From: Alphaproteobacteria bacterium
GTDB taxonomy: Bacteria > Pseudomonadota > Alphaproteobacteria > Rickettsiales > VGDC01
Reading direction: 5' to 3'
Length of the DNA: 63,641 nucleotides
Assembly: GCA_022450665.1 (NCBI GenBank)
Contig: JAKUPQ010000004.1
Span: 1 to 63,641 of the forward strand
Shown: piece after piece, positions 1 through 63,641 of the stretch
How the letters are laid out: each line of letters begins with the position of its first letter
Numbering within the stretch: the first letter of the stretch is position 1
Position numbers and translations under genes: made by a program
The notes under the pieces: model-generated
The model's database searches: none
What the model was told of the DNA's origin: nothing
Seen by the model: the letters and a program-made list of their open reading frames with translations, nothing else

Positions 1-259
1 CAAAACTTGTGGTTGGGTTCGATTCTTTTTTTAACTCACTCAACTCAAAAGCGCGCATAGCATAGGCCACACCTGCGTAGCCATTGCCACTACCAAATGC
101 ATCGTTAGAACGCTCAGCATAAGATAGGTCAGGTATGTTTCTGGCTGCATTGTCGGTATTTTGTGTAGGGTTTTCCTGCTTATCCTTTGGTGATAAGCCG
201 CTGGCAGACTCCGTAGTGTCTCCGCGTTGTTTCATGACATCCTCAACATTACTGCGCAT
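1..259 (-). CDS. N-terminal part of an orphan protein running off the left edge
   Basis: Hand translation gives an open frame from ATG at 259 (MRSNVEDVMKQRGDTTESASGLSPKDKQENPTQ...) to the window edge; the start could also be the next ATG; direct-repeat motif upstream. Confidence 0.45.
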   Translation of the reverse strand, partial: MRSNVEDVMKQRGDTTESASGLSPKDKQENPTQNTDNAARNIPDLSYAERSNDAFGSGNGYAGVAYAMRAFELSELKKESNPTTSF

Positions 260-361
260 TAGCGTTATGCCAGACTTTGCGTCTAGCGTGGTGTTTTCAC
301 CATGATGTGCGCATTTACCTCCACTTTAATTAAATTATATCACGTATTTAAAATGTATTTT

Positions 362-389
362 ATGAAACAAATGTTACAGTTTTGTTACA
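362..389 (-). promoter_or_regulatory. Triple 11-bp-period direct repeat (Pho-box-like / OmpR-family site)
   Basis: Minus strand TGTAAC-AAAAC-TGTAAC-ATTTG-TTTCAT; TATAAT 22 nt downstream (334-339). Confidence 0.6.
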
Positions 390-502
390 GTGCATTTAAC
401 CTACTGTAAAAAAAATGAAAGTAAACCATTTTTTATTTGTAATTTAAATGCAGACGAAAAGTTTAATATATATAAGTCAAAGTTAGCGTAGCAGGGGTAA
501 AT

Positions 503-1279
503 TTAATTCACTTCAAAAAATGCTTTCTGAAGCTCCAGTATTCTTTGAGACAACTGACTCTCTTCTTCCGTTAACTGCGCTAAATGCTCATGTAACGCAC
601 CATAATGCGCAACTTGTTCTTCTGTCTCAAAGAGGGGTTGATAATCTTTAACCCCCATCGCATATGTGTTTATGTAAGAAATAATTCCAAGCAAGCTTTT
701 CACAATGGCGCGCTGATTATCGAAGAACCTTTTCATGGTCATACGCGTATCATGCGATGTACGCATAAATGATTCTTCTATAACTTTTTCATCCGCTGGG
801 TTATCTACAAGCGCTTTCGTTTTGTTTAGCGAGATATCTACAATAGAGTTAAAATTTTTCTCATAGGTATCGACATCTTCTTTCATCTGACGCAGCTTTT
901 GATTTATTACGCTTACTTTCTCATCACTTACGGCGTCATTCACATTAATATGCGGCACAACAGCATTAACACGGGTGGCGTACCACTCACCATGTTCGTA
1001 AAGAGCAGTGGCTGTTTCAATGCCAATTTTAGAGACTTCCTCAAACTTTTTATTATTATAGCTAACATCAGTAGCTTTAGTTTCTGTTCCTTCGTCTAAG
1101 GCTTCCACATGCGCTGATAATTGCTGTTTATATGTGTTCATGTCGTCGCCTAAGCGCTTGTCATTTAACATGAGACTGACTAGCACTACTGCTGCACCCA
1201 ACACTGCGGCTGCGATAAAAGAAGGTAAATGCTTTTTAAGGCATAAAGATTTTTTTTCTTTGTTCATGATACCCAGCAT
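503..1279 (-). CDS. Hypothetical membrane-anchored helical/coiled-coil protein
   Basis: 258-aa ORF with one N-terminal hydrophobic segment followed by helical sequence; no family recognised with confidence. Confidence 0.7.
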   Translation of the reverse strand: MLGIMNKEKKSLCLKKHLPSFIAAAVLGAAVVLVSLMLNDKRLGDDMNTYKQQLSAHVEALDEGTETKATDVSYNNKKFEEVSKIGIETATALYEHGEWYATRVNAVVPHINVNDAVSDEKVSVINQKLRQMKEDVDTYEKNFNSIVDISLNKTKALVDNPADEKVIEESFMRTSHDTRMTMKRFFDNQRAIVKSLLGIISYINTYAMGVKDYQPLFETEEQVAHYGALHEHLAQLTEEESQLSQRILELQKAFFEVN

Positions 1280-1398
1280 TATTGATCAAAAAAAGGTTTT
1301 GCAGCATACAATTAACTGCATTTTGCTAGCGAGTCAAAGTAATGTGGTGGATGAAATGGAGATCTGGGATGGTCTATTCGCCCGAAAGTGGCGGAAAA

Positions 1399-1474
1399 TG
1401 GTGTGCCCTGCAGGGTTCGAACCTGCGACCCTCTGATTAAAAGTCAGATGCTCTACCAGCTGAGCTAAGGGCAC
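1399..1474 (-). tRNA. tRNA-Lys (anticodon UUU)
   Basis: Reverse complement GTGCCCTTAGCTCAGCTGGTAGAGCATCTGACTTTTAATCAGAGGGTCGCAGGTTCGAACCCTGCAGGGCACACCA: 76-nt cloverleaf, TTT anticodon, GTTCGA T-loop, encoded CCA. Confidence 0.98.
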
Positions 1475-1626
1475 ATGCGCCGTATGAATTGGCGTAGGAG
1501 TTACGAAAATAGGAATTATCACGTTTTTGTCAACTTTATTGTGGTTTTTTTTCACTTCTCTTTCGTTGACGCATGTAGCCGAAGGGCGTATCACTTAGGC
1601 AGCGCCTTATATTTAAAGAGATTTCT

Positions 1627-2553
1627 ATGCTTGCTATTGTTTATGCCCTCGCCCCGTTATTTGTCATTTTGTTGAGCGGAATGGGACTGCGCAAAACCGA
1701 ATTTGTAGCTGAGGGGTTTTGGCGTAACCTCGAAAAACTTACTTTTTGGGCATTATTGCCCGCGCTTTTTTTAAAAACCATGGCCGATGCTGATTTTAGC
1801 GGCATGAATTTATTTGCTCCGGTGGCCGCTGCTACTACGTTACTTATGCTTAGTATGGTGATATTAGTGATAATTCGCCGCTTCACCCCGCAAATAGACG
1901 GCCCCGCTTATAGTTCGGTGATTCAGGGTGCTACACGCTTCAATAACTATGTGGGGTTGCCGGTTACATTGTCATTGTTTGGCGAGTCAGGCATTGTGGT
2001 TTATGCCATCATTATTTCTGCACTGATTCCCTTAACAAATATTACGTCGGTGTGGGCGCTTAGCCATTATGCAAGCCACGAAAAACTGCGATGGGCGAAG
2101 CTTGCGCGCCAAATCCTCACCAATCCGCTTATCATTTCCACATTGCTGGGTATCGCGCTTAGCGTCACAGGCATTGGCCTGCCACCGATAATACGCGAGG
2201 TAGTAGTAGCTTTTGCCAATGCATCATTGCTAATGGGGCTGCTCGCTATTGGTGCCAGCATAGACCCCAGCACCGTTAAAACCGATGGCTTTCGTGTGAT
2301 GTATAGCTGTTTTTTAAAGCTTGTTGCTTATCCAGCCTTGGCGATTGCTTGTGGCATGGTGTTTGGCTTAGATGGACTTGGAATGAGCGTGTTGATCTTA
2401 TTCGCAGCCCTGCCCACCGCCACCAGCAGCTATATTCTGGCCGCACAAATGGGCGGCAACGCAAAGCTGATGGCGAATATTGTTGCAACAGAAACGCTAC
2501 TGGCGTTTTTGACAATGCCCGCTTGGTTATGGGTGGCGATGAGAGGATTTTGA
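1627..2553 (+). CDS. AEC (auxin efflux carrier) family transporter
   Basis: 308 aa, about 10 TM segments, motifs LLPALF, NNYVGLP, NPLII, ALPTA. Confidence 0.9.
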   Translation: MLAIVYALAPLFVILLSGMGLRKTEFVAEGFWRNLEKLTFWALLPALFLKTMADADFSGMNLFAPVAAATTLLMLSMVILVIIRRFTPQIDGPAYSSVIQGATRFNNYVGLPVTLSLFGESGIVVYAIIISALIPLTNITSVWALSHYASHEKLRWAKLARQILTNPLIISTLLGIALSVTGIGLPPIIREVVVAFANASLLMGLLAIGASIDPSTVKTDGFRVMYSCFLKLVAYPALAIACGMVFGLDGLGMSVLILFAALPTATSSYILAAQMGGNAKLMANIVATETLLAFLTMPAWLWVAMRGF

Positions 2554-2572
2554 GTTAAACAACTGCCTTCAG

Positions 2573-2590
2573 CTGTCATAAAAGTTTCAT
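2573..2590 (+). promoter_or_regulatory. Pho-box-like direct repeat
   Basis: CTGTCATAAAAGTTTCAT; TATAAT at 2614-2619 (23-nt gap). Confidence 0.6.
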
Positions 2591-2647
2591 TTGTTTACGG
2601 ACAATCTGCCAACTATAATTAGCCGATACAAATCCTTGGAGAAAATC

Positions 2648-3074
2648 ATGGTTCAGAAGCTTATAACTCGTGCACAAGCAGCTGCTGATGCTGGAAACTT
2701 GAAAGATGCCGCCGATATATCTAAAGCTATTATTAGCGGCGACATGTTTAATGCGGGAATGGAGGCCCATGAATTGGCAGGAAAGGGGGGGCTGTGTGGT
2801 TAATGAAGAGCGTGATAACCCCACAGTTAACTCTGTCTTTCTTGACGATGTTAGCGCCATGAGAACATTTATTAGCTCTCATCCGGAAGTACTCGACCAG
2901 CCTGTAGAAGACTCTGGAACAACTATTCCACTTAGAGAGTACTCAGAAAAACATGGGCGTAAAGTTATGGTCGAAGGTATCAAAGATGCAGCAGAAAACC
3001 AATCGCGCCCTGCTGGTATCCAAGCTGCTTTAGATAGCAAGACACAAAAAAGCGGCGAGCAATCATTAGGTTAA
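2648..3074 (+). pseudogene. Orphan gene split by a frameshift in a G7 tract (141 aa if G6)
   Basis: GGAGA RBS and ATG at 2648; the frame stops at 2803; removing one G from 2785-2791 joins it to the 2706..3074 frame (...ELAGKGGCVVNEERDN...). Confidence 0.6.
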
Positions 3075-3155
3075 TATTGTGTTATTCAATGGCCTATGAA
3101 AAGTGTTCTAACTTATAAATTATTTCAGAGCAATTCAAGAAATACACTCAAGCTA

Positions 3156-4298
3156 TTAACCCCTTGGCGATTTTCGTGCAACCTCTGCCTCCCACTCCTC
3201 ATCCCACAATTCTTGCAGGGTGCCTTCCTCAATCGCGGTACGGATTCTGCGCATTAGGGTTTGGTAGTAGTGTAGATTATGTTGCGTCATGAGCATGGCG
3301 CCTAAAATCTCGTCGCAGCGTATGAGGTGGTGAATATAGGCGCGGCTAAACTGTGTGCAGGCATTACACTCACAAGCAGGATCCAGCGGCGTGGGGTCGC
3401 TGGCATGTTTGGCGTTGCGCATGTTTATCTCGCCCTGGCTGGTATATGCGCGAGCATTGCGCGCCACTCGCGTGGGCAACACGCAATCAAACATATCTAC
3501 TCCACGCATAACCGCGCCAATGATATCCAGCGGCTTGCCCACGCCCATTAAATAGCGGGGTTTGTCATCGGGTAGCATGTCGGGGGTATAATCCAAAACC
3601 TCAAACATTTTCTCCTGCCCCTCGCCCACAGCAAGGCCGCCAATGGCATAACCATCAAATCCAATTTCTTTAAGGGCATTGGCAGAAAATTCTCTGTGCT
3701 TAGGAAACACCCCACCCTGATTTATGCCAAATAATCCATAGCCGGTGCGCTGCGTGAAGGCGGCTTTACTGCGGCCTGCCCAGCGCATTGACATTTCCAT
3801 AGACTTCTTAAGCTGCGGCTCCTCGCAAGGATAGGGTGGACACTCATCGAACACCATCGTAATAGTGCTACCTAACAAATGCTGAATTTCAATGCTGCGC
3901 TCTGGCGACACAAAATGCTTACTGCCATCGAGATGGCTACTGAATGTCACGCCTTCTTCCGTGATTTTGCGCAAACCTGCAAGGCTCATCACCTGAAAGC
4001 CACCACTATCGGTGAGGATCGGCTTATGCCAGTTCATGAATTGATGCAATCCGCCTAGTTCGGCAATGCGCTCGGCAGTGGGACGTAGCATGAGATGATA
4101 GGTGTTACCCAACAAAATTTCTGCCCCTGTGGCAGCCACTTCTTCTGGGCGCATGGCTTTAACTGTCGCAGCTGTGCCCACAGGCATAAACACCGGCGTG
4201 TGGATGACGCCATGCGCTGTGTGCAGCTTTCCCAGACGGGCTTTGCCATCGTTTTTGATTTTTTCAAAGTGAAAAGGCTTGGGAGTTTGGAACATCAT
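3156..4298 (-). CDS. tgt: Queuine tRNA-ribosyltransferase
   Basis: Motifs [36 protein letters not shown] and the zinc site CxCxxC. Confidence 0.98.
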
Positions 4299-5371
4299 AA
4301 ATCCTTACGAAACAGCAGGCAACCATCGCCATAGGAATAAAAGCGATAGTGGTTTTCAATAGCGTGTTGATAGGCAGCGCGCATCTCCTTTAATCCGGCA
4401 AAGGCCGAGACAAGCATAAACAGCGTAGAGCGCGGCAGGTGAAAATTGGTCATTAGCACATCCACCGCCCGAAAGCGATAGCCCGGGGTAATGAATATGC
4501 TGGTCTCACCTACGAAAGGCTGCACCATTCCCTTGTCATCCGTCACACTTTCCAAGACACGCATAGCGGTTGTACCTACGGCAATAATGCGCCCACCACC
4601 TGCTTTAGCAGTGTTAATTGCTGCGGCCTGTTCTGCACTAATCACAATCTCTTCGCTATGCATCTGATGGGCTGTAGTATCGTCCACCTTTACGGGCAAA
4701 AACGTACCTGCGCCAACATGCAACGTTACCTCTACCCGTTTGACACCCATCGCATCAATGTCGGCAAGCAACTCAGGAGTATAATGCAGTCCGGCGGTGG
4801 GGGCTGCTACGGCACCGGCTTCTTTGGCAAACACGGTTTGATAGCGTTCTTCATCGGTGCTATCTGCATCGCGGCGCATATAAGGCGGCAGAGGCATAGC
4901 GCCATAACGGTGGAGTTTTTTTAGCAGCTCCGCACCGCCGCAATCAAACTCCAGCACCACTTCTCCGGTTTCGAGTTTATCGGCACCTGTGGCGTAAAAA
5001 TCTTCGGCAATCGTAAAAACATCTCCTAGACGCAATTTTTTTCCGGGCTTTGCAAATGCCTGCCAGCACTCTTTTTCCCCATCTTGCCTATGGGCTTGTG
5101 TTTGTGCGACATCCACTTTATTTAGCCGCTTATGCAGTGTTACCTCAACTTTTGCTTCGCCGCGCTTGCCCATCAGCCGCGCTGGAATCACGCGAGTGTT
5201 GTTAAACACCATCACATCGCCCTTGCGCAAAAATTGTGGCAAAGATGTAATGCTGGAGTCGGATATGTTTGCGCCATCTACCACAAGCAAACGCGCCGCA
5301 TCACGGGGGGTGACGGGGCGCGTTGCTATGCGTTCTGGCGGCAATTCAAAGTCGAATAGATCGACCTTCAT
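4295..5371 (-). CDS. queA: S-adenosylmethionine:tRNA ribosyltransferase-isomerase
   Basis: [41 protein letters not shown]; start placed at MKVDLF. Confidence 0.98.
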
Positions 5372-5384
5372 CGGCCTACCTTTC

Positions 5385-5924
5385 TTATTCTGCGTCTGCA
5401 GCAATCTGCATTTTAATAATTTTATCCGGGCTGCTTACCGCGCCGTTATTGTATGGGCTGCCTTTTTTGATGCCATCTACCAAATCCATACCTTCAACCA
5501 CTTTACCCCAAGCAGTGTATTGGCCATCGAGGTGTGAAGAGTCTGCAAGCATAATAAACCACTGGCTGTTAGCGCTGTGTGGATCTGCGGTGCGAGCCAT
5601 GGAAGTTACGCCGCGCACATGTACAACATCGTTAAATTCAGATTTCAGGTCGGGCTTATCCGAACCACCAGTGCCTGTTCCGGTTGGATCGCCGGTTTGT
5701 GCCATAAATCCTTCAATTACACGGTGAAACACCACACCATCATAAAAACCTTCACGGGTTAATTCTTTGATACGCGCCACATGCTGCGGAGCTTTTTCAG
5801 GATACATTTCAATAACAACGCGGCCATCTTTTAAGTCGAGATACAGCGTATTTTCAGGATCGGCGGCGTTGGCAGAAACAGTCATCATTAGTCCTATTAT
5901 AATTGTGGAAAGTAATTTTAGCAT
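5385..5924 (-). CDS. Exported cyclophilin-type peptidyl-prolyl isomerase
   Basis: Signal peptide, FYDGVVFHRVIEGFMAQTGDP, SMAR, SANSQWFI; GGAGG RBS before MLKLL. Confidence 0.95.
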   Translation of the reverse strand: MLKLLSTIIIGLMMTVSANAADPENTLYLDLKDGRVVIEMYPEKAPQHVARIKELTREGFYDGVVFHRVIEGFMAQTGDPTGTGTGGSDKPDLKSEFNDVVHVRGVTSMARTADPHSANSQWFIMLADSSHLDGQYTAWGKVVEGMDLVDGIKKGSPYNNGAVSSPDKIIKMQIAADAE

Positions 5925-5947
5925 GGATGCCTCCAATAGCGGTTTTG

Positions 5948-6421
5948 TTATACTTGCGTTTGCAAGTAGTTTTCAACACCCAATACTTTAATGAGGTCGA
6001 GCTGCTTGCGCAACCAATCATAGTGCAGCTCTTCGCTTGCCAGAATGTCTTGCAACATGTTTGAGCTGGTAATATCTTTCTCGGCTTCGCAAATTTCAAT
6101 GGCCTGCAACAGGTCTTTATGGGCTTTTTCTTCTAATTTCAAGTCACTTGCCAGCATCTCCTGAGGCAACTCACCAATATGTAATTTACCCAGATCCTGC
6201 AAGTTTGGAATGCCACCAATTAACAAAATGCGTTCGCAAATCTGATCGGCATGCTTCATTTCATCAATGGATTCTTCATATTCTGTAGCTGCAAGCTTAG
6301 CAAAGCCTAAGTGCTTCAGCATTTTTGCATGCAAGAAATATTGATTAATGGCGGTAAGCTCATTTTTTAAAATGACATTGAGAGTTTTTATTACTGCTTT
6401 TGAATGGGCTTGGCTGGTCAT
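5948..6421 (-). CDS. bfr: Bacterioferritin
   Basis: ELTAINQYFLH, ESIDEMKHAD, PNLQDLGKL, ENYLQ. Confidence 0.97.
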   Translation of the reverse strand: MTSQAHSKAVIKTLNVILKNELTAINQYFLHAKMLKHLGFAKLAATEYEESIDEMKHADQICERILLIGGIPNLQDLGKLHIGELPQEMLASDLKLEEKAHKDLLQAIEICEAEKDITSSNMLQDILASEELHYDWLRKQLDLIKVLGVENYLQTQV

Positions 6422-6538
6422 GACTACGCTCTGTTAGAGTTATCTATGACGCAAGGTTATAATTCATGCGCAAACGCCATGCAAGTATTTGTAGATGTTA
6501 TTATATTGCTAGAGCTGCAAAAAAAGAGGCCGCGCTCT

Positions 6539-6727
6539 TTACTGCGAGGCTTCCATCATGGTGATTACCGCTGGATTGGGCAAGGATTCACGCACATAAG
6601 GCACACATTTGCCGCATTGGGGTTTGCAACCATGATGTTTGTACACATCGCTTACGCATTGGGCACCATTTTCGATGGCGGCTGCCATATCTTTTTCTCT
6701 CAGGCAATTGCATAAGCATACAAACAT
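6539..6727 (-). CDS. bfd: Bacterioferritin-associated ferredoxin [2Fe-2S]
   Basis: MFVCLCN...QCGKC motif, directly upstream of bfr. Confidence 0.93.
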   Translation of the reverse strand: MFVCLCNCLREKDMAAAIENGAQCVSDVYKHHGCKPQCGKCVPYVRESLPNPAVITMMEASQ

Positions 6728-6756
6728 GCGGGTTCCTTATTTTGCGCTTTCGTAAT

Positions 6757-6804
6757 TGCGAATGAATTGCATTCACTTAATCACCTTACTGCAACTCATT
6801 CGCA
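6757..6804. promoter_or_regulatory. Two Fur-type iron boxes upstream of bfd-bfr
   Basis: TGCGAATGAATTGCA (6757-6771) and TGCAACTCATTCGCA (6790-6804) are inverted copies (14/15) and resemble alphaproteobacterial Fur/Mur TGC-N9-GCA boxes. Confidence 0.65.
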
Positions 6805-6819
6805 GGCGCAAGAAAAAAC

Positions 6820-7755
6820 TTATATCGCTACATTGGCAACCGAACCTCCTACCTGCCGCACATCACACACTTTTCCCGTAGGAGGATTCACCTCATTTTC
6901 GGTTTCGACTTGTAATGCCCGCGTATTATTTTTGGCATATTCTCTTGCCTCTTTTACCACACGGTTAGCGATTTTAGCGCCAATCGGGCTGGCACCAAAC
7001 TCTGGATGCCACTGCACCCCCAACACAAATTGGTCTTTATATTTTCCATGTTTATCTGGCTCAATTGCTTCAATAATCCCGTCTTCCGAGACAGCAGATT
7101 CCACAAATCCTGCACGAATTTGGTCAACTGCCTGATGATGAAAACTGTTCTCTTTTAGCAAATGCGGGTTTGGTTGATTTCCTGACGGAACAAACAAACT
7201 GTCATTGCCTGCCCCTGCAATGTCAGCAAGAACACTTTCAGGCTTAATATGCACAGCATGTACCGCAACAAAAGGCGGTCTACCCGTGGGGCTATTATTA
7301 TATTCCATTTTCGTTTGATCGTGCTCTAGCGTAATATCCGGCACATGCTGATGTAGTGTGCCGCCATCTGCGGCGTGATTCAACGTATTGAGGCGCTGCA
7401 TACCGGCGCAAACGCCCATAAGCGGCATTTTATTTGCAAGGGCATGTTCAATCATGCCCGTTTCAAATTCTGTACGCGCCTTGTCATTTTCAATATTGGT
7501 TTTATCATGTTTTTTCTGCCCATAGGTGGCAGGATCAATGTCGAGTGGATTCCCCAGAATATAGACAGCGTCCACACTTTCCATGCATTCTTGCAAATAG
7601 CCATCATGTTTTTGTGCCGTATCATAATCATGACCATCAAAAACACGGACTTCTGCGCCGGCAGACACTAACTGAGTATATAATGCTGCAAGAGAATCGT
7701 TTTCGTAACGTTTAGCGCTTATTCCAATAACCGGAATGTTTTCTCGCTTATCCAT
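6820..7755 (-). CDS. Gamma-glutamyl-gamma-aminobutyrate hydrolase-like protein (peptidase C26, class I glutamine amidotransferase fold)
   Basis: DIDPATYG, GVCAGMQ nucleophile, NSFHHQAV, GVQWHPE. Confidence 0.88.
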   Translation of the reverse strand: MDKRENIPVIGISAKRYENDSLAALYTQLVSAGAEVRVFDGHDYDTAQKHDGYLQECMESVDAVYILGNPLDIDPATYGQKKHDKTNIENDKARTEFETGMIEHALANKMPLMGVCAGMQRLNTLNHAADGGTLHQHVPDITLEHDQTKMEYNNSPTGRPPFVAVHAVHIKPESVLADIAGAGNDSLFVPSGNQPNPHLLKENSFHHQAVDQIRAGFVESAVSEDGIIEAIEPDKHGKYKDQFVLGVQWHPEFGASPIGAKIANRVVKEAREYAKNNTRALQVETENEVNPPTGKVCDVRQVGGSVANVAI

Positions 7756-7806
7756 CACTACCCCTCCCTAGCAAACCTATATTTACAAATATTATAGGTG
7801 CATTTC

Positions 7807-7823
7807 ATTACAAAATGATGACA
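7807..7823 (-). promoter_or_regulatory. Pho-box-like direct repeat
   Basis: Minus strand TGTCATCATTTTGTAAT; TATAAT at 7791-7796 (10-nt gap). Confidence 0.6.
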
Positions 7824-7834
7824 CAAGGAAGATT

Positions 7835-8341
7835 TTAGGGATGTTTTGCAAAATATTCGTTAAGTTTTGGCACTACATTTTTAGGCACAAACTCTGAAAT
7901 GTCTCCGCCAAGTCGGCAGATTTGTTTAATAAATCGCGAAGAAATAAAATGTGTGCTTTCACTGGCCGTTAAAAAAACGGTTTCCATTTCGGGGTTAAGC
8001 TTTGCATTAATAGCTGCCATTTGGAATTCATATTCAAAATCTGAAACTGCACGTAACCCACGTAGCAATATGGTGGCATTATTGTCTTTGGCAAAGTTCA
8101 CTAGCAGCCCAGAGAAAGTTTTAACAACAATGCGTTGTTGTTCATTCTCTGGCAGTTCTTTTATAGCATCTCCAATCATCTCAGCACGCATTTGCGGACT
8201 GAAGAAGGGTGATTTCCCCGTATCCAGCGCCACACCCAAAACCAATTGATCTACCACGCGCAAACTGCGTTGAATAATGCCCAGATGTCCATGGGTAATA
8301 GGGTCGAATGTACCGGGGTAGATTCCGATGCGCTGCGTCAT
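7835..8341 (-). CDS. coaD: Phosphopantetheine adenylyltransferase
   Basis: YPGTFDPITHGH, RGLRAVSDFEYE, ISS; start placed at MTQRIG. Confidence 0.97.
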   Translation of the reverse strand: MTQRIGIYPGTFDPITHGHLGIIQRSLRVVDQLVLGVALDTGKSPFFSPQMRAEMIGDAIKELPENEQQRIVVKTFSGLLVNFAKDNNATILLRGLRAVSDFEYEFQMAAINAKLNPEMETVFLTASESTHFISSRFIKQICRLGGDISEFVPKNVVPKLNEYFAKHP

Positions 8342-8436
8342 AACAAGGATTTCCTGATAGGGATTTACTGATATTACAAGCCATAAATAACTGAAAGCCA
8401 CTGCAATTAACAGGTTTTTTATTAAATGCGCTTGCG

Positions 8437-9660
8437 TTACCCACGTCCAATGCTATTGCGAATATTACGACCAACCCGCGATGCTTCTCCCACCAGCTCA
8501 AGTCCTTCGCCTTTAATTCTATCCCACTTATTGGGAAGGAACAATTCGTTGGTAGGGTTGATAGTGCGTGTACCGTTAATCAACCCCTTAACCATTTCCG
8601 GCAAGCGATGGGTGTTTTCCTCTTCGGGCGCGGTTACTGAATAGGTATTTAAACCAATGGTTTTATTGCTTTCCCATTCAGAGGCAATAATATTCGCGGT
8701 TCCCTCGCCGCCTGAGCGGATAGACAGCGTGTTGCGGGTTAGTTGTTGTGGCTCAAGCCCTGTATCTTTGATAATTGCTTCGGCGGCAAGGCTTTCGCCA
8801 AATCCTTCAACAATGGTGAGTTGGGGATTTTTACCAAAAATATGTTGGTTAGCAAATGAATCTTGAATTTTTGCTTTCAGCAATATCCCGCCCGCAGTGC
8901 CGAGAGAATGCGAAAATATAGCGGTATTATTTACTTCCAGCCCCTGCTGCTTAATTTGATCTGTCACCTCGCCCAAAAAATTATCCGCAAATTCATTGGG
9001 TACAAGGCGTTCGGTGTTGCCTGTTATTGCCGCCCATGCGCGATCGTTATTTTCATCGGCGGTCAAGCCTACGGTTCCCATAAATAACGTGCCGCTATTT
9101 TCTTCATAATATGCCACCGCTTTGTTACCAGAAGCTGCATCGTCTAGATTAGCAATGGCTTTGAAGTGCAAAAAATCTTCGGGCTGGGTTTCTTTATATG
9201 GCCGGCCATTCGTAGCAATTAAAAGGGGGTTCTTGATAGCGATATCAATTAGGGGGCCACGATAATCGCAGCTGGCGGAATAACTACCTGAATCCTCATT
9301 GATTTTTGAATTTATTTCAATACCCACATCCTGAGTGATCATGTGGTCGATTCTGCCGGTTGTGCCGCCTTTGCTTAAAATAGACTGCAAAATAACCGAA
9401 GTTTTTCCGGCTGGCTCATTAAATATTGAGGCTATAGCGTGCTGATTTATTTCTGCTGGAGAAGTGGCATCATCGGACAGCACTACATTATAGGCGCTGC
9501 AATTATCCATGGGTGGCAGGTCGTAGTTTTTCGTTGCCGAATCCAGATAAGGAGCCGCCGCTGCGCCACCTTCTACCGCTGCAGCAGCAGCGGCAGCAGT
9601 AGCTGCAGCGCGCAAGAACTTTTGCCGTGCGGTTAAGTTATGTGTGGGCTTTTGATGCAA
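8437..9660 (-). CDS. Orphan protein with a possible alpha/beta-hydrolase nucleophile motif
   Basis: 407-aa ORF; AIFSHSLGTAG resembles a lipase elbow; Ala-rich N-terminus; start codon uncertain. Confidence 0.6.
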   Translation of the reverse strand: MHQKPTHNLTARQKFLRAAATAAAAAAAVEGGAAAAPYLDSATKNYDLPPMDNCSAYNVVLSDDATSPAEINQHAIASIFNEPAGKTSVILQSILSKGGTTGRIDHMITQDVGIEINSKINEDSGSYSASCDYRGPLIDIAIKNPLLIATNGRPYKETQPEDFLHFKAIANLDDAASGNKAVAYYEENSGTLFMGTVGLTADENNDRAWAAITGNTERLVPNEFADNFLGEVTDQIKQQGLEVNNTAIFSHSLGTAGGILLKAKIQDSFANQHIFGKNPQLTIVEGFGESLAAEAIIKDTGLEPQQLTRNTLSIRSGGEGTANIIASEWESNKTIGLNTYSVTAPEEENTHRLPEMVKGLINGTRTINPTNELFLPNKWDRIKGEGLELVGEASRVGRNIRNSIGRG

Positions 9661-9721
9661 ACTCGCCTCGATAATATAATAATAGCGTATGTATTATAGC
9701 CGCTTCACAGCTGCATAAACA

Positions 9722-9738
9722 GTTACGTTATTATTACA
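9722..9738 (-). promoter_or_regulatory. Pho-box-like direct repeat
   Basis: Minus strand TGTAATAATAACGTAAC; TATAAT at 9693-9698 (23-nt gap). Confidence 0.55.
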
Positions 9739-9751
9739 AAGCAATGCGTAG

Positions 9752-12586
9752 TTACTTTTCATCATCCGAAGGCATGTCAGAATCAGCATCCGGCTGCGGT
9801 GCATCCGACTCATCTGCCATAAGCTCGCCCACCACTTCGCCTACCGCTTCCACAATGGTTGCAATCGTGCCTTCCGGCGCATTTTCTTCTTCGTCATCCA
9901 GCATATCGCCTTCAAGCATGCTGCCAGCAATGTGGCTAACAGACATTACATGCTCATCTTTGCTAATTTTGAAAATGGTCACCCCTTGGGTGTTACGCCC
10001 AGCAATACGAATATCATGGACAGGGGTGCGGATAAGCTTAGCTTTATCGGTCATCAGCATAATCTGATCTTCTTGCTCCACAGGGAAGCTTTGAATCACA
10101 CCGCCATTGCGTTTGCTGGTAACAATATTCACCACACCAGAACCACCGCGATTAGTAATACGGTATTCGTATGCCGAACTCCGTTTGCCATAGCCGTTTT
10201 CGGTGATAGTGAGGATGAATTGCTCATTTGCTTCTAGTTCATCAAGCCGCTCTTGCGACAATGCTATCGTATCGGTTGCTACATCATCGGGCACATCGCC
10301 TTCTTCACCAAAGGCGCGACGTTTTGCAGCCGCATATTTTAAATACGCATCCCGTTCTTCCATCGAGATTTCATTGCCATCCAGAATGCTCATAGACACA
10401 ATTTCATCGCCTTCGGTCAGTCGCATACCACGTACGCCATCAGAAGTTCGGCTCTTAAATACACGTACCCCTGTAGCAGGAAAACGAATACACTTGCCCG
10501 ATTTTGCCGCAAGCAATACATGTTGATGATCGTGGCATGGGAACACGTCAATTAATTTATCGTCTTCATCCAAACGCATAGCAATTTTGCCATTGCTCAT
10601 AACATTGTGGAAATCCGACAAATCATTGCGACGCACATTTCCTTTTTGCGTGGCAAACATAATATGCATGTCGTCCCAAAGCGCTTCATCTTCAGGTAGC
10701 GGCATGAAATTATGTATAGTTTCACCATCTTCGAGAGGGAAAATATTTACCAATGCTTTTCCACGGGCTTGTGGCGTACCCAGCGGCAGTTTATAGACTT
10801 TAAGTTTATATACTTTTCCTGCGGTAGAGAAAAACAACATAGGCGTGTGGGTGTTGGCCACAATCACTTCGCTGGTTTCATCTTCATCGCGCATACTCAT
10901 ACCACTGCGGCCTTTGCCACCTCGGCGTTGGGCGCGATAGGTAGAAAGCGGCACACGTTTGATGTATCCGCCCACGGTAATCATCACCACCATATCTTCT
11001 TGCTGAATCAAGTCTTCCATATCGCGCTCGAATTCACTTTCAATGATTTCGGTGCGGCGTGGCACAGCAAATTTTTCGCGCATTTCCAGCAATTCGCTTT
11101 TCAGCAATGCCGTCAACACTTCACGCGATCCTAGAATTTCTAAATAGCGCTTAATATCAACTGAAAGCCCTTTTAACTCTTCATCAATTTTTTCGCGCTC
11201 TAAACCTGTTAAGCGTTGCAAGCGCAGCTCCAGAATTGCCCGTGCTTGTGCTTCGGTAAAGCGGATTTTGCCTTCGGTAATTTCGTTGCCCGAATCGTCT
11301 ACCAAATCAAGTAATGCCTGCACATCGCCAGCTTTCCAGCTGCGGTGCATTAACTCTTCACGGGCTTCCACCGGATCTTTCGCAGCACGAATAACTTTGA
11401 TGACTTCATCAATATTCGCTACGGCAATGGCCAGACCAATCAACACATGTGCGCGGTCGCGGGACTTATTGAGTAAATACAGTGTTCGGCGGCTGATTAC
11501 TTCTTCGCGAAATGCGATAAATGCCTCGATAACGTCTTTCACATTCATCTGGCGTGGACGCCCATGATCAAGCGCCAGCATGTTCACACCAAAACTTGTT
11601 TGCAGTGGCGTATAAGCAAACAGCTGATTCAACACCACTTCCGGCATAGCATCGCGCTTAATTTCCACCACAACGCGCACACCGGATTTATCGGATTCAT
11701 CGCGTAAATCCGAAATACCTTCAATTTTCTTATCGCGCACCAATTCTGCAATACGCTCAATCATCCGCGCCTTATTCACTTGATATGGCACCTCGGTAAT
11801 AATAATTGCTTCTTTTTTATTGTTCAGCGTTTCAATTTCAGTTCTACCGCGCATTATCACCGATCCGCGTCCGGTATGCATGGCAGAATGCGCCCCTGTA
11901 CGACCTAAAATTATGCCTCCGGTGGGAAAATCCGGCCCAGGGCATACGGTCATCATTTCTTCGATAGTGACGTCTTTATTTTCAATATACATGCAGCACG
12001 CATCGATAACCTCGCCGAGGTTATGGGGTGGGATATTGGTCGCCATACCTACTGCGATACCCCCTGCACCATTCACCAGCAGATTAGGGTATTGTGCAGG
12101 CAATACAACGGGCTCGCTTTCGGAGCCATCGTAGTTATCGACATAATTGACAGTATTTTTATCGATATCTTCCAATAGCGCATGGGCAGATTTTGCCATA
12201 CGCGATTCGGTATAACGCATGGCCGCAGCCTTATCGCCATCCATGGAGCCAAAGTTACCCTGACCGTCAATCAGCGGCAAACTCATCGAGAAGCTTTGTG
12301 CCATACGCACCAGTGCATCATAAATAGCACTATCACCATGGGGGTGGTATTTACCCATCACGTCACCCACGATACGCGCCGATTTTTTATAGGGGCGGTT
12401 AAAGTCGCAGCCCAGCGCCATCATACCATACAAAATACGGCGGTGAACAGGCTTGAGCCCATCGCGCACATCAGGAATTGCGCGGCTGACAATTACGCTC
12501 ATGGCATAATCGAGATAGCTGCGCTTCATTTCATCTTCAATGGCAACGGAGGGGCTTGGGGGAGTGAGATTGGTAGCGTCAGTCAC
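9752..12586 (-). CDS. gyrA: DNA gyrase subunit A
   Basis: [26 protein letters not shown], GyrA box QRRGGKG, C-terminal pinwheel repeats and acidic tail. Confidence 0.99.
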
Positions 12587-12684
12587 AATACGCCTCTACA
12601 ACATATAGTCATTAATAACAGCCTATTTTGTACCAAACAAGCCCCTTGAACACAATGTATTTCAGCGTTTTTGCGACATTTTTC

Positions 12685-12693
12685 TGTGGATAA
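12685..12693 (-). promoter_or_regulatory. DnaA box upstream of gyrA
   Basis: TGTGGATAA, the reverse complement of consensus TTATCCACA; single copy. Confidence 0.45.
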
Positions 12694-12787
12694 CTCTACT
12701 ATACCCCTGAATATACCATATACGGTATTAATCTTGAAGCTGACGCTACATCTATCGGCGGGGCGAGTAAGCACAAAATGCATAATA

Positions 12788-12803
12788 GTTAATTTTTGGT
12801 TAA
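12788..12803. promoter_or_regulatory. CtrA binding site
   Basis: GTTAA-TTTTTGG-TTAA, a perfect TTAA-N7-TTAA. Confidence 0.6.
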
Positions 12804-12898
12804 TTGAACTTATATAATCTTTATAACTACCGCCAAACCCCATATATCTCCTTCACAGGCCTACTTGCATAATAGAAATGTTATTCAAGGAGAGCATT

Positions 12899-13147
12899 AT
12901 GCAGGTTACAGCAATCAACGCGGCATTTACCGGAACACAGCGCAAGACGCAAAATTCGGCTTATGAAGACAGCAAAGAGCCACGCTCCACATTTTCTGCA
13001 TTTTTAGAAGATGCCGAACAAGTTGGCGAAACAGAGCTGGATGCCGCGCTGGATCGCGCAATGACGCGCTTTAACGCCCCTGCATCCCAAGCGCCTGCAG
13101 CAGAACCTAACCGCGTTAAACCGCAAATCATAAATTTAGTAGCGTAA
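12899..13147 (+). CDS. Small hypothetical protein (82 aa)
   Basis: AAGGAG RBS before MQVTAINAA; host-like codon usage; CtrA box upstream. Confidence 0.7.
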   Translation: MQVTAINAAFTGTQRKTQNSAYEDSKEPRSTFSAFLEDAEQVGETELDAALDRAMTRFNAPASQAPAAEPNRVKPQIINLVA

Positions 13148-13159
13148 TTTTCATTATTT

Positions 13160-13224
13160 AAAACGAGAAACGCCCCCTCTAAGAGTTTTGGCCGAAGCCA
13201 AAAAGAGGGGGCGTTCTCGATTGC
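13160..13224 (-). repeat. 65-bp hairpin repeat, copy 1 (3' end/terminator of cassette 1)
   Basis: Minus strand CGAGAACGCCCCCTCT-TTTTGGC-TTCG-GCCAAAA-CTCTT-AGAGGGGGCGTTTCTCG-TTTT; 64/65 identical to 13560-13624. Confidence 0.95.
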
Positions 13225-13257
13225 GGTGCTGCAGTAGGACGTGCGTGAAGTTCAGTT

Positions 13258-13410
13258 CTAGTACACGTCGAACACGTCGTGAGGCAGCTTGAGGTCGCGG
13301 CGGAGGCGGTAGATCTGGTAATTGATCCGCTTGGGCATGTTGTGGATCGTGTCGTAGACGACGGCGACGCCGTAGACGAACGCGAAGCAGCCCTTGCCGA
13401 TGATCTCCAT
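13258..13410 (-). CDS. Cassette 1 cargo: 50-aa small protein, not in the ORF track
   Basis: MEIIGKGCFAFVYGVAVVYDTIHNMPKRINYQIYRLRRDLKLPHDVFDVY*; 48 of 50 codons end in G/C; preceded by GAAAGGGTTGGTGTTTGCA. Confidence 0.8.
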   Translation of the reverse strand: MEIIGKGCFAFVYGVAVVYDTIHNMPKRINYQIYRLRRDLKLPHDVFDVY

Positions 13411-13557
13411 TGCAAACACCAACCCTTTCAGGCCAGTAAAGCGAGTGGTATTTCCACACGCAGGGTGTACAGATGTGTAAAACAGCTACACTTTTAAATT
13501 ACTTAAAAGAAAAATAATGTAATTATAATATCTGAGAAATATTACAGTTTTATGACA
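13411..13557 (-). promoter_or_regulatory. Cassette 1 promoter and leader
   Basis: TGTCATAAAACTGTAAT (13541-13557), TATTATAAT (13522-13530) and a ~110-nt leader homologous to the cassette 2 leader. Confidence 0.7.
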
Positions 13558-13559
13558 TA

Positions 13560-13624
13560 AAAACGAGAAACGCCCCCTCTGAGAGTTTTGGCCGAAGCCA
13601 AAAAGAGGGGGCGTTCTCGATTGC
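13560..13624 (-). repeat. 65-bp hairpin repeat, copy 2 (3' end/terminator of cassette 2)
   Basis: Exactly 400 bp from copy 1; the single difference (13181 A vs 13581 G) lies in the unpaired bulge. Confidence 0.95.
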
Positions 13625-13639
13625 AAATGTTGCGTGGCG

Positions 13640-13897
13640 TCATCTCATGTTCATGAATGTGTACGCAGCTGCGCCGATCAGAACGATGAGGATGAGAAAG
13701 ACGAACGGAGCGAGTGTGCCGAGCAAGAGGATCCAGAAGCTGATGTAGTGCAAGACTACGATCGAGCTGAGGATGAACGTTGCGGCAGTCGCCCAGTAGA
13801 TCAGTGGCGGGTTCGAGGAGCACATCACGAGTATCAGTAGAACCGACAGTGTGAGTACAACCGGGAACAAGCCAAGCACGCAAATCCACGGAGACAA
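13640..13897 (-). CDS. Cassette 2 cargo: 85-aa very hydrophobic (about 3 TM) protein
   Basis: TTG start at the position equivalent to the cassette 1 ATG (after GAAAGGTTGGTGTTTGCT); (M)SPWICVLGLFPVVLTLSVLLILVMCSS...AAAYTFMNMR*; 64/85 codons end in G/C. Confidence 0.7.
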   Translation of the reverse strand: MSPWICVLGLFPVVLTLSVLLILVMCSSNPPLIYWATAATFILSSIVVLHYISFWILLLGTLAPFVFLILIVLIGAAAYTFMNMR

Positions 13898-14045
13898 AGC
13901 AAACACCAACCTTTCTAGGGTCAGTCGAGCGGGTGATGAATCACGGGCAGATAAAACAGGTGTGCAAAAACACAGCTAATACTTTTTAAAACAAAAAGAA
14001 AGTTAAGCTGTCATTATAATAGCGCTGTGTTACCGTTTTATGACG
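13898..14045 (-). promoter_or_regulatory. Cassette 2 promoter and leader
   Basis: CGTCATAAAACGGTAAC (14029-14045), TATAAT 10 nt downstream (14013-14018), leader homologous to cassette 1. Confidence 0.7.
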
Positions 14046-14708
14046 TTAGCGGCCGTATTTCGCAGTTAATTCTGTTTTTGCTATTCCGTGTTCATTCAGC
14101 ATAAACCCAACCAGTGCAGGGCTGGCATCTTTTGGTGCTTTAAGCACTTCGGCATTCAATGCATGAACCGTTACAATATAACGATGCGGCTCATCTCCAA
14201 CGGGCGGGCATGGCCCCCCATAGGCATGTTCGCTGTAGTCATTACGCACCTGCACCGCACCTTCTGGCAAACCAGTGCTGCTAGCTGCCATTTCCAACGA
14301 GGTCACATTGGCGGGAATATTATACACTACCCAGTGCCACCAACCGCTTCCGGTGGGTGCATCGGGATCATAAATAGTGACAGCATAACTTTTAGTTTCG
14401 ATGGGAGCGCCGTGCCATGAAAGCGCCGGAGAAATATTTTCACCTTCGCAGCCAAATCCATTAAACAAATGTAATGCCGCAATCGGCTCATCTGCATTGT
14501 AATCCGGACTACTGACTTTAAAAGGATTCTCTTCTTCTATTCCCACCGCTGAGGTTACTTTTTCCGTAGCGGCAACCATCTTACTTTTTGCAACATCAGT
14601 GGCAGCGCTTACTTTTTCTTTTATCACTTCTATAGTGGTTTCTTTTTCCGCTGCGTTTGCACCTGAAACACACGACAGCATTAACGCAGTAGCTATAAGT
14701 TTTTTCAT
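14046..14708 (-). CDS. YbhB/YbcL family (PEBP / Raf kinase inhibitor-like) exported protein
   Basis: Signal peptide, GENISPALSW, YDPDAPTGSGWWHW, YGGPCPP, HRY. Confidence 0.93.
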   Translation of the reverse strand: MKKLIATALMLSCVSGANAAEKETTIEVIKEKVSAATDVAKSKMVAATEKVTSAVGIEEENPFKVSSPDYNADEPIAALHLFNGFGCEGENISPALSWHGAPIETKSYAVTIYDPDAPTGSGWWHWVVYNIPANVTSLEMAASSTGLPEGAVQVRNDYSEHAYGGPCPPVGDEPHRYIVTVHALNAEVLKAPKDASPALVGFMLNEHGIAKTELTAKYGR

Positions 14709-14721
14709 GGTTTTTCCCTTA

Positions 14722-15930
14722 TTATTGTCCTTGTTTACCCAATAGCCGCAAGCGCAAGGCGTTAAGTTTTATAAACCCTTCTGCATCATGCTGATCATAT
14801 ACGGCGTCTTCTTCAAATGTAACATGTTGTTCGGAGTATAAACTCACGGGCGATTTTCGGCCAACAACAATCGTATTTCCCTTATAAAGTTTTAGCTTCA
14901 CCACACCTTGCACATGGGTTTGGCTTTCGTCTATCAATGCCTGTAGCATTTTGCGCTCCGGTGTCCACCAATAGCCATTATAAATTAATTCAGCATAGCG
15001 GGGCATTAATTCATCTTTCAGATGCGAAGCCCCACGATCAAGGGTTATGCTTTCCATTGCCCGGTGAGCGGCCAGCAAGATGGTTCCGCCCGGTGTTTCA
15101 TACACTCCGCGAGACTTCATTCCCACATAACGGTTTTCAACTAAATCAAGTCGTCCAATACCGTGCTTTCCGCCCAATTCATTCAACTTAGTCAACAAGT
15201 TTGCAGGAGAGAGCTTTTCGCCGTTAATAGCTACGGCATCCCCTTTATTAAACTCCACTTCGATAATTTCCGGCGTGTCGGGTGCGTTCTCTGGTGACAC
15301 ACTACGCTGGAACATCTCTTCGTCATATTCTTCCCATGGATTTTCTAATGCCCGTCCTTCATAGGAAATGTGCAGCAAGTTTGCATCCATAGAATAAGGC
15401 GCTTCACCGCGCTTGCCCCGTGGAATGGGAATCTGGTGTTTTTCGGCATATTCTATAAGCTTGGTACGCGAGTTTAAATCCCATTCACGCCACGGCGAAA
15501 TCACTTTAATATCAGGCTTCAGCCCATAATAACCAAGCTCAAAACGCACCTGATCGTTTCCTTTGCCGGTAGCGCCATGAGACACCGCATCGGCTCCCAC
15601 CTGTTTGGCAATTTCTATTTGGCGCTTAGCGATTAATGGACGTGCGATAGAGGTACCAAGTAAATACACTCCTTCATAAAGTGCATTGGCGCGGAACATG
15701 GGAAACACATAATCGCGCACAAATTCTTCGCGCAGATCATCCACAAAAATTTCTTTAACGCCCATCATCTCGGCTTTTTTACGAGCGGGTTCTAACTCTT
15801 CACCCTGCCCTAAATCGGCAGTAAAGGTAACCACCTCGCAGTCATAGGTTTCTTTGAGCCAGCGCAAAATAATTGAAGTATCCAACCCGCCGGAATAGGC
15901 GAGAACAACTTTTTTAATTTGCTTGGACAT
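14722..15930 (-). CDS. argG: Argininosuccinate synthase
   Basis: [34 protein letters not shown]. Confidence 0.99.
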
Positions 15931-16016
15931 AGCAGAACCCTCTCATGAAACTTGCACCATAAACGGCGTTAGATTAGAACAGAATCTGCATCTTACGTAT
16001 AAAAAAGCGAAATACA

Positions 16017-17504
16017 ATGTCCCAATCAATCCCAGAAGAGGAATATGCTCTTTCAAATATAACGAAAGCAAGCAGATTCATAGGCTTATCAACAGGGATT
16101 ATTGCTTTTATCACGCTGTATTTTTTTACACCCCTTCCCAAGGGTATGGAGCCCGCTGCCCTGCAGGTAAGCGCTGTGGCCGCATTAATGATGTGCTGGT
16201 GGCTTTCCGAGGCGGTGCCCCTTGCTGCTACAGCATTAGTGCCTTTGGTGATTTTTCCTTTTACCGGCGTTATGGATATTACTACCACAGCTGCTGCATA
16301 TAGTAATCCGGTTGTATTTTTATTTATGGGCGGATTTATTTTGGCCATCGGTATGGAGCGCTGGAATTTACATATGCGCATTGCGCTGAATATCGTGCGG
16401 GTGGTCGGTAGCAATGCCAATCGTATTATTGCGGGATTTATGCTGGCAACTGCTTTTTTAAGCATGTGGATCAGTAATACCGCCACGGTAGTAATGATGC
16501 TGCCTATCAGCATGTCAGTGGTGCAACTTCTGACCCGCGACGGCACCCCGCAAAACGAAAAAGGCGCTAAAAACTTTTCCACCTGCATGATGCTGGGGCT
16601 TGCGTTTTCTGCCAGCATTGGCGGGGTTGGCACCCTTATCGGCACACCGCCTAACGCCGTTTTTGCTGGCTATGTTCGCACCGCATACGGCATAGAAATA
16701 GGCTTTGCCCAGTGGATGAAACTTGCAGTGCCTATTGCAATTATTATGCTGATTGCCTGTTGGATAGTGTTAGTAAGCATTTATCCCAATCGCATGGGAC
16801 ATATTGAAGGAGCGCGACGCATTATAAACTATGAGCTGCAAAAACTCGGTGGCTGGAATCGTGGCGAGAAAATGGTGGCGATAATTTTTCTTACTACCAC
16901 ATTCTTATGGATATTTCGCGGCGCATTAAATACAGCTTTCCCGTTTCTAACACTTAATGATTCGGGCATTGCTATTATGGGCGCTCTGGCGATGCTGATT
17001 TTACCCGTGTCATTTCGCTCCGGACAAATGCTGCTTTCGTGGCGCGATGCAGAAAAATTACCTTGGGGAATTTTATTGTTGTTCGGCGGCGGCTTATGCT
17101 TAGCTTCTGCCGTACGCAGCAGTCAATTGGCACAATGGTTGGGAGTGCAAATACAATCGGTTGTTGATGTTTCAGAATTTGTACTTATTCTGATAATCGC
17201 AGGCGTAATAAAGCTATTGACTGAATTTATGAGTAATGTTGCCACCATTACCACATTTTTGCCCGTCATTGCTGCGGTTGCGGTTGCATCCAACTATGCA
17301 CCGCTGATATTAATGGTTCCGGCCACGCTTGCCGCAAGTTTTGCGTTTATGACACCTGTGGCCACGGCACCAAACGCAATTGTTTTTGCCAGCGGCCATG
17401 TGCAAATCCGGCAAATGGCGTATGCTGGCCTTTGGTTGAATCTTATCGCTTGGGTGGTTGCTCCGGCATTGTGTTATTATTTTATGGAATACGCCTTTGA
17501 ATAG
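16017..17504 (+). CDS. DASS/SLC13 family sodium-coupled di/tricarboxylate or sulfate symporter
   Basis: LSMWISNTAT, GTLIGTPPN, EFMSNVAT, PVATAPNAIVF. Confidence 0.93.
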   Translation: MSQSIPEEEYALSNITKASRFIGLSTGIIAFITLYFFTPLPKGMEPAALQVSAVAALMMCWWLSEAVPLAATALVPLVIFPFTGVMDITTTAAAYSNPVVFLFMGGFILAIGMERWNLHMRIALNIVRVVGSNANRIIAGFMLATAFLSMWISNTATVVMMLPISMSVVQLLTRDGTPQNEKGAKNFSTCMMLGLAFSASIGGVGTLIGTPPNAVFAGYVRTAYGIEIGFAQWMKLAVPIAIIMLIACWIVLVSIYPNRMGHIEGARRIINYELQKLGGWNRGEKMVAIIFLTTTFLWIFRGALNTAFPFLTLNDSGIAIMGALAMLILPVSFRSGQMLLSWRDAEKLPWGILLLFGGGLCLASAVRSSQLAQWLGVQIQSVVDVSEFVLILIIAGVIKLLTEFMSNVATITTFLPVIAAVAVASNYAPLILMVPATLAASFAFMTPVATAPNAIVFASGHVQIRQMAYAGLWLNLIAWVVAPALCYYFMEYAFE

Positions 17505-18117
17505 CCCGCTATACAGACCCGAAAAATCACTCTATGAGCGATTAACCACCCAATGGTTAACCCTCACCAATTTTGCGTGGTTTCTGGGCGCGGTGCTGGT
17601 CATTATTATGTTGGTGCTAATGTTCAAAAGCGCCAAGGTTCTGGGCGTTGGCCAAAAGGAATACCCCTATGAACTCGTGGGTGTAACCGCCACCCAGCTA
17701 GACTCGCACTTAAATACAGCGCGTGCCATGGGTAGTGTGGTGTTTTTATACGATTCCAAATGCACCAACTGCCCCAAAGAGATGGATTCGCTGCTTAATT
17801 TGCGCGCATTCGAAAAAGACAAACAAATCGCACTTTTCTTCGTTTCTATGGATGACGATCCGGTTAGCACGATGAATTTTCTAGAAAAACAAAATGTGCC
17901 GGAATCTATGATAACTTATTATGCCTCACCTGAAGACAGGCAGTTTATTGCAAACTCACTAAAAAGACGCGGGAGCGTTGCGGTAGATTTAACCTACCCG
18001 CACACCTTGCTTTTTAATAGTGCCGGTAAGCTAATTGTTGAATATAAAGGTTATGTGCGTTCTCAAGAAATCATGCGCACCTTGAAGCTATATAAAATGC
18101 AACAGGATATAAACTAA
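17497..18117 (+). CDS. Membrane-anchored thioredoxin-fold (TlpA/ResA-like) protein
   Basis: One TM segment, CTNC motif, YPHT cis-Pro region; TTG start at 17497 assumed. Confidence 0.7.
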   Translation: MNSPLYRPEKSLYERLTTQWLTLTNFAWFLGAVLVIIMLVLMFKSAKVLGVGQKEYPYELVGVTATQLDSHLNTARAMGSVVFLYDSKCTNCPKEMDSLLNLRAFEKDKQIALFFVSMDDDPVSTMNFLEKQNVPESMITYYASPEDRQFIANSLKRRGSVAVDLTYPHTLLFNSAGKLIVEYKGYVRSQEIMRTLKLYKMQQDIN

Positions 18118-18121
18118 CGTC

Positions 18122-18727
18122 ATGAATATTAAACGTGTTGTTCGTAATACCATTCTCATTGCCGTGGGCGCAATTGCAATTGCCAGTATTTTCTTTGGTG
18201 GGTCAGAAAAACCAAAGCCTTATGAGCCAACACCCGAAATAAAAGAATATGCCGCAGCAACTATTGTACCATTTAAAGCAAACGAATTAGCCAATTTAAT
18301 TGCAGCTAACCAAGGCGCGCCTACGCTGTTATTTGCCTATGCATCATGGTGTCCACATTGTAAAAAACAGTTTTTGATGCTGAGTGCGCTTAATATACGC
18401 TTTAATGACGCGCTAAAAATCGAGTATATCGCTCTCAATCATGATCAATATAAATTGGCGGCATTTTTAAAAGAAAAATATGTCGGCGAAATACCATTCA
18501 CCCCCTATCATCTGGCGATAGAAAACCGAGAAGCTTTTAATGCTGTGCTGGAAGGCTATGGATTTACTCCCGAAAATACTGTGCCGCACATATTTCTATT
18601 TGATGCACAAGGCAAGCCCGTTACCGAATTTAAAGGCCTTACAGAGATTCCGGTATTATTGCCCGAAATACAAAAATTAGTAAAAAGCAAAACGCCTGAA
18701 GAAGCCTCTCAGCCCCTCGCCCATTGA
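18122..18727 (+). CDS. TlpA-like thioredoxin/disulfide reductase
   Basis: N-terminal anchor, YASWCPHC, VPH motif. Confidence 0.8.
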   Translation: MNIKRVVRNTILIAVGAIAIASIFFGGSEKPKPYEPTPEIKEYAAATIVPFKANELANLIAANQGAPTLLFAYASWCPHCKKQFLMLSALNIRFNDALKIEYIALNHDQYKLAAFLKEKYVGEIPFTPYHLAIENREAFNAVLEGYGFTPENTVPHIFLFDAQGKPVTEFKGLTEIPVLLPEIQKLVKSKTPEEASQPLAH

Positions 18728-20184
18728 TGCACAGATTTTGAAGCGGCAATACGGCCATCGGTCACATAATCCTCATGGTTATCATCAATATCCGAAAGCT
18801 TATAATGATAGTTCACCATAATTCCTGCCGATTGTTTCAGGCCTTTTTCTGATATGTCCCCCAGCCAGTTAATTTGCTCTAACTGCGCTCCGTTGGATAA
18901 ATGGAAATGTGCCACCGGATCTAAGGCACGTATACCCCGCTTTTCGCGGATTAAATATCGTGCAGCAAGACGCATTAATATGGGGTGTAGTAAATCTACG
19001 GTAGCTTCATCTTTATGCCATTGCGCATCAGCAAGCAGTTTACGTAAACCATCACACGCGTTTTTTTCGCCGCTGGCCGCAGTTATATCGCGTATTTCAA
19101 ACGGCATGAACAAGACATCATCCTGCCCCATTTCTAATTGATTATTCAACCATTTACAAAAACCCGGTACCGGCGACAAAGTGGCGTAAGTTTTAATGTT
19201 TTTAAACTCATGCGTAAGTTTACCTACTACGCGCTTAATCAAAAAATTGCCAAAGCTAATGCCCGCCAAGCCCTGCTGGGCATTGGAAATGGAATAAAAA
19301 ATAGCCGTATCGGTTTCCTTTACATTTTGTGTAGGCTTTGTTTCGTCTAATACGTCCTGAATATTATCCGCTAAACCTTTGGTGAAAGCCACCTGAACAA
19401 AAATAAGCGGTTCCAGCGCCATTTTATTATGGAAGAAGGCGTAAACACGACGATCTGCGTCTAAGCGATTTTTTAAATCATCCCACGAGCGTATGGCATG
19501 TACGGCTTCATAGACCATCAGTTTTTCAAGCAATTCTGCGGGCGAGCGCCATGTAATTTCTTCTAAATCGAGCAATCCCACATCAAACCATGCGGAAAGC
19601 ACATATTTCAAATCACGCTCCACCGCGCTCAAATCTGCGTCATCCCGTGCAGCGCTTAAAATTTCGCTGCGCATATCCACCAAAAATTTAAACCCATCAG
19701 GCAAAGAATTAAACTGCCGGAATAGTGTGGTGCGTGGTGCTATCAACGCTTTGCGCAAATTATGTTCGGCGCGGTGCCGGTCTTCTCCTTCTGCAATTTT
19801 AGCAAGGGTAGTCGCCTTGCGCTGTACTTCTTCATGGTCGATATCATATCCCGTAGCCAGTAACTTAAAAAATACTTTACGCCCTTTGCTATTCAATCGC
19901 AAATAGTGCCTCCCCAGCTCCACCGTGTTAGCGCGGGCGGTGACTTCTCCCCCTTTTGGCTCTAAGCTTGCAGCAATTAATTTGCTGAAATACGCCACAT
20001 CTTCCGGTGGCAGCGAGGGGTCTATGGTTTTACCGCCCACGGCGGTGCGTGCGGTAGATTTCACCTCTTGCCATGCGTGAAGCAGGTTATGCATCGCACG
20101 TCCGGTAAAGCTTGCAAGAGCGTGTGGCCGCTCTTGTGACTCATCGTTATGCTCAATTTTTACCAACGAATTATGTGGAGCCAT
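18709..20184 (-). CDS. Malonyl-CoA decarboxylase
   Basis: YEAVHAIRSWDDLKNRL, AIFYSISN, ISFGNFLIKRVV, TLSPVPGF, DPVAHFHLSNGA. Confidence 0.95.
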   Translation of the reverse strand: MAPHNSLVKIEHNDESQERPHALASFTGRAMHNLLHAWQEVKSTARTAVGGKTIDPSLPPEDVAYFSKLIAASLEPKGGEVTARANTVELGRHYLRLNSKGRKVFFKLLATGYDIDHEEVQRKATTLAKIAEGEDRHRAEHNLRKALIAPRTTLFRQFNSLPDGFKFLVDMRSEILSAARDDADLSAVERDLKYVLSAWFDVGLLDLEEITWRSPAELLEKLMVYEAVHAIRSWDDLKNRLDADRRVYAFFHNKMALEPLIFVQVAFTKGLADNIQDVLDETKPTQNVKETDTAIFYSISNAQQGLAGISFGNFLIKRVVGKLTHEFKNIKTYATLSPVPGFCKWLNNQLEMGQDDVLFMPFEIRDITAASGEKNACDGLRKLLADAQWHKDEATVDLLHPILMRLAARYLIREKRGIRALDPVAHFHLSNGAQLEQINWLGDISEKGLKQSAGIMVNYHYKLSDIDDNHEDYVTDGRIAASKSVHQWARG

Positions 20185-21676
20185 CGGTTATGCTTTCTTC
20201 TAATGTTTGCCATATGCGCGGAAGTATATCCGGCAAATCTTCGGCGATCAATCCCGCACCAAAATAACGTGCAGCGGCACTATGCATCCACACAGCAGCG
20301 CTGGCAGCTTCAAAAGCCGGCATATTGGCAGCTAGCAGACCACAACATATACCTGCCAAAACGTCACCCGTGCCCGCCGTTGCCAACCATGGGCTGGTTT
20401 CAATATTTACGCTTACGCGGCCATCGGGTGCTGCAACTACCGTGTCCGAACCTTTTAAAACCACCACGGCATTGCTTAATTCTGCAGCATGGCGGGTAAG
20501 TGAAATTTTATCGCTTGAATGGTATGCAGCATTGCCAAACAAGCGGGCAAATTCGCCTCCGTGAGGGGTAAGTATTGCGGGTACGTTTTGTAAAATATCA
20601 AATATAGGCTGTGGGTTTTGTGCAGCTACGCTCAGCGCATCTGCATCCATCACCACGGGTTTTTTGAGCTTAAGCGCCGCAAGAAGCTTCTCGTGCGTGT
20701 CAGAGTTTACCCCTGCCCCAGGGCCAATCAAAAATGCGGTTATGCGCGGATCTTTCAGTAAGTCCACCAAGCCTTCAATATCCACAATGGGGCGCGTCAT
20801 TACGGCCTCCAATGCGGCGGCATACACCGGCAAAGCCTCACGGCTGCATGTAATACTTACCAGCCCGGCTCCCGAACGTAATGCTGCACGTGCCGCCAAC
20901 CTTGCTGCGCCCGTATAAGCAACCGCCCCACCCTGCACTACCGCATGACCACGCGTGAATTTATGGCTGTCACAATGCGGCCATGGCAACATGTTTTGCC
21001 ACAAAAGCGGGGTGTTTTCATGAACATTCAGCTTTTCTTTGTCCAATGCATCAGGGGCAATACCAATATCGACCACCACCACCTCACCGCAATGTTTTGC
21101 CCCCGGAAGCAATACATGGCCAAACTTTTTGCGGTGAAAAGTTATGGTAGTTTGTGCTTGCACCGCGCATCCCATTATCTGCCCGGTATCACCATCAATG
21201 CCACTGGCGATATCCACTGCAACGCAAGGCAAGCGCAACCGGTTCAGCTTTTCAATCACCTCTGCGGCCACGCCACTGATGGGTCGCGAAATCCCCGTAC
21301 CGAATAGCGCATCTACGACCAAGCCGCGTTCATTAAGTAAGAAGGGATGCAGCGGGTGTACTTCGCCGTTATATTTTGCAGCCATTATAGCCGCATCGCC
21401 GCTAAGCGCATCCATTTCGCCCAACAAACCAACACGCACCGGCCATCCTTTGTTATGCAGCGCTTGCGCCACCACAAACCCGTCACCACCATTATTTCCT
21501 GGCCCCACAAGCACGACTACCGGTTGCCTATCAAAGCGTTGCATTACCTGCGCGGCCACCGCCGTTCCGGCACGCTGCATCAAAGTTGCGCCGTCTGTGC
21601 CATTTTCAATAGTATAGCGATCTGCCGCAGCCATTTGCGATGTGGATAATAAAATATGCGCATTTAAATCATTCAT
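20171..21676 (-). CDS. nnr: Bifunctional NAD(P)HX epimerase/dehydratase
   Basis: GPGNNGGDG, DALFGTG, GPGAG, DADAL, LTPHGGEFARL, LATAGTGDVLAG. Confidence 0.95.
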   Translation of the reverse strand: MNDLNAHILLSTSQMAAADRYTIENGTDGATLMQRAGTAVAAQVMQRFDRQPVVVLVGPGNNGGDGFVVAQALHNKGWPVRVGLLGEMDALSGDAAIMAAKYNGEVHPLHPFLLNERGLVVDALFGTGISRPISGVAAEVIEKLNRLRLPCVAVDIASGIDGDTGQIMGCAVQAQTTITFHRKKFGHVLLPGAKHCGEVVVVDIGIAPDALDKEKLNVHENTPLLWQNMLPWPHCDSHKFTRGHAVVQGGAVAYTGAARLAARAALRSGAGLVSITCSREALPVYAAALEAVMTRPIVDIEGLVDLLKDPRITAFLIGPGAGVNSDTHEKLLAALKLKKPVVMDADALSVAAQNPQPIFDILQNVPAILTPHGGEFARLFGNAAYHSSDKISLTRHAAELSNAVVVLKGSDTVVAAPDGRVSVNIETSPWLATAGTGDVLAGICCGLLAANMPAFEAASAAVWMHSAAARYFGAGLIAEDLPDILPRIWQTLEESITDGST

Positions 21677-21757
21677 TTTTTAATGATACCGCAGCGATTT
21701 TAAAATGCCAGCGCGAAACCACTTGCAAGAAAGCTACAGTGCTGGCAATCTAGTCAA

Positions 21758-23776
21758 ATGCGACAAGGAGTCCCTATTACGATGCAAAGATGGCGTCATC
21801 TCTATCTACACTGTTTTACAGCATTATGCTTGCTGACTGCGCCGATTCCGGCCAATGCGGCGAATAGCTATCAAAGTCAACTCAGCGCCAGTGACCGCAC
21901 CCATGCGAAAAGCGCATTTTATTTTTCCGAGCGCGAAAATTGGTATGAGGCCATACAGCATGCGAGCCGTGCGCAAAACCCTATATTACGTGATTATCTG
22001 ACATGGCAGGCCATGCTTCAGGAGCGCAATGGCTTTGATTTTTCAGGCTATGAAGCATTTTTAAAACGCAATCCAAATTGGCCACGCGAAAGTCGATTAA
22101 TCCTGCGTGCTGAAGGTTTATTGTTTGAAGGCGATGCCGCAAATTTATCCAATGCCCAACTACTGCAATGGTTTGCAGCCCACCCACCCATCAGTGGCAA
22201 AGGCCGTTTAGTATACGCAAATGCTCTTAAAGCGGCAAACCAGCAGCCGGTAAAAGTTCAGGAGCTTATCCGAGAAGCGTGGATTAATGGGGATTTTGAC
22301 ATTACCCAAGAAAAGCTTATTCAGCTGCGCTATGCGAAAACCCTGCGCCAAACCGAGCATATTGCCCGCATTGATCGTCTGATATGGGAAGGAAAATATA
22401 CTGCTGCCGAGCGTATGCTTTTTGCTTTACCAGCTGCAGAGAAGCTTTTGTATAAAGCGCGGCTGGCACTCGCTACTAATGCTTCCGATGTTAATGGCGC
22501 TATCGCACGCGTACCCGCCAATCTCAAAAACAACGATGGCTTGCTGTATGAGCGCATGAAATGGCGACAGCGCAACGGGCTGGATGAAGGCGTTCAGGAA
22601 ATTTTGCTGGCGGCCCCCGCTACCGTTGCGTATCCAGAAAAATGGTGGCGGCCACGCCATATTCAGGTACGCGAAGCGCTGGAAAAAGGCCGCCCATCTT
22701 TTGCACTAAAGCTTCTGAGCAATCACGGTCAGGTCGATGGCATAGGTCAGGCGGAGGCCCTGTGGCTGCAAGGGTGGATTACGCTGCAATACATGGAAAA
22801 ACCCCAAGAAGCACTTGGCTATTTCACAGCGCTTGAAAAAGCGGTTTCTTATCCGGTCAGTAAATCCCGCGCACAATATTGGATGGGTCGCAGCGCTCAG
22901 GCCATGGGCAATAGCACTTTAGCCCAGAAGTGGTACCTAGAAGCTGCAAAGCACAACACCACATTCTATGGTCAATTAGCCGCACAGAAACTGCATAAAA
23001 ATGCCAAAATGCAATTACCCCACACTCCTCGCCCTACGGCAGATCAATTAAAGAGTTTTTTAGCTGATCCACGGGTGAAAGCGGTGTATATGTTGGCAGA
23101 AATGGGGCGGTCTGACGACAGCTATATATTCATTGGGCATTTAGCCGATAATGCCACCACGCATGTCGCCGCCCAACTTACAGCAGAGCTTGCCACCGCC
23201 ATTAACCGGCAGGATTTTGGTGTGCAGGCATCGAAAGATGTGCTGAAAAACCACATTGTATTGCCCCAAACCAGCTATCCGTTCTACCGCCTCACTTTCC
23301 GTCCCATGATAGAAGAACCACTCATGTGGGCTATCACAAGACAAGAAAGCTTGTTCAATCCCACGGTTCAAAGTAGCGCCGGTGCAAAAGGAATGATGCA
23401 GCTATTGCCCTCTACAGCGCGTGAGGTCGCTCGTAAAAATGACATAGCCTATCAACCCCAGCATCTTGAGAATCCGATATATAACCTACGCTTGGGTAAT
23501 TTATATCTTGGCAGCATGGTAGAAAGCTTTGATGGATCTTACATTTTGGCCATCGCCGCTTATAATGCCGGGCCAGGTCGGGTACGGCAATGGATCTCAG
23601 AATTTGGCCGTCCGGGTAATACCCCTGAAGCTGCAATAGACTGGATAGAGCGCATACCCTACAGCGAAACCCGCAATTATGTGCAGCGCGTATTAGAAAA
23701 TTTGCAAGTTTACCGCGCCATTGTCACCCCTCGTCAAGGACAAATAATCCAGATTGAGCGCGACCTGACTCGCTGA
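21758..23776 (+). CDS. Soluble lytic murein transglycosylase (Slt70-like)
   Basis: Signal peptide, helical repeats, RQES, GMMQL, AAYNAG, IPYSETRNYV. Confidence 0.95.
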   Translation: MRQGVPITMQRWRHLYLHCFTALCLLTAPIPANAANSYQSQLSASDRTHAKSAFYFSERENWYEAIQHASRAQNPILRDYLTWQAMLQERNGFDFSGYEAFLKRNPNWPRESRLILRAEGLLFEGDAANLSNAQLLQWFAAHPPISGKGRLVYANALKAANQQPVKVQELIREAWINGDFDITQEKLIQLRYAKTLRQTEHIARIDRLIWEGKYTAAERMLFALPAAEKLLYKARLALATNASDVNGAIARVPANLKNNDGLLYERMKWRQRNGLDEGVQEILLAAPATVAYPEKWWRPRHIQVREALEKGRPSFALKLLSNHGQVDGIGQAEALWLQGWITLQYMEKPQEALGYFTALEKAVSYPVSKSRAQYWMGRSAQAMGNSTLAQKWYLEAAKHNTTFYGQLAAQKLHKNAKMQLPHTPRPTADQLKSFLADPRVKAVYMLAEMGRSDDSYIFIGHLADNATTHVAAQLTAELATAINRQDFGVQASKDVLKNHIVLPQTSYPFYRLTFRPMIEEPLMWAITRQESLFNPTVQSSAGAKGMMQLLPSTAREVARKNDIAYQPQHLENPIYNLRLGNLYLGSMVESFDGSYILAIAAYNAGPGRVRQWISEFGRPGNTPEAAIDWIERIPYSETRNYVQRVLENLQVYRAIVTPRQGQIIQIERDLTR

Positions 23777-24013
23777 TTACCATTTTTGCCCTTGCGGCAT
23801 TTGGTTATCTTCGTAGGTTCCCCATGGAATTACATAGTTGTCATCGTTATCCGAGGGATAATTGCCATATAAGCTATTGCTGCTGCGGCCAGTACCATAA
23901 TAATACGAGTTCCACGAATCATCACGCGGCCCCAAACAGGCAGCAAGCAATATTGTGGTGGAAAAGATCATTAACAGGCCACACACAGGCCATTTTAGCT
24001 TGAGATAAGTCAT
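23777..24013 (-). CDS. Small putative lipoprotein
   Basis: Hydrophobic stretch plus LAAC lipobox; WNSYYYG and DDNY motifs shared with the neighbour. Confidence 0.65.
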   Translation of the reverse strand: MTYLKLKWPVCGLLMIFSTTILLAACLGPRDDSWNSYYYGTGRSSNSLYGNYPSDNDDNYVIPWGTYEDNQMPQGQKW

Positions 24014-24108
24014 TGTACCAATTGTAATTGTTATTAAAAGGGCGGGCATGCCGCTTTGGTCAAAGACTATTAGCACTATTTGAAGCAAGGCAGAAGTAGA
24101 AAAAACAC

Positions 24109-24387
24109 TTAGCGCATACGGTTGCCGTGCATAAGGCTATCTACTTGCAAACTACGATCCTCACCTGTAAACGTCATATCACTTGGCAAACGATAATTAT
24201 CGTCAACATCTTTACCACTGTAATAAGAGATTCCCTGCTCGATTTGCGGGGTAGAGCCATAATAATATGAACTCCACTGCTCAGGTTGTTGTGGGGCACA
24301 CGCCGCCGTATAGCCCATAAGCAGCGCAGCAACAAGCGTCATGGCATATCCGCAAAGCTCTGGCAATTTTTCCCGTAGCAGGATCAT
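24109..24387 (-). CDS. Small putative lipoprotein, paralog of the downstream gene
   Basis: TAAC lipobox-like; WSSYYYG and DDNY motifs. Confidence 0.65.
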   Translation of the reverse strand: MILLREKLPELCGYAMTLVAALLMGYTAACAPQQPEQWSSYYYGSTPQIEQGISYYSGKDVDDNYRLPSDMTFTGEDRSLQVDSLMHGNRMR

Positions 24388-24564
24388 GATAAAAAATAAC
24401 TTTTTTGTTAAGAATTTTTTTTACCATAAATATCGAAAAAGAGAAACCAGGAAACGCAAATAGGCGGAATTTTGCGGTTATACTTGCTCTGTAACCCGTA
24501 ACCTGTATACTGTGGCGCAAGAAAACAAACTGTTAGATGTTTATAATTTATTCAATGTTCTTAA

Positions 24565-25080
24565 ATGGTTAAAAAGACATTTCATGCCGCCATTTTGTTT
24601 GCTGTGTTGTTTGCAACATGGTTTGCGCTTTCTGGCATTTCGAGTAAATTATTTCTGATTTACGGGGCGATAAGCTGTACTCTCGCCACCCTTCTCACCT
24701 TACGAATGCATGTACTGGATAACGAAGGCCACCCGTTTCATCTTGCCATTGCCGCGCCGCTATACTGGCTGTGGCTATTTAAAGAAATGATTAAGTCAGG
24801 GCTTAGTGTTACCCGCGCCGTATGGTCGCCATGGCATAAGATCACCCCCAATTTTGCATGGGTTCCAAGCACACAACACTGCGATTTAGGGCGCACAATC
24901 TTTGCCAATTCTATCACCCTCACCCCCGGCACCGTATGTGTGGATATTGATAAGAAAAAAGCATTCGTTCATGCCCTTGAGCAAGCTTCGGTGGACGATT
25001 TAAACGAAGGCACAATGGATCGCAGCGTAACCCGACTGACCTCTGGTAAACATCACTCCAAAAAGAAGGGTCATGGATGA
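24565..25080 (+). CDS. mnhE: Mrp/Mnh Na+/H+ antiporter subunit E
   Basis: ANSITLTPGT, VHAL. Confidence 0.92.
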   Translation: MVKKTFHAAILFAVLFATWFALSGISSKLFLIYGAISCTLATLLTLRMHVLDNEGHPFHLAIAAPLYWLWLFKEMIKSGLSVTRAVWSPWHKITPNFAWVPSTQHCDLGRTIFANSITLTPGTVCVDIDKKKAFVHALEQASVDDLNEGTMDRSVTRLTSGKHHSKKKGHG

Positions 25081-25343
25081 TTTATGTTATCGCCATTGTG
25101 GCCATGCTTATTGGAATGGGCTTGATTTTAGTGCGTGCTCTCAGAGGTCCTACTGCCTATGATCGCATCTTATCTGCCAATATTTTTGGCACAGCCACGG
25201 TGTTAACCATTGCCTTATTTTCCGAACTTAAATCCGATCCAATGCTACTCGACATGGCGCTGCTATACGGATTGATTAATTTTGTCGCAACCATTGCGTT
25301 GCTACGTTATTTCAAATTCGGAGGGTTCGATGATCGCGATTGA
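25077..25343 (+). CDS. mnhF: Mrp/Mnh antiporter subunit F
   Basis: RALRGPTAYDRIL; 3 TM. Confidence 0.92.
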   Translation: MIYVIAIVAMLIGMGLILVRALRGPTAYDRILSANIFGTATVLTIALFSELKSDPMLLDMALLYGLINFVATIALLRYFKFGGFDDRD

Positions 25344-25713
25344 TACCCTTATTATCTGGGCAGGAAACGGTCTGATATTATTGGGTGCATTTTTTGTACT
25401 AACGGGGGCGCTGGGCATCTTGCGCATGCCGGATTTCTTCTCGCGTTTGCATCCTGCTGGAGTAACCGATTCATTAGGCGTTACTTTCATTATATTTGGC
25501 CTTATTTTACACACCGGCTTCACGCTTACCAGCGCCAAACTGCTATTGCTTATGCTATTTATTTTGCTTACCAGCCCCACTGCCTGTCATGCGCTGGCAA
25601 AATCCGCATTTTTGTCGGGCATGGCTGATGAAGACATAAAAAAGCTTAAACACGCCAAATCTGGAGAGTCAGTAAAACGCACCACGAATTCTAAGAAGGA
25701 TAAATCTTCATGA
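25330..25713 (+). CDS. mnhG: Mrp/Mnh antiporter subunit G
   Basis: GILRMPDFFSRLH, TSPTACHALA; start at MIAID. Confidence 0.92.
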   Translation: MIAIDTLIIWAGNGLILLGAFFVLTGALGILRMPDFFSRLHPAGVTDSLGVTFIIFGLILHTGFTLTSAKLLLLMLFILLTSPTACHALAKSAFLSGMADEDIKKLKHAKSGESVKRTTNSKKDKSS

Positions 25714-26489
25714 ATACGTGGATGGAAAAATTTTCTGGCATCAGCGATTATGTGGCAATTGATTGGATTGCCATGACGCTGCTAATTATCTCGGCATTTA
25801 TGGCTATCCGTATGCGCGATTTATTAGCATCCTCGGTTATGCTGGGGGTGTTTTCGCTATTGATGGCGCTGATATATCTGTTGCTGGATGCACCTGACGT
25901 AGCCTTAACCGAAGCTGCTGTAGGCGCGGGCATCAGCACCGTATTATTTCTTGGCACGTTATCCTTCACTGAGCGCGAACACGAAATTGCACCAATAAAG
26001 CGCCGCATCGTGCCTTTGCTCGTAGTAATTTTAGTAGGCTCGGCATTGATAATTGCTACGGCAGACCTCCCACCTTTCGGCGCTGCTGACAGCCCTATGC
26101 ATCAACATACTGCTCCCTATTACATTGAAAACACCCGTACGGATATTGATATCCCTAATATGGTAACGGCGGTATTAGCAAGCTATCGCGGATTTGATAC
26201 CATGGGCGAAGTCGGCGTAATTTTCACTGCCGGCATCAGCATTACCGCTTTACTCATGAACCTACCGCAACTTCGCAGCACTCCTGCGTCTCCTCCCACC
26301 CAAACTCCGGCATCCATTCCACAAACGCCGCCTGTATCCGAAAAGTCTAAACGCAAGACGACTACACGGCGCAAAAAAACACGGGCAGAAATTAAAAAAA
26401 CTTCAAGTAGCGCAAGTTCACCCCCTTCAAAAGCTGCAACTAAGAAAAAATCCTCATCCCCGCGCATTAAAAAAGGGGGCAAATCATGA
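25710..26489 (+). CDS. Mrp/Mnh DUF4040-containing subunit with a basic C-terminal tail
   Basis: APDVALTEAAVGAG, NMVTAVLASYRGFDTMGE. Confidence 0.88.
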   Translation: MNTWMEKFSGISDYVAIDWIAMTLLIISAFMAIRMRDLLASSVMLGVFSLLMALIYLLLDAPDVALTEAAVGAGISTVLFLGTLSFTEREHEIAPIKRRIVPLLVVILVGSALIIATADLPPFGAADSPMHQHTAPYYIENTRTDIDIPNMVTAVLASYRGFDTMGEVGVIFTAGISITALLMNLPQLRSTPASPPTQTPASIPQTPPVSEKSKRKTTTRRKKTRAEIKKTSSSASSPPSKAATKKKSSSPRIKKGGKS

Positions 26490-26926
26490 AAGAGATAGCC
26501 GTTCTGCGCGTGGTAACCAAACTTGTGATTCCGTTTATTGCCCTTTTTGGCTTTTATATTCAGTTACACGGAGAAATCAGCCCGGGCGGAGGGTTTCAAT
26601 CTGGTGTAGTAATTGCTGCCAGCATCATTATCTATGGTTTGGTGTTTGGCATTACTGCCGCGCAAAAAGCTTATCCCCGTGGGCTGGCAATTCGCCTAAG
26701 TGCGCTTGGATTGCTGATTTACACCGGAATGGCCGCTTATACTGTATATGCAGGTGGCGAAATGCTTAATTACTCGGTCATTGCTCACGATGCCATTCAC
26801 GGCCAACATAATGGCATATTCATTATCGAACTTGGGGTGTGCATTACCGTTACCAATGTCATGGTGCTGATTTATTATATGTTCGGCTCTCACCAACTCA
26901 CCCTGTCCAGCAGAAAGGATAAGTAA
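26486..26926 (+). CDS. mnhB: Mrp/Mnh antiporter subunit B
   Basis: HGEISPGGGFQSG. Confidence 0.92.
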   Translation: MKEIAVLRVVTKLVIPFIALFGFYIQLHGEISPGGGFQSGVVIAASIIIYGLVFGITAAQKAYPRGLAIRLSALGLLIYTGMAAYTVYAGGEMLNYSVIAHDAIHGQHNGIFIIELGVCITVTNVMVLIYYMFGSHQLTLSSRKDK

Positions 26927-27327
26927 TGTTTGCAGATCATTATCCTTATTGGATCAGCATTGTGTTGATGATGAGCGGATTTTATGCGGTGATGGCATCA
27001 TCTAATCTCATAAAAAAGCTAATCGGGCTATCGCTCTTCCAAACATCGGTATTGTTGTTTTATGTAGCGGCAGGCAAAGTTGCGGGTGGCACAACACCTA
27101 TTTATCGCGATGGCGTTGAAATTGTATATTCTAACCCGCTCCCACAAGTGTTAATGCTCACAGCTATTGTAGTGGGCGTAGCAACACTTGCGGTGGGGCT
27201 TGCTATTGTAGTGCGCATTCGTGGCAGTTATGGATCTATCGAAGAAGATGTGTTGATAGAGCGCGATAAAGCACAAATTAAACACAGCATCGACTTGCCC
27301 GAAAAAGGAGAAGTCAATGTTGACTGA
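26926..27327 (+). CDS. mnhC: Mrp/Mnh antiporter subunit C
   Basis: NPLPQVLMLTAIVVG. Confidence 0.93.
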   Translation: MFADHYPYWISIVLMMSGFYAVMASSNLIKKLIGLSLFQTSVLLFYVAAGKVAGGTTPIYRDGVEIVYSNPLPQVLMLTAIVVGVATLAVGLAIVVRIRGSYGSIEEDVLIERDKAQIKHSIDLPEKGEVNVD

Positions 27328-28825
27328 TCTGCCCGCATTGCAAGTATTGCTGCCGCTATTCACAGCACCGCTATGTGTGATTTTTTCACGCTTTGGCAAG
27401 GTTGCGTGGCTGCTTTCTACTGTGGCGGTGTGGTTAGTGGCGGCGATGTGTATCACTACCTTTTTTCAGGTATATGATAGCAAAGAAGTGCTTACCTATC
27501 ATATGGGTGGCTGGCAACCGCCTTATGGCATCGAATATCGCATTGACCTGCTCAGTGCCACTATGCTGGCCTTAGTAAGCATGATAGGCGCTATGGTAAT
27601 GCCTTATGCCATGCGCAGTGTAAACGAAGAAATAGCGCGTGAGCGGCAGCCCTATTTTTATGCTGCATTCTTGCTTTGCCTAAGTGGACTCCTTGGAATT
27701 TTATCTACCAACGATGCATTTAACCTCTATGTTTTCTTAGAAATTTCTTCGCTCTCATCTTATGCACTCATCGCCATGGGACGCGACAGGCGCGCCCTAA
27801 CCGCAGCGTTTCAATATCTTATGTTAGGTACAATAGGCGCAACCTTTATCTTAATTGGTATTGGCTACCTCTATCTAATGACCGGCACATTGAATATTAG
27901 CGATTTATCAACCCGCATCAGCGGCATTGAAGATACGCGTCCTGTATTAGTGGCATTTGCCTTTTTGGCGGTGGGTTTATGCATGAAAATTGCCTTATAT
28001 CCGCTGCATATGTGGTTACCTAATGCCTATGCCTATGCGCCTTCTGTTATTTCTGCTTTTCTGGCCGCCGTGGCCACTAAGGTAGGGGTGTATGCCGTGC
28101 TACGCTTTTTCTATACCCTGTTTGGTTATGAATATTCATTCAACGGCATGCATCTTGCACTTATTTTTACGGCGCTTGCAATTCCGGCTATGCTTATCGG
28201 CTCAACGGTTGCCATTTTTCAAAATAATCTCAAACGCATGCTAGCATTTTCATCTATTGCGCAAATCGGTTACATTACGCTGGGTATTGGCCTTGATTCG
28301 ACCAATGGCTTAACCGCCGCTATCGTGCATATGATTAATCACAGCGTTATTAAATTCACATTGTTTTTGGCGCTGGGCTGTTTTGCGTTACGGTTGGGCA
28401 GTAAAGTTAATCTCAATAGCGTGCGTGGCATTGGCAAGCACATGCCTTTTACCAGCCTGGCATTTGTTATTGGTGGCATTGCTTTGATAGGCGTTCCACT
28501 TACCAACGGCTTTATTAGTAAATGGTATCTACTCACCGCCTCCCTCGATCATGGCTGGTGGTTGATTACCGTGGTTATCGTCATTTGCTCGCTACTGGCG
28601 CTTACCTATGTTTGGCGTGTGGTAGAAGCCATTTATTTTGGCACTTTGAACGAAAAATTCGATCAAACAATTGAAGCGCCTGCTTCGATGGTAATTCCAT
28701 TGTGGATAATGGTTGGCGTGATTGTGTGGCTTGGGGTAGACACCCGCTATACCGTTGGTGTAGCGGAAATAATCGTGCAAAACCTCATGCCATTGAACCT
28801 AAATACTACGGGAGGCGGCGTATGA
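27317..28825 (+). CDS. mnhD: Mrp/Mnh antiporter subunit D
   Basis: DAFNLYVFLEI, PLHMWLPNAY, KRMLAFSS. Confidence 0.92.
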   Translation: MLTDLPALQVLLPLFTAPLCVIFSRFGKVAWLLSTVAVWLVAAMCITTFFQVYDSKEVLTYHMGGWQPPYGIEYRIDLLSATMLALVSMIGAMVMPYAMRSVNEEIARERQPYFYAAFLLCLSGLLGILSTNDAFNLYVFLEISSLSSYALIAMGRDRRALTAAFQYLMLGTIGATFILIGIGYLYLMTGTLNISDLSTRISGIEDTRPVLVAFAFLAVGLCMKIALYPLHMWLPNAYAYAPSVISAFLAAVATKVGVYAVLRFFYTLFGYEYSFNGMHLALIFTALAIPAMLIGSTVAIFQNNLKRMLAFSSIAQIGYITLGIGLDSTNGLTAAIVHMINHSVIKFTLFLALGCFALRLGSKVNLNSVRGIGKHMPFTSLAFVIGGIALIGVPLTNGFISKWYLLTASLDHGWWLITVVIVICSLLALTYVWRVVEAIYFGTLNEKFDQTIEAPASMVIPLWIMVGVIVWLGVDTRYTVGVAEIIVQNLMPLNLNTTGGGV

Positions 28826-30327
28826 TTGAAGGGCTGTCTGCCAACGCATCATTAATGATTTTCGCGCTGATCATTCCGCTTTTTGGGGCATTTTTGCTAC
28901 CATTTTTCTCACGTCAGCCTTATCTGCGTGAAACTGTATCTATTACCACCGCGCTGGCTTTATTATTTGTTGTCATACAGTTACTGGATGTTTTTAATAC
29001 CGGCAGCCGCCCCTATGTAGAATTATGGCAAATGATGCCGCAATTTAATTTTGCTTTTGCACTGCGCCCATTAGGTATGATCTTTGCTCTGGTTGCCAGT
29101 AGTCTATGGCTCATTACCACCATTTATGCCATTGGCTATATGCGCGGTAATAACGAGACTGGTCAAACGCGTTTTTATGTCTGCTTTGCCCTTGCAATTA
29201 CGGCAACAATGGGCGTGGCTTTTTCGGCAAATTTATTTACACTATTTGTGTGCTATGAAGCACTCAGCCTTTCCACCTATCCGCTGGTAACCCATAAGGG
29301 TAACAATAATGCCATGCTGGGCGGGCGGGTGTATTTAGGCACATTAATGGGCGCGTCGCTCGGAATGTTTTTGCCTGCCATGCTGATTATCTGGCATGTA
29401 ACGGGCACCCTCGATTTTGCCCGGGGCGGCATTATTCAAGGGCAGTTCACACCGCTGCAAACCGGACTGTTATTAGCAATGCTGGTGTTTGGCATTGCCA
29501 AGGGCGCGCTTATGCCCATGCATCGCTGGCTGCCTGCGGCAATGGTAGCTCCAACCCCTGTAAGTGCGTTGTTGCATGCTGTGGCCGTAGTTAAAGCCGG
29601 CGTTTTTTCCATTGTTATGGTCATTGTATATATCTTTGGTTTTGAATCGCTTATTGAAATTACTATCAGCGATTGGCGTGCTTCGGCATGGCTACCCTAT
29701 GTGGCGTGTTTTACCATTGTGATGTCTTCGCTCATTGCGCTGCGGCAAGATAACCTCAAGCGCCGTCTGGCATATTCTACCATTGGCCAGCTTTCCTATA
29801 TTATTTTAGGCGCTGCATTGCTTGCACCTCTATCGCTGGTAGGCGCGGTGATGCATATTGTTGCGCATGCATTTGGCAAAATAACATTGTTTTTTGCGGC
29901 AGGTGCTATTTATACCGCCAGCCATAAAACGAATGTTAGCGAGCTAAACGGCATTGGCCGCGCAATGCCATGGACAATGGGCGCATTCACCCTTGGCACG
30001 TTATGTATGATTGGCGTACCACCCACCGTTGGCTTTATTGGCAAATGGTATTTGCTTATGGGCGCTGTCGATACAGGGCATTATGTTGCCATTGCCGCGC
30101 TTATTTTGAGTACCTTTTTAAATGCCTCCTATCTTTTGCCAATTGTACATGCGGCATTTTTCAAAAAACCTGATAGCCCGCTTACCCATGGCGAAGCGCC
30201 CAAACCTATATTATGGGCATTGAGCCTGACCAGCCTTGCCACGCTTGTTTTGTTTTTCTATTCTGATGGGCTGTTGCAGATCGCCTGTGAAATACCTTCA
30301 TTATGGGAGCCAATGCACCTGCTATGA
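28822..30327 (+). CDS. Mrp antiporter-like subunit (second MrpD/MrpA-type module)
   Basis: WLPAAMVAPTPVSALLH, LKRRLAYST, HAFGKITLF; start at MIEGL. Confidence 0.88.
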   Translation: MIEGLSANASLMIFALIIPLFGAFLLPFFSRQPYLRETVSITTALALLFVVIQLLDVFNTGSRPYVELWQMMPQFNFAFALRPLGMIFALVASSLWLITTIYAIGYMRGNNETGQTRFYVCFALAITATMGVAFSANLFTLFVCYEALSLSTYPLVTHKGNNNAMLGGRVYLGTLMGASLGMFLPAMLIIWHVTGTLDFARGGIIQGQFTPLQTGLLLAMLVFGIAKGALMPMHRWLPAAMVAPTPVSALLHAVAVVKAGVFSIVMVIVYIFGFESLIEITISDWRASAWLPYVACFTIVMSSLIALRQDNLKRRLAYSTIGQLSYIILGAALLAPLSLVGAVMHIVAHAFGKITLFFAAGAIYTASHKTNVSELNGIGRAMPWTMGAFTLGTLCMIGVPPTVGFIGKWYLLMGAVDTGHYVAIAALILSTFLNASYLLPIVHAAFFKKPDSPLTHGEAPKPILWALSLTSLATLVLFFYSDGLLQIACEIPSLWEPMHLL

Positions 30328-30596
30328 CCCAAACACATACCCATTGCAAAACGGTTGAACCGCAAAAATTTAATACGACATTGCGCAACGTACTGGCCCT
30401 GCTATTTGCCCTCGCACTAGCCGGTTCTGTAGCGTTGCAATTCACGTTCAAGCCGCATCCACATTTTGAATACGATGCCCATTACCTCTTTTACCCTATA
30501 TTTGGGTTGGCAATGTCCATGGGGCTGGTAATCGTGTCTAAAATTCTTGGCTTTATCATCAAGCGCCGCGAGACCTATTGGGAGGAAAAGCCATGA
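30324..30596 (+). CDS. Small 2-TM protein inside the Mrp operon
   Basis: Overlapping stop/start codons with both neighbours; 2 TM; ends KRRETYW. Confidence 0.8.
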   Translation: MTQTHTHCKTVEPQKFNTTLRNVLALLFALALAGSVALQFTFKPHPHFEYDAHYLFYPIFGLAMSMGLVIVSKILGFIIKRRETYWEEKP

Positions 30597-32368
30597 ATCT
30601 GGCACTCATTCCCCCTGGTTTGATTTTGATTATTGGCGGCATTCTTATGCTGTTTGTGGGTCGCCGCTTGCGCGAAGTCCTTACCGTATTGCTGCCAATC
30701 ATTACCTTGGCACAGGTATGGAATGTTGATACCAGCCATTTGGCTACCCTACCTTTTTTAGCGTATGAACTCATAGTGTTGCATGTGCATCCTTACACGC
30801 ATATTTTTGCAACGGTGTTTTGTCTGGCCGCACTAGGGGGAGGAATTTTTGCCCTACACGCCCGCAACTATAAAGAGCAATCTGCCGCCTTTGTTTATGC
30901 TGGTAGTGCGATAGGCGTTACTTTCTCAGGCGATTTAATTACCTTTTTTATCTTTTGGGAGCTTATGGCCATCGCCTCTACCATGGTGATTTGGAGCGCA
31001 GATTCCGAAACATCGCGTAAGGCTGGCATTCGCTATGCACTCATGCATTTTGGTGGCGGCGTGGTTTTGATGGCAGGCATTGTTGCTCATGTATATGTTA
31101 CTAACATCACCGCATTGCCCAGTTTTGAGCTGCATATGGAAGACTGGATATGGACTAGCTCGGTGTTTTTAGAAGAAGCCAAAGTGTATGGCGATTATGA
31201 TCGCTACCTACAGCTAGAATCCCTTGGCATTTGGATGATTTTTATTGGCATTCTGGTCAATGTTGCCGCGCCGCCATTTTCTGCGTGGCTAACCGATGCC
31301 TATCCCGAATCATCGCCCACGGGCATGGTGTTTTTATCAGCCTTTACCACTAAAACCGCCGTATTTGTACTGCTCACGTTATTCACTGGTGTGGAAATAC
31401 TGATATATATCGGATTGTTTATGGTGTTTTATGGCATCGTTATGGCCATATTAGAAAACGATATGCGTAAGATTCTGGCCTATAGCATCATCAATCAGGT
31501 GGGCTTTATGGTTACAGGCATTGGCATTGGCACTGAGTTGGCACAAGATGGCGCAGCGGCACACGCCTTTTGCCACATTATTTATAAGGCCCTATTGTTA
31601 ATGTCGGCTGGCAGTGTGTTACACATGACAGGAAAACGAAAATGCTCTGAGCTGGGCGGCTTGTATCGCACCATGCCCCTCACCTGTATTTGCGGTATCA
31701 TTGGAGCAATGGCAATTTCGGCCTTTCCACTTACCTCGGGTTTTGTTAGTAAATCGCTGATTTCCAGCGCCGCAGCGCATGAAGGGCTGGAATGGATCTG
31801 GTATGCATTGGCCGCCGCTTCTGCTGGAGTATTTCTCCACGCGGGCATTAAATTTCCGTGGTTTGTGTTCTTTCAAAAAGACTCTGGCCTACGTCCCGCC
31901 CCACCGCCACAAAATATGCGGGTTGCTATGGTAGTATTTGCCATTATGTGCATTTTGCCAGGCGCATTTCCACAGCAAACCCTTTATTTTATGCTGCCCG
32001 ATGTGATTACTTATGAGGCGAATACGCTGGAGCATGTAGTGAACCAATTGCAGCTACTGCTCTTTTCCGGACTGGCATTTTTTGTGTGCCTGCCCTTGCT
32101 TAAACGCACCCCCACCATTACCCTCGATTTTGACTGGACATATCGCAGACTTCTTAAAGGATTGTTGATTATACTTGAAAAAATCACCTGTGCGGGATAT
32201 ACAGCAAGTAAATGTGCAGTGCAGCATAGTCTTCGATTCTTTGTTACCAGAGTTGCCCATCTAACAGGCCCCGGCGGTATTTTTGCCGAAACCAAAACTC
32301 TGGCCAATACCACTTTGATTGTGGCAACGTTGCTTGCTGGATATCTGCTACTTTATTACAACGTTTAA
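30593..32368 (+). CDS. Mrp antiporter-like subunit (third MrpD-type module)
   Basis: [33 protein letters not shown]. Confidence 0.88.
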
Positions 32369-32382
32369 GGGAGGCCTCTCGT

Positions 32383-33696
32383 ATGACCGATAAACCCACC
32401 GCAAAGCTGGATATCGAAGGTAAAGAAAAAATCGAACTGCCTATCTACCGCGCTGTAGAAGGCCCTAGCGTGATCGACATTAGCAACTTATACAAAGAAA
32501 CCGGTTATTTCACCTATGATCCGGGCTTTTTATCAACCGCTGCCTGCGAGTCAAAAATTACTTATATCGATGGCGATGAAGGGATTTTGCGCTATCGCGG
32601 TTATGATATTGCCGATCTTGCAGAAAAAAGCGATTTTTTAGAAGTATGCTATTTGCTGCTTAACGGCGACCTGCCTACGGCAGAAGAAAAAGCAAAATTT
32701 GACCACACTGTGACCATGCACACCATGGTGCATGAGCAATTGCAATTCTTATACCGTGGATTCCCTCGGCGTTCGCACCCTATGGCGGTGTTGGTCGGTG
32801 CAGTTGCGTCGCTTTCTGCTTTTTATCACGATAGTCTGGATATCCAATGTGAACGTGAGCGCGAAATTTCGGCCTTCCGCATGATCGCAAAAATCCCAAC
32901 ACTCGCGGCGATGTCCTACAAATACTCCATTGGTCAGCCTTTTGTGTATCCTGATAATACCCTCAGCTATACTGAGAACTTCTTATACATGATGTTTGCA
33001 ACGCCTTGCGAGCAGTACAAAGTCAGCCCTACCTTAGTGAAGGCGATGGATAAAATATTTATTTTGCATGCCGACCACGAGCAAAATGCCTCTACTTCTT
33101 CAGTACGGTTAACCGGCTCTTCGGGCGCCAATCCGTTTGCATGTATTGGTGCTGGCATTGCTTCGCTTTGGGGCCCTGCCCATGGCGGCGCTAACGAAGC
33201 GGTTATCAATATGCTGCTGGAAATTGGCGATGAAAAGAACATCCCAGAATTTATCGCCCGCGCCAAAGATAAAGACGATCCGTTCCGACTCATGGGCTTT
33301 GGCCACCGTGTGTATAAAAACTACGATCCACGGGCATCGGTTTTGCGCGAGACCTGCCATGAAGTGTTAAACGAGTTAGGCCAGCAAAACGAGCCGTTGC
33401 TAAAAATTGCTATGGAACTAGAGCGTATTGCGCTGGAAGATGAATATTTTGTAGAGCGCAAACTTTATCCCAATGTGGATTTCTATTCGGGTATTATTTA
33501 TCGCGCCATGGGAATTCCGGCGCAGATGTTTACGGTGCTGTTTGCCGTGGCGCGCACCGTGGGCTGGATATCGCAGTGGAAAGAAATGATCGAAGATCCC
33601 GCTCAACGTATTGGCCGACCACGTCAGCTTTTCACAGGATCAGAGCCACGTAAATTTGTGGACATGAACCAACGTAAAGACAACAAAGCCGCCTAA
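32383..33696 (+). CDS. gltA: Citrate synthase (type II)
   Basis: [37 protein letters not shown]. Confidence 0.99.
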
Positions 33697-33705
33697 GTTA
33701 ATAGC

Positions 33706-33754
33706 AAAAGCCCGCCTCACACTTCCTACACAAGGAAAGTGGGCGGGCTTTTTT
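33706..33754 (+). terminator. Intrinsic terminator of the mrp-gltA unit
   Basis: AAAAGCCCGCC...GGGCGGGCTTTTTT. Confidence 0.85.
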
Positions 33755-33833
33755 GTATCTATAATCTGGGCATTGCGTGGATATTACTAGCCTACATGCC
33801 ATGCAATACACGGCTAGCAAACATCCAATGCAT

Positions 33834-33868
33834 AAAAAAACCCGCGCCAGATGTGGAGCGGGTTTTTT
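33834..33868 (-). terminator. Intrinsic terminator of the 38-aa peptide gene
   Basis: AAAAAAACCCGC...GCGGGTTTTTT (potentially bidirectional). Confidence 0.8.
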
Positions 33869-33906
33869 AGCGAATCTGTTGAGTGATTCATCTATATTTT
33901 TAGCTA

Positions 33907-34023
33907 TTAGCCGCGACCACCACGTTCTTGTTGGTCACGAGCTGCGCGCTCTGCTTCAACTTGTTCAGCATGTGATGGCTGTGGTGCTTCATTTTCTTCA
34001 ACTACATTGTTTTCATCAGACAT
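33907..34023 (-). CDS. 38-aa peptide, not in the ORF track
   Basis: AGGAGAG RBS; MSDENNVVEENEAPQPSHAEQVEAERAARDQQERGGRG followed by TAA TAG; own promoter motif and terminator. Confidence 0.8.
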   Translation of the reverse strand: MSDENNVVEENEAPQPSHAEQVEAERAARDQQERGGRG

Positions 34024-34104
34024 AATTCTCTCCTGTATCAATAGTTTTTACTATTTTAGTAGGCAAACCATTCGCCTACAGCCTCTATACCATAGCGCAA
34101 CACT

Positions 34105-34121
34105 ATTACGCTTTTATTACA
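34105..34121 (-). promoter_or_regulatory. Pho-box-like direct repeat
   Basis: Minus strand TGTAATAAAAGCGTAAT; TATGGT at 34089-34094 (10-nt gap). Confidence 0.55.
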
Positions 34122-34248
34122 AAAATACAAAAAGTCTTGTAAAATACTTATTTTTTAATCAATTGATTTTTCTAAGGTTTTAATTAACACCAAAAATATG
34201 TTAATCGCAAACCCGCAGTTGGCCGTGAGAATTTTTTTGAAAAAAAAT

Positions 34249-35625
34249 TTAGAAGAAGTCGAGGCTGACAGAAAGAATCTTCTCTACCTTACGCACCTGA
34301 TCCGAAATAGAGAGGATAATTAATCGGTCATGCTCGTTGATAACCGTTTGCTCTTCAGGGATAATAACCTCATCCCCTCTCAGAATCGCGCCTACCAGCA
34401 CACCTTCGGGAAGCTCCAGCATCTCGATGCTTTTACCAATAATGGGCGAGGTTTCGAGTGCTTCTGCCTCTACAATTTCAGCTAATCCGTTACGAATAGA
34501 ATGTACTGCCCGGATTTTTCCGCGCCGCACATGTTGCAAAATACTCGAAATAGTGGTTTCGCGTGGATTGATGGTGATTTCAATGCCCAAATTTGGCAGT
34601 AGCGGCACATATGAGTTATTGTTCACCAAGGTAATGTCGCGTTTGGCACCATAACGCTTGGCCAGCAGCGCCCCCAGAATGTTTACTTCATCGTCGTTAG
34701 TAACGGCAATAAAGGTTTCGGTAATGTCGGTATTCGCCTCCAGAAGAATATCTTTATCCAACCCGCTACCGTTAATAACGACTGTACGCGATAAACGCCC
34801 TACAATTTCTTCGGCGCGTTTTTTAGAGGCTTCAATCACCTTCACTTTGGTGCCGTGGTCGTTATGCTCCAATTCTTGCGCAACATACAGCCCCACGTTC
34901 CCCCCACCCAGAATAATCACACGGCGGGCTTCTTTTTCTTCGTGACCAAACAGCTCAAGAGCAGATTTTACATCGGCGTTATCCGCCACAAAATACACAT
35001 CATCCCCCGCATTCAGCACCATATCGGGGCGCGGAAGCTTAAACTGATCTTTTTGCAATATACCTATGATAGACATTTTAAGCGATTGTGCCCGCTTCAT
35101 CACCAAACTCAGCGGCAAACCCAGTACGGGGCAATCCAACATGCACCGCACTTCTATCACCTTCAGGCGGCCATCGCAAAACGGAATCATATCAATTGCG
35201 CCCGGCTCATGTAGGCGGCGCAAAATGGCGCGTGCGACTTCGCGTTCGGGCGAGATAATTACATCAATTGGCAAATGGTCGCCGCGATATAAATCGCTCC
35301 ACACGGGGTCGAGATAATTTTGGTTGCGTACACGCGCAATTTTCATTGGCACATTAAACAAGGAATGCGCTACCTGACAGGCAACCATGTTCACTTCGTC
35401 ATAGCGCGTTACTGCAATTATCATATCCGCTTCGGAAGCGCGGGCGCGTTCCAGCACATTGGGGTGGGACGCATAACCAACAATGGTGGTCACATCCTGC
35501 GTATCGCGGATTTTTTCAATGAGCTCTTCATTGATGTCAATAACGGTTACATCGTTATCTTCACCAGCAAGATGCTGCGCAATGCTTGCGCCCACCTGCC
35601 CTGCTCCACAGATAATTATTTTCAC
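34249..35625 (-). CDS. trkA: Trk potassium uptake NAD-binding subunit
   Basis: MKIIICGAGQVG, DEVNMVACQ, second RCK domain ILGGGNVG. Confidence 0.97.
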   Translation of the reverse strand: MKIIICGAGQVGASIAQHLAGEDNDVTVIDINEELIEKIRDTQDVTTIVGYASHPNVLERARASEADMIIAVTRYDEVNMVACQVAHSLFNVPMKIARVRNQNYLDPVWSDLYRGDHLPIDVIISPEREVARAILRRLHEPGAIDMIPFCDGRLKVIEVRCMLDCPVLGLPLSLVMKRAQSLKMSIIGILQKDQFKLPRPDMVLNAGDDVYFVADNADVKSALELFGHEEKEARRVIILGGGNVGLYVAQELEHNDHGTKVKVIEASKKRAEEIVGRLSRTVVINGSGLDKDILLEANTDITETFIAVTNDDEVNILGALLAKRYGAKRDITLVNNNSYVPLLPNLGIEITINPRETTISSILQHVRRGKIRAVHSIRNGLAEIVEAEALETSPIIGKSIEMLELPEGVLVGAILRGDEVIIPEEQTVINEHDRLIILSISDQVRKVEKILSVSLDFF

Positions 35626-35690
35626 GCTATATTCCTTGCGCTGTTAGACAGCAGTATACTTGGTTGTACCAACACGGGTGTATTGTACCG

Positions 35691-37082
35691 TTAAGAGACT
35701 TTTTCCTCTGCCGTTATTCCTAGCATTTTTAGCTTACGATGCAAGGCTGAACGTTCCATGCAGATAAAAGAAGAGGTTTTTGAAATATTTCCACCAAAGC
35801 GATTAATCTGCGACATAAGATATTGCCGTTCAAACAATTCGCGTGCATCACGTAAAGGAAGCGCCATAATATCCTGTTTTAACTCCATTTGAAACGCGGC
35901 CATGGAGGAATCAAACAGATCCGATGGTAACATTTCTACCTTAATATGTTCTTTCATGCCACCCGGCGCCATAATCAACAACCATTCCATCACATTGCGT
36001 AGCTGTCGCACATTACCCGGCCAATCATAGCTTTGCAATGCGGCAAGAGTATCTTCCGAAAGCTTGCGTTGCTGCAACCCCGAAGATTCTGCTGCTCGAC
36101 GCAGAAAATATTGTGCCAGCTCAGGAATATCATCGCGGTGATCTTTGAGCGCTGGCATCTTGAGCGGAACCACATTCAAGCGGTAATACAAATCTTCGCG
36201 GAAACGTCCGGCGCGGATTTCTTCGTTTAAATCACGGTTACTGGCTGCAATCACACGCACATCCACCTCAACCCTACGGCTCCCATGCAAACGTTCAAAT
36301 GAGTTCTCTTGCAAGGCGCGAAGAATCTTCCCTTGCGTTTCCAGTGGCATGTCGGCCACTTCGTCTATAAACAAGGTGCCGCGATGAGCGCGTTCGAATG
36401 TGCCTATTTTTTCTGCTCCGCCGCCAGAGTTGCGGGCTTCTTGCCCAAAAAGCTCGGCATCTATCCATTCCGGCGACATACTTGCCGCATTAAGCAACAC
36501 AAACGGCCCTTTGGAACGGCGGGATTTTGCATGAATCACCCGCGCCGCGACTTCTTTGCCGGTTCCTGCAGCGCCGGTAATCAATACGCGGCTATTGGTG
36601 GGCGCGACTTTATCTATAGTGGCGCCGATAGCATTAATGGCATTAGAGCTGCCCACCAGATTACATTCCGCGCTGGAGCGCAGGCGTAATTCTTCGTTTT
36701 CCTGACGTAGTTGGCTGGTTTCTAAGGCGCGCTTAATCACCAGTAGCAAACGATCTTCTTTGAAAGGCTTTTCAATAAAATCATACGCCCCCATCTGAAT
36801 CGACGATACAGCGGTTTCGATATTGCCATGCCCTGAAATCATAATTACCGGCAATTGAGGGTATTTCTTTTTTGCCAGCTCCAACACGCCTAAACCATCC
36901 AACTCACTTCCTTGCAGCCAAATATCCAACACCAGCACCGATGGCACACGCTCTCCCAGCGCTTGCAATGCAGCATCGCTGCTGCCTGCCATACGTGTTC
37001 CGTACCCTTCATCGGAAAGAATATCGGATATAAGCTCACGAATATCTGCTTCATCATCGACAATCAGTACATCTGCTGCCAT
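35691..37082 (-). CDS. ntrX: Response regulator NtrX
   Basis: Receiver domain (LDIWLQGSELDG), AAA+ domain lacking GAFTGA, C-terminal MERSALHRKLK; follows ntrY. Confidence 0.95.
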   Translation of the reverse strand: MAADVLIVDDEADIRELISDILSDEGYGTRMAGSSDAALQALGERVPSVLVLDIWLQGSELDGLGVLELAKKKYPQLPVIMISGHGNIETAVSSIQMGAYDFIEKPFKEDRLLLVIKRALETSQLRQENEELRLRSSAECNLVGSSNAINAIGATIDKVAPTNSRVLITGAAGTGKEVAARVIHAKSRRSKGPFVLLNAASMSPEWIDAELFGQEARNSGGGAEKIGTFERAHRGTLFIDEVADMPLETQGKILRALQENSFERLHGSRRVEVDVRVIAASNRDLNEEIRAGRFREDLYYRLNVVPLKMPALKDHRDDIPELAQYFLRRAAESSGLQQRKLSEDTLAALQSYDWPGNVRQLRNVMEWLLIMAPGGMKEHIKVEMLPSDLFDSSMAAFQMELKQDIMALPLRDARELFERQYLMSQINRFGGNISKTSSFICMERSALHRKLKMLGITAEEKVS

Positions 37083-37106
37083 GCTAATCCCCTTTAGGCT
37101 TTGTTC

Positions 37107-39362
37107 TTATATCTTTATCGGCATTGCCGGTTTTATTTTTTCTTTTGGCCTTTCAACCGGAAAAACCAATCGCACCAACGCGCCGCCTTCGGGGCGGTTT
37201 TCCAGTTCGACTCGGCCATTATGGTCTTCCATAATCTTCTTCACAATTGCCAGCCCTAATCCTGTGCCCTTTGCGCGGGTAGTTACATATGGCTCAAGCA
37301 AGCGGTGGATTTGGTCACCGGGAAAGCCGATGCCGTTATCTTTCACCTCAATAAGGCAAACATCATCTGTTTGCAAACAGGCGACAACAATATGTCCGTT
37401 CGAACTTTCACTGTCACCTGCATCGTTTGCAAAATGTGCATCAATGGCCTCTGCTGCATTTTTTACAAGATTTGTGATGACTTGTCTAACTTGACTTGCA
37501 TCAATTTCAGCAAATATTGGTTTTTCTGACAATTCCAACGCATAGGTTACGTTAGGATGCGCTGTTTCTTCAGAGAAAACTGCCCTTGATATTAAATCAT
37601 TCATGTCCTCGCGAGAAAAACGGGGCGCTGGCATACGGGCAAAACCTACAAATTCCTCCACCATACGCCCAATATCCCCCACATGGCGGATAATTGTATC
37701 GGTATATTTAGCAAAATTCTCATGCTCACTTTCATCCAGTTGCTTAAGATACTTGCGTTTCAAGCGCTGTGCGGAAAGCTGAATCGGGGTAAGCGGGTTT
37801 TTGATTTCATGCGCCACGCGCCGCGCCACATCCGCCCATGCAGCATGACGCTGCGCCGTTACCATTGGCGTTATATCGTCAAACGTCAAAATATAGCTTT
37901 CGAGTTCGCCATCAAACTCCTGTGCCGCCAGACGCGCATGCAATGTAAGTGTTTTATCATTGCGCTGTATGGTCAAATCTGCTTGTTGCAGGCGGTCTGG
38001 TCGCGCCGCTACTTCCCGCATTATCGGTTCAATCTCTGGTAATATTTCATTCACAGCTTTTCCTGTCATATCCTCTTCGGCAGGCAAGCCCAACAGCTGC
38101 TGCGATGAACGGTTGTTCAATGTAATTACGCCAAAGCTATCCAATGCGATCACTCCAGCAGATACTCCTGATAACACTGCTTCGGTAAAGCGTCTGCGAT
38201 TATCTAACTGGCGATTCGCCTTCATTAAATCGCGCCGCTGCGATGCCAGCTGATTTGTCATACGGTTAAATGCGCGGCCTAATGTGCCAAGCTCGTCATT
38301 ATCCGGGCCTTCATCTACCCGCGTGGCATAATCACCTGCCCTGACGCGCTCGGCAGCTTCGACCAAATGCGAAATAGGTACCACCAGCCGCGCCGCAAAA
38401 AACATGCCGTACCATATTGCAGAAAGCAAAAGCAACAACGCCACCAGCACAAACATTATAGAAAATTGAATTTGTATGTTTGATAGCTGAGCGCGAACGG
38501 CGCGATACTCATTCACTGCAGATTGGGCGTTTTCCATATGCTCAACTACGGCGCGGTCTATTAATCGGCCAATAACCAAAAACGCATCGGGCATAGAGCG
38601 TAGCTTCATCACCGCACGAATTTTATCATCATCGGCAATTACCACAATATTTCCTTGTTCTGCACTATCTACCGCTTGTGGAGGCAGCCGCTCGAATGAA
38701 AGCGCAAATGTAAGGTTGGTATGTGCCAGCATCTGCCCGCGCTGTACGATTGCGGCCTCAACCAAGCCACGTAAATTCGCTTGAGCAGTAAGAATTTTAC
38801 TCAAAGCATTGGGTGTGTTAGAGCCCTCATAAAACTCGCGGTCTAGCTCTGATACCATTGAGCGTACATCAGCTTTGATAATGTCACGATGCTCTTTAAG
38901 GTAAGCTTCTGCCACCACCACCGATTCTTCCAAACCGGTATTCACCCGTTCGCTAAACCATGCCTCGATACCAGCATTCAGGAAAAATGCAGAGAATCCC
39001 GCCACCATGATAGTTGGAATCATGGTAACGAGGCTGAACATCACCACAATGCGCATTTGCAGCCGCGATCCGACAGATCCACTTCGTAACTCCAGCCACA
39101 AGCGATATGCCCGATGAGCAACCACTGCAATAAGCGCCAATAACAACGCCAGATTCACCAGCGCCAGCGTAATAATCGTTTCAGGGTCAGGGCCAAAAGG
39201 GTTTTCGCTACGCGTCATTACCACATAGGTAGTAAAAGCTGAAGCAATGGCCGCAATAATAAGCAACAATGCAATATTACGGCTGAAACTAAACTTTTTA
39301 CCCCGTTTAGCTATGACGCTTTGTGATAATGCAGTCCCTTCTTTTGCTGCCCCCTGAGTCAT
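37107..39362 (-). CDS. ntrY: Sensor histidine kinase NtrY
   Basis: TM-HAMP-PAS-HisKA (AWADVARRVAHEIKNPLTPIQLS)-HATPase. Confidence 0.95.
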   Translation of the reverse strand: MTQGAAKEGTALSQSVIAKRGKKFSFSRNIALLLIIAAIASAFTTYVVMTRSENPFGPDPETIITLALVNLALLLALIAVVAHRAYRLWLELRSGSVGSRLQMRIVVMFSLVTMIPTIMVAGFSAFFLNAGIEAWFSERVNTGLEESVVVAEAYLKEHRDIIKADVRSMVSELDREFYEGSNTPNALSKILTAQANLRGLVEAAIVQRGQMLAHTNLTFALSFERLPPQAVDSAEQGNIVVIADDDKIRAVMKLRSMPDAFLVIGRLIDRAVVEHMENAQSAVNEYRAVRAQLSNIQIQFSIMFVLVALLLLLSAIWYGMFFAARLVVPISHLVEAAERVRAGDYATRVDEGPDNDELGTLGRAFNRMTNQLASQRRDLMKANRQLDNRRRFTEAVLSGVSAGVIALDSFGVITLNNRSSQQLLGLPAEEDMTGKAVNEILPEIEPIMREVAARPDRLQQADLTIQRNDKTLTLHARLAAQEFDGELESYILTFDDITPMVTAQRHAAWADVARRVAHEIKNPLTPIQLSAQRLKRKYLKQLDESEHENFAKYTDTIIRHVGDIGRMVEEFVGFARMPAPRFSREDMNDLISRAVFSEETAHPNVTYALELSEKPIFAEIDASQVRQVITNLVKNAAEAIDAHFANDAGDSESSNGHIVVACLQTDDVCLIEVKDNGIGFPGDQIHRLLEPYVTTRAKGTGLGLAIVKKIMEDHNGRVELENRPEGGALVRLVFPVERPKEKIKPAMPIKI

Positions 39363-40825
39363 CGCCGCCCCGTTTTATGGCCGGTGTGATGCAGGTCAAT
39401 TCCACGCTCTCTTAGCTTTTTGCGCAGGGTATTGCGATTTATTCCCAATATTTCTGCTGCCCGGAGCTGATGCCCCTCTACTTGTTCCATCATTACTTTT
39501 AGCAATGGCTTTTCCATCGAATCCAATACTCGCTCATAAAGTCCGGTAGCGGGCAAATCGCCCTTATGGGCAAGAAAATATTGTCGCAGATGCACCTCGA
39601 TCATATCTTGCAAGGATTCGCTGTTGGCTTTTTTATTCGCCCCCAATGCAGTGGTGGCGATAGGGCGCAACGCATCGCGCACTATTGCTTCGGTAAGAGC
39701 AGGTTCAGACGAAAGCGCCGTAAGCCGGTAAATGAGGTTTTCCAATTCACGCACATTGCCTGGCCACGCATATTCGGTCAGTGCCGTAATAGCATTAGTG
39801 GTCAATCGCTTATCAGGTAATCCTTTTTTGCGTGCATTGGCAAGGCAATGCACCGCCAACGCTTCGATGTCTTCTTTGCGTTCACGCAGGGGCGGCACAT
39901 AAATTGGCACAACATTTAAGCGAAAGAATAAATCTTCGCGGAATGCACCTTCCTGCACCAGAATTGATAAATCTCTGTGGGTTGCACATACAATACGTAT
40001 ATCTGTTTTGTGGGTTTGTGTGCTACCCACGGGCATATATTCACACTCTTGCAGAGCGCGTAGCAGACGTGTCTGGGCATCCAGAGGCATATCGCCAATT
40101 TCATCCAAAAATAATGTACCACCCTCGGCCTGCTCAAAGCGTCCGGCTTTGCGATTGGTTGCGCCGGTAAATGCGCCTTTTTCATGCCCAAACAATTCGC
40201 TTTCAATCAGATCGCGGGGGATAGCCGCCATATTTACCGCAATAAATGGCTTTTTACTACGTGGGCTTAATGTGTGCAATGTGCGGGCAATCAGTTCTTT
40301 ACCAGTACCAGATTCTCCACGTAGCAGCACCGTCAAGTCCACCGGCACTAGCCGCGCCAGAATTTTATATACTTCCTGCATCGCCGGAGAGTGACCTATA
40401 AGCACATGCTCATCATCCGAGGATGTGCCTTCTATCGCTACCGCTTCATCGTCACCCAGACGGTCTGCAAGGGAGGTTTGTACACAACCCACCAGCGCAT
40501 CTAAATCGAACGGCTTAGGGAAATACTCAAATGCGCCAAGCTCAGTTGCTTTAACGGCTGTCATCAGAGTGTTGTTTGCGCTTATGACAATGACAGGCAA
40601 GTCGGGGCGGGCGCTTTTAATGCGTGGCAAGAAATCCAGCCCGTTTCCTTTGGGCATCAGCACATCGGTAATTACCAGATCGCCTTTGCCTTCTTCTACC
40701 CAATTGAGCAAAATTTCTGCGTCATCGGTAGTTACCACATTAAAGCCTTCGCGCCGGATAGCCTGTGATAACACAGTGCAAATGGCGCGGTCATCATCCG
40801 CAAGTAAAACGGTAGGTCTGGACAT
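39359..40825 (-). CDS. ntrC: Nitrogen regulation response regulator NtrC
   Basis: Receiver domain, GESGTGKE, ESELFGHEKGAFTGA, LGINRNTLRKK. Confidence 0.95.
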   Translation of the reverse strand: MSRPTVLLADDDRAICTVLSQAIRREGFNVVTTDDAEILLNWVEEGKGDLVITDVLMPKGNGLDFLPRIKSARPDLPVIVISANNTLMTAVKATELGAFEYFPKPFDLDALVGCVQTSLADRLGDDEAVAIEGTSSDDEHVLIGHSPAMQEVYKILARLVPVDLTVLLRGESGTGKELIARTLHTLSPRSKKPFIAVNMAAIPRDLIESELFGHEKGAFTGATNRKAGRFEQAEGGTLFLDEIGDMPLDAQTRLLRALQECEYMPVGSTQTHKTDIRIVCATHRDLSILVQEGAFREDLFFRLNVVPIYVPPLRERKEDIEALAVHCLANARKKGLPDKRLTTNAITALTEYAWPGNVRELENLIYRLTALSSEPALTEAIVRDALRPIATTALGANKKANSESLQDMIEVHLRQYFLAHKGDLPATGLYERVLDSMEKPLLKVMMEQVEGHQLRAAEILGINRNTLRKKLRERGIDLHHTGHKTGRR

Positions 40826-40898
40826 AATGCATTCTTTTATTTTTGCCAGCGTTGTTTATAGCTGTATTTAACCGCCTTGTCAGGTGATTTTGAGAAAT

Positions 40899-42026
40899 TC
40901 ATGTCCGCGTGGTCACAGCTGGCAACTGCAACGAAAAAACCGTATTGCCGGGGGTGCTGGACTCCAACGCAATTACTCCACCATGATCTGCCACTACTTT
41001 TGCAACCACCGCCAGGCCCAGGCCTTTACCTGTGTTTTTTCCCGTTACAAACGGATCAAAAATCTGGCCGCGCATATCGTCGGCAATGCCACTGCCGTTA
41101 TCACTTATTTGCACACATATGGGCAGGTTCACCAAAATCTCACTGCCCGCCATTGCCACACGATAACCACTACGATACGCGGTAGACAGGCTGATGCGCG
41201 GCACATGTACATCCTGCACCGCTTCTGCGGCATTTTTCACCAAATTCATTATTGCCTGAATAAGCAATTCGCGGTTGCCTTGTACTTCGGGTAGCGAGGG
41301 ATCGTATTGTTCGAAAAATTCCACATGGGATGCCCAGCCCTGCTTGGCAATATTCGTAACATATCGCAGCACTTCATGAATATTCACCGCAGTGGTTTCT
41401 ATAGGTTTTTGGGTAGAAAAATATTCCACCTGCCCCATCAATCCACTAATACGCTCTACCTCGCTGATAATCAAAGTTAGCAGCGATTTGTCATCTGCAT
41501 CCTGCGTAGTTTTATGCAGCAATTGCGCCGCACCTTTGATGCCCGATAGCGGGTTGCGCACTTCATGTGCCAGAATATGCCCCATTACAGCCGCCGAGCG
41601 CATTGTGCTGCGTTGGTTCGCGTGATTTTCCAGTTTCTCGCTGGCGGCAATATTTTCCAGCACCATAATACGCCCAGATTGCGCGTTTTGCACAAAAGGC
41701 TGGCAGTTGGTAATATGCACATGTACTTTTGCCGTCTCACCGCTTCGCAAGGGCTTGAGGTGCAGATCGTACCCTTTTGCACCGTTATGATAATCTGTCG
41801 CTTGCAGCAATAACGCCTGCCATGACGAATCTAGATCGATAATTTCGGCCAGCAACCGGCCATGCATTACCTTGGCACTGACATTCAGCAAACGCTCAGC
41901 GGCGGCATTGGCATAAAAAATTCGATACGCATCATCCATTGCAATCAATGCTAACGGCAGCACATCACATACCGCATCCGCAGAAAATTCAGGTAATGGT
42001 GCTATAGGGTTGGAGGAAATCGGCAT
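40899..42026 (-). CDS. ntrB: Nitrogen regulation histidine kinase NtrB
   Basis: PAS domain, LAHEVRNPLSGIKGAAQLL, YDPSLP, GLGL. Confidence 0.92.
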   Translation of the reverse strand: MPISSNPIAPLPEFSADAVCDVLPLALIAMDDAYRIFYANAAAERLLNVSAKVMHGRLLAEIIDLDSSWQALLLQATDYHNGAKGYDLHLKPLRSGETAKVHVHITNCQPFVQNAQSGRIMVLENIAASEKLENHANQRSTMRSAAVMGHILAHEVRNPLSGIKGAAQLLHKTTQDADDKSLLTLIISEVERISGLMGQVEYFSTQKPIETTAVNIHEVLRYVTNIAKQGWASHVEFFEQYDPSLPEVQGNRELLIQAIMNLVKNAAEAVQDVHVPRISLSTAYRSGYRVAMAGSEILVNLPICVQISDNGSGIADDMRGQIFDPFVTGKNTGKGLGLAVVAKVVADHGGVIALESSTPGNTVFSLQLPAVTTRT

Positions 42027-42029
42027 TGA

Positions 42030-43040
42030 TTATGCCGCCTGCTCCGCAAGGTTTTTATTGGCGCGCAGTTCAATTTCGCCATCATAAAATTTTGCAATAC
42101 GCTGCAAAATCTGCTTTGTATCCGTCATTTGATTTACTTCCAGCCGAAAAGCCGCAGAATTATGCATACCATTGGAATACCAGCCTACATGTTTGCGGGC
42201 AATGCGATAGCCAGCGTCTACACCATAATGCGAAAGCATATCCTCGTAATGCTCCAGCACAATGGCACGTAATGCAACCATATCCGGATCTGGTAGCTTT
42301 TCACCTGTACGCAGATAATGGGCAACCTGCCCGACAAACCATGGGCGACCATAGCTTCCACGGCCAATCATCACGCCATCTGCACCGGATGCTTCTATTG
42401 CACGGTCTACATCGTCATAGCTGTTAATGTCGCCATTAGCAATGACAGGCAACTTCACTGCCTCTTTCACTTCGCGGATAAATTTCCAGTCTGCATGGCC
42501 TTTATAAAACTGGCAGCGCGTACGGCCATGAACGGTCAACATCTGAATGCCCGATTCCTGTGCAATTTGCGCCAGCTTTGGAGCATTGCGATTCGCATCA
42601 TCCCACCCCGTGCGCATTTTTAAAGTAACCGGAATTTTCACCGCATTTACAGTTGCTTCTAAAATTTTTCCTGCCAGTACTTCGTCGCGCATCAGTGAAG
42701 AGCCAGCATTACCATTTACAACTTTTTTTACTGGGCAGCCAAAATTAATATCAATTATGGTTGCACCGTTGGCTTCGTTCAGTTTTGCCGCTTCGGCCAT
42801 GACTTCTGGTTCACAACCCGCAAGCTGCACCGCCATCGGAAATTCTTCCGGCTCGTGTTGCGCCATTTGCAAGCTGCGTTTGGTTTCCATAATCATAGCG
42901 CGGCTGGCGATCATTTCCGAAACCACCATACCAGCGCCATGACGCTTTGCTAAACGCCGAAACGGCAGATCGGAAACCCCTGTCATGGGCGCCAAAAGAA
43001 CCGGATCTTTTACCTCTACCGAGCCAATTTGCAACGCCAT
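42030..43040 (-). CDS. dusB: tRNA-dihydrouridine synthase B (NifR3 family)
   Basis: [30 protein letters not shown]; conserved position before ntrBC. Confidence 0.96.
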
Positions 43041-43194
43041 GCGCAGTCTCCGTTAGTGATCTATTGCGAAATTATGTGGCGGTGCAAAAAAAGAACTGCA
43101 TAACTTAGCGACTCAGGCTATAGTGCCACCACTTTATCCGCCTTATAGCTGAAAAACTGGCTTAATTCAACGATTTTTCGCCTTGTGATATCTT

Positions 43195-44385
43195 ATGTCC
43201 CGCCCTTCTGAACGCATTATTGCCCTAATTGTTGCCGCAGGTGAAGGTCGCCGTATGTCAGGTGACACGCCCAAGCAATATTGCCAGCTACAAGGAAAAA
43301 CGGTATTACGACGCTCGGTAGAGGCATTTTTAAAGCATCCGGCAGTAGATGATGTTTGCGTAGTGATTCATCCCGATCATGAGACACTATATTTGCAAGC
43401 GGTAGATGGGCTAAAACTACTACCGCCCATAATTGGTGGAGCTACGCGACAAATCTCAGTGCGCCATGGCGTCGAATATTTATCCGCGCAAGCGCTGGCT
43501 GATTTTGTATTGGTGCATGATGCCGCACGCTGCCTAATAGATGCAGACACCATAAGCCGCGTTATTTCTGCACTTATTGAGGGTAGTGCACAAGCAGTGG
43601 TACCAGCTATTGCTGTAAGCGATACGCTTAAAATCGTGCATAATTCGCATGTGGAATCCACTGTAGATCGCAATAAGCTTTACATGATACAAACTCCACA
43701 AGGATTTAAATTAAAAGACTTAAATGAACTCCATCTGAACGAAAGTTCAAAAAATATTACTGATGATGCAGGGCTTGCCGAAGCCGCTGGCATTGAAGTA
43801 AAATGCGTTGCCGGAAATAACAAAAATTTCAAACTCACACACCCAGAAGACTGGAGTCTTGCGCAGATGTATAGCCAGCAAAACCTCCTCCCCCGCACCG
43901 GATTGGGGTATGATGTACACCGCCTTATTGCCAGCAATGGCACAAGGAAATTATGGCTTTGTGGCGTCGAGATTCTGCACGACAAAGTGCTTGATGGCCA
44001 TTCGGATGCAGATGTGGGCTTACACGCTCTAACCGATGCGCTACTGGGCGCACTTGCACTTGGTGACATTGGCACACATTTCCCCCCAAACGATGCTCAA
44101 TGGCAGGGCGCAGATTCAGCAAAGTTTGTGCGCTATTGTTTAGAGCAGGTTCACGCTCGCGAGGCGCTTATTACACATGTAGACATTACATTAATATGCG
44201 AAGCGCCCAAAGTTTCTCCACATCGTGCAGCAATGCAAGAACGAGTGGCAAGTCTTTTAAATATATCAATTAACAACGTAAGTATAAAAGCCACAACAAC
44301 AGAAAAACTTGGCTTTACTGGTAGGCAGGAGGGCATCGCCGCCCATGCTATTGCCACGTTACTGCATCCATATGAGACATTATAA
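43195..44385 (+). CDS. ispDF: Bifunctional MEP-pathway enzyme IspD/IspF
   Basis: AAGEGRR..PKQY, VHDAAR, GYDVH, GHSDADV, KATTTEKLGFTGR. Confidence 0.96.
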   Translation: MSRPSERIIALIVAAGEGRRMSGDTPKQYCQLQGKTVLRRSVEAFLKHPAVDDVCVVIHPDHETLYLQAVDGLKLLPPIIGGATRQISVRHGVEYLSAQALADFVLVHDAARCLIDADTISRVISALIEGSAQAVVPAIAVSDTLKIVHNSHVESTVDRNKLYMIQTPQGFKLKDLNELHLNESSKNITDDAGLAEAAGIEVKCVAGNNKNFKLTHPEDWSLAQMYSQQNLLPRTGLGYDVHRLIASNGTRKLWLCGVEILHDKVLDGHSDADVGLHALTDALLGALALGDIGTHFPPNDAQWQGADSAKFVRYCLEQVHAREALITHVDITLICEAPKVSPHRAAMQERVASLLNISINNVSIKATTTEKLGFTGRQEGIAAHAIATLLHPYETL

Positions 44386-44933
44386 TGACAACAGACACCC
44401 CTCAAACTCCTTTATCATTCTTTCACCCCGTGTCGTTACTGGCCACATGGTTTGGTTCGGGCAAAAGCCCTAAAGCCCCAGGTACCATGGGCAGCATAGC
44501 CGCATTACCATTTGCCTATGCCATTCACACCCTCGCTGGTGCGCAGATTCTCATGCTGAGCTCGTTGATATTATTTTTTGTGGGCATTTGGGTGAGTGAT
44601 AAATATGTCGAGGCTAACGGCACAAAACACGACCCTGGCGAGATTGTAATTGATGAAGTGGTGGGTGTGTGGCTCATATTGGTAGCTCTTCCCATTACAC
44701 TAAACGGCTATATTTTTGGTTTTTTGCTGTTCCGAGTCTTTGACATTTTTAAACCCTGGCCTATTTCGGTGTGCGACAAACATGTGCCAGGGGGGTTCGG
44801 CATTATGCTGGACGACCTGCTTGCCGCCATCTACCCCGTGTTAATTATTGGTCTACTCGTCATATTTTGCGGCATCACTGGCCAAACATGGATGTCAGAT
44901 TTTTATGAGTTTTTAGGAAAAAATGGTTTCTGA
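44385..44933 (+). CDS. pgpA: Phosphatidylglycerophosphatase A
   Basis: APGTMGS, DPGEIVIDEVVG, FRVFDIFKPWP, MLDD. Confidence 0.95.
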   Translation: MTTDTPQTPLSFFHPVSLLATWFGSGKSPKAPGTMGSIAALPFAYAIHTLAGAQILMLSSLILFFVGIWVSDKYVEANGTKHDPGEIVIDEVVGVWLILVALPITLNGYIFGFLLFRVFDIFKPWPISVCDKHVPGGFGIMLDDLLAAIYPVLIIGLLVIFCGITGQTWMSDFYEFLGKNGF

Positions 44934-45426
44934 TCCCCAAGTTTTGCGTAAAGCTGAAGCGCTGCTTCTGGCTTGTCGGTCGCATGGCATCACCTTAGCC
45001 GTGGCAGAGTCCTGCACCGGCGGATTACTCAGCGCCACCTTGACCGAAATAGCGGGATGCTCTGATGTATTTATAGGCGGAGCCATCACATATTCTAATA
45101 AATCAAAGCATGATGTATTGAAAATAAGCACCGAATTAATAAATGAATTTGGTGCCGTATCTAAACAAGTAGCCAACAGCATGGCAAGCCAAGCCGCGGC
45201 CATTTTTCAATGTGAGCTTGCTGTGGGTATAACTGGCATTGCTGGCCCCAGCGGCGGCACAAATAATAAACCTGTAGGAACAGTACATCTGGCCACATGC
45301 TACAACAACATAATGGCGCATAGAGCCTGCCATTTTAGCGGATCTCGCAGCGATATACGCCTAGCATCGGTTGCCATGGCGCTATCCATGCTATTGGAAA
45401 CCATTGGTGATTCAAAAAACGTTTAA
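44923..45426 (+). CDS. CinA C-terminal family (NMN amidohydrolase-like)
   Basis: AESCTGG, ITGIAGP, KPVGTV. Confidence 0.92.
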   Translation: MVSDPQVLRKAEALLLACRSHGITLAVAESCTGGLLSATLTEIAGCSDVFIGGAITYSNKSKHDVLKISTELINEFGAVSKQVANSMASQAAAIFQCELAVGITGIAGPSGGTNNKPVGTVHLATCYNNIMAHRACHFSGSRSDIRLASVAMALSMLLETIGDSKNV

Positions 45427-46814
45427 TTCACCCGCTTCTTATGCTTGCCATTACGAAAATGCTTCGCCCAGTCTTTTTTCTGGCTTTGAACGGCACGAGT
45501 AAGTGCCAGTGCATCCGGCTCCACATCATCGCTCACCACACTACCTGCGCCAATTATGGCACCTGCCCCTACTGAGACCGGCGCTACTAAAGAGGTGTTA
45601 GACCCAATAAACGCCCCTGCTCCAATACGGGTACAATGCTTATCATAGCCATCATAATTACAGGTAATGGTTCCTGCACCAATATTGCTATGCGCACCTA
45701 TATAGGCATCACCGATATAGCTGAGATGATTTACTTTAACGCCGCTTTCAAGGGTGGATTTTTTGATCTCCACAAAATTTCCCACATGGGCAGCCTCGCC
45801 AACCTCTGCACCGGGACGTAAACGAGCATAAGGGCCAATAATCGCATTGTTGCTAATATGCGCCCCATCAATATGGCTAAATGAGCGAATCTCAACGTTA
45901 TTACCCACTTTTACCTGCGTCCCGAAATACACATAGGGATAAACCACAACATCCGCAGCAAGTTCGGTATCGTGGCTAAAGAACACGGTTTCGGGAGCAA
46001 TTAACGTCGCTCCGTTTTGCATTGCTTTTTTACGCAGTCGGGTTTGCAAAATACCTTCTGCTCCTGCCAGCTGATCGCGGGAGTTCACACCCAACACCTC
46101 AGCTTCTTCGGCTTCTGCTACTGCACAATGCAGACCTGTACTACGCGCCACCTTAACAAGGTCGGTCAGGTAATATTCCCCTTTAGAATTTTTATCATCA
46201 ATTTGCGCCAATAGCGGCAGCAATTTGCCGCCTTTAATCGCCATAACCCCCGAATTACATAAGCCTATATCCCGCTGCACCGGCGATGCATCTTTAAATT
46301 CCACAATTTCTTCCAGCTCACGGCGGCTATTTATAACCAAACGTCCGTATTCAGCCGGATCGGCAGGGTACATACCCAGCACCGTCAATACTGGCTCAGC
46401 AATAGGGTTGTTTAGAGTGCCCAACATACGCACCAATGTTTCAGATGTGATAAGCGGTGTATCACCAAACAACACCAACACATCACCTTTAAAGTCTTTC
46501 AAATGCTTTTCTGCTGCCATGACAGCGGCAGCAGTGCCATGTTTTTTTCCATCTTGCACCGCGAATATGCAATCCGGATAGGCCTCCTTGGCCGCAACAC
46601 GCACTTCGTCCATCTCGGGCGCAATGACCACACACACCTTGCTGGGCTTCAAAGCCGCCACATTGTGCAGAACATGGCATAACATGGCCTTTCCCGCCAG
46701 CGGATGCAGCACCTTGGGTAGCGAGGAGCGCATGCGCGTTCCTTTTCCGGCAGCAAGAATTATAACAGCGCAATCTTGCGAGCTAGGGAGTGATGTTTGG
46801 GCTTTATTGCTCAT
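45423..46814 (-). CDS. glmU: Bifunctional UDP-GlcNAc pyrophosphorylase / glucosamine-1-P acetyltransferase
   Basis: LAAGKGTRM, EYYLTD, GNFVEIK, HLSYIGD, GAGTITCNYDG. Confidence 0.98.
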   Translation of the reverse strand: MSNKAQTSLPSSQDCAVIILAAGKGTRMRSSLPKVLHPLAGKAMLCHVLHNVAALKPSKVCVVIAPEMDEVRVAAKEAYPDCIFAVQDGKKHGTAAAVMAAEKHLKDFKGDVLVLFGDTPLITSETLVRMLGTLNNPIAEPVLTVLGMYPADPAEYGRLVINSRRELEEIVEFKDASPVQRDIGLCNSGVMAIKGGKLLPLLAQIDDKNSKGEYYLTDLVKVARSTGLHCAVAEAEEAEVLGVNSRDQLAGAEGILQTRLRKKAMQNGATLIAPETVFFSHDTELAADVVVYPYVYFGTQVKVGNNVEIRSFSHIDGAHISNNAIIGPYARLRPGAEVGEAAHVGNFVEIKKSTLESGVKVNHLSYIGDAYIGAHSNIGAGTITCNYDGYDKHCTRIGAGAFIGSNTSLVAPVSVGAGAIIGAGSVVSDDVEPDALALTRAVQSQKKDWAKHFRNGKHKKRVN

Positions 46815-46877
46815 GGGAATCAGGGTATCGTTATGATTAAAATTGAAATAGTTTTACCGTAAAAGGACACATTTGTA

Positions 46878-48260
46878 ATGGATTTTCTGTGGATCGCCCC
46901 CACCCTTTTTTCGCTGCTATTGGCGGCTGCTTGTATTTTTCTTTTTCAAAGTCGCGAAAGAATGGCACATAAAGTTTCGCAAGCCACTGCCACAAATGAA
47001 TATAACAAAGAATTACTGGCTGAGCGTACAGCATTAAAAGAAAGGTTGGAGTCAGAAACGCAAGCGCGTTATGAAGCGGATAAACAGCTGGAACTGATTC
47101 GGCAGCGTATGGACGATATGCAGCTGCGTATGCGCGATTGGGATACACAACGCGAAGAAAGCGTCAAAGCCGCAAAAGCCGCTATTTTAGAAGCAGGTGG
47201 GCATATGTCCAATAAGCTACTTGAAGATCATAAGCGCGAACAGGAAGTCACGAAAAAAGAGCAAGAAGCAAGGGTCAAAGAAACCACAAAAACCTTGCTG
47301 GAACAAGTAACTCATATTACACAATCGGTTAGCACCTTGCGGGAACAAACGCAAGATACACAAAAGCGTATGGAAACCGTGTGGCAAGCCCTCTCTAGCC
47401 CCTCAGGTGCTGGGCAGTTGGCAGAAATTGGTTTGGAAAACACCCTCAAAAACTTAGGGCTGGAAGCTGGCCGCGACTTTATTATGCAATATGCACTATC
47501 CGATCAGGACAGTGGCAGTCGGCTACGTCCTGATGCTTTGCTATATTTACCGCAAGATGTAGTGATTGTAGTGGATTCCAAAGCCTCCAAATTTGTACTG
47601 GATATTGCAAAGGCAGAAAATGAAGTCGACCATGCAGCCGCCCTTGACCGCTTGAAAACCACAATGAACCGCCATTTAAAGGAGCTATCCAGCAAGGATT
47701 ATAGCAATGCGGTACTAAATCAATTCAAAGCATCGGGCAATGGCTCACATATACGGGTGATGCTGAATGTGATGTATTTGCCCAGCGAATCAGCACTCGA
47801 ACGACTAAAAGAAGCCGACCGCGACTTTGCAGAAAAGGCCGAAAAAGCAGGTATTATTCTTGCTGGGCCTGCGAGTCTACATGGCCTGTTTACGCTGGCG
47901 AAGCTACAAATAGCCGCCGCAAAACAGGCTGAAAATTATGATGCGATTGTAGAAAGCATCGAAAACCTAATGGAAAGCACCGCTACGGTATTGAACTATG
48001 CCGATAAAATTGGTGCCAATATCAAAAAAGCTGCCGATGAGTTTAACAAAATGGCCGCCAGTGCCAATCGCCGTTTAATACCGCGTATGCAGAAACTGAC
48101 AAGCCTTGGAGTGAAGCCCGCACGTAATAAAGCACTTCCTAGCCCCATTATGAGCTATGACTTACGTAGGCTGGATGATGCAATGAGCTTTGATATGGAA
48201 AGTGACGATGAACAAAAAGTAACGGCACTGCCCACTCATAAGAAAGAAAGTGCGCAATAA
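46878..48260 (+). CDS. rmuC: DNA recombination protein RmuC
   Basis: N-terminal TM, coiled coil, RPD...VDSK nuclease-like motif, HLKELSSKDY, MYLPSE. Confidence 0.88.
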   Translation: MDFLWIAPTLFSLLLAAACIFLFQSRERMAHKVSQATATNEYNKELLAERTALKERLESETQARYEADKQLELIRQRMDDMQLRMRDWDTQREESVKAAKAAILEAGGHMSNKLLEDHKREQEVTKKEQEARVKETTKTLLEQVTHITQSVSTLREQTQDTQKRMETVWQALSSPSGAGQLAEIGLENTLKNLGLEAGRDFIMQYALSDQDSGSRLRPDALLYLPQDVVIVVDSKASKFVLDIAKAENEVDHAAALDRLKTTMNRHLKELSSKDYSNAVLNQFKASGNGSHIRVMLNVMYLPSESALERLKEADRDFAEKAEKAGIILAGPASLHGLFTLAKLQIAAAKQAENYDAIVESIENLMESTATVLNYADKIGANIKKAADEFNKMAASANRRLIPRMQKLTSLGVKPARNKALPSPIMSYDLRRLDDAMSFDMESDDEQKVTALPTHKKESAQ

Positions 48261-48269
48261 CCACAGAGG

Positions 48270-48839
48270 CTATTGACTGGTATATCCTGAAGAATGGAAA
48301 CTAGGCGTAGCGGTATTGCTCCCCGCTCCCCCTTTACAATCTCCCTGCCACATGCCTTGGATATTTACCACACCACGTATAGCTGTGGTTTTTGTGGTGT
48401 GCATAAGGAAGTTTACGTTACCAGTATAGGCATGTTGCGATAACGGCGTAATAACCCCATTTGCTTCGACCTTCATACCGTTTTGATAGCAAACCATCTG
48501 CCATTCGGTGCGCTCATTGGTCACAGTAGCATTATGAATGGTGCATTGCCCGCGCATGGCGGTTACGGTATCAAGATTTTCCTGATTATCGAGCAATTCC
48601 TGAGTGAGACACTGGTTTGCCGTATAGGGCAATGGTGGCAACTCAGAGGGCATACCCTGCATACGGGTAGAGGTGCGAATTTCCCACATACCAGCGCGTA
48701 GCGCTGTATAGGATTTACTGCTGGCATATCCATAACCGCCACTACCCATGGATTGCGGAAATGCCACACTGGGAACTATTGTTAATGCAACAATAACTCC
48801 AGCCCATATAGCCGAAACAAAAAACTTACGATCTGGCAA
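48270..48839 (-). CDS. DUF3617-like exported protein
   Basis: Signal peptide, GMWEI, QCLT and a terminal W-x-G-x-C; start uncertain. Confidence 0.7.
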   Translation of the reverse strand: MPDRKFFVSAIWAGVIVALTIVPSVAFPQSMGSGGYGYASSKSYTALRAGMWEIRTSTRMQGMPSELPPLPYTANQCLTQELLDNQENLDTVTAMRGQCTIHNATVTNERTEWQMVCYQNGMKVEANGVITPLSQHAYTGNVNFLMHTTKTTAIRGVVNIQGMWQGDCKGGAGSNTATPSFHSSGYTSQ

Positions 48840-48993
48840 AGAGGAAAAGAGGAATTCCTACGGGTTAAGAGGAGTCGGACACAAATTTAGAGAACACCCT
48901 AGTAAAGCGCACACAAAAACGCCATATAATTATTAGGAATTATGTTGGAAAAACAACTTGCCTTTTAAAAAACTCAACCCGCAATTTGAGTGC

Positions 48994-49593
48994 TTAATTA
49001 AATGGTAGTCTGGCACGTAAAGCAGCGCCCAGCGTACCGTCATCCAAATAATCTAATTCACCGCCAATGGGTATTCCTTGGGCAAGCCGTGAAATACTTA
49101 CATGACAATCACTCAACTGCTCAGTAACATAATGCGCTGTGGTCTGTCCTTCAACTGTTATATTCGTTGCAAGGATCACTTCTTTCACATTTTCATCTGC
49201 TGCACGCGCTGCAAGCTGGGGAATGTTTAGCTGCTCAGGGCCGCGCCCTTCGATAGCAGATAAAGTTCCACCCAGCACATGATAGCGTCCGCGATAGGTA
49301 TTGCTGCGTTCCATCGCCCATAAATCTGCCAGCTCTTCGACCACACACAACAATGCTGGATCGCGCCGCTCATCGCTGCAAATATGGCAGGGGTTCACCG
49401 TATCCACATTGCCGCAAGTGGTGCAGGTTACCACGGATTCAGCGGTGCGTTGCAACACTTCTATGAGCGGCATCAGATAGCGCTCTGGTTGGCGTATCAT
49501 CTGCAACACCATGCGCCGCGCCGAACGTGGACCAATGCCCGGCAATTTAGAAAATTGCTTAATCAGGGCGTCTATATCAGAGGGGGGCTGCAT
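48994..49593 (-). CDS. recR: Recombination mediator RecR
   Basis: LPGIGPRSARR, C4 zinc finger, YHVLGG, GGELDYLD. Confidence 0.98.
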   Translation of the reverse strand: MQPPSDIDALIKQFSKLPGIGPRSARRMVLQMIRQPERYLMPLIEVLQRTAESVVTCTTCGNVDTVNPCHICSDERRDPALLCVVEELADLWAMERSNTYRGRYHVLGGTLSAIEGRGPEQLNIPQLAARAADENVKEVILATNITVEGQTTAHYVTEQLSDCHVSISRLAQGIPIGGELDYLDDGTLGAALRARLPFN

Positions 49594-49674
49594 AATCGCC
49601 TGCGTTTACAATAGCTAAAATAGAGTTACAAGGCTTGTCAATAACAAGCCATCGCCAAACCAAAACACTCATGC

Positions 49675-49995
49675 TTAGAATGGCATTTTCATTCCGGGGG
49701 GCAAACCCATGCCGTTAGTCATTTTTTGCATTTCTTCATTGGCAGATTCATCCATTTTGGTTTTGGCATCATTAAATGCGGCAATCACCAAATCTTCGAG
49801 CATTTCTTTTTCATCGGCATCAATGATTTTTGGGTCAATGTCGAGCTTGCGCAATTCGCCTTTGCCACTCACTACGGCTTTCACCATGCCACCACCGGCA
49901 GAGCCTTCCATTTCGCGGTGGCCAATTTCTTCTTGTAACGATGCAAATTTGGTTTGCATTTCTTGTGCTTGTTTCATCATTTTCTGCAAATTCAT
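49675..49995 (-). CDS. ybaB: YbaB/EbfC nucleoid-associated protein
   Basis: MMKQAQEMQ, GSAGGGMV, LEDLVIAAFNDA; between dnaX and recR. Confidence 0.95.
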   Translation of the reverse strand: MNLQKMMKQAQEMQTKFASLQEEIGHREMEGSAGGGMVKAVVSGKGELRKLDIDPKIIDADEKEMLEDLVIAAFNDAKTKMDESANEEMQKMTNGMGLPPGMKMPF

Positions 49996-50001
49996 GGCAG
50001 T

Positions 50002-51813
50002 TTACTCCTCAAGAGGTTCAAAATCATCAGGGTCAGATATTTCTGTTTCAATGTGTACAGGCTCTGGCTTGGCAAAATCAATTACTTTTGCGCCTGCAAA
50101 ATTATTCAATAAAGTTTGCACCAGTGGATGTGTACGCGCCTTATCCAATTCGGCCTGTTTTTCTGCTTCGGCTTGGGCGTGAAGACTTGGCTGGCCAGAT
50201 TGTGCAGAAATAGCGACAATCCACCGTGTATTTGTCCAGTCACTCAGGCACTTGCCCACACGACCAGCAAAATCATTCGGCACATTCTGCGAGGTGTTCA
50301 ACTCTAAACGCCCTTTTTCAAACTGCACCAACTCACAATTATGGTGTAAATGCGTCCACAACACCAGCTCACGGTGCGCATTGAACAACGCAACTAAATC
50401 TTTAAAATTTTGTGGATCTTCAATTGCCTCTGCAACAAAATCGCTTTGCATTTCGGGCGTAGTTTGCAACGCCGCTTGCGCGCCACCATTTCCACCATAA
50501 GCAGTAACACCTTGGGGCGATGCAGGGGCTTTTAAGGCTGTCCCTTTTGCATCCGCACTGGAGGATACATTACCCGCCGCTCCGTGGCCAGAAGCTGATA
50601 CCGTCGCATTGGGCAGTGTATCGTCTTGCAAAGTGCGTATAAGCTCTGCGGGTGTTGGCAGGTTGCTGGCATGCATTAACCGCACCAATACCATTTCGGC
50701 AGCCATATATGGATTGGGCGCCAAACGTGCTTCTTGCAAGCCTTTGCTTAATATTTGCCAAGCGCGGGTAAGATGAGCAATCCCCATATCTGCTGCAATT
50801 TTTTGTGCAGCATCACGCTCCTGCTGGGCAATTTCAGGGCTTTGCGCTAAGTCAGGTACCAACTTAATACGTGTGGTTAAATGAATAAGCTCCATGAGTT
50901 CCTGCAACACATATAACGGATCGGCACCATCGTCATACTGCGCCTTAAAGCCATGCAATGCGTGCGTGGTTTCACCTGATAATAAATGGGCTAGCAACTC
51001 AAAACTACGCGAACGATCTGCCATGCCAAGCATTCCGCGCACCAGATTTAACTCTACTTGTGTAGTGCCACTTTCATCAGTGCCATGCGCTATTGCCTGA
51101 TCTAACAACGATAATGCATCACGCACCGAACCTTCAGCCGCATTGGCGATAAGCTTAAGCGCATCCGCATCGGCAGTTACTGCTTCTTTTTCGCAAATGC
51201 GTGCAAGATGTGCTGCCAGCTCGTCGCTATCTACCCGCTTGAGATCAAATTTTTGACAGCGCGACAAAATAGTCACCGGAATTTTGCGCAATTCAGTAGT
51301 AGCAAAAATGAACTTCACATGAGGTGGCGGCTCTTCGAGGGTTTTAAGCAGTGCGTTGAACGCACTGTTCGAGAGCATATGCACCTCATCAATAATATAG
51401 ATTTTAAAACGTGCATTTGTAGGTGCGTAATGCACCGTTTCTATCAAATCACGAATATCGCCCACTCCCGTACGGCTTGCGGCATCCATTTCGATCACAT
51501 CCATATGCCGGTCTTCTGCGATCATTTTGCAATTTACGCATACACCGCAAGGCGTAATGGTTGCAACGCCATTGCCATCTTCGCCAATACAATTGAGAGC
51601 ACGGGCAATAATACGGGCGGTCGTGGTTTTGCCCACTCCGCGTATACCAGTAAGCAAAAACGCATGGGCTAATCGTCCGGTTTTAATAGCATTGCTCAGG
51701 GTACGCACCAACACATCCTGCCCAATCAACGACTCGAAGCTGGACGGGCGGTATTTTCGCGCCAAAACGCGATAACCTGCATCGTTGGAAATATCTTCAC
51801 CTAATAGATTCAT
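50002..51813 (-). CDS. dnaX: DNA polymerase III subunit gamma/tau
   Basis: LARKYRP, GIRGVGKTT, DEVHMLS, LKTLEEPP, SRCQ. Confidence 0.98.
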   Translation of the reverse strand: MNLLGEDISNDAGYRVLARKYRPSSFESLIGQDVLVRTLSNAIKTGRLAHAFLLTGIRGVGKTTTARIIARALNCIGEDGNGVATITPCGVCVNCKMIAEDRHMDVIEMDAASRTGVGDIRDLIETVHYAPTNARFKIYIIDEVHMLSNSAFNALLKTLEEPPPHVKFIFATTELRKIPVTILSRCQKFDLKRVDSDELAAHLARICEKEAVTADADALKLIANAAEGSVRDALSLLDQAIAHGTDESGTTQVELNLVRGMLGMADRSRSFELLAHLLSGETTHALHGFKAQYDDGADPLYVLQELMELIHLTTRIKLVPDLAQSPEIAQQERDAAQKIAADMGIAHLTRAWQILSKGLQEARLAPNPYMAAEMVLVRLMHASNLPTPAELIRTLQDDTLPNATVSASGHGAAGNVSSSADAKGTALKAPASPQGVTAYGGNGGAQAALQTTPEMQSDFVAEAIEDPQNFKDLVALFNAHRELVLWTHLHHNCELVQFEKGRLELNTSQNVPNDFAGRVGKCLSDWTNTRWIVAISAQSGQPSLHAQAEAEKQAELDKARTHPLVQTLLNNFAGAKVIDFAKPEPVHIETEISDPDDFEPLEE

Positions 51814-51896
51814 GCGAATTATCTTTGTGTATGTATTTTCCGTTCAAGCGCCACTAAGGCTTGCGCCAAACGGTCGGCGGCGGCCAGTCGGCCTTG

Positions 51897-52016
51897 CCAT
51901 TTTGCTATTAAAGCAAAATGGAATTCTTGTTCCCTGCGCAAAGCTTCGTAACTCGGCCAGCAGGCCGAGCAGCATGAGCTAGCGAAACATCATTCATCTA
52001 CGTGCCAGAAGGCACG
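51897..52016. repeat. Cluster of palindromes between ffs and dnaX
   Basis: CCATTTTGCT/AGCAAAATGG (51897-51921), CTCGGCC/GGCCGAG (51952-51969), CGTGCC/GGCACG (52001-52016). Confidence 0.5.
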
Positions 52017-52033
52017 AAGGGAACAAACAAAAT

Positions 52034-52120
52034 GACTGGTGACGACCCGCTTCGGATGCCGCCTTGGCTGCTACCTTTCGGTCCTGACCAGGTAAACGGT
52101 GGAAACGCCCGCCACCAGCC
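52034..52120 (-). ncRNA. ffs: Signal recognition particle RNA (4.5S)
   Basis: Minus strand GGCTGGTGGCG...GGTCAGGACCGAAAGGTAGCAGCC...CGTCACCAGTC: long hairpin with the SRP helix-8 motif, in the usual position upstream of dnaX. Confidence 0.92.
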
Positions 52121-52270
52121 AAACGGTACTATAGTTTTGCATAGCTCATGGTGCAAGTATTAGTTTTTCTATATCGCATTCCCTGTTAAGCAGCATGATA
52201 TGCGCAAAAAACACTAGTCAAAGTCAGCGCTGCTCTGGTACAAAAGCTGTTTATATCTTTCAAAGATGCG

Positions 52271-54583
52271 TTGTTTATGCAGATTAAAGAATGGCTAAAA
52301 TCATTAGTGCGCAACCGCGCAGCAGAGCTAACAGGTACGGCGCTTATCATGTTTGCTTTGTTCATTGCCGTGTCGATAATCAGCTATCATCCGGCAGACC
52401 CTTCGGCCAATGTTGCCACGGATATTCCAGCCGAAAACTGGGCAGGCTTTGCCGGTGCGTTTGCCGCCGATTTAATTATGCAGTTTTTTGGATTGGCAGG
52501 AATTTTGCTCATTGCCGTTCCGCTGGCGTGGGGCATCAAGCTTTTACACAAAAAAAACCTACACATGCCCTCTATACGCGTAGCGTTGTTGTTGCTTGCC
52601 GTTCCTACATTGGCAGCATTGCTTAAATGGATTGAGGCACCCATTTCGTGGCCAATACAACGGGGTTTGGGCGGCGTTGTAGGCGCCGTTAGCAAAGAAG
52701 CGCTATCTTCCGCCATTGGCTCTACCACCGCGCTTATTGTGCTTTTGCTTTTATTTGCTGCATTATTGTATTTTGCATTTGGACTAAAACTACGCGAATG
52801 GCAGTGCGTTTGGCACAGCAGCGCCCGTGGCTTTAGTTTTATTGGCACTGGCGTTCGGCTGTTGCGCTCGATTTGGATGGGACGCAGCGAACCTGCTCCT
52901 GAAAAAGAAAAAAAGCCCCGCAAAGCCAAAGTATCCTATAAAACAAAAACCGACCCTGCCGAAGAACGGGCAATTCCTGTACTCAATACGGCTGCCGATG
53001 ATGCAAAAAAGCGGGTACAAACACCCGCCCCACGCAAAAAATCAGCCGCAGCTCCACAGCAATCATCGTTTGCGCTACCAGATGGCAATGGCATTTTTCA
53101 ATTGCCTCCTATTAATATTTTATCCCACGCTGACAACAAAGTGAAACGCCCCACCGAATCTTCGTTGGAACAAAACGCGCATTTGCTGGAATCTGTTTTA
53201 AGTGATTTTGGAGTGAACGGAGAAATTGTTAAAGTTCGCCCCGGCCCTGTGGTTACGCTCTATGAGCTTGAACCCGCAGCAGGCACAAAATCGGCGCGGG
53301 TTATCGGACTGGCAGATGATATTGCTCGCTCCATGAGCGCTATTTCCGCGCGTATTGCTGTGATTCCCGGGCGTAATGCCATTGGCATAGAGCTGCCCAA
53401 TGCTAACCGCGAAATGGTATCTTTTCGCGATATGATGGAAGATGACAATTTTGCTAAAGGCAAAAACAAACTGGCACTAGCACTGGGCAAAGACATTGGC
53501 GGCGATCCGGTAATTGCTGATTTGGCCAAAATGCCACATTTATTGGTGGCAGGTACGACAGGGTCGGGTAAATCAGTGGCCATTAACACCATGATTGCCT
53601 CGCTGCTTTATCGTATGACGCCCGAAGAATGCCGCTTTATTATGATTGACCCAAAAATGCTGGAGCTGTCCATGTATGATGGCATTCCGCATTTGTTATC
53701 ACCGGTAGTTACCGAACCTGGCAAAGCCGTTGTTGCATTGAAATGGACAGTGCGCGAAATGGAAAACCGCTATCGCCTGATGAGCAATCTGGGAGTGCGT
53801 AATATTGATGGCTATAACAAGCGAATTATCGAAGCTAAAGCCAAGGGGTCGCAGCTAACCCGAAGCGTACAAACCGGATTTGACCCAGATACCGGAAAGC
53901 CGGTAATTGAAGAAGTGCCGCTAGACATGAATCCTCTGCCCTATATCGTGGTAATAGTGGATGAAATGGCCGACCTGATGCTGGTTGCAGGTAAAGATAT
54001 CGAAGCCAGTATACAACGCTTGGCGCAAATGGCTCGCGCCGCAGGAATTCATATTATTATGGCTACGCAACGCCCATCGGTAGATGTAATTACCGGCGTG
54101 ATCAAAGCGAACTTCCCAACTCGCATCAGCTTTCAGGTAACATCCCGCATCGATAGCCGCACCATTTTGGGCGAACAAGGTGCAGAAACACTTCTGGGTA
54201 TGGGTGATATGCTTTATATGGCAGGTGGTGGACGCATTACCCGTGTGCATGGCCCGTTCGTAAGTGATCAGGAAGTAGAAACTCTGGTAGCTTTCCTCAA
54301 AGCACAGGGCAAGCCGGAATATATCGAAACCATCACCCAAGAAGAAGATGAAACCAGCGGTGTGGATGGCATTGGCGATGTTGGCGGTGGTAGCGAAGAA
54401 GACCAGCTTTTCCAGCAAGCCGTCCAAGCCATTGTCCGCGACAAAAAGGTATCGACCAGTTACATACAACGCAGCTTACGCATAGGCTATAACCGCGCCG
54501 CAGATATTATGGATCGCATGGAGCGTGAAGGCATTGTCAGCCCCCCCAACCATGCGGGCAAACGCGAATTATTACTGGAGTAA
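52271..54583 (+). CDS. ftsK: DNA translocase FtsK
   Basis: N-terminal TMs, PHLLVAGTTGSGKS, DEMADLM, ATQRPSVDV, gamma domain IGYNRAA. Confidence 0.98.
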   Translation: MFMQIKEWLKSLVRNRAAELTGTALIMFALFIAVSIISYHPADPSANVATDIPAENWAGFAGAFAADLIMQFFGLAGILLIAVPLAWGIKLLHKKNLHMPSIRVALLLLAVPTLAALLKWIEAPISWPIQRGLGGVVGAVSKEALSSAIGSTTALIVLLLLFAALLYFAFGLKLREWQCVWHSSARGFSFIGTGVRLLRSIWMGRSEPAPEKEKKPRKAKVSYKTKTDPAEERAIPVLNTAADDAKKRVQTPAPRKKSAAAPQQSSFALPDGNGIFQLPPINILSHADNKVKRPTESSLEQNAHLLESVLSDFGVNGEIVKVRPGPVVTLYELEPAAGTKSARVIGLADDIARSMSAISARIAVIPGRNAIGIELPNANREMVSFRDMMEDDNFAKGKNKLALALGKDIGGDPVIADLAKMPHLLVAGTTGSGKSVAINTMIASLLYRMTPEECRFIMIDPKMLELSMYDGIPHLLSPVVTEPGKAVVALKWTVREMENRYRLMSNLGVRNIDGYNKRIIEAKAKGSQLTRSVQTGFDPDTGKPVIEEVPLDMNPLPYIVVIVDEMADLMLVAGKDIEASIQRLAQMARAAGIHIIMATQRPSVDVITGVIKANFPTRISFQVTSRIDSRTILGEQGAETLLGMGDMLYMAGGGRITRVHGPFVSDQEVETLVAFLKAQGKPEYIETITQEEDETSGVDGIGDVGGGSEEDQLFQQAVQAIVRDKKVSTSYIQRSLRIGYNRAADIMDRMEREGIVSPPNHAGKRELLLE

Positions 54584-54588
54584 TTCGC

Positions 54589-55068
54589 ATGTATACTATT
54601 CGCCCCATGCATGCCGAAGATAATGCGGCATTCTTGTCCGTCATTCAGCAATGTGTTCTGGAATATGGATACACCCATTCGCCTTATGTGGTGAATGCAG
54701 AAGACGAAAGGGATATTTTTGGTGCATTCATCAGCGAAAACAGCGCCATATATGTTATTACCGATGCGGCAAATAATATACATGGCGGCGGGGGATTCGC
54801 TCCGGTGTCAGGCGCAGAAAATATCTGCGAAATCAAGAAAGTGTATTTTTCACCGAGGGTTCGCGGACTTGGCATGGGTAAAAAGCTGGTAACACAACTT
54901 ATGCAGGAAGCCGCTTTGCAGCATTACACTATGCTTTACATCGAAACCGTGCCCGAAATGGAAACCGCCGTTGCATTGTATGAAAAATTAGGATTTACGC
55001 ACTGCAAGCGTAAAAGCACTACCGGACATGGCTGTTGCAGCGTTTTTATGCAACGCCCCATAAATTGA
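54589..55068 (+). CDS. GNAT family N-acetyltransferase
   Basis: RGLGMGKKL acetyl-CoA motif, AVALYEKLGF. Confidence 0.9.
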   Translation: MYTIRPMHAEDNAAFLSVIQQCVLEYGYTHSPYVVNAEDERDIFGAFISENSAIYVITDAANNIHGGGGFAPVSGAENICEIKKVYFSPRVRGLGMGKKLVTQLMQEAALQHYTMLYIETVPEMETAVALYEKLGFTHCKRKSTTGHGCCSVFMQRPIN

Positions 55069-55078
55069 AAGAACGATA

Positions 55079-55732
55079 ATGAAAAAGCTGATCCTCACAT
55101 TTTGTACCGCCGTAATATTTATGGCTCCGGCCTACGCCGCGGTCACAAAAAAAACATTTACTGCAACCGACAAAGCCGCCATTGAACGGGTGGAGGATTA
55201 TCTTTCCGATATTAGCACCATCGTGGCAGATTTTGTGCAAATTGCACCTGATGGTGGCATGGCTGATGGTAAATTTTATCTTTCTCGCCCGGGCAAAATG
55301 CGTTGGCAATATAACCCGCCCACGCCAATTTTAATGGTAGCTGATGGCAAGTTTCTCATTTTTTATGATTATGAACTCGACCAAACCAGCTACATTCCCT
55401 TGCAAGAAACACTTGCCGGCTTCCTTGCACGTGACTCGGTAAAATTTGGTAGCGACGTGATTGTCACCAATGTTACCCATGGCGAAGGAAGCTTACGCCT
55501 GTCAGTGGTGCAAAAAGCACGGCCTGATGATGGCAAGCTCACATTGGAATTTGCAGATAATCCCTTGCAATTGCGCAATATGAAAGTGGTGGATGCCACT
55601 GGTCAGGAAACCACTGTTTCGCTTGCTAATGCCCGCTATGGCCAAAAGCTGGATAAAGAATTATTTGTATTTGAAGATAAATCTACCGCGCCGCGCATAG
55701 GTAAATCCGGCAAAACAGGAATTCAGCGCTAG
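55079..55732 (+). CDS. lolA: Outer-membrane lipoprotein carrier LolA
   Basis: Signal peptide, ADFVQ, RPGKMRWQY, VADG; downstream of ftsK. Confidence 0.9.
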   Translation: MKKLILTFCTAVIFMAPAYAAVTKKTFTATDKAAIERVEDYLSDISTIVADFVQIAPDGGMADGKFYLSRPGKMRWQYNPPTPILMVADGKFLIFYDYELDQTSYIPLQETLAGFLARDSVKFGSDVIVTNVTHGEGSLRLSVVQKARPDDGKLTLEFADNPLQLRNMKVVDATGQETTVSLANARYGQKLDKELFVFEDKSTAPRIGKSGKTGIQR

Positions 55733-55749
55733 TGTCATAATTGTTTCAC
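55733..55749 (+). promoter_or_regulatory. Pho-box-like direct repeat
   Basis: TGTCATAATTGTTTCAC; TG-C-TATTTT with the hexamer 10 nt downstream. Confidence 0.55.
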
Positions 55750-55803
55750 ATATCTGTGCTATTTTGCGGCAATATATAAAAAATTGTTTCAGAACGGTAG
55801 CGC

Positions 55804-57036
55804 ATGAAAAAGAAATCTAATTTCCATGATTTAGGTGACGGAATATGCGTAGTGCAATTACGCGATATTGTGTCCGAACAGTTCGACTATGACTGGTTTA
55901 AGCAAAGCGTTACAGAAGACACCTCGGTGGACGCCGACTATAAACAAAGCGTCATTAATGTATTTAATCCTGACTCTTACGTTGCTATTTACAAAGGCAA
56001 TGTAGGAGAGGCATTAGACGCTAAGCTTATGCAAAAAGGCGTAAATGCAAATATTAAAGAACATATAGACTACAATCTCCCCGATGAGATCGCAGACGCT
56101 ATAACGCCTACTCCCCTGCCCGATGACCATCCCACCAGCCAAATGTGGAAAGAGGTGTGGGATAAAACCCTCCAGCATTTTGCAGCCGAAGCGGTGGAAT
56201 ATGAAGCAACAATGCAACGCAAGGGCAAACCCATTACGGAAAATGATACAGGCTATCCTGCGGTTGCGCCGCCAATATATTTGGATGAAGATTTACTCAC
56301 CGTTAGTGCCGTGGCAGGGATGCTTTCACCTGAAAGGTTTGGCGCGGCGATATCAAAGGATTTTACAACCAACCTCACCCCGGAAGAACAAAAAGCCGTA
56401 TTAGCCCATGAGGCTTTCCATGCATTCGAACCTGTATTACGAGGGCAAGAACCACAAGAAACATATAGCGACTCGCAGTGTCCCTTAAGAAAATTAACCT
56501 CTTCATCACAAACCTTCGAAACCCGCGCCGATCATCATGCAGCGCGCTTGGGTATGGGTAATGCGCTGCAAGAAGCCTTACACAAAGGCGATGAAATAGA
56601 TGAAAAAACATTTGACGATCAAAACCGTTTGCTAAGTTATCTGAAATATAGCGGTTTTTCTTTAGATACAGACACAGTTTTGGATTTACAGCGCGACCTG
56701 AATACCGAGAAACCACCGCAAAATTTGGTGACAACAACCTTTTTTGAGCCAATTTCACGTGCGGCGCAGTCAAAAGCGCTAATTAGCAAAGTTTCTCGAT
56801 TCAATCAATTGGTAGAAAATTGCGGTGAGGAAGAGCCACAAAAAGATACTTTCTTAACCCGCTTAGCCAAAGCCCAAAGAGTGCGTAGCGACAGTCATCC
56901 TGATCCTATCACCCGTTTTGGTGCATTATTGCGCACACCCGAATGTCAAGGATGCACCAGCGATGACCCGCGCCGCTCACATAACGATCGCATTAAAACT
57001 ATTTCGCCCACTGGTCTGCAAGGCTTTCAACGCTAA
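55804..57036 (+). CDS. Orphan protein with an M48-like zinc metalloprotease signature
   Basis: LTPEEQKAVLAHEAFH, ETRADHHA and SHPDPITR match the HExxH / E-x-x-AD / HP layout of M48 peptidases. Confidence 0.72.
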   Translation: MKKKSNFHDLGDGICVVQLRDIVSEQFDYDWFKQSVTEDTSVDADYKQSVINVFNPDSYVAIYKGNVGEALDAKLMQKGVNANIKEHIDYNLPDEIADAITPTPLPDDHPTSQMWKEVWDKTLQHFAAEAVEYEATMQRKGKPITENDTGYPAVAPPIYLDEDLLTVSAVAGMLSPERFGAAISKDFTTNLTPEEQKAVLAHEAFHAFEPVLRGQEPQETYSDSQCPLRKLTSSSQTFETRADHHAARLGMGNALQEALHKGDEIDEKTFDDQNRLLSYLKYSGFSLDTDTVLDLQRDLNTEKPPQNLVTTTFFEPISRAAQSKALISKVSRFNQLVENCGEEEPQKDTFLTRLAKAQRVRSDSHPDPITRFGALLRTPECQGCTSDDPRRSHNDRIKTISPTGLQGFQR

Positions 57037-57095
57037 GCATTGAACCGCCGCAAAATATCAGCTAAAGTCTAGCTCCATAATTTTAGGAGAAAACT

Positions 57096-57581
57096 ATGCC
57101 GAGTTTTGATGTGGTGTCAGAAACCAATATGTCTGAAGTAGACAACGCCTTGCAAATGATGAGCCGTGAAATCAGTCAACGCTATGATTTTAAAGGCTCA
57201 AAATCCAGTATCGAACGTGATCAGGAAACGCTTACCCTCGTGGCAGATGACGATTACAAACTCGGTGCGATGCATGATTTGCTGAAAATTCATCTTACTC
57301 GCCGCAATGTAGATACCCAGGCGCTGGATTTTAAAACCAAAGAAGCAGCCAGCGGCAACACCATTCGGCAAAAAATAATTGTCAAGCAGGGCATTGATCA
57401 GGAAACCGCAAAGACCATTACCAAAGAAATAAAAGCCAGCAAAATGAAGGTGCAAGCCTCGATTCAGGGCGACACCGTTCGAATCACCGGCAAAAAACGC
57501 GACGACCTGCAAGAAGCAATTGCACACATTAAGACCTTGAAAATTCAGCTTCCGTTACAATATATAAACTTCAGGGACTGA
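57096..57581 (+). CDS. yajQ: YajQ family nucleotide/c-di-GMP-binding protein
   Basis: MPSFDVVS, RYDFKG, GKKRDDLQ, NFRD. Confidence 0.97.
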   Translation: MPSFDVVSETNMSEVDNALQMMSREISQRYDFKGSKSSIERDQETLTLVADDDYKLGAMHDLLKIHLTRRNVDTQALDFKTKEAASGNTIRQKIIVKQGIDQETAKTITKEIKASKMKVQASIQGDTVRITGKKRDDLQEAIAHIKTLKIQLPLQYINFRD

Positions 57582-57634
57582 TTTTATCGTTAAACATGAA
57601 TTCGACATGCTGTCCTTATAACTAATTTAATTAT

Positions 57635-57651
57635 CGTCATAGAAACTTCAC
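57635..57651 (+). promoter_or_regulatory. Pho-box-like direct repeat
   Basis: CGTCATAGAAACTTCAC; TG-T-TATGAT at 57670-57678 (21-nt gap to the hexamer). Confidence 0.45.
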
Positions 57652-57737
57652 ACAATAACGGTCAAAGTTTGTTATGATGTTTAATACATCTTCTGAATTC
57701 CTCTGGATTTAGAAGTTTTGCATAAGGCGGAGGTACT

Positions 57738-57953
57738 ATGCGTACAACAAAAGAACTGATGGAATTGAACGAAATGGTCGCCTCATTAGGTGACCTTGGT
57801 AATGCGGCATATATAAAAACCGTACCCGCAGATAAAGGTACAGGATATGCCCTGTTTGCTGCCGATGGAACACAGCTTGCTGTATTCCCCAGCCGTGAAG
57901 CCGCCTATTTCACTGCCCGCCAGCACGATCTGGAGCCCGTAAGCGTACATTAA
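57738..57953 (+). CDS. DUF1150 family protein
   Basis: AYIK...YALFAADGTQLA...ARQHDLEPVSVH; GGAGG RBS. Confidence 0.85.
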   Translation: MRTTKELMELNEMVASLGDLGNAAYIKTVPADKGTGYALFAADGTQLAVFPSREAAYFTARQHDLEPVSVH

Positions 57954-57954
57954 T

Positions 57955-58971
57955 TTATTGCAGCTCTATCTGCCAATCACGCGACAGCACCGTTTGTTTC
58001 CAAACATTCTCATAACGCAACAACGTTACATTGACGGTATATACTCCCGCAGGCCAATGAGAATATTGTGCTTGGCGTTGTGCCGTGAGCGTTTCGAATG
58101 CCAAAGAGAAATGGCGATTATAAGTGAGCTTTTTCTCTACCATCATTTTCCCATCGGGTGCAGTCATAGTAAGCAAAACCACATCATGCGTGCGTATGCC
58201 CATCAACTCTACCCAAAAATATATTGCTGCATTAGTCGCCTCTAAAAATTTTGGCGGCTCATAACGCTGGCGTATTTTTTCAACATCGGGTTCTTTGGCG
58301 GTGAATCCTCCAAAAATAATATCTGTAGCAATATACGGTAGTTGTTCTAATGCTTTTTCGCTCCACAAATTATAACGCTCATGCGGCTGGCAATTATAAC
58401 TTTTATTGTGCCCTACAAAAGGATCTACCGGACGGTTATGATGACGCAACTCATAATGTAAATGCGGAAAAATACTTTTACCGCTTGCACCCATACGGCC
58501 AATTACCTGCCCCGTAACTACGTCATCAGCGGGTTTTACAGCCATGGCTTTTGGATCCAAATGGCAATAGATGCTCTGCCAACCCGCTCCATGATCAATG
58601 CGTATACTCGCACCGCACTCACTGCGCGTTGAAAACTTCAGCAGCTGCAACAAAGGTATATCACCTTTTTGTATCTCAGGTTGATAGGTCACCATCTTGA
58701 CCCGCCCGTTATTGGTGGCAAGTACACGTATATGGGAGTCTAATGCATCAAAGTTTTTTACGCGAAAATCCGTGCCGTTATGGTCGTCATAAGTCATGCT
58801 ACCGCAGTTATAATCATGAAAACTGCCTGCTGCCGCATCATGATCAACATAGTTTTGAATAAAACAGTTTTCGCCAAGTTTGCATTCTACCGGCAAATGC
58901 AAATCCATTCCTGCCCATGCAGGCATTGACCACAGGGCAAAAACAGCAAGCGCTATTGCCCGTATATTCAT
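57955..58971 (-). CDS. M23 family metallopeptidase, exported
   Basis: QNYVDHD, YDDHNGTD, YCHL, FPHLH, VDPF. Confidence 0.9.
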   Translation of the reverse strand: MNIRAIALAVFALWSMPAWAGMDLHLPVECKLGENCFIQNYVDHDAAAGSFHDYNCGSMTYDDHNGTDFRVKNFDALDSHIRVLATNNGRVKMVTYQPEIQKGDIPLLQLLKFSTRSECGASIRIDHGAGWQSIYCHLDPKAMAVKPADDVVTGQVIGRMGASGKSIFPHLHYELRHHNRPVDPFVGHNKSYNCQPHERYNLWSEKALEQLPYIATDIIFGGFTAKEPDVEKIRQRYEPPKFLEATNAAIYFWVELMGIRTHDVVLLTMTAPDGKMMVEKKLTYNRHFSLAFETLTAQRQAQYSHWPAGVYTVNVTLLRYENVWKQTVLSRDWQIELQ

Positions 58972-59939
58972 GCACCCACCATAATCGTAAATTCGCGCTC
59001 TATAACAGCGTTGCCATTGCGCTCAAGCCGTAATTTTCCTGTGTACTTTCCTGCAGGCCAACCCTGTTTATTTATTTTACCAATAAAATAATTCTGTGTA
59101 GCGCGATTATTTTCTATGCCATTACTTTTTTCTACCACCACTTCGCCAGAGGGATTATGCAGTGACAAATGCGCAGTATCACCGCGCTGCACACCGTACA
59201 TATTCACCCAAAAAATCAAAACAGGCTCTTTTCCAGAAAGCGAAGTATTGTGATGCAATCCTTTGGCCAGATCGTTGGCTTTGATTTCTTTATTGGTAAA
59301 TCCGCCGCCTAATAATCCGGTAGGCTTATAAGCAAGTTGCTTTGCCGCCTCTGCCGACCATAATGGCTTCAGATTTTCTATGCTACATGGCTCGCCTAGC
59401 GCTGTACCTGAATAAGGGTCGATATGCTTTCCGTCTTTTTCGATACTCAGATGCACATGAGGAAATTCGGTATTTCCTGTAAGACCAATTTTACCCAACA
59501 CGTCTCCTGTGGTGACTTTTTGGCCTTTTTTAACGGTTACGCTACCGTTTTTCATGTGGCAATATTGGGTTGTCCAACCATCAGCATGGCTAATGCGTAC
59601 ACCATTACCGCATTCCTGATTTTTAATTACCGGTGCGCGATCTTTCACCCCGTCTCGCTTGCCCAACACCACACCATCCGCCACCGCCAGAACAGATATG
59701 GATGTGTTCATTACGCTTTCATCTACTGCGCGAATGTCGGTGCCTTTATGGCCATCGTAGCTCAGATGCCCACAGGTAAAATCGTTATACGCTTTATCGC
59801 CTTTTGCGCTGTCGTGATCCACATAGTTTTGCACCACACATTTTGTGCCCATTTCGCATTCCACAGGCATGGCAATTTCAATAGCATACGCAGGGGTAGC
59901 AAGCCCCACAAACAAGGTTATATAATGCCCTATATGCAT
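58968..59939 (-). CDS. M23 family metallopeptidase, tandem paralog
   Basis: QNYVDHD, YDGHKGTD, YCHM, FPHVH, IDPY. Confidence 0.92.
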   Translation of the reverse strand: MHIGHYITLFVGLATPAYAIEIAMPVECEMGTKCVVQNYVDHDSAKGDKAYNDFTCGHLSYDGHKGTDIRAVDESVMNTSISVLAVADGVVLGKRDGVKDRAPVIKNQECGNGVRISHADGWTTQYCHMKNGSVTVKKGQKVTTGDVLGKIGLTGNTEFPHVHLSIEKDGKHIDPYSGTALGEPCSIENLKPLWSAEAAKQLAYKPTGLLGGGFTNKEIKANDLAKGLHHNTSLSGKEPVLIFWVNMYGVQRGDTAHLSLHNPSGEVVVEKSNGIENNRATQNYFIGKINKQGWPAGKYTGKLRLERNGNAVIEREFTIMVGA

Positions 59940-59940
59940 A

Positions 59941-60798
59941 TTAGCCTCCTAGTTTTAAATCAGTAATTACAGGCACATGGTCTGAAGGTTTTTCCCAGCT
60001 GCGCATATGCGACAAATGGCGCACCCCCGCAAAAGCATCTTTTAGCGCCGGTGTCAGCCAGATATGATCCAGCCTTCTTCCACGGTTAGATTTCTCCCAA
60101 TCGCGATTACGATAGCTCCACCACGAATAAATTTTTTCCTCTGCCGAAGCATCAATACGCGCCGTATCAATCCAGTTTTGTGTATCATATACCGCTTGCA
60201 GCTTTTCGACTTCGACAGGCGTATGCGAAATAATTTTCAATAATTGTTTATGCGACCATACATCATGCTCACCGGGCGCAATATTAAAATCGCCTACCAT
60301 AATGGTTTTACTGCCATTAAAGCGTTTATCAGTAAAATAATCGCGCATGGCATCTACAAATTTTAACTTAAAAACAAATTTATCATTAGTCTCTATGTCT
60401 GGCACATCTCCCCCTGCTGGCACATAAAAGTTATGAATCTGTGTGCCATCTGGCAAGGTTGCCACCATGTGCCGGCGATCTGTATGCTCCATTCCTTGCA
60501 TAAATGCCTCTGCGCACACGTTGATCAAGGGTATACGCGAAAGAATAGCCACGCCGTTATATCCTTTTTGGCCGCTGAATGCTGTATGCACATAACCCAT
60601 TTGGTGAATAGCATCGAGAGGAAACTGCGCATCGGGCGTTTTCGTTTCCTGCACACAGATAATATCGGGATTTTCATCTTCCGCAAATTGCTTAACTGCA
60701 CCTATCCTTAAACGAATGGAATTGATATTCCATGTGGCAAGGCGTATGGTGCTTGGCATTTTAAACTTTGAAGACTTTTCGAAGGATTTAAGAGACAT
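59941..60798 (-). CDS. xth: Exodeoxyribonuclease III
   Basis: TWNINSIR, QETK, GYNGVA, GDFNIAP, RLDHI, SDHVP; the true start may be the ATG at 60759. Confidence 0.96.
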   Translation of the reverse strand: MSLKSFEKSSKFKMPSTIRLATWNINSIRLRIGAVKQFAEDENPDIICVQETKTPDAQFPLDAIHQMGYVHTAFSGQKGYNGVAILSRIPLINVCAEAFMQGMEHTDRRHMVATLPDGTQIHNFYVPAGGDVPDIETNDKFVFKLKFVDAMRDYFTDKRFNGSKTIMVGDFNIAPGEHDVWSHKQLLKIISHTPVEVEKLQAVYDTQNWIDTARIDASAEEKIYSWWSYRNRDWEKSNRGRRLDHIWLTPALKDAFAGVRHLSHMRSWEKPSDHVPVITDLKLGG

Positions 60799-60817
60799 AA
60801 TCAGTAAAATACAATAA

Positions 60818-60832
60818 TTAACGGTTTATTAA
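60818..60832. promoter_or_regulatory. CtrA-like site between xth and the LOG gene
   Basis: TTAA-CGGTTTA-TTAA. Confidence 0.5.
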
Positions 60833-60949
60833 TGCGCAATTTGCTAAGATAATAAGTTAGATTATGTTATCCAACGTAATCTCATTTCATTTGATGCACG
60901 AGAAAAATGCCGCTGCATGTAGCAGCATTAAGGACGCTGAAAGGTAATT

Positions 60950-62257
60950 ATGACAGACGATAAAAGCAATACGACAATATATAAACACAAGAATATCTGC
61001 GTATCCAGCATAACGGACACTAAACACAAACACAATAAAGTGCGCTCGCAACTGCTAGAGCTGCTTTTTTGTGAGGGTTATGACATCAATACCGATGCCG
61101 ATCACGACAAAATTTCCCTAGACCGCATTCATAGTGAAACTGTAATTCCTTCAGATGCATTTGTTTTGCTACCCATCGCACGCGGGAAAGCCGTTTCGCA
61201 AGCCGAAAAAGACCGTCGCATGAAAGAGCTGTTTAAAGCCTCATCGCTGGTAGTCGGCCTGCAAACCGACGACCCCTATATGCATATTGACCATGAAGAT
61301 CTGCTTTCTTCGACCAAACCTATTATCATTATAGATGAGATAGACAACAAAGAAGATCAGACATGGAGCGCGTTTCATGACATGCTCCATGGCTTGCACA
61401 AAGCTGGCACTGTAAAATCCCCCCCGGAAACACTGGTGACTTTTGCCAGCAATCCGCAAGAAGTAATAGACATTTTGCGCCGCCATGTTACGCGCCCGCC
61501 AAAAATTCAATCTATTTCTAACAGCGCATGCAACACGCGTAGCGCGCCTGTAGAAATTGACGAAACCGGCGACATTTCTTTGCCACAAGAGCGCCGTGTT
61601 CCTGCCAAACCAAAGCCAGAATATAATGTATGCGTATTTCTTTCCGCCTCAAGCGAGAATGAATATTTTATACAAAAGGCATATGATTTAGGCTCTTACG
61701 TCGCAAAAGAGCAATGGGGTCTGGTAAGCGGTGCAGGCAGCACATCCATGATGGGCAGCATTATCGAAGGTGCAGTATCCCTTGGGGGATGGACAGGTGG
61801 CACCACCATGAAATATATCGCTAAACACGAAGGCATTCCGCCAAACCTCGATCAATTTTGGTATAATGAAGATATTTATACCCGCATGAAAGATATGATC
61901 GAGGCCTCTGATTCCTTCGTTATTATGCCCGGTGGCATGGGTACAGTGCAGGAGCTCTTTACGTTGCTGCTGCTCAAACACGAAAAAAGCCCTATGATGG
62001 CGCGTGCAGATATCGTTATTTGCAATGAAAAAGGCTTTTGGGAGCCGCTTATTGCGCTTATAAACGCCTACGGATTTGATGACGACGTAGTGGTGGTGGA
62101 GACTACAGAAGAAGTGATTCCCGCCCTCAAACAACTTCGCGCAAAACATGGCGAGCGCACCACGGTAGACACTCCTCTGCGCAATATGGAGCATGCGGAT
62201 TCGCCTTATAATGAGTTAGAAACCGACGGGCTAGGTATTCCACTAAACCCATATTAA
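60950..62257 (+). CDS. LOG family nucleotide phosphoribohydrolase with an extra N-terminal domain
   Basis: C-terminal half VCVFLSAS, LVSGAG..SMMG, RMKDM, MPGGMGTVQELF. Confidence 0.85.
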   Translation: MTDDKSNTTIYKHKNICVSSITDTKHKHNKVRSQLLELLFCEGYDINTDADHDKISLDRIHSETVIPSDAFVLLPIARGKAVSQAEKDRRMKELFKASSLVVGLQTDDPYMHIDHEDLLSSTKPIIIIDEIDNKEDQTWSAFHDMLHGLHKAGTVKSPPETLVTFASNPQEVIDILRRHVTRPPKIQSISNSACNTRSAPVEIDETGDISLPQERRVPAKPKPEYNVCVFLSASSENEYFIQKAYDLGSYVAKEQWGLVSGAGSTSMMGSIIEGAVSLGGWTGGTTMKYIAKHEGIPPNLDQFWYNEDIYTRMKDMIEASDSFVIMPGGMGTVQELFTLLLLKHEKSPMMARADIVICNEKGFWEPLIALINAYGFDDDVVVVETTEEVIPALKQLRAKHGERTTVDTPLRNMEHADSPYNELETDGLGIPLNPY

Positions 62258-62264
62258 ATATGTA

Positions 62265-62281
62265 TGTAATATTTTTGTAAC
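62265..62281 (+). promoter_or_regulatory. Pho-box-like direct repeat
   Basis: TGTAATATTTTTGTAAC; CATACT at 62305-62310 (23-nt gap). Confidence 0.55.
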
Positions 62282-62343
62282 TTGTTGTCGAAGGCTGCAT
62301 TTTGCATACTGGTTAATAGTTAAAAAATATTCAGGTGATTTCT

Positions 62344-63258
62344 ATGTCAGATGAAGGCGAAAATACTCCATCCGAAGATAATACAGAAGACAAAACTCCG
62401 TTTGATAAAAGTAAACTGGAGGGTGATTATGCTACGGCTTATACTGATATTAACAACGCCGTAAAAATATTGAGTAATCCTTCCCACAACTCTAAAGCTG
62501 AAGGCAAAGACCCTAATGGCACAAATAAAATAAATTATAGCGTGGCGGAAGACGCATATAACTTGATTTGCACCTTAAAAAATATCGGCGGGGATGCTTG
62601 TGGGCTGAGCGAAGCTGAACAAAAAGTTATTAGCAATTTCTTTTCTCGATCTTTTAATGGCGAAGAGCAAAAAGATATTAAAGGTGCAATCGAAACTCTT
62701 TTGCCCCCCCGTGAGCAAGAATCAAACAAGAAACCCCCTACAGGCTATGCATTTTATGCTGAAAAAACAGGTGGCACAAATGGTGAACAGCTTCATGTAC
62801 GCTTGAAAAGCGATATTGAAGTTCTTTATAAACCAGAAGTACTTGGCGCAAGATTACTCGAAGCTCAGGAAAAAGATCCAAAAATAATTGCAAAGCGTGC
62901 AGAGACTACGCCAAATAGTTCTGCAACGCCCGAACCTTCTACAACCGAAGAAACGCAGACACCTGATAATACTCCATCTTCCGGTGAGGAAGCGCATAAA
63001 TCATCCCCAGACACTGGACCCCGCCGCAACACTACCCAGACCACAGCCGTCATTGCCGGAACCATGGCCGGAGTGGGCGCGGGCATCGAAGCTGCGAGAA
63101 ACTGGAAAGATCGTGCAAAGAATCCCGAATCGCGCAAGAAAGCTATGGCATTTGCTGGTGCTGCCGCCGTAGCACTAGGCGCCGTTGCGGTTTCAGTTGC
63201 TATGACACGTGGCAATCCTTTAGCATCCGCGCTCAACACCAACCAGACAGCCCGCTGA
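62344..63258 (+). CDS. Orphan protein with a low-complexity linker and two C-terminal Gly/Ala-rich hydrophobic segments
   Basis: About 304 aa; acidic N-terminus, P/T/S/E-rich linker, AVIAGTMAGVGAG and AMAFAGAAAVALGAVAVSVAM segments. Confidence 0.75.
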   Translation: MSDEGENTPSEDNTEDKTPFDKSKLEGDYATAYTDINNAVKILSNPSHNSKAEGKDPNGTNKINYSVAEDAYNLICTLKNIGGDACGLSEAEQKVISNFFSRSFNGEEQKDIKGAIETLLPPREQESNKKPPTGYAFYAEKTGGTNGEQLHVRLKSDIEVLYKPEVLGARLLEAQEKDPKIIAKRAETTPNSSATPEPSTTEETQTPDNTPSSGEEAHKSSPDTGPRRNTTQTTAVIAGTMAGVGAGIEAARNWKDRAKNPESRKKAMAFAGAAAVALGAVAVSVAMTRGNPLASALNTNQTAR

Positions 63259-63274
63259 TTATTCCTCACCATTG

Positions 63275-63525
63275 CTTAACAAAACTTTCATAGAACTTCC
63301 TCATTATTCAGGCTATAAAAACCTGTTTTATCTATTGAGAGGAGGTTTTTTGTTTGTAGTTTGTTGTGGTTTCCACACAGATGCAAACACGCACCACCCC
63401 CCAGCAGTAAGGTATCCCCGTCGATGAAACCCTCATCAGGATACCGCACCAATCAGCCATAACATCCGTTATGGTTGTTAGCGTTAAGCTCTGGCTTTGC
63501 CAACTTAACCGATGTCAGGAGAATC
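63275..63525 (+). promoter_or_regulatory. Promoter motif and multi-hairpin leader before a GC-rich ORF
   Basis: CTTAACAAAACTTTCAT (63275-63291), TATAAA (63314-63319), hairpins at 63351-63389, 63411-63445, 63454-63477 and 63483-63509, AGGAGA RBS. Confidence 0.6.
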
Positions 63526-63641
63526 ATGAAGCGCACGTTCATCACGGCCTTCACGGTCATCGTGCCCGCACTCGCTCTGCTGCTCGGCCTCGCCGCGCCG
63601 GCGAACGCCCACAGCTCCACCCCGGTCATGACCACGGCCAG
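63526..63641 (+). CDS. Truncated start of a secreted protein with GC-rich codon usage
   Basis: MKRTFITAFTVIVPALALLLGLAAPANA-HSSTPVMTTA...: Sec signal with an ANA cleavage site; 36/38 codons end in G/C. Confidence 0.8.
   Translation, partial: MKRTFITAFTVIVPALALLLGLAAPANAHSSTPVMTTA

Follow-up and report, generated by a model that had tools for sequence, protein, structure and literature searches.

Two tandem small-protein genes with Pho-box promoters, structured leaders and an atypical codon usage in an uncultured marine alphaproteobacterium

The window, a stretch of 63,641 nucleotides from contig JAKUPQ010000004.1 of an uncultured alphaproteobacterium (Rickettsiales), contains two small units in tandem on the minus strand. 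Each is composed of a Pho box, a -10 hexamer, a leader, a short ORF, hereafter the cargo, and a terminator. Box and -10 hexamer together span 14046-14013 in unit A and 13558-13525 in unit B (minus strand). The individual features are as follows.

14046-13560, minus strand: unit A, with box, -10 hexamer, leader, ORF and terminator
14029..14046, minus strand: Pho box of unit A, two direct repeats of 7 nt at a distance of 11 nt, ACGTCAT AAAA CGGTAAC; PWM score 36.5 bits
14013..14018, minus strand: -10 hexamer TATAAT of unit A, exactly 10 bp past the box
14006, minus strand: predicted transcript start of unit A, 7 nt beyond the -10 hexamer
13898..14006, minus strand: leader of unit A, 109 nt, 69% identity to the leader of unit B (E 2.6e-5)
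13640..13897, minus strand: cargo A, ORF of 85 aa with a TTG start at 13897; GC3 0.74
13560..13624, minus strand: terminator A; its long-stem hairpin encloses an GGCUUCGGCC hairpin and precedes a U run
13558-13160, minus strand: unit B, with box, -10 hexamer, leader, ORF and terminator, in tandem with unit A
13541..13558, minus strand: Pho box of unit B, ATGTCAT AAAA CTGTAAT; PWM score 41.5 bits, the best site of the genome
13525..13530, minus strand: -10 hexamer TATTAT of unit B, 10 bp past the box
13518, minus strand: predicted transcript start of unit B
13411..13518, minus strand: leader of unit B, 108 nt; match to covariance model R1 at 13408-13523 with 31.5 bits (E 3.4e-5)
13258..13410, minus strand: cargo B, ORF of 50 aa with an ATG start at 13410; GC3 0.96
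13160..13224, minus strand: terminator B, 98% identical to terminator A

The first base of the unit A Pho box is the final stop-codon base of the upstream YbhB/PEBP gene, and the unit B Pho box starts 2 nt past the U run of terminator A. Both transcript starts are predictions, that of unit A from a conserved G located at the same distance in sister units. The initial annotation had described this two-unit anatomy of box, leader, ORF and hairpin, and every element was recovered in place. It had also confined the similarity of the units to the frame around mutually dissimilar ORFs, which concurs with the identities of A and B by segment, evaluated against shuffles: the z-scores were 4.0 for the promoter, 5.9 for the leader and 9.0 for the stretch from stop codon to terminator, and -0.5 for the ORF. 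In a Smith-Waterman comparison the two cargos reached a z-score of 0.3, with 119 of 300 shuffles scoring equally or better. Both leaders finish with GAAAGG(G)TTGGTGTTTGC(T/A) just before the start codon (TTG in A, ATG in B). The standard expression frame that had been proposed is indeed conserved, but it consists of three ordinary parts, namely the Pho-box promoter of a large regulon, a structured leader and an intrinsic terminator.

The element initially annotated as a direct-repeat box is a textbook Pho box located 10 bp before the -10 hexamer. Pho boxes are described as two 7-nt direct repeats with the core CTGTCAT, separated by four less conserved nucleotides (PMC4415409). At all of the aligned seed sites (10/10), the 18-nt tandem repeat was followed by exactly 10 bp and then TAnnnT, and no TTGACA-like hexamer was present at 17 bp in the seed promoters. 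A Pho box stands in for the -35 element, 10 bp before the -10 hexamer. With up to two mismatches, the full promoter pattern occurred 25 times in this genome versus three times for the backwards control, and 33 times versus zero in the genome of a sister genus. The genome encodes a PhoB orthologue (equivalog TIGR02154, 352 bits with a cut-off of 296). Its DNA-binding domain matched best to the E. coli PhoB chain 1GXP, at 102.5 bits versus 66.7 bits for the next family, and the RTVDVHIRRLRKAL stretch of the recognition helix is identical in both proteins. The system thus resembles the E. coli Pho regulon in the 18-nt tandem repeat, the core (C)TGTCAT, the 11-nt periodicity, the replacement of the -35 element and the recognition helix of the regulator. 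In contrast to E. coli, no match for PhoU was obtained in this genome, which is 99% complete, and the best score for PstB (167.5 bits) was below the cut-off of 343, so that the regulator may not sense phosphate. The box here serves small-protein units and also precedes a type IV secretion system (T4SS) pilin gene, an ankyrin-repeat gene and many ORFan genes. A box-like site was also observed upstream of mnmG. In Legionella and Coxiella, Dot/Icm effector genes carry a tandem repeat upstream of the -10 for PmrA, a regulator of the OmpR family. The PmrA regulon is similar in that the tandem-repeat box of a single response regulator labels dozens of genes for host interaction, ORFans in many cases; it differs from the one described here in repeat sequence and in the member of the regulator family, and a private codon habit or a shared leader is not known in it.

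Units A and B are members of a class. This genome contains at least 13 units composed of box, long leader, GC3-rich ORF and terminator, three tandem pairs among them, and the sister genus at least nine, which exceeds the extent initially annotated. Their common design consists of the box, 10 bp, the -10 hexamer, a leader of 100-150 nt, a ribosome-binding site in a hairpin, the ORF and a long-stem intrinsic terminator. Ranked by codon log-likelihood, 11 of the top 13 non-overlapping ORFs had a core box at most 330 nt upstream, versus 42 of 2074 ordinary ORFs. In the sister genus (G001:C76), two tandem units with the leader end GAAAGGGTTGGTG lie between argG and gyrA; units A and B occupy the equal position and have a matching leader end. 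ArgG and GyrA are 89% and 86% identical across the genera, and the cargos between them are dissimilar, with z-scores of 1.0 for A versus the first and 0.7 for B versus the second cargo of the sister pair. Two other cargo types, C35 and C13, have recognizable orthologues in both genera (C35: E 6e-6, z 13.6, about 27% identity; C13: z 11.6) and remain GC3-rich in both. A DNA search with the whole 901-nt region in 40 relatives retrieved no true match, but a single 30-nt chance match. In a pattern search of 401 genomes across the order with up to two mismatches, only the sister genome (eight matches, six of them exact) and this genome (one match) rose above the backwards control; the remaining genomes had 0-3 matches, like the controls. 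A metagenome scan yielded 67 stretches with 60 distinct matches. The first half-site together with the leader hairpin was present in just eight, seven of them on Ga0194112 contigs and one from a third organism (L106). Where a cargo was called on the Ga0194112 contigs (L103, L131, L149), it starts as in the units of the sister genus.

The leader is an RNA with a covarying structure that lies outside Rfam; at the gathering score, Rfam yielded nothing in a 3-kb stretch of the window or in five related loci. RNAalifold predicted no pairs on a MAFFT alignment of 17 leaders, in which the stems were misaligned; hence, a seed alignment of nine leaders with a hand-written structure was used. In this seed, 85.6% of the cells pair versus about 41% with the partners slid, with the structure taken from single-sequence folds of the same sequences, a choice that favours it. 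Its covariation score was reached by none of 500 shuffles, and helix P3 shows compensatory changes in seven of ten pairs. The resulting covariance model R1 detected nine leaders in the sister genome and the leader of unit B. Leader A was undetected at E<=10, and its membership is based on its 69-72% identity to leader B. In unit B, P3 is the hairpin GCG-U-GUGG AAAUA CCAC-U-CGC at about 13441-13461, and the ribosome-binding region lies within a predicted hairpin. Unit A has a GUGA-UUCA-UCAC hairpin at the position of P3, and an ACUGACC/GGUUGGU hairpin bears its GAAAGG ribosome-binding region. In most units of the class an AGGAG-type ribosome-binding site lies 6-10 nt ahead of the start codon, but units A and B possess only the weaker AAAGG at 12-13 nt upstream. 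A GGA close to a start codon is also a plain ribosome-binding site.

Both genomes encode CsrA (PF02599; 68.8 bits in this genome, G000, and 69.5 bits in the sister genome, G001). The consensus obtained for CsrA by SELEX is RUACARGGAUGU (PMC7652899). The leaders of the class are rich in GGA, with 31 motifs versus 16.8 expected and none of 500 shuffles as high. Six of 17 leaders contain AAGGATGT within a hairpin, upstream of the start codon by about 15 nt, or by 9 nt in one case. In leaders under CsrA control, hairpins spanning the ribosome-binding site display GGA in their loops, and the presence of csrA and the GGA-rich leaders agree with this pattern. Units A and B differ from it, since A contains no GGA and B a single one away from the ribosome-binding site. 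Judged from these motifs, CsrA possibly binds to leaders of the class.

All units of the class end in intrinsic terminators, which are near-identical within four of five tandem pairs. The 65-nt hairpin of units A and B occurs in two copies (13624-13560 and 13224-13160) that differ in one base, and nowhere else in the 2.48-Mb genome. Folding of the whole transcripts gave z-scores of -7.1 for A and -3.9 for B, values largely due to terminator and leader. A chimera joined at these 65 nt was considered. Logan contigs from one run, possibly the source sample, match the region with no differences and break solely at the repeat, at both copies, as would be expected of such a joint. Against it, the three pieces have similar word depths (5.9, 8.9 and 7.1), the repeat is shorter than the 151-nt reads, its copies are distinguishable by one base, and the sister genus has an equal tandem layout at the same locus. 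A chimeric assembly is a nearly negligible possibility.

Most cargos of the class are membrane proteins with an N-terminal anchor and without relatives. Cargo A has three predicted membrane helices; cargo B has a hydrophobic N-terminal and a basic C-terminal half. Cargo lengths in the class range from 50 to 254 aa, some are soluble, and others are secreted Cys-rich proteins, among them a Cys/Trp-rich protein with a Sec-type signal peptide and an A-x-A site. Searches of 5.8 billion proteins retrieved no homologue of cargo A (none of 20 candidates matched), and the sole match of cargo B and of the C13 cargo (6946 candidates) was the query itself. None of 13 proteins of the class exceeded any cut-off of Pfam or PADLOC, and the best score of cargo B in the ESM Atlas, 0.78, was uninformative. 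Like A and B, other paralogous cargos in tandem are dissimilar (C65a versus C65b z 0.6; C124a versus C124b z 0.2), although the C65 ORFs agree in length and in the arrangement of three helices and retain a faint DNA similarity (z 2.5). In amino acid composition the cargos are of the A/T-rich type, with K/(K+R) of 0.47 and FYMINK of 0.30, compared with 0.50 and 0.25 in the proteome.

The codon usage of these ORFs is far from that of the genome. As initially annotated, 48 of the 50 codons of cargo B and 64 of the 85 of cargo A end in G or C, compared with a GC3 of 0.453 (sd 0.052) for genome ORFs of at least 200 aa; the third positions of cargo B, stop codon included, comprise 35 C, 14 G, two T and no A. 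The per-codon log-likelihood of class ORFs was +0.4 to +1.1 versus -1.0 (sd 0.2) for the genome. Codon shares of the class versus the genome were 0.95 versus 0.23 for ATC, 0.96 versus 0.20 for TAC, 0.49 versus 0.08 for CTC and 0.91 versus 0.26 for AAG, and the class in the sister genus is alike (ATC 0.98, TAC 0.96, AAG 0.90). Class GC3 ranges from 0.62 to 0.96 in both genomes, whose backgrounds are 0.45 and about 0.68, and some cargos of the sister genus are at or below its background (0.63 and 0.68 versus about 0.68). With increasing G/C at codon positions 1 and 2, class GC3 drops from 0.95 to 0.84 and 0.66 in this genome and from 0.96 to 0.89 and 0.71 in the sister genus; in ordinary genes the trend is opposite. 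C is likewise abundant in the 35 nt directly past the stop codons (0.39, versus 0.17 for G).

Several causes of this codon habit were considered. The tRNAs of the genome for Lys, Glu and Gln are solely UUU, UUC and UUG, and hence the choice of G-ending codons is not an adaptation to the tRNA set, which rules out this cause. High expression was ruled out by the 27 ORFs of the ribosomal-protein cluster with a GC3 of 0.34-0.54; the possibility raised initially, that highly expressed native genes are equally GC3-rich, thus does not apply. Selection for secondary structure of the ORF was rejected, as the folding z-scores of class ORFs alone (mean -1.33; 4/12 below -2) are no different from those of ribosomal-protein genes (-1.23; 1/14 below -2). 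The habit, the same in both genera, departs from the tRNAs and the ribosomal genes; it is most marked in A/T-rich codons, and together this argues for selection on the mRNA. The codon habit is likely maintained through selection on the message; it would not be a remnant of fresh import. A literature search, judged by title or abstract, found nothing relevant on a comparable codon phenomenon or regulon.

With moderate confidence we propose that units A and B belong to a lineage-specific family of self-contained small-protein genes, activated by PhoB via the Pho box and likely gated in translation by their leader. From promoter and regulator sequence, the PhoB-type response regulator is predicted to switch on each unit through its Pho box. 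The family would be old and inherited, with a cargo evolution so fast that recognizable orthologues such as the C35 type retain about 27% identity, compared with 86-89% for GyrA and ArgG; at such a rate, the short cargos would become unalignable. A paired 5' end, a body purged of A/U-rich triplets and a very stable 3' hairpin may together create a long-lived message. Pending a second signal, its translation would be restrained at the ribosome-binding hairpin, possibly through CsrA; the conserved structured leader is the likely gate. The cargo proteins would work in the bacterial envelope during host contact. Some observations weigh on parts of this proposal: the folding of the ORFs resembles that of ribosomal-protein genes, against a long-lived message, and the similarity ends sharply at the start codon and before the terminator. 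These boundaries, the near-identical tandem terminators and the low-GC3 cargos of the sister genus fit an exchange of cargos at least as well as a divergence in place.

In such an exchange, leader and terminator would act as homology arms by which GC3-rich cargos, from related bacteria or a co-resident genome, recombine into standing frames. A circle of promoter, leader, ORF and terminator entering by a single crossover at the terminator would place the inserted unit between two identical hairpins. Unit B indeed lies between hairpins of 98% identity, whereas the leaders of the two units share only about 70%, and the same pattern of flanking hairpins was observed at C65 of this genome and at C6 and C268 of the sister genome. 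The similar range of class GC3 on two different backgrounds also speaks for exchange, and cassette capture, one of the initial interpretations, stays viable because the orthologous argG-gyrA frames of the two genera carry non-alignable cargos despite flanks of 86-89% identity. Against capture stand the lack of machinery and of a donor. As initially noted, neither integrase nor transposase nor reverse transcriptase was found in the window (45 of the 48 ORFs of at least 170 aa scanned; the other three overlap larger genes), and the 5.8 billion proteins searched include no relative of cargos A, B and C13. The amino acid composition does not resemble a GC-rich bacterium's, and codon families rich in G/C show no increase in GC3 of the kind that a uniform GC pressure would cause. 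Two cargo types are common to both genera, and the C65 pair has the equal length, helix layout and weak DNA signal of diverged duplicates. On balance we consider cassette exchange unlikely. Integron gene-cassette arrays, in which unrelated ORFs alternate with conserved hairpin-forming repeats, resemble the alternation of dissimilar ORFs and hairpins seen here. In contrast to them, every unit has its own box, -10 hexamer and leader, the hairpin followed by a U run is a terminator, the scanned window ORFs include no integrase, and the core sites RYYYAAC and GTTRRRY were not seen. The codon log-likelihoods and the ORFan nature of the cargos would also suit genomic islets, foreign genes recently imported behind native promoters with a composition that has not yet drifted. 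Such an origin is very improbable given thirteen units of one promoter, leader and terminator design, the same design and codon habit at the same locus of the sister genus and a native-like amino acid composition.

Type I toxin mRNAs such as hok, ldr, zor and tisB encode small hydrophobic products and have folded leaders hiding the ribosome-binding site, stable terminators and tandem copies. Units A and B share these traits, including a cargo B of 50 aa with a hydrophobic N-terminal half, a ribosome-binding site in a hairpin of a long structured leader and strong terminators. The LDR-like array initially considered, membrane toxins on stable, translationally closed mRNAs that are checked by antisense RNAs, is nevertheless a poor fit. 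A sigma-70-type scan of the opposite strand detected no promoter-like site inside 13160-14045; the two sites in 1.4 kb (1.8 expected) both lie beyond the units, and an antisense partner was not observed. The diverse cargos are up to 254 aa long, with soluble proteins and the secreted Cys/Trp-rich protein among them; paralogues lack sequence conservation, no toxin family of PADLOC or Pfam matched, and transcription is predicted to be activator-dependent, from a promoter common to pilin and ankyrin genes. We hold a type I array to be quite improbable. The initial annotation also offered export of the messages to a high-GC host or prey cell, where they would be translated. For this idea speak the lack of matching tRNAs for G-ending Lys, Glu and Gln codons in the bacterium, the origin of the sample from marine plankton, and the ankyrin and LRR genes and T4SS pilin, which suggest life with a eukaryote. 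Against it stand the AGGAG-type ribosome-binding sites of most units, the Sec-type signal peptide and the bacterial intrinsic terminators of all units, next to which no features of eukaryotic translation were seen, and we consider it extremely unlikely. More speculatively, the codon dialect itself, with almost no all-A/T codons and with Lys, Glu and Gln codons ending in G without matching tRNAs, might be the control device. The messages would be read or preserved only in one cell state, set for instance by U34 tRNA modification, in view of the box-like site before mnmG, or by CsrA release, and leader and terminator would be the handles of cargo exchange, together a regulon-wide, codon-coded channel for fast-evolving host-contact proteins. 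We give this idea a low probability.

Recent gene transfer is the usual explanation given for a codon usage atypical of the genome. In the present case, a native-looking class of genes, marked by one promoter box and a single leader RNA, keeps an extreme codon habit in two genera that differ in base composition; the habit opposes the tRNA set of the cell and leaves G/C-rich codon families untouched. If selection on the message holds true, the class would be a natural system for roles of synonymous sites other than decoding speed, in message lifetime, in access of nucleases or Rho and in modification-dependent reading, and would caution against labelling such genes foreign. The proposed family of PhoB-activated small-protein genes also adds a new structured leader RNA family and likely represents a re-use of PhoB as a regulator of host interaction in an uncultured marine alphaproteobacterium, in which the regulatory frames are conserved while the enclosed proteins turn over.

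Two small-ORF units, A and B, lie head to tail on the minus strand and fill the interval from the stop codon of a YbhB/PEBP-family gene to a short gap before gyrA. Each carries a box, a -10 hexamer, a long leader, an ORF (the cargo) and a terminator:

14046-14708, minus: YbhB/PEBP-family gene (NCBIfam TIGR00481)
14046-13560, minus: unit A, with 18-nt box ACGTCATAAAACGGTAAC, 10 bp to the -10 hexamer TATAAT, start codon TTG at 13897 and an ORF of 85 codons
13558-13160, minus: unit B, with 18-nt box ATGTCATAAAACTGTAAT, 10 bp to the -10 hexamer TATTAT, start codon ATG at 13410 and an ORF of 50 codons
Both units: leader of 108-109 nt with the 3' end GAAAGG(G)TTGGTGTTTGC, and a closing 65-nt hairpin with a U run behind it

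The initial annotation had described like promoters, leaders and hairpins around unlike, GC3-rich ORFs, and this anatomy proved accurate. Against shuffled sequences, A and B were similar in the promoter (z 4.0), the leader (z 5.9) and from stop codon to terminator (z 9.0), with no DNA similarity between the ORFs (z -0.5) and dissimilar cargo proteins (z 0.3). G/C-ending codons number 64 of 85 in cargo A and 48 of 50 in cargo B; genome ORFs of at least 200 aa have a GC3 of 0.453 (sd 0.052). The two copies of the 65-nt hairpin are 98% identical, and the 2.48-Mb genome contains no others. Owing to the G/C third positions, unit B is open in all three sense frames (13154-13459 and 13179-13415, minus) and unit A in one antisense frame (13634-13840, plus); indels would give new tails rather than stops, and no sign of extra-frame use was seen. 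A small ORF without NCBIfam match (12878-13147, plus) converges on unit B.

In the genome of a sister genus (G001), with GyrA 86% and ArgG 89% identical to the window proteins, the interval between argG and gyrA (contig C76) likewise holds two tandem units with box, -10 hexamer, leader and similar long-stem terminators. In both, the leader ends in GAAAGGGTTGGTG, as do leaders A and B. The ORFs encode 93 aa (GC3 0.64) and 62 aa (GC3 0.81), and these cargos, 1' and 2', are not alignable to those of the window (A vs 1' z 1.0; B vs 2' z 0.7); A vs 2' gives z 4.0 over a hydrophobic stretch, a kind of score that shuffling tends to inflate. The same tandem pair at argG-gyrA in both genera means that the array predates the genus split, and that the frames were kept and the cargos were not. 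The PEBP gene is absent from the G001 locus, where a small opposite-strand ORF stands on the other, argG side of the pair (L198 4096-4455, minus). Its N-terminus resembles that of the 12878-13147 ORF; therefore either pair or ORF has changed its place with respect to the other. Members of the family are known in only two species-level genomes and a handful of metagenome contigs, and evolutionary statements made here are two-genome comparisons.

Scanning all ORFs of the window's genome (G000) for the codon habit of units A and B revealed a wider class, with further small ORFs located on other contigs. The same box lies within 330 nt upstream of 11 of the 13 best non-overlapping ORFs, and by the same test of only 42 of 2074 ordinary ORFs. 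The two boxless ORFs (C105:1548-1730 and C144:23768-23980) were rejected as not protein-like. Altogether 13 units were counted, including one of intermediate GC3 (0.64) on contig C35; they comprise three tandem pairs (A/B on C89, a/b on C65 and a/b on C124), and every one has its long leader and long-stem terminator. At least one strongly hydrophobic segment, mostly at the extreme N-terminus, occurs in 11 of the 13 products. The C1 product consists of a signal peptide and a Cys/Trp-rich body, that of C13 of an anchor, a Pro/Thr linker and a Cys-rich domain. No class product matches any Pfam or PADLOC family, and a search of 5.8 billion proteins brought up no relatives of cargos A, B and C13. 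A metagenome contig of a third organism (L106 437-975), with about 49% GC around the unit, carries the same box, a leader scoring 71 bits and a C35-type cargo of 129 aa (GC3 0.75). Many cargos (B, 2', C35, L106 and the G001 products C268a, C268b and C83) open with M-E-(I/F/W/L) and a membrane helix, a hint that this subgroup, at least, shares one ancestor.

Ten seed sites share the pattern (C/T)TGTCAY-AAAA-YNGTMAY, followed after exactly 10 bp by TAnnnT. By its published definition, a Pho box is a pair of 7-nt direct repeats, 4 nt apart, with the core CTGTCAT (PMC4415409). The class box fits this definition and is, judged by its sequence, a Pho box. In E. coli the Pho box sits just upstream of the -10 element and replaces the -35; the class box is placed likewise. 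The full pattern (at most two mismatches) occurs at 25 sites in G000 against 3 for a backwards control, and at 33 against 0 in G001, where boxes precede LRR-type proteins and small GC3-rich ORFs; a weight matrix gave 72 sites of at least 12 bits in G000. Among 50 receiver-domain matches in G000, a PhoB equivalog (352 bits, cut-off 296) is encoded at C68:23329-24000 (locus L049). For its DNA-binding domain the closest match is E. coli PhoB as in the PhoB-DNA entry 1GXP, at 102.5 bits against 66.7 for the next family, and the stretch RTVDVHIRRLRKAL is identical in both. PhoU was not found in G000, no PstB match reached the cut-off, and no PhoR was seen adjoining phoB, where the neighbouring 452-aa ORF has no NCBIfam match. 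Twelve of 20 sampled box-driven genes with ordinary codons lack a Pfam family; among the rest are genes for a TrbC/VirB2 pilin, a protein with ankyrin repeats, one with a weak match to LRR, an M48 peptidase and a pseudopilin. Further Pho-box-type promoters in the window (55732-57036, plus; 7824-6820, minus; ~390, minus; ~34122, minus) precede a 410-aa ORFan, a Peptidase_C26/glutamine amidotransferase gene and two small ORFs. At 35691-42026 (minus), a complete block of NtrY/NtrX and NtrB/NtrC-like genes that includes two sigma-54 activators, ordinary in itself, shows that no strong genome reduction has taken place.

Leaders of G000, G001 and L106 start with G-UUUCCUUAUUC six nt after the -10 hexamer, and independent single-sequence folds gave the same layout of helices:

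P0: 5' end paired with GGAAAC ~55 nt downstream, enclosing P1 and P2
P1: AUUC...GAAU hairpin
P2: variable hairpin
P3: ACCG and CGGU around a variable stem with the loop (G)AAAU(C)
P4: hairpin with the ribosome-binding site, as ACAUC-UGAAAG-GAUGU, CACUC-GAAG-GAGUG or ACAC-AGGA-GUGU

In a 9-leader alignment 85.6% of cells pair, against ~41% with partners slid, and none of 500 shuffles reached the covariation score, statistics favoured by the relatedness of the sequences and by a structure written from folds of the same nine. Compensatory changes occur in seven of the ten P3 pairs. As modelled, the leader is a conserved structured RNA; it matches no Rfam family. A covariance model built from this alignment found nine leaders in G001 and two in G000 by whole-genome search. 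With filters off, it scored leader B at 31.5 bits (E 3.4e-5), C35 at 30.7, C1 at 28.8, C13 at 20.5, C65b at 12.0 and C65a at 10.8 bits, and did not detect leader A. Leader A is linked to leader B by 69-72% identity and shares the end CGACTGACC...GAAAGG(G)TTGGTG with its G001 counterpart. CsrA is encoded in both genomes, GGA occurs 31 times in the leaders (16.8 expected), and 6 of 17 contain AAGGATGT, which corresponds to the 3' portion of the SELEX consensus for CsrA (PMC7652899). CsrA control may be a lead for the family, and a weak one for units A and B because their leaders have 0 and 1 GGA, respectively.

The codon habit is pronounced: class use against genome use is 0.95 vs 0.23 for ATC, 0.96 vs 0.20 for TAC, 0.94 vs 0.27 for TTC, 0.49 vs 0.08 for CTC, 0.56 vs 0.08 for GTC, 0.91 vs 0.26 for AAG and 0.88 vs 0.29 for GAG. 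The G001 class ORFs are alike on a different background (ATC 0.98, TAC 0.96, TTC 0.98, CTC 0.54, GTC 0.65, AAG 0.90). The initial annotation had allowed that highly expressed native genes might be equally GC3-rich; ribosomal-protein genes reach only 0.34-0.54, and high expression is rejected as the cause. Among the 38 tRNA genes, Lys, Glu and Gln are served by the anticodons UUU, UUC and UUG alone, so that decoding of the preferred AAG, GAG and CAG depends on wobble, and tRNA supply is rejected too. Class GC3 in G000 is 0.95 in codons with A/T at both first positions, 0.84 in mixed ones and 0.66 where both are G/C (G001: 0.96, 0.89 and 0.71, the last being the G001 background); ordinary genes of both genomes show the opposite trend. 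This fall, rather than rise, in G/C-rich codon families disfavours uniform GC pressure, and what the class avoids is the all-A/T codon. The class coding strand is C-rich (C-G skew +0.07 to +0.22 vs -0.06, sd 0.08), as are the 35 nt after the stop codons (C 0.39, G 0.17), so the property extends beyond the reading frame. We take the habit as selection on the transcript (or DNA), not on decoding. RNase E prefers A/U-rich single strands, and escape from it is one candidate cause; other candidates are binding by proteins that seek A/U, a Rho entry site within the message that ties transcript completion to translation, and dependence on U34 modification. A test for extra secondary structure within class ORFs was negative.

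The mnmG/gidA gene (G000 C108:751-2907, locus L193) has a box-like site of 17.6 bits, with a poor -10, 132 nt upstream. MnmG acts on U34 of those tRNAs on which the class AAG, GAG and CAG codons depend, and the site is a possible link between regulon and codon habit. The window also carries tgt and queA (3156-5404, minus) for queuosine at tRNA position 34, relevant to NAC/NAU decoding; class NAC use is 0.89-0.96. GATC is the most over-represented 4-mer in the G000 class ORFs, including 13258-13410 and 13640-13897 of the window (57 vs 35.5, z 4.3, codon-order shuffles), at 14.6 per kb vs 2.47 per kb genome-wide. The excess stems from NNG-ATC codon pairs; AGG, although the rarest Arg codon of the genome, often precedes ATC.

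Cassette capture, RNA export to another cell and an LDR-like type I toxin array had been proposed for the two units. An exchange of cargos via conserved flanks is a serious alternative, favoured by the sharp loss of similarity at the start codon, by terminators that are near-identical in four of the five tandem pairs with leaders less so, and by some G001 cargos with GC3 at or below genome background; we consider it unlikely. C35-type cargos (27% identity over 114 aa, E 6e-6) and C13-type cargos align across genera, so cargos can be inherited and diverge very fast; at that pace, a 50-aa cargo would be beyond detection. Recent import of foreign genes is weakened as an explanation: F, Y, M, I, N and K abound in the cargo proteins and K/(K+R) is 0.47, like or beyond their own proteome, which disfavours a GC-rich donor. 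RNA export and the toxin array have likewise lost ground. So has misassembly; one sequencing run, possibly the source sample, contains the stretch in contigs that match at every base, have similar depth and break at the 65-nt repeat. The finding is real, neither an artefact nor a simple islet.

The titles and abstracts met in literature searches yielded no precedent for a class-private codon dialect conserved across genera, nor for regulatory frames outlasting their cargos. Familiar modes of control, a response-regulator regulon and leader-gated small-protein genes, recur here in a variant form. The parts of the units, their conservation, their numbers and the codon statistics are observed directly; the following working may be proposed. 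Activated PhoB would bind the box and recruit RNA polymerase, and the transcript would start ~7 nt after the -10 hexamer. P0/P1 would lock its 5' end, and a terminator stem of more than 20 bp its 3' end. With the ribosome-binding site held in P4, translation would need a second event such as protein release, melting or processing. The products would insert in the bacterial membrane or be secreted, and would be made simultaneously with the pilin and the ankyrin/LRR proteins. From the boxes, the genes that they precede and the PhoB match we infer that a PhoB orthologue has turned regulator of a host-interaction regulon, with the small-protein units among its members.
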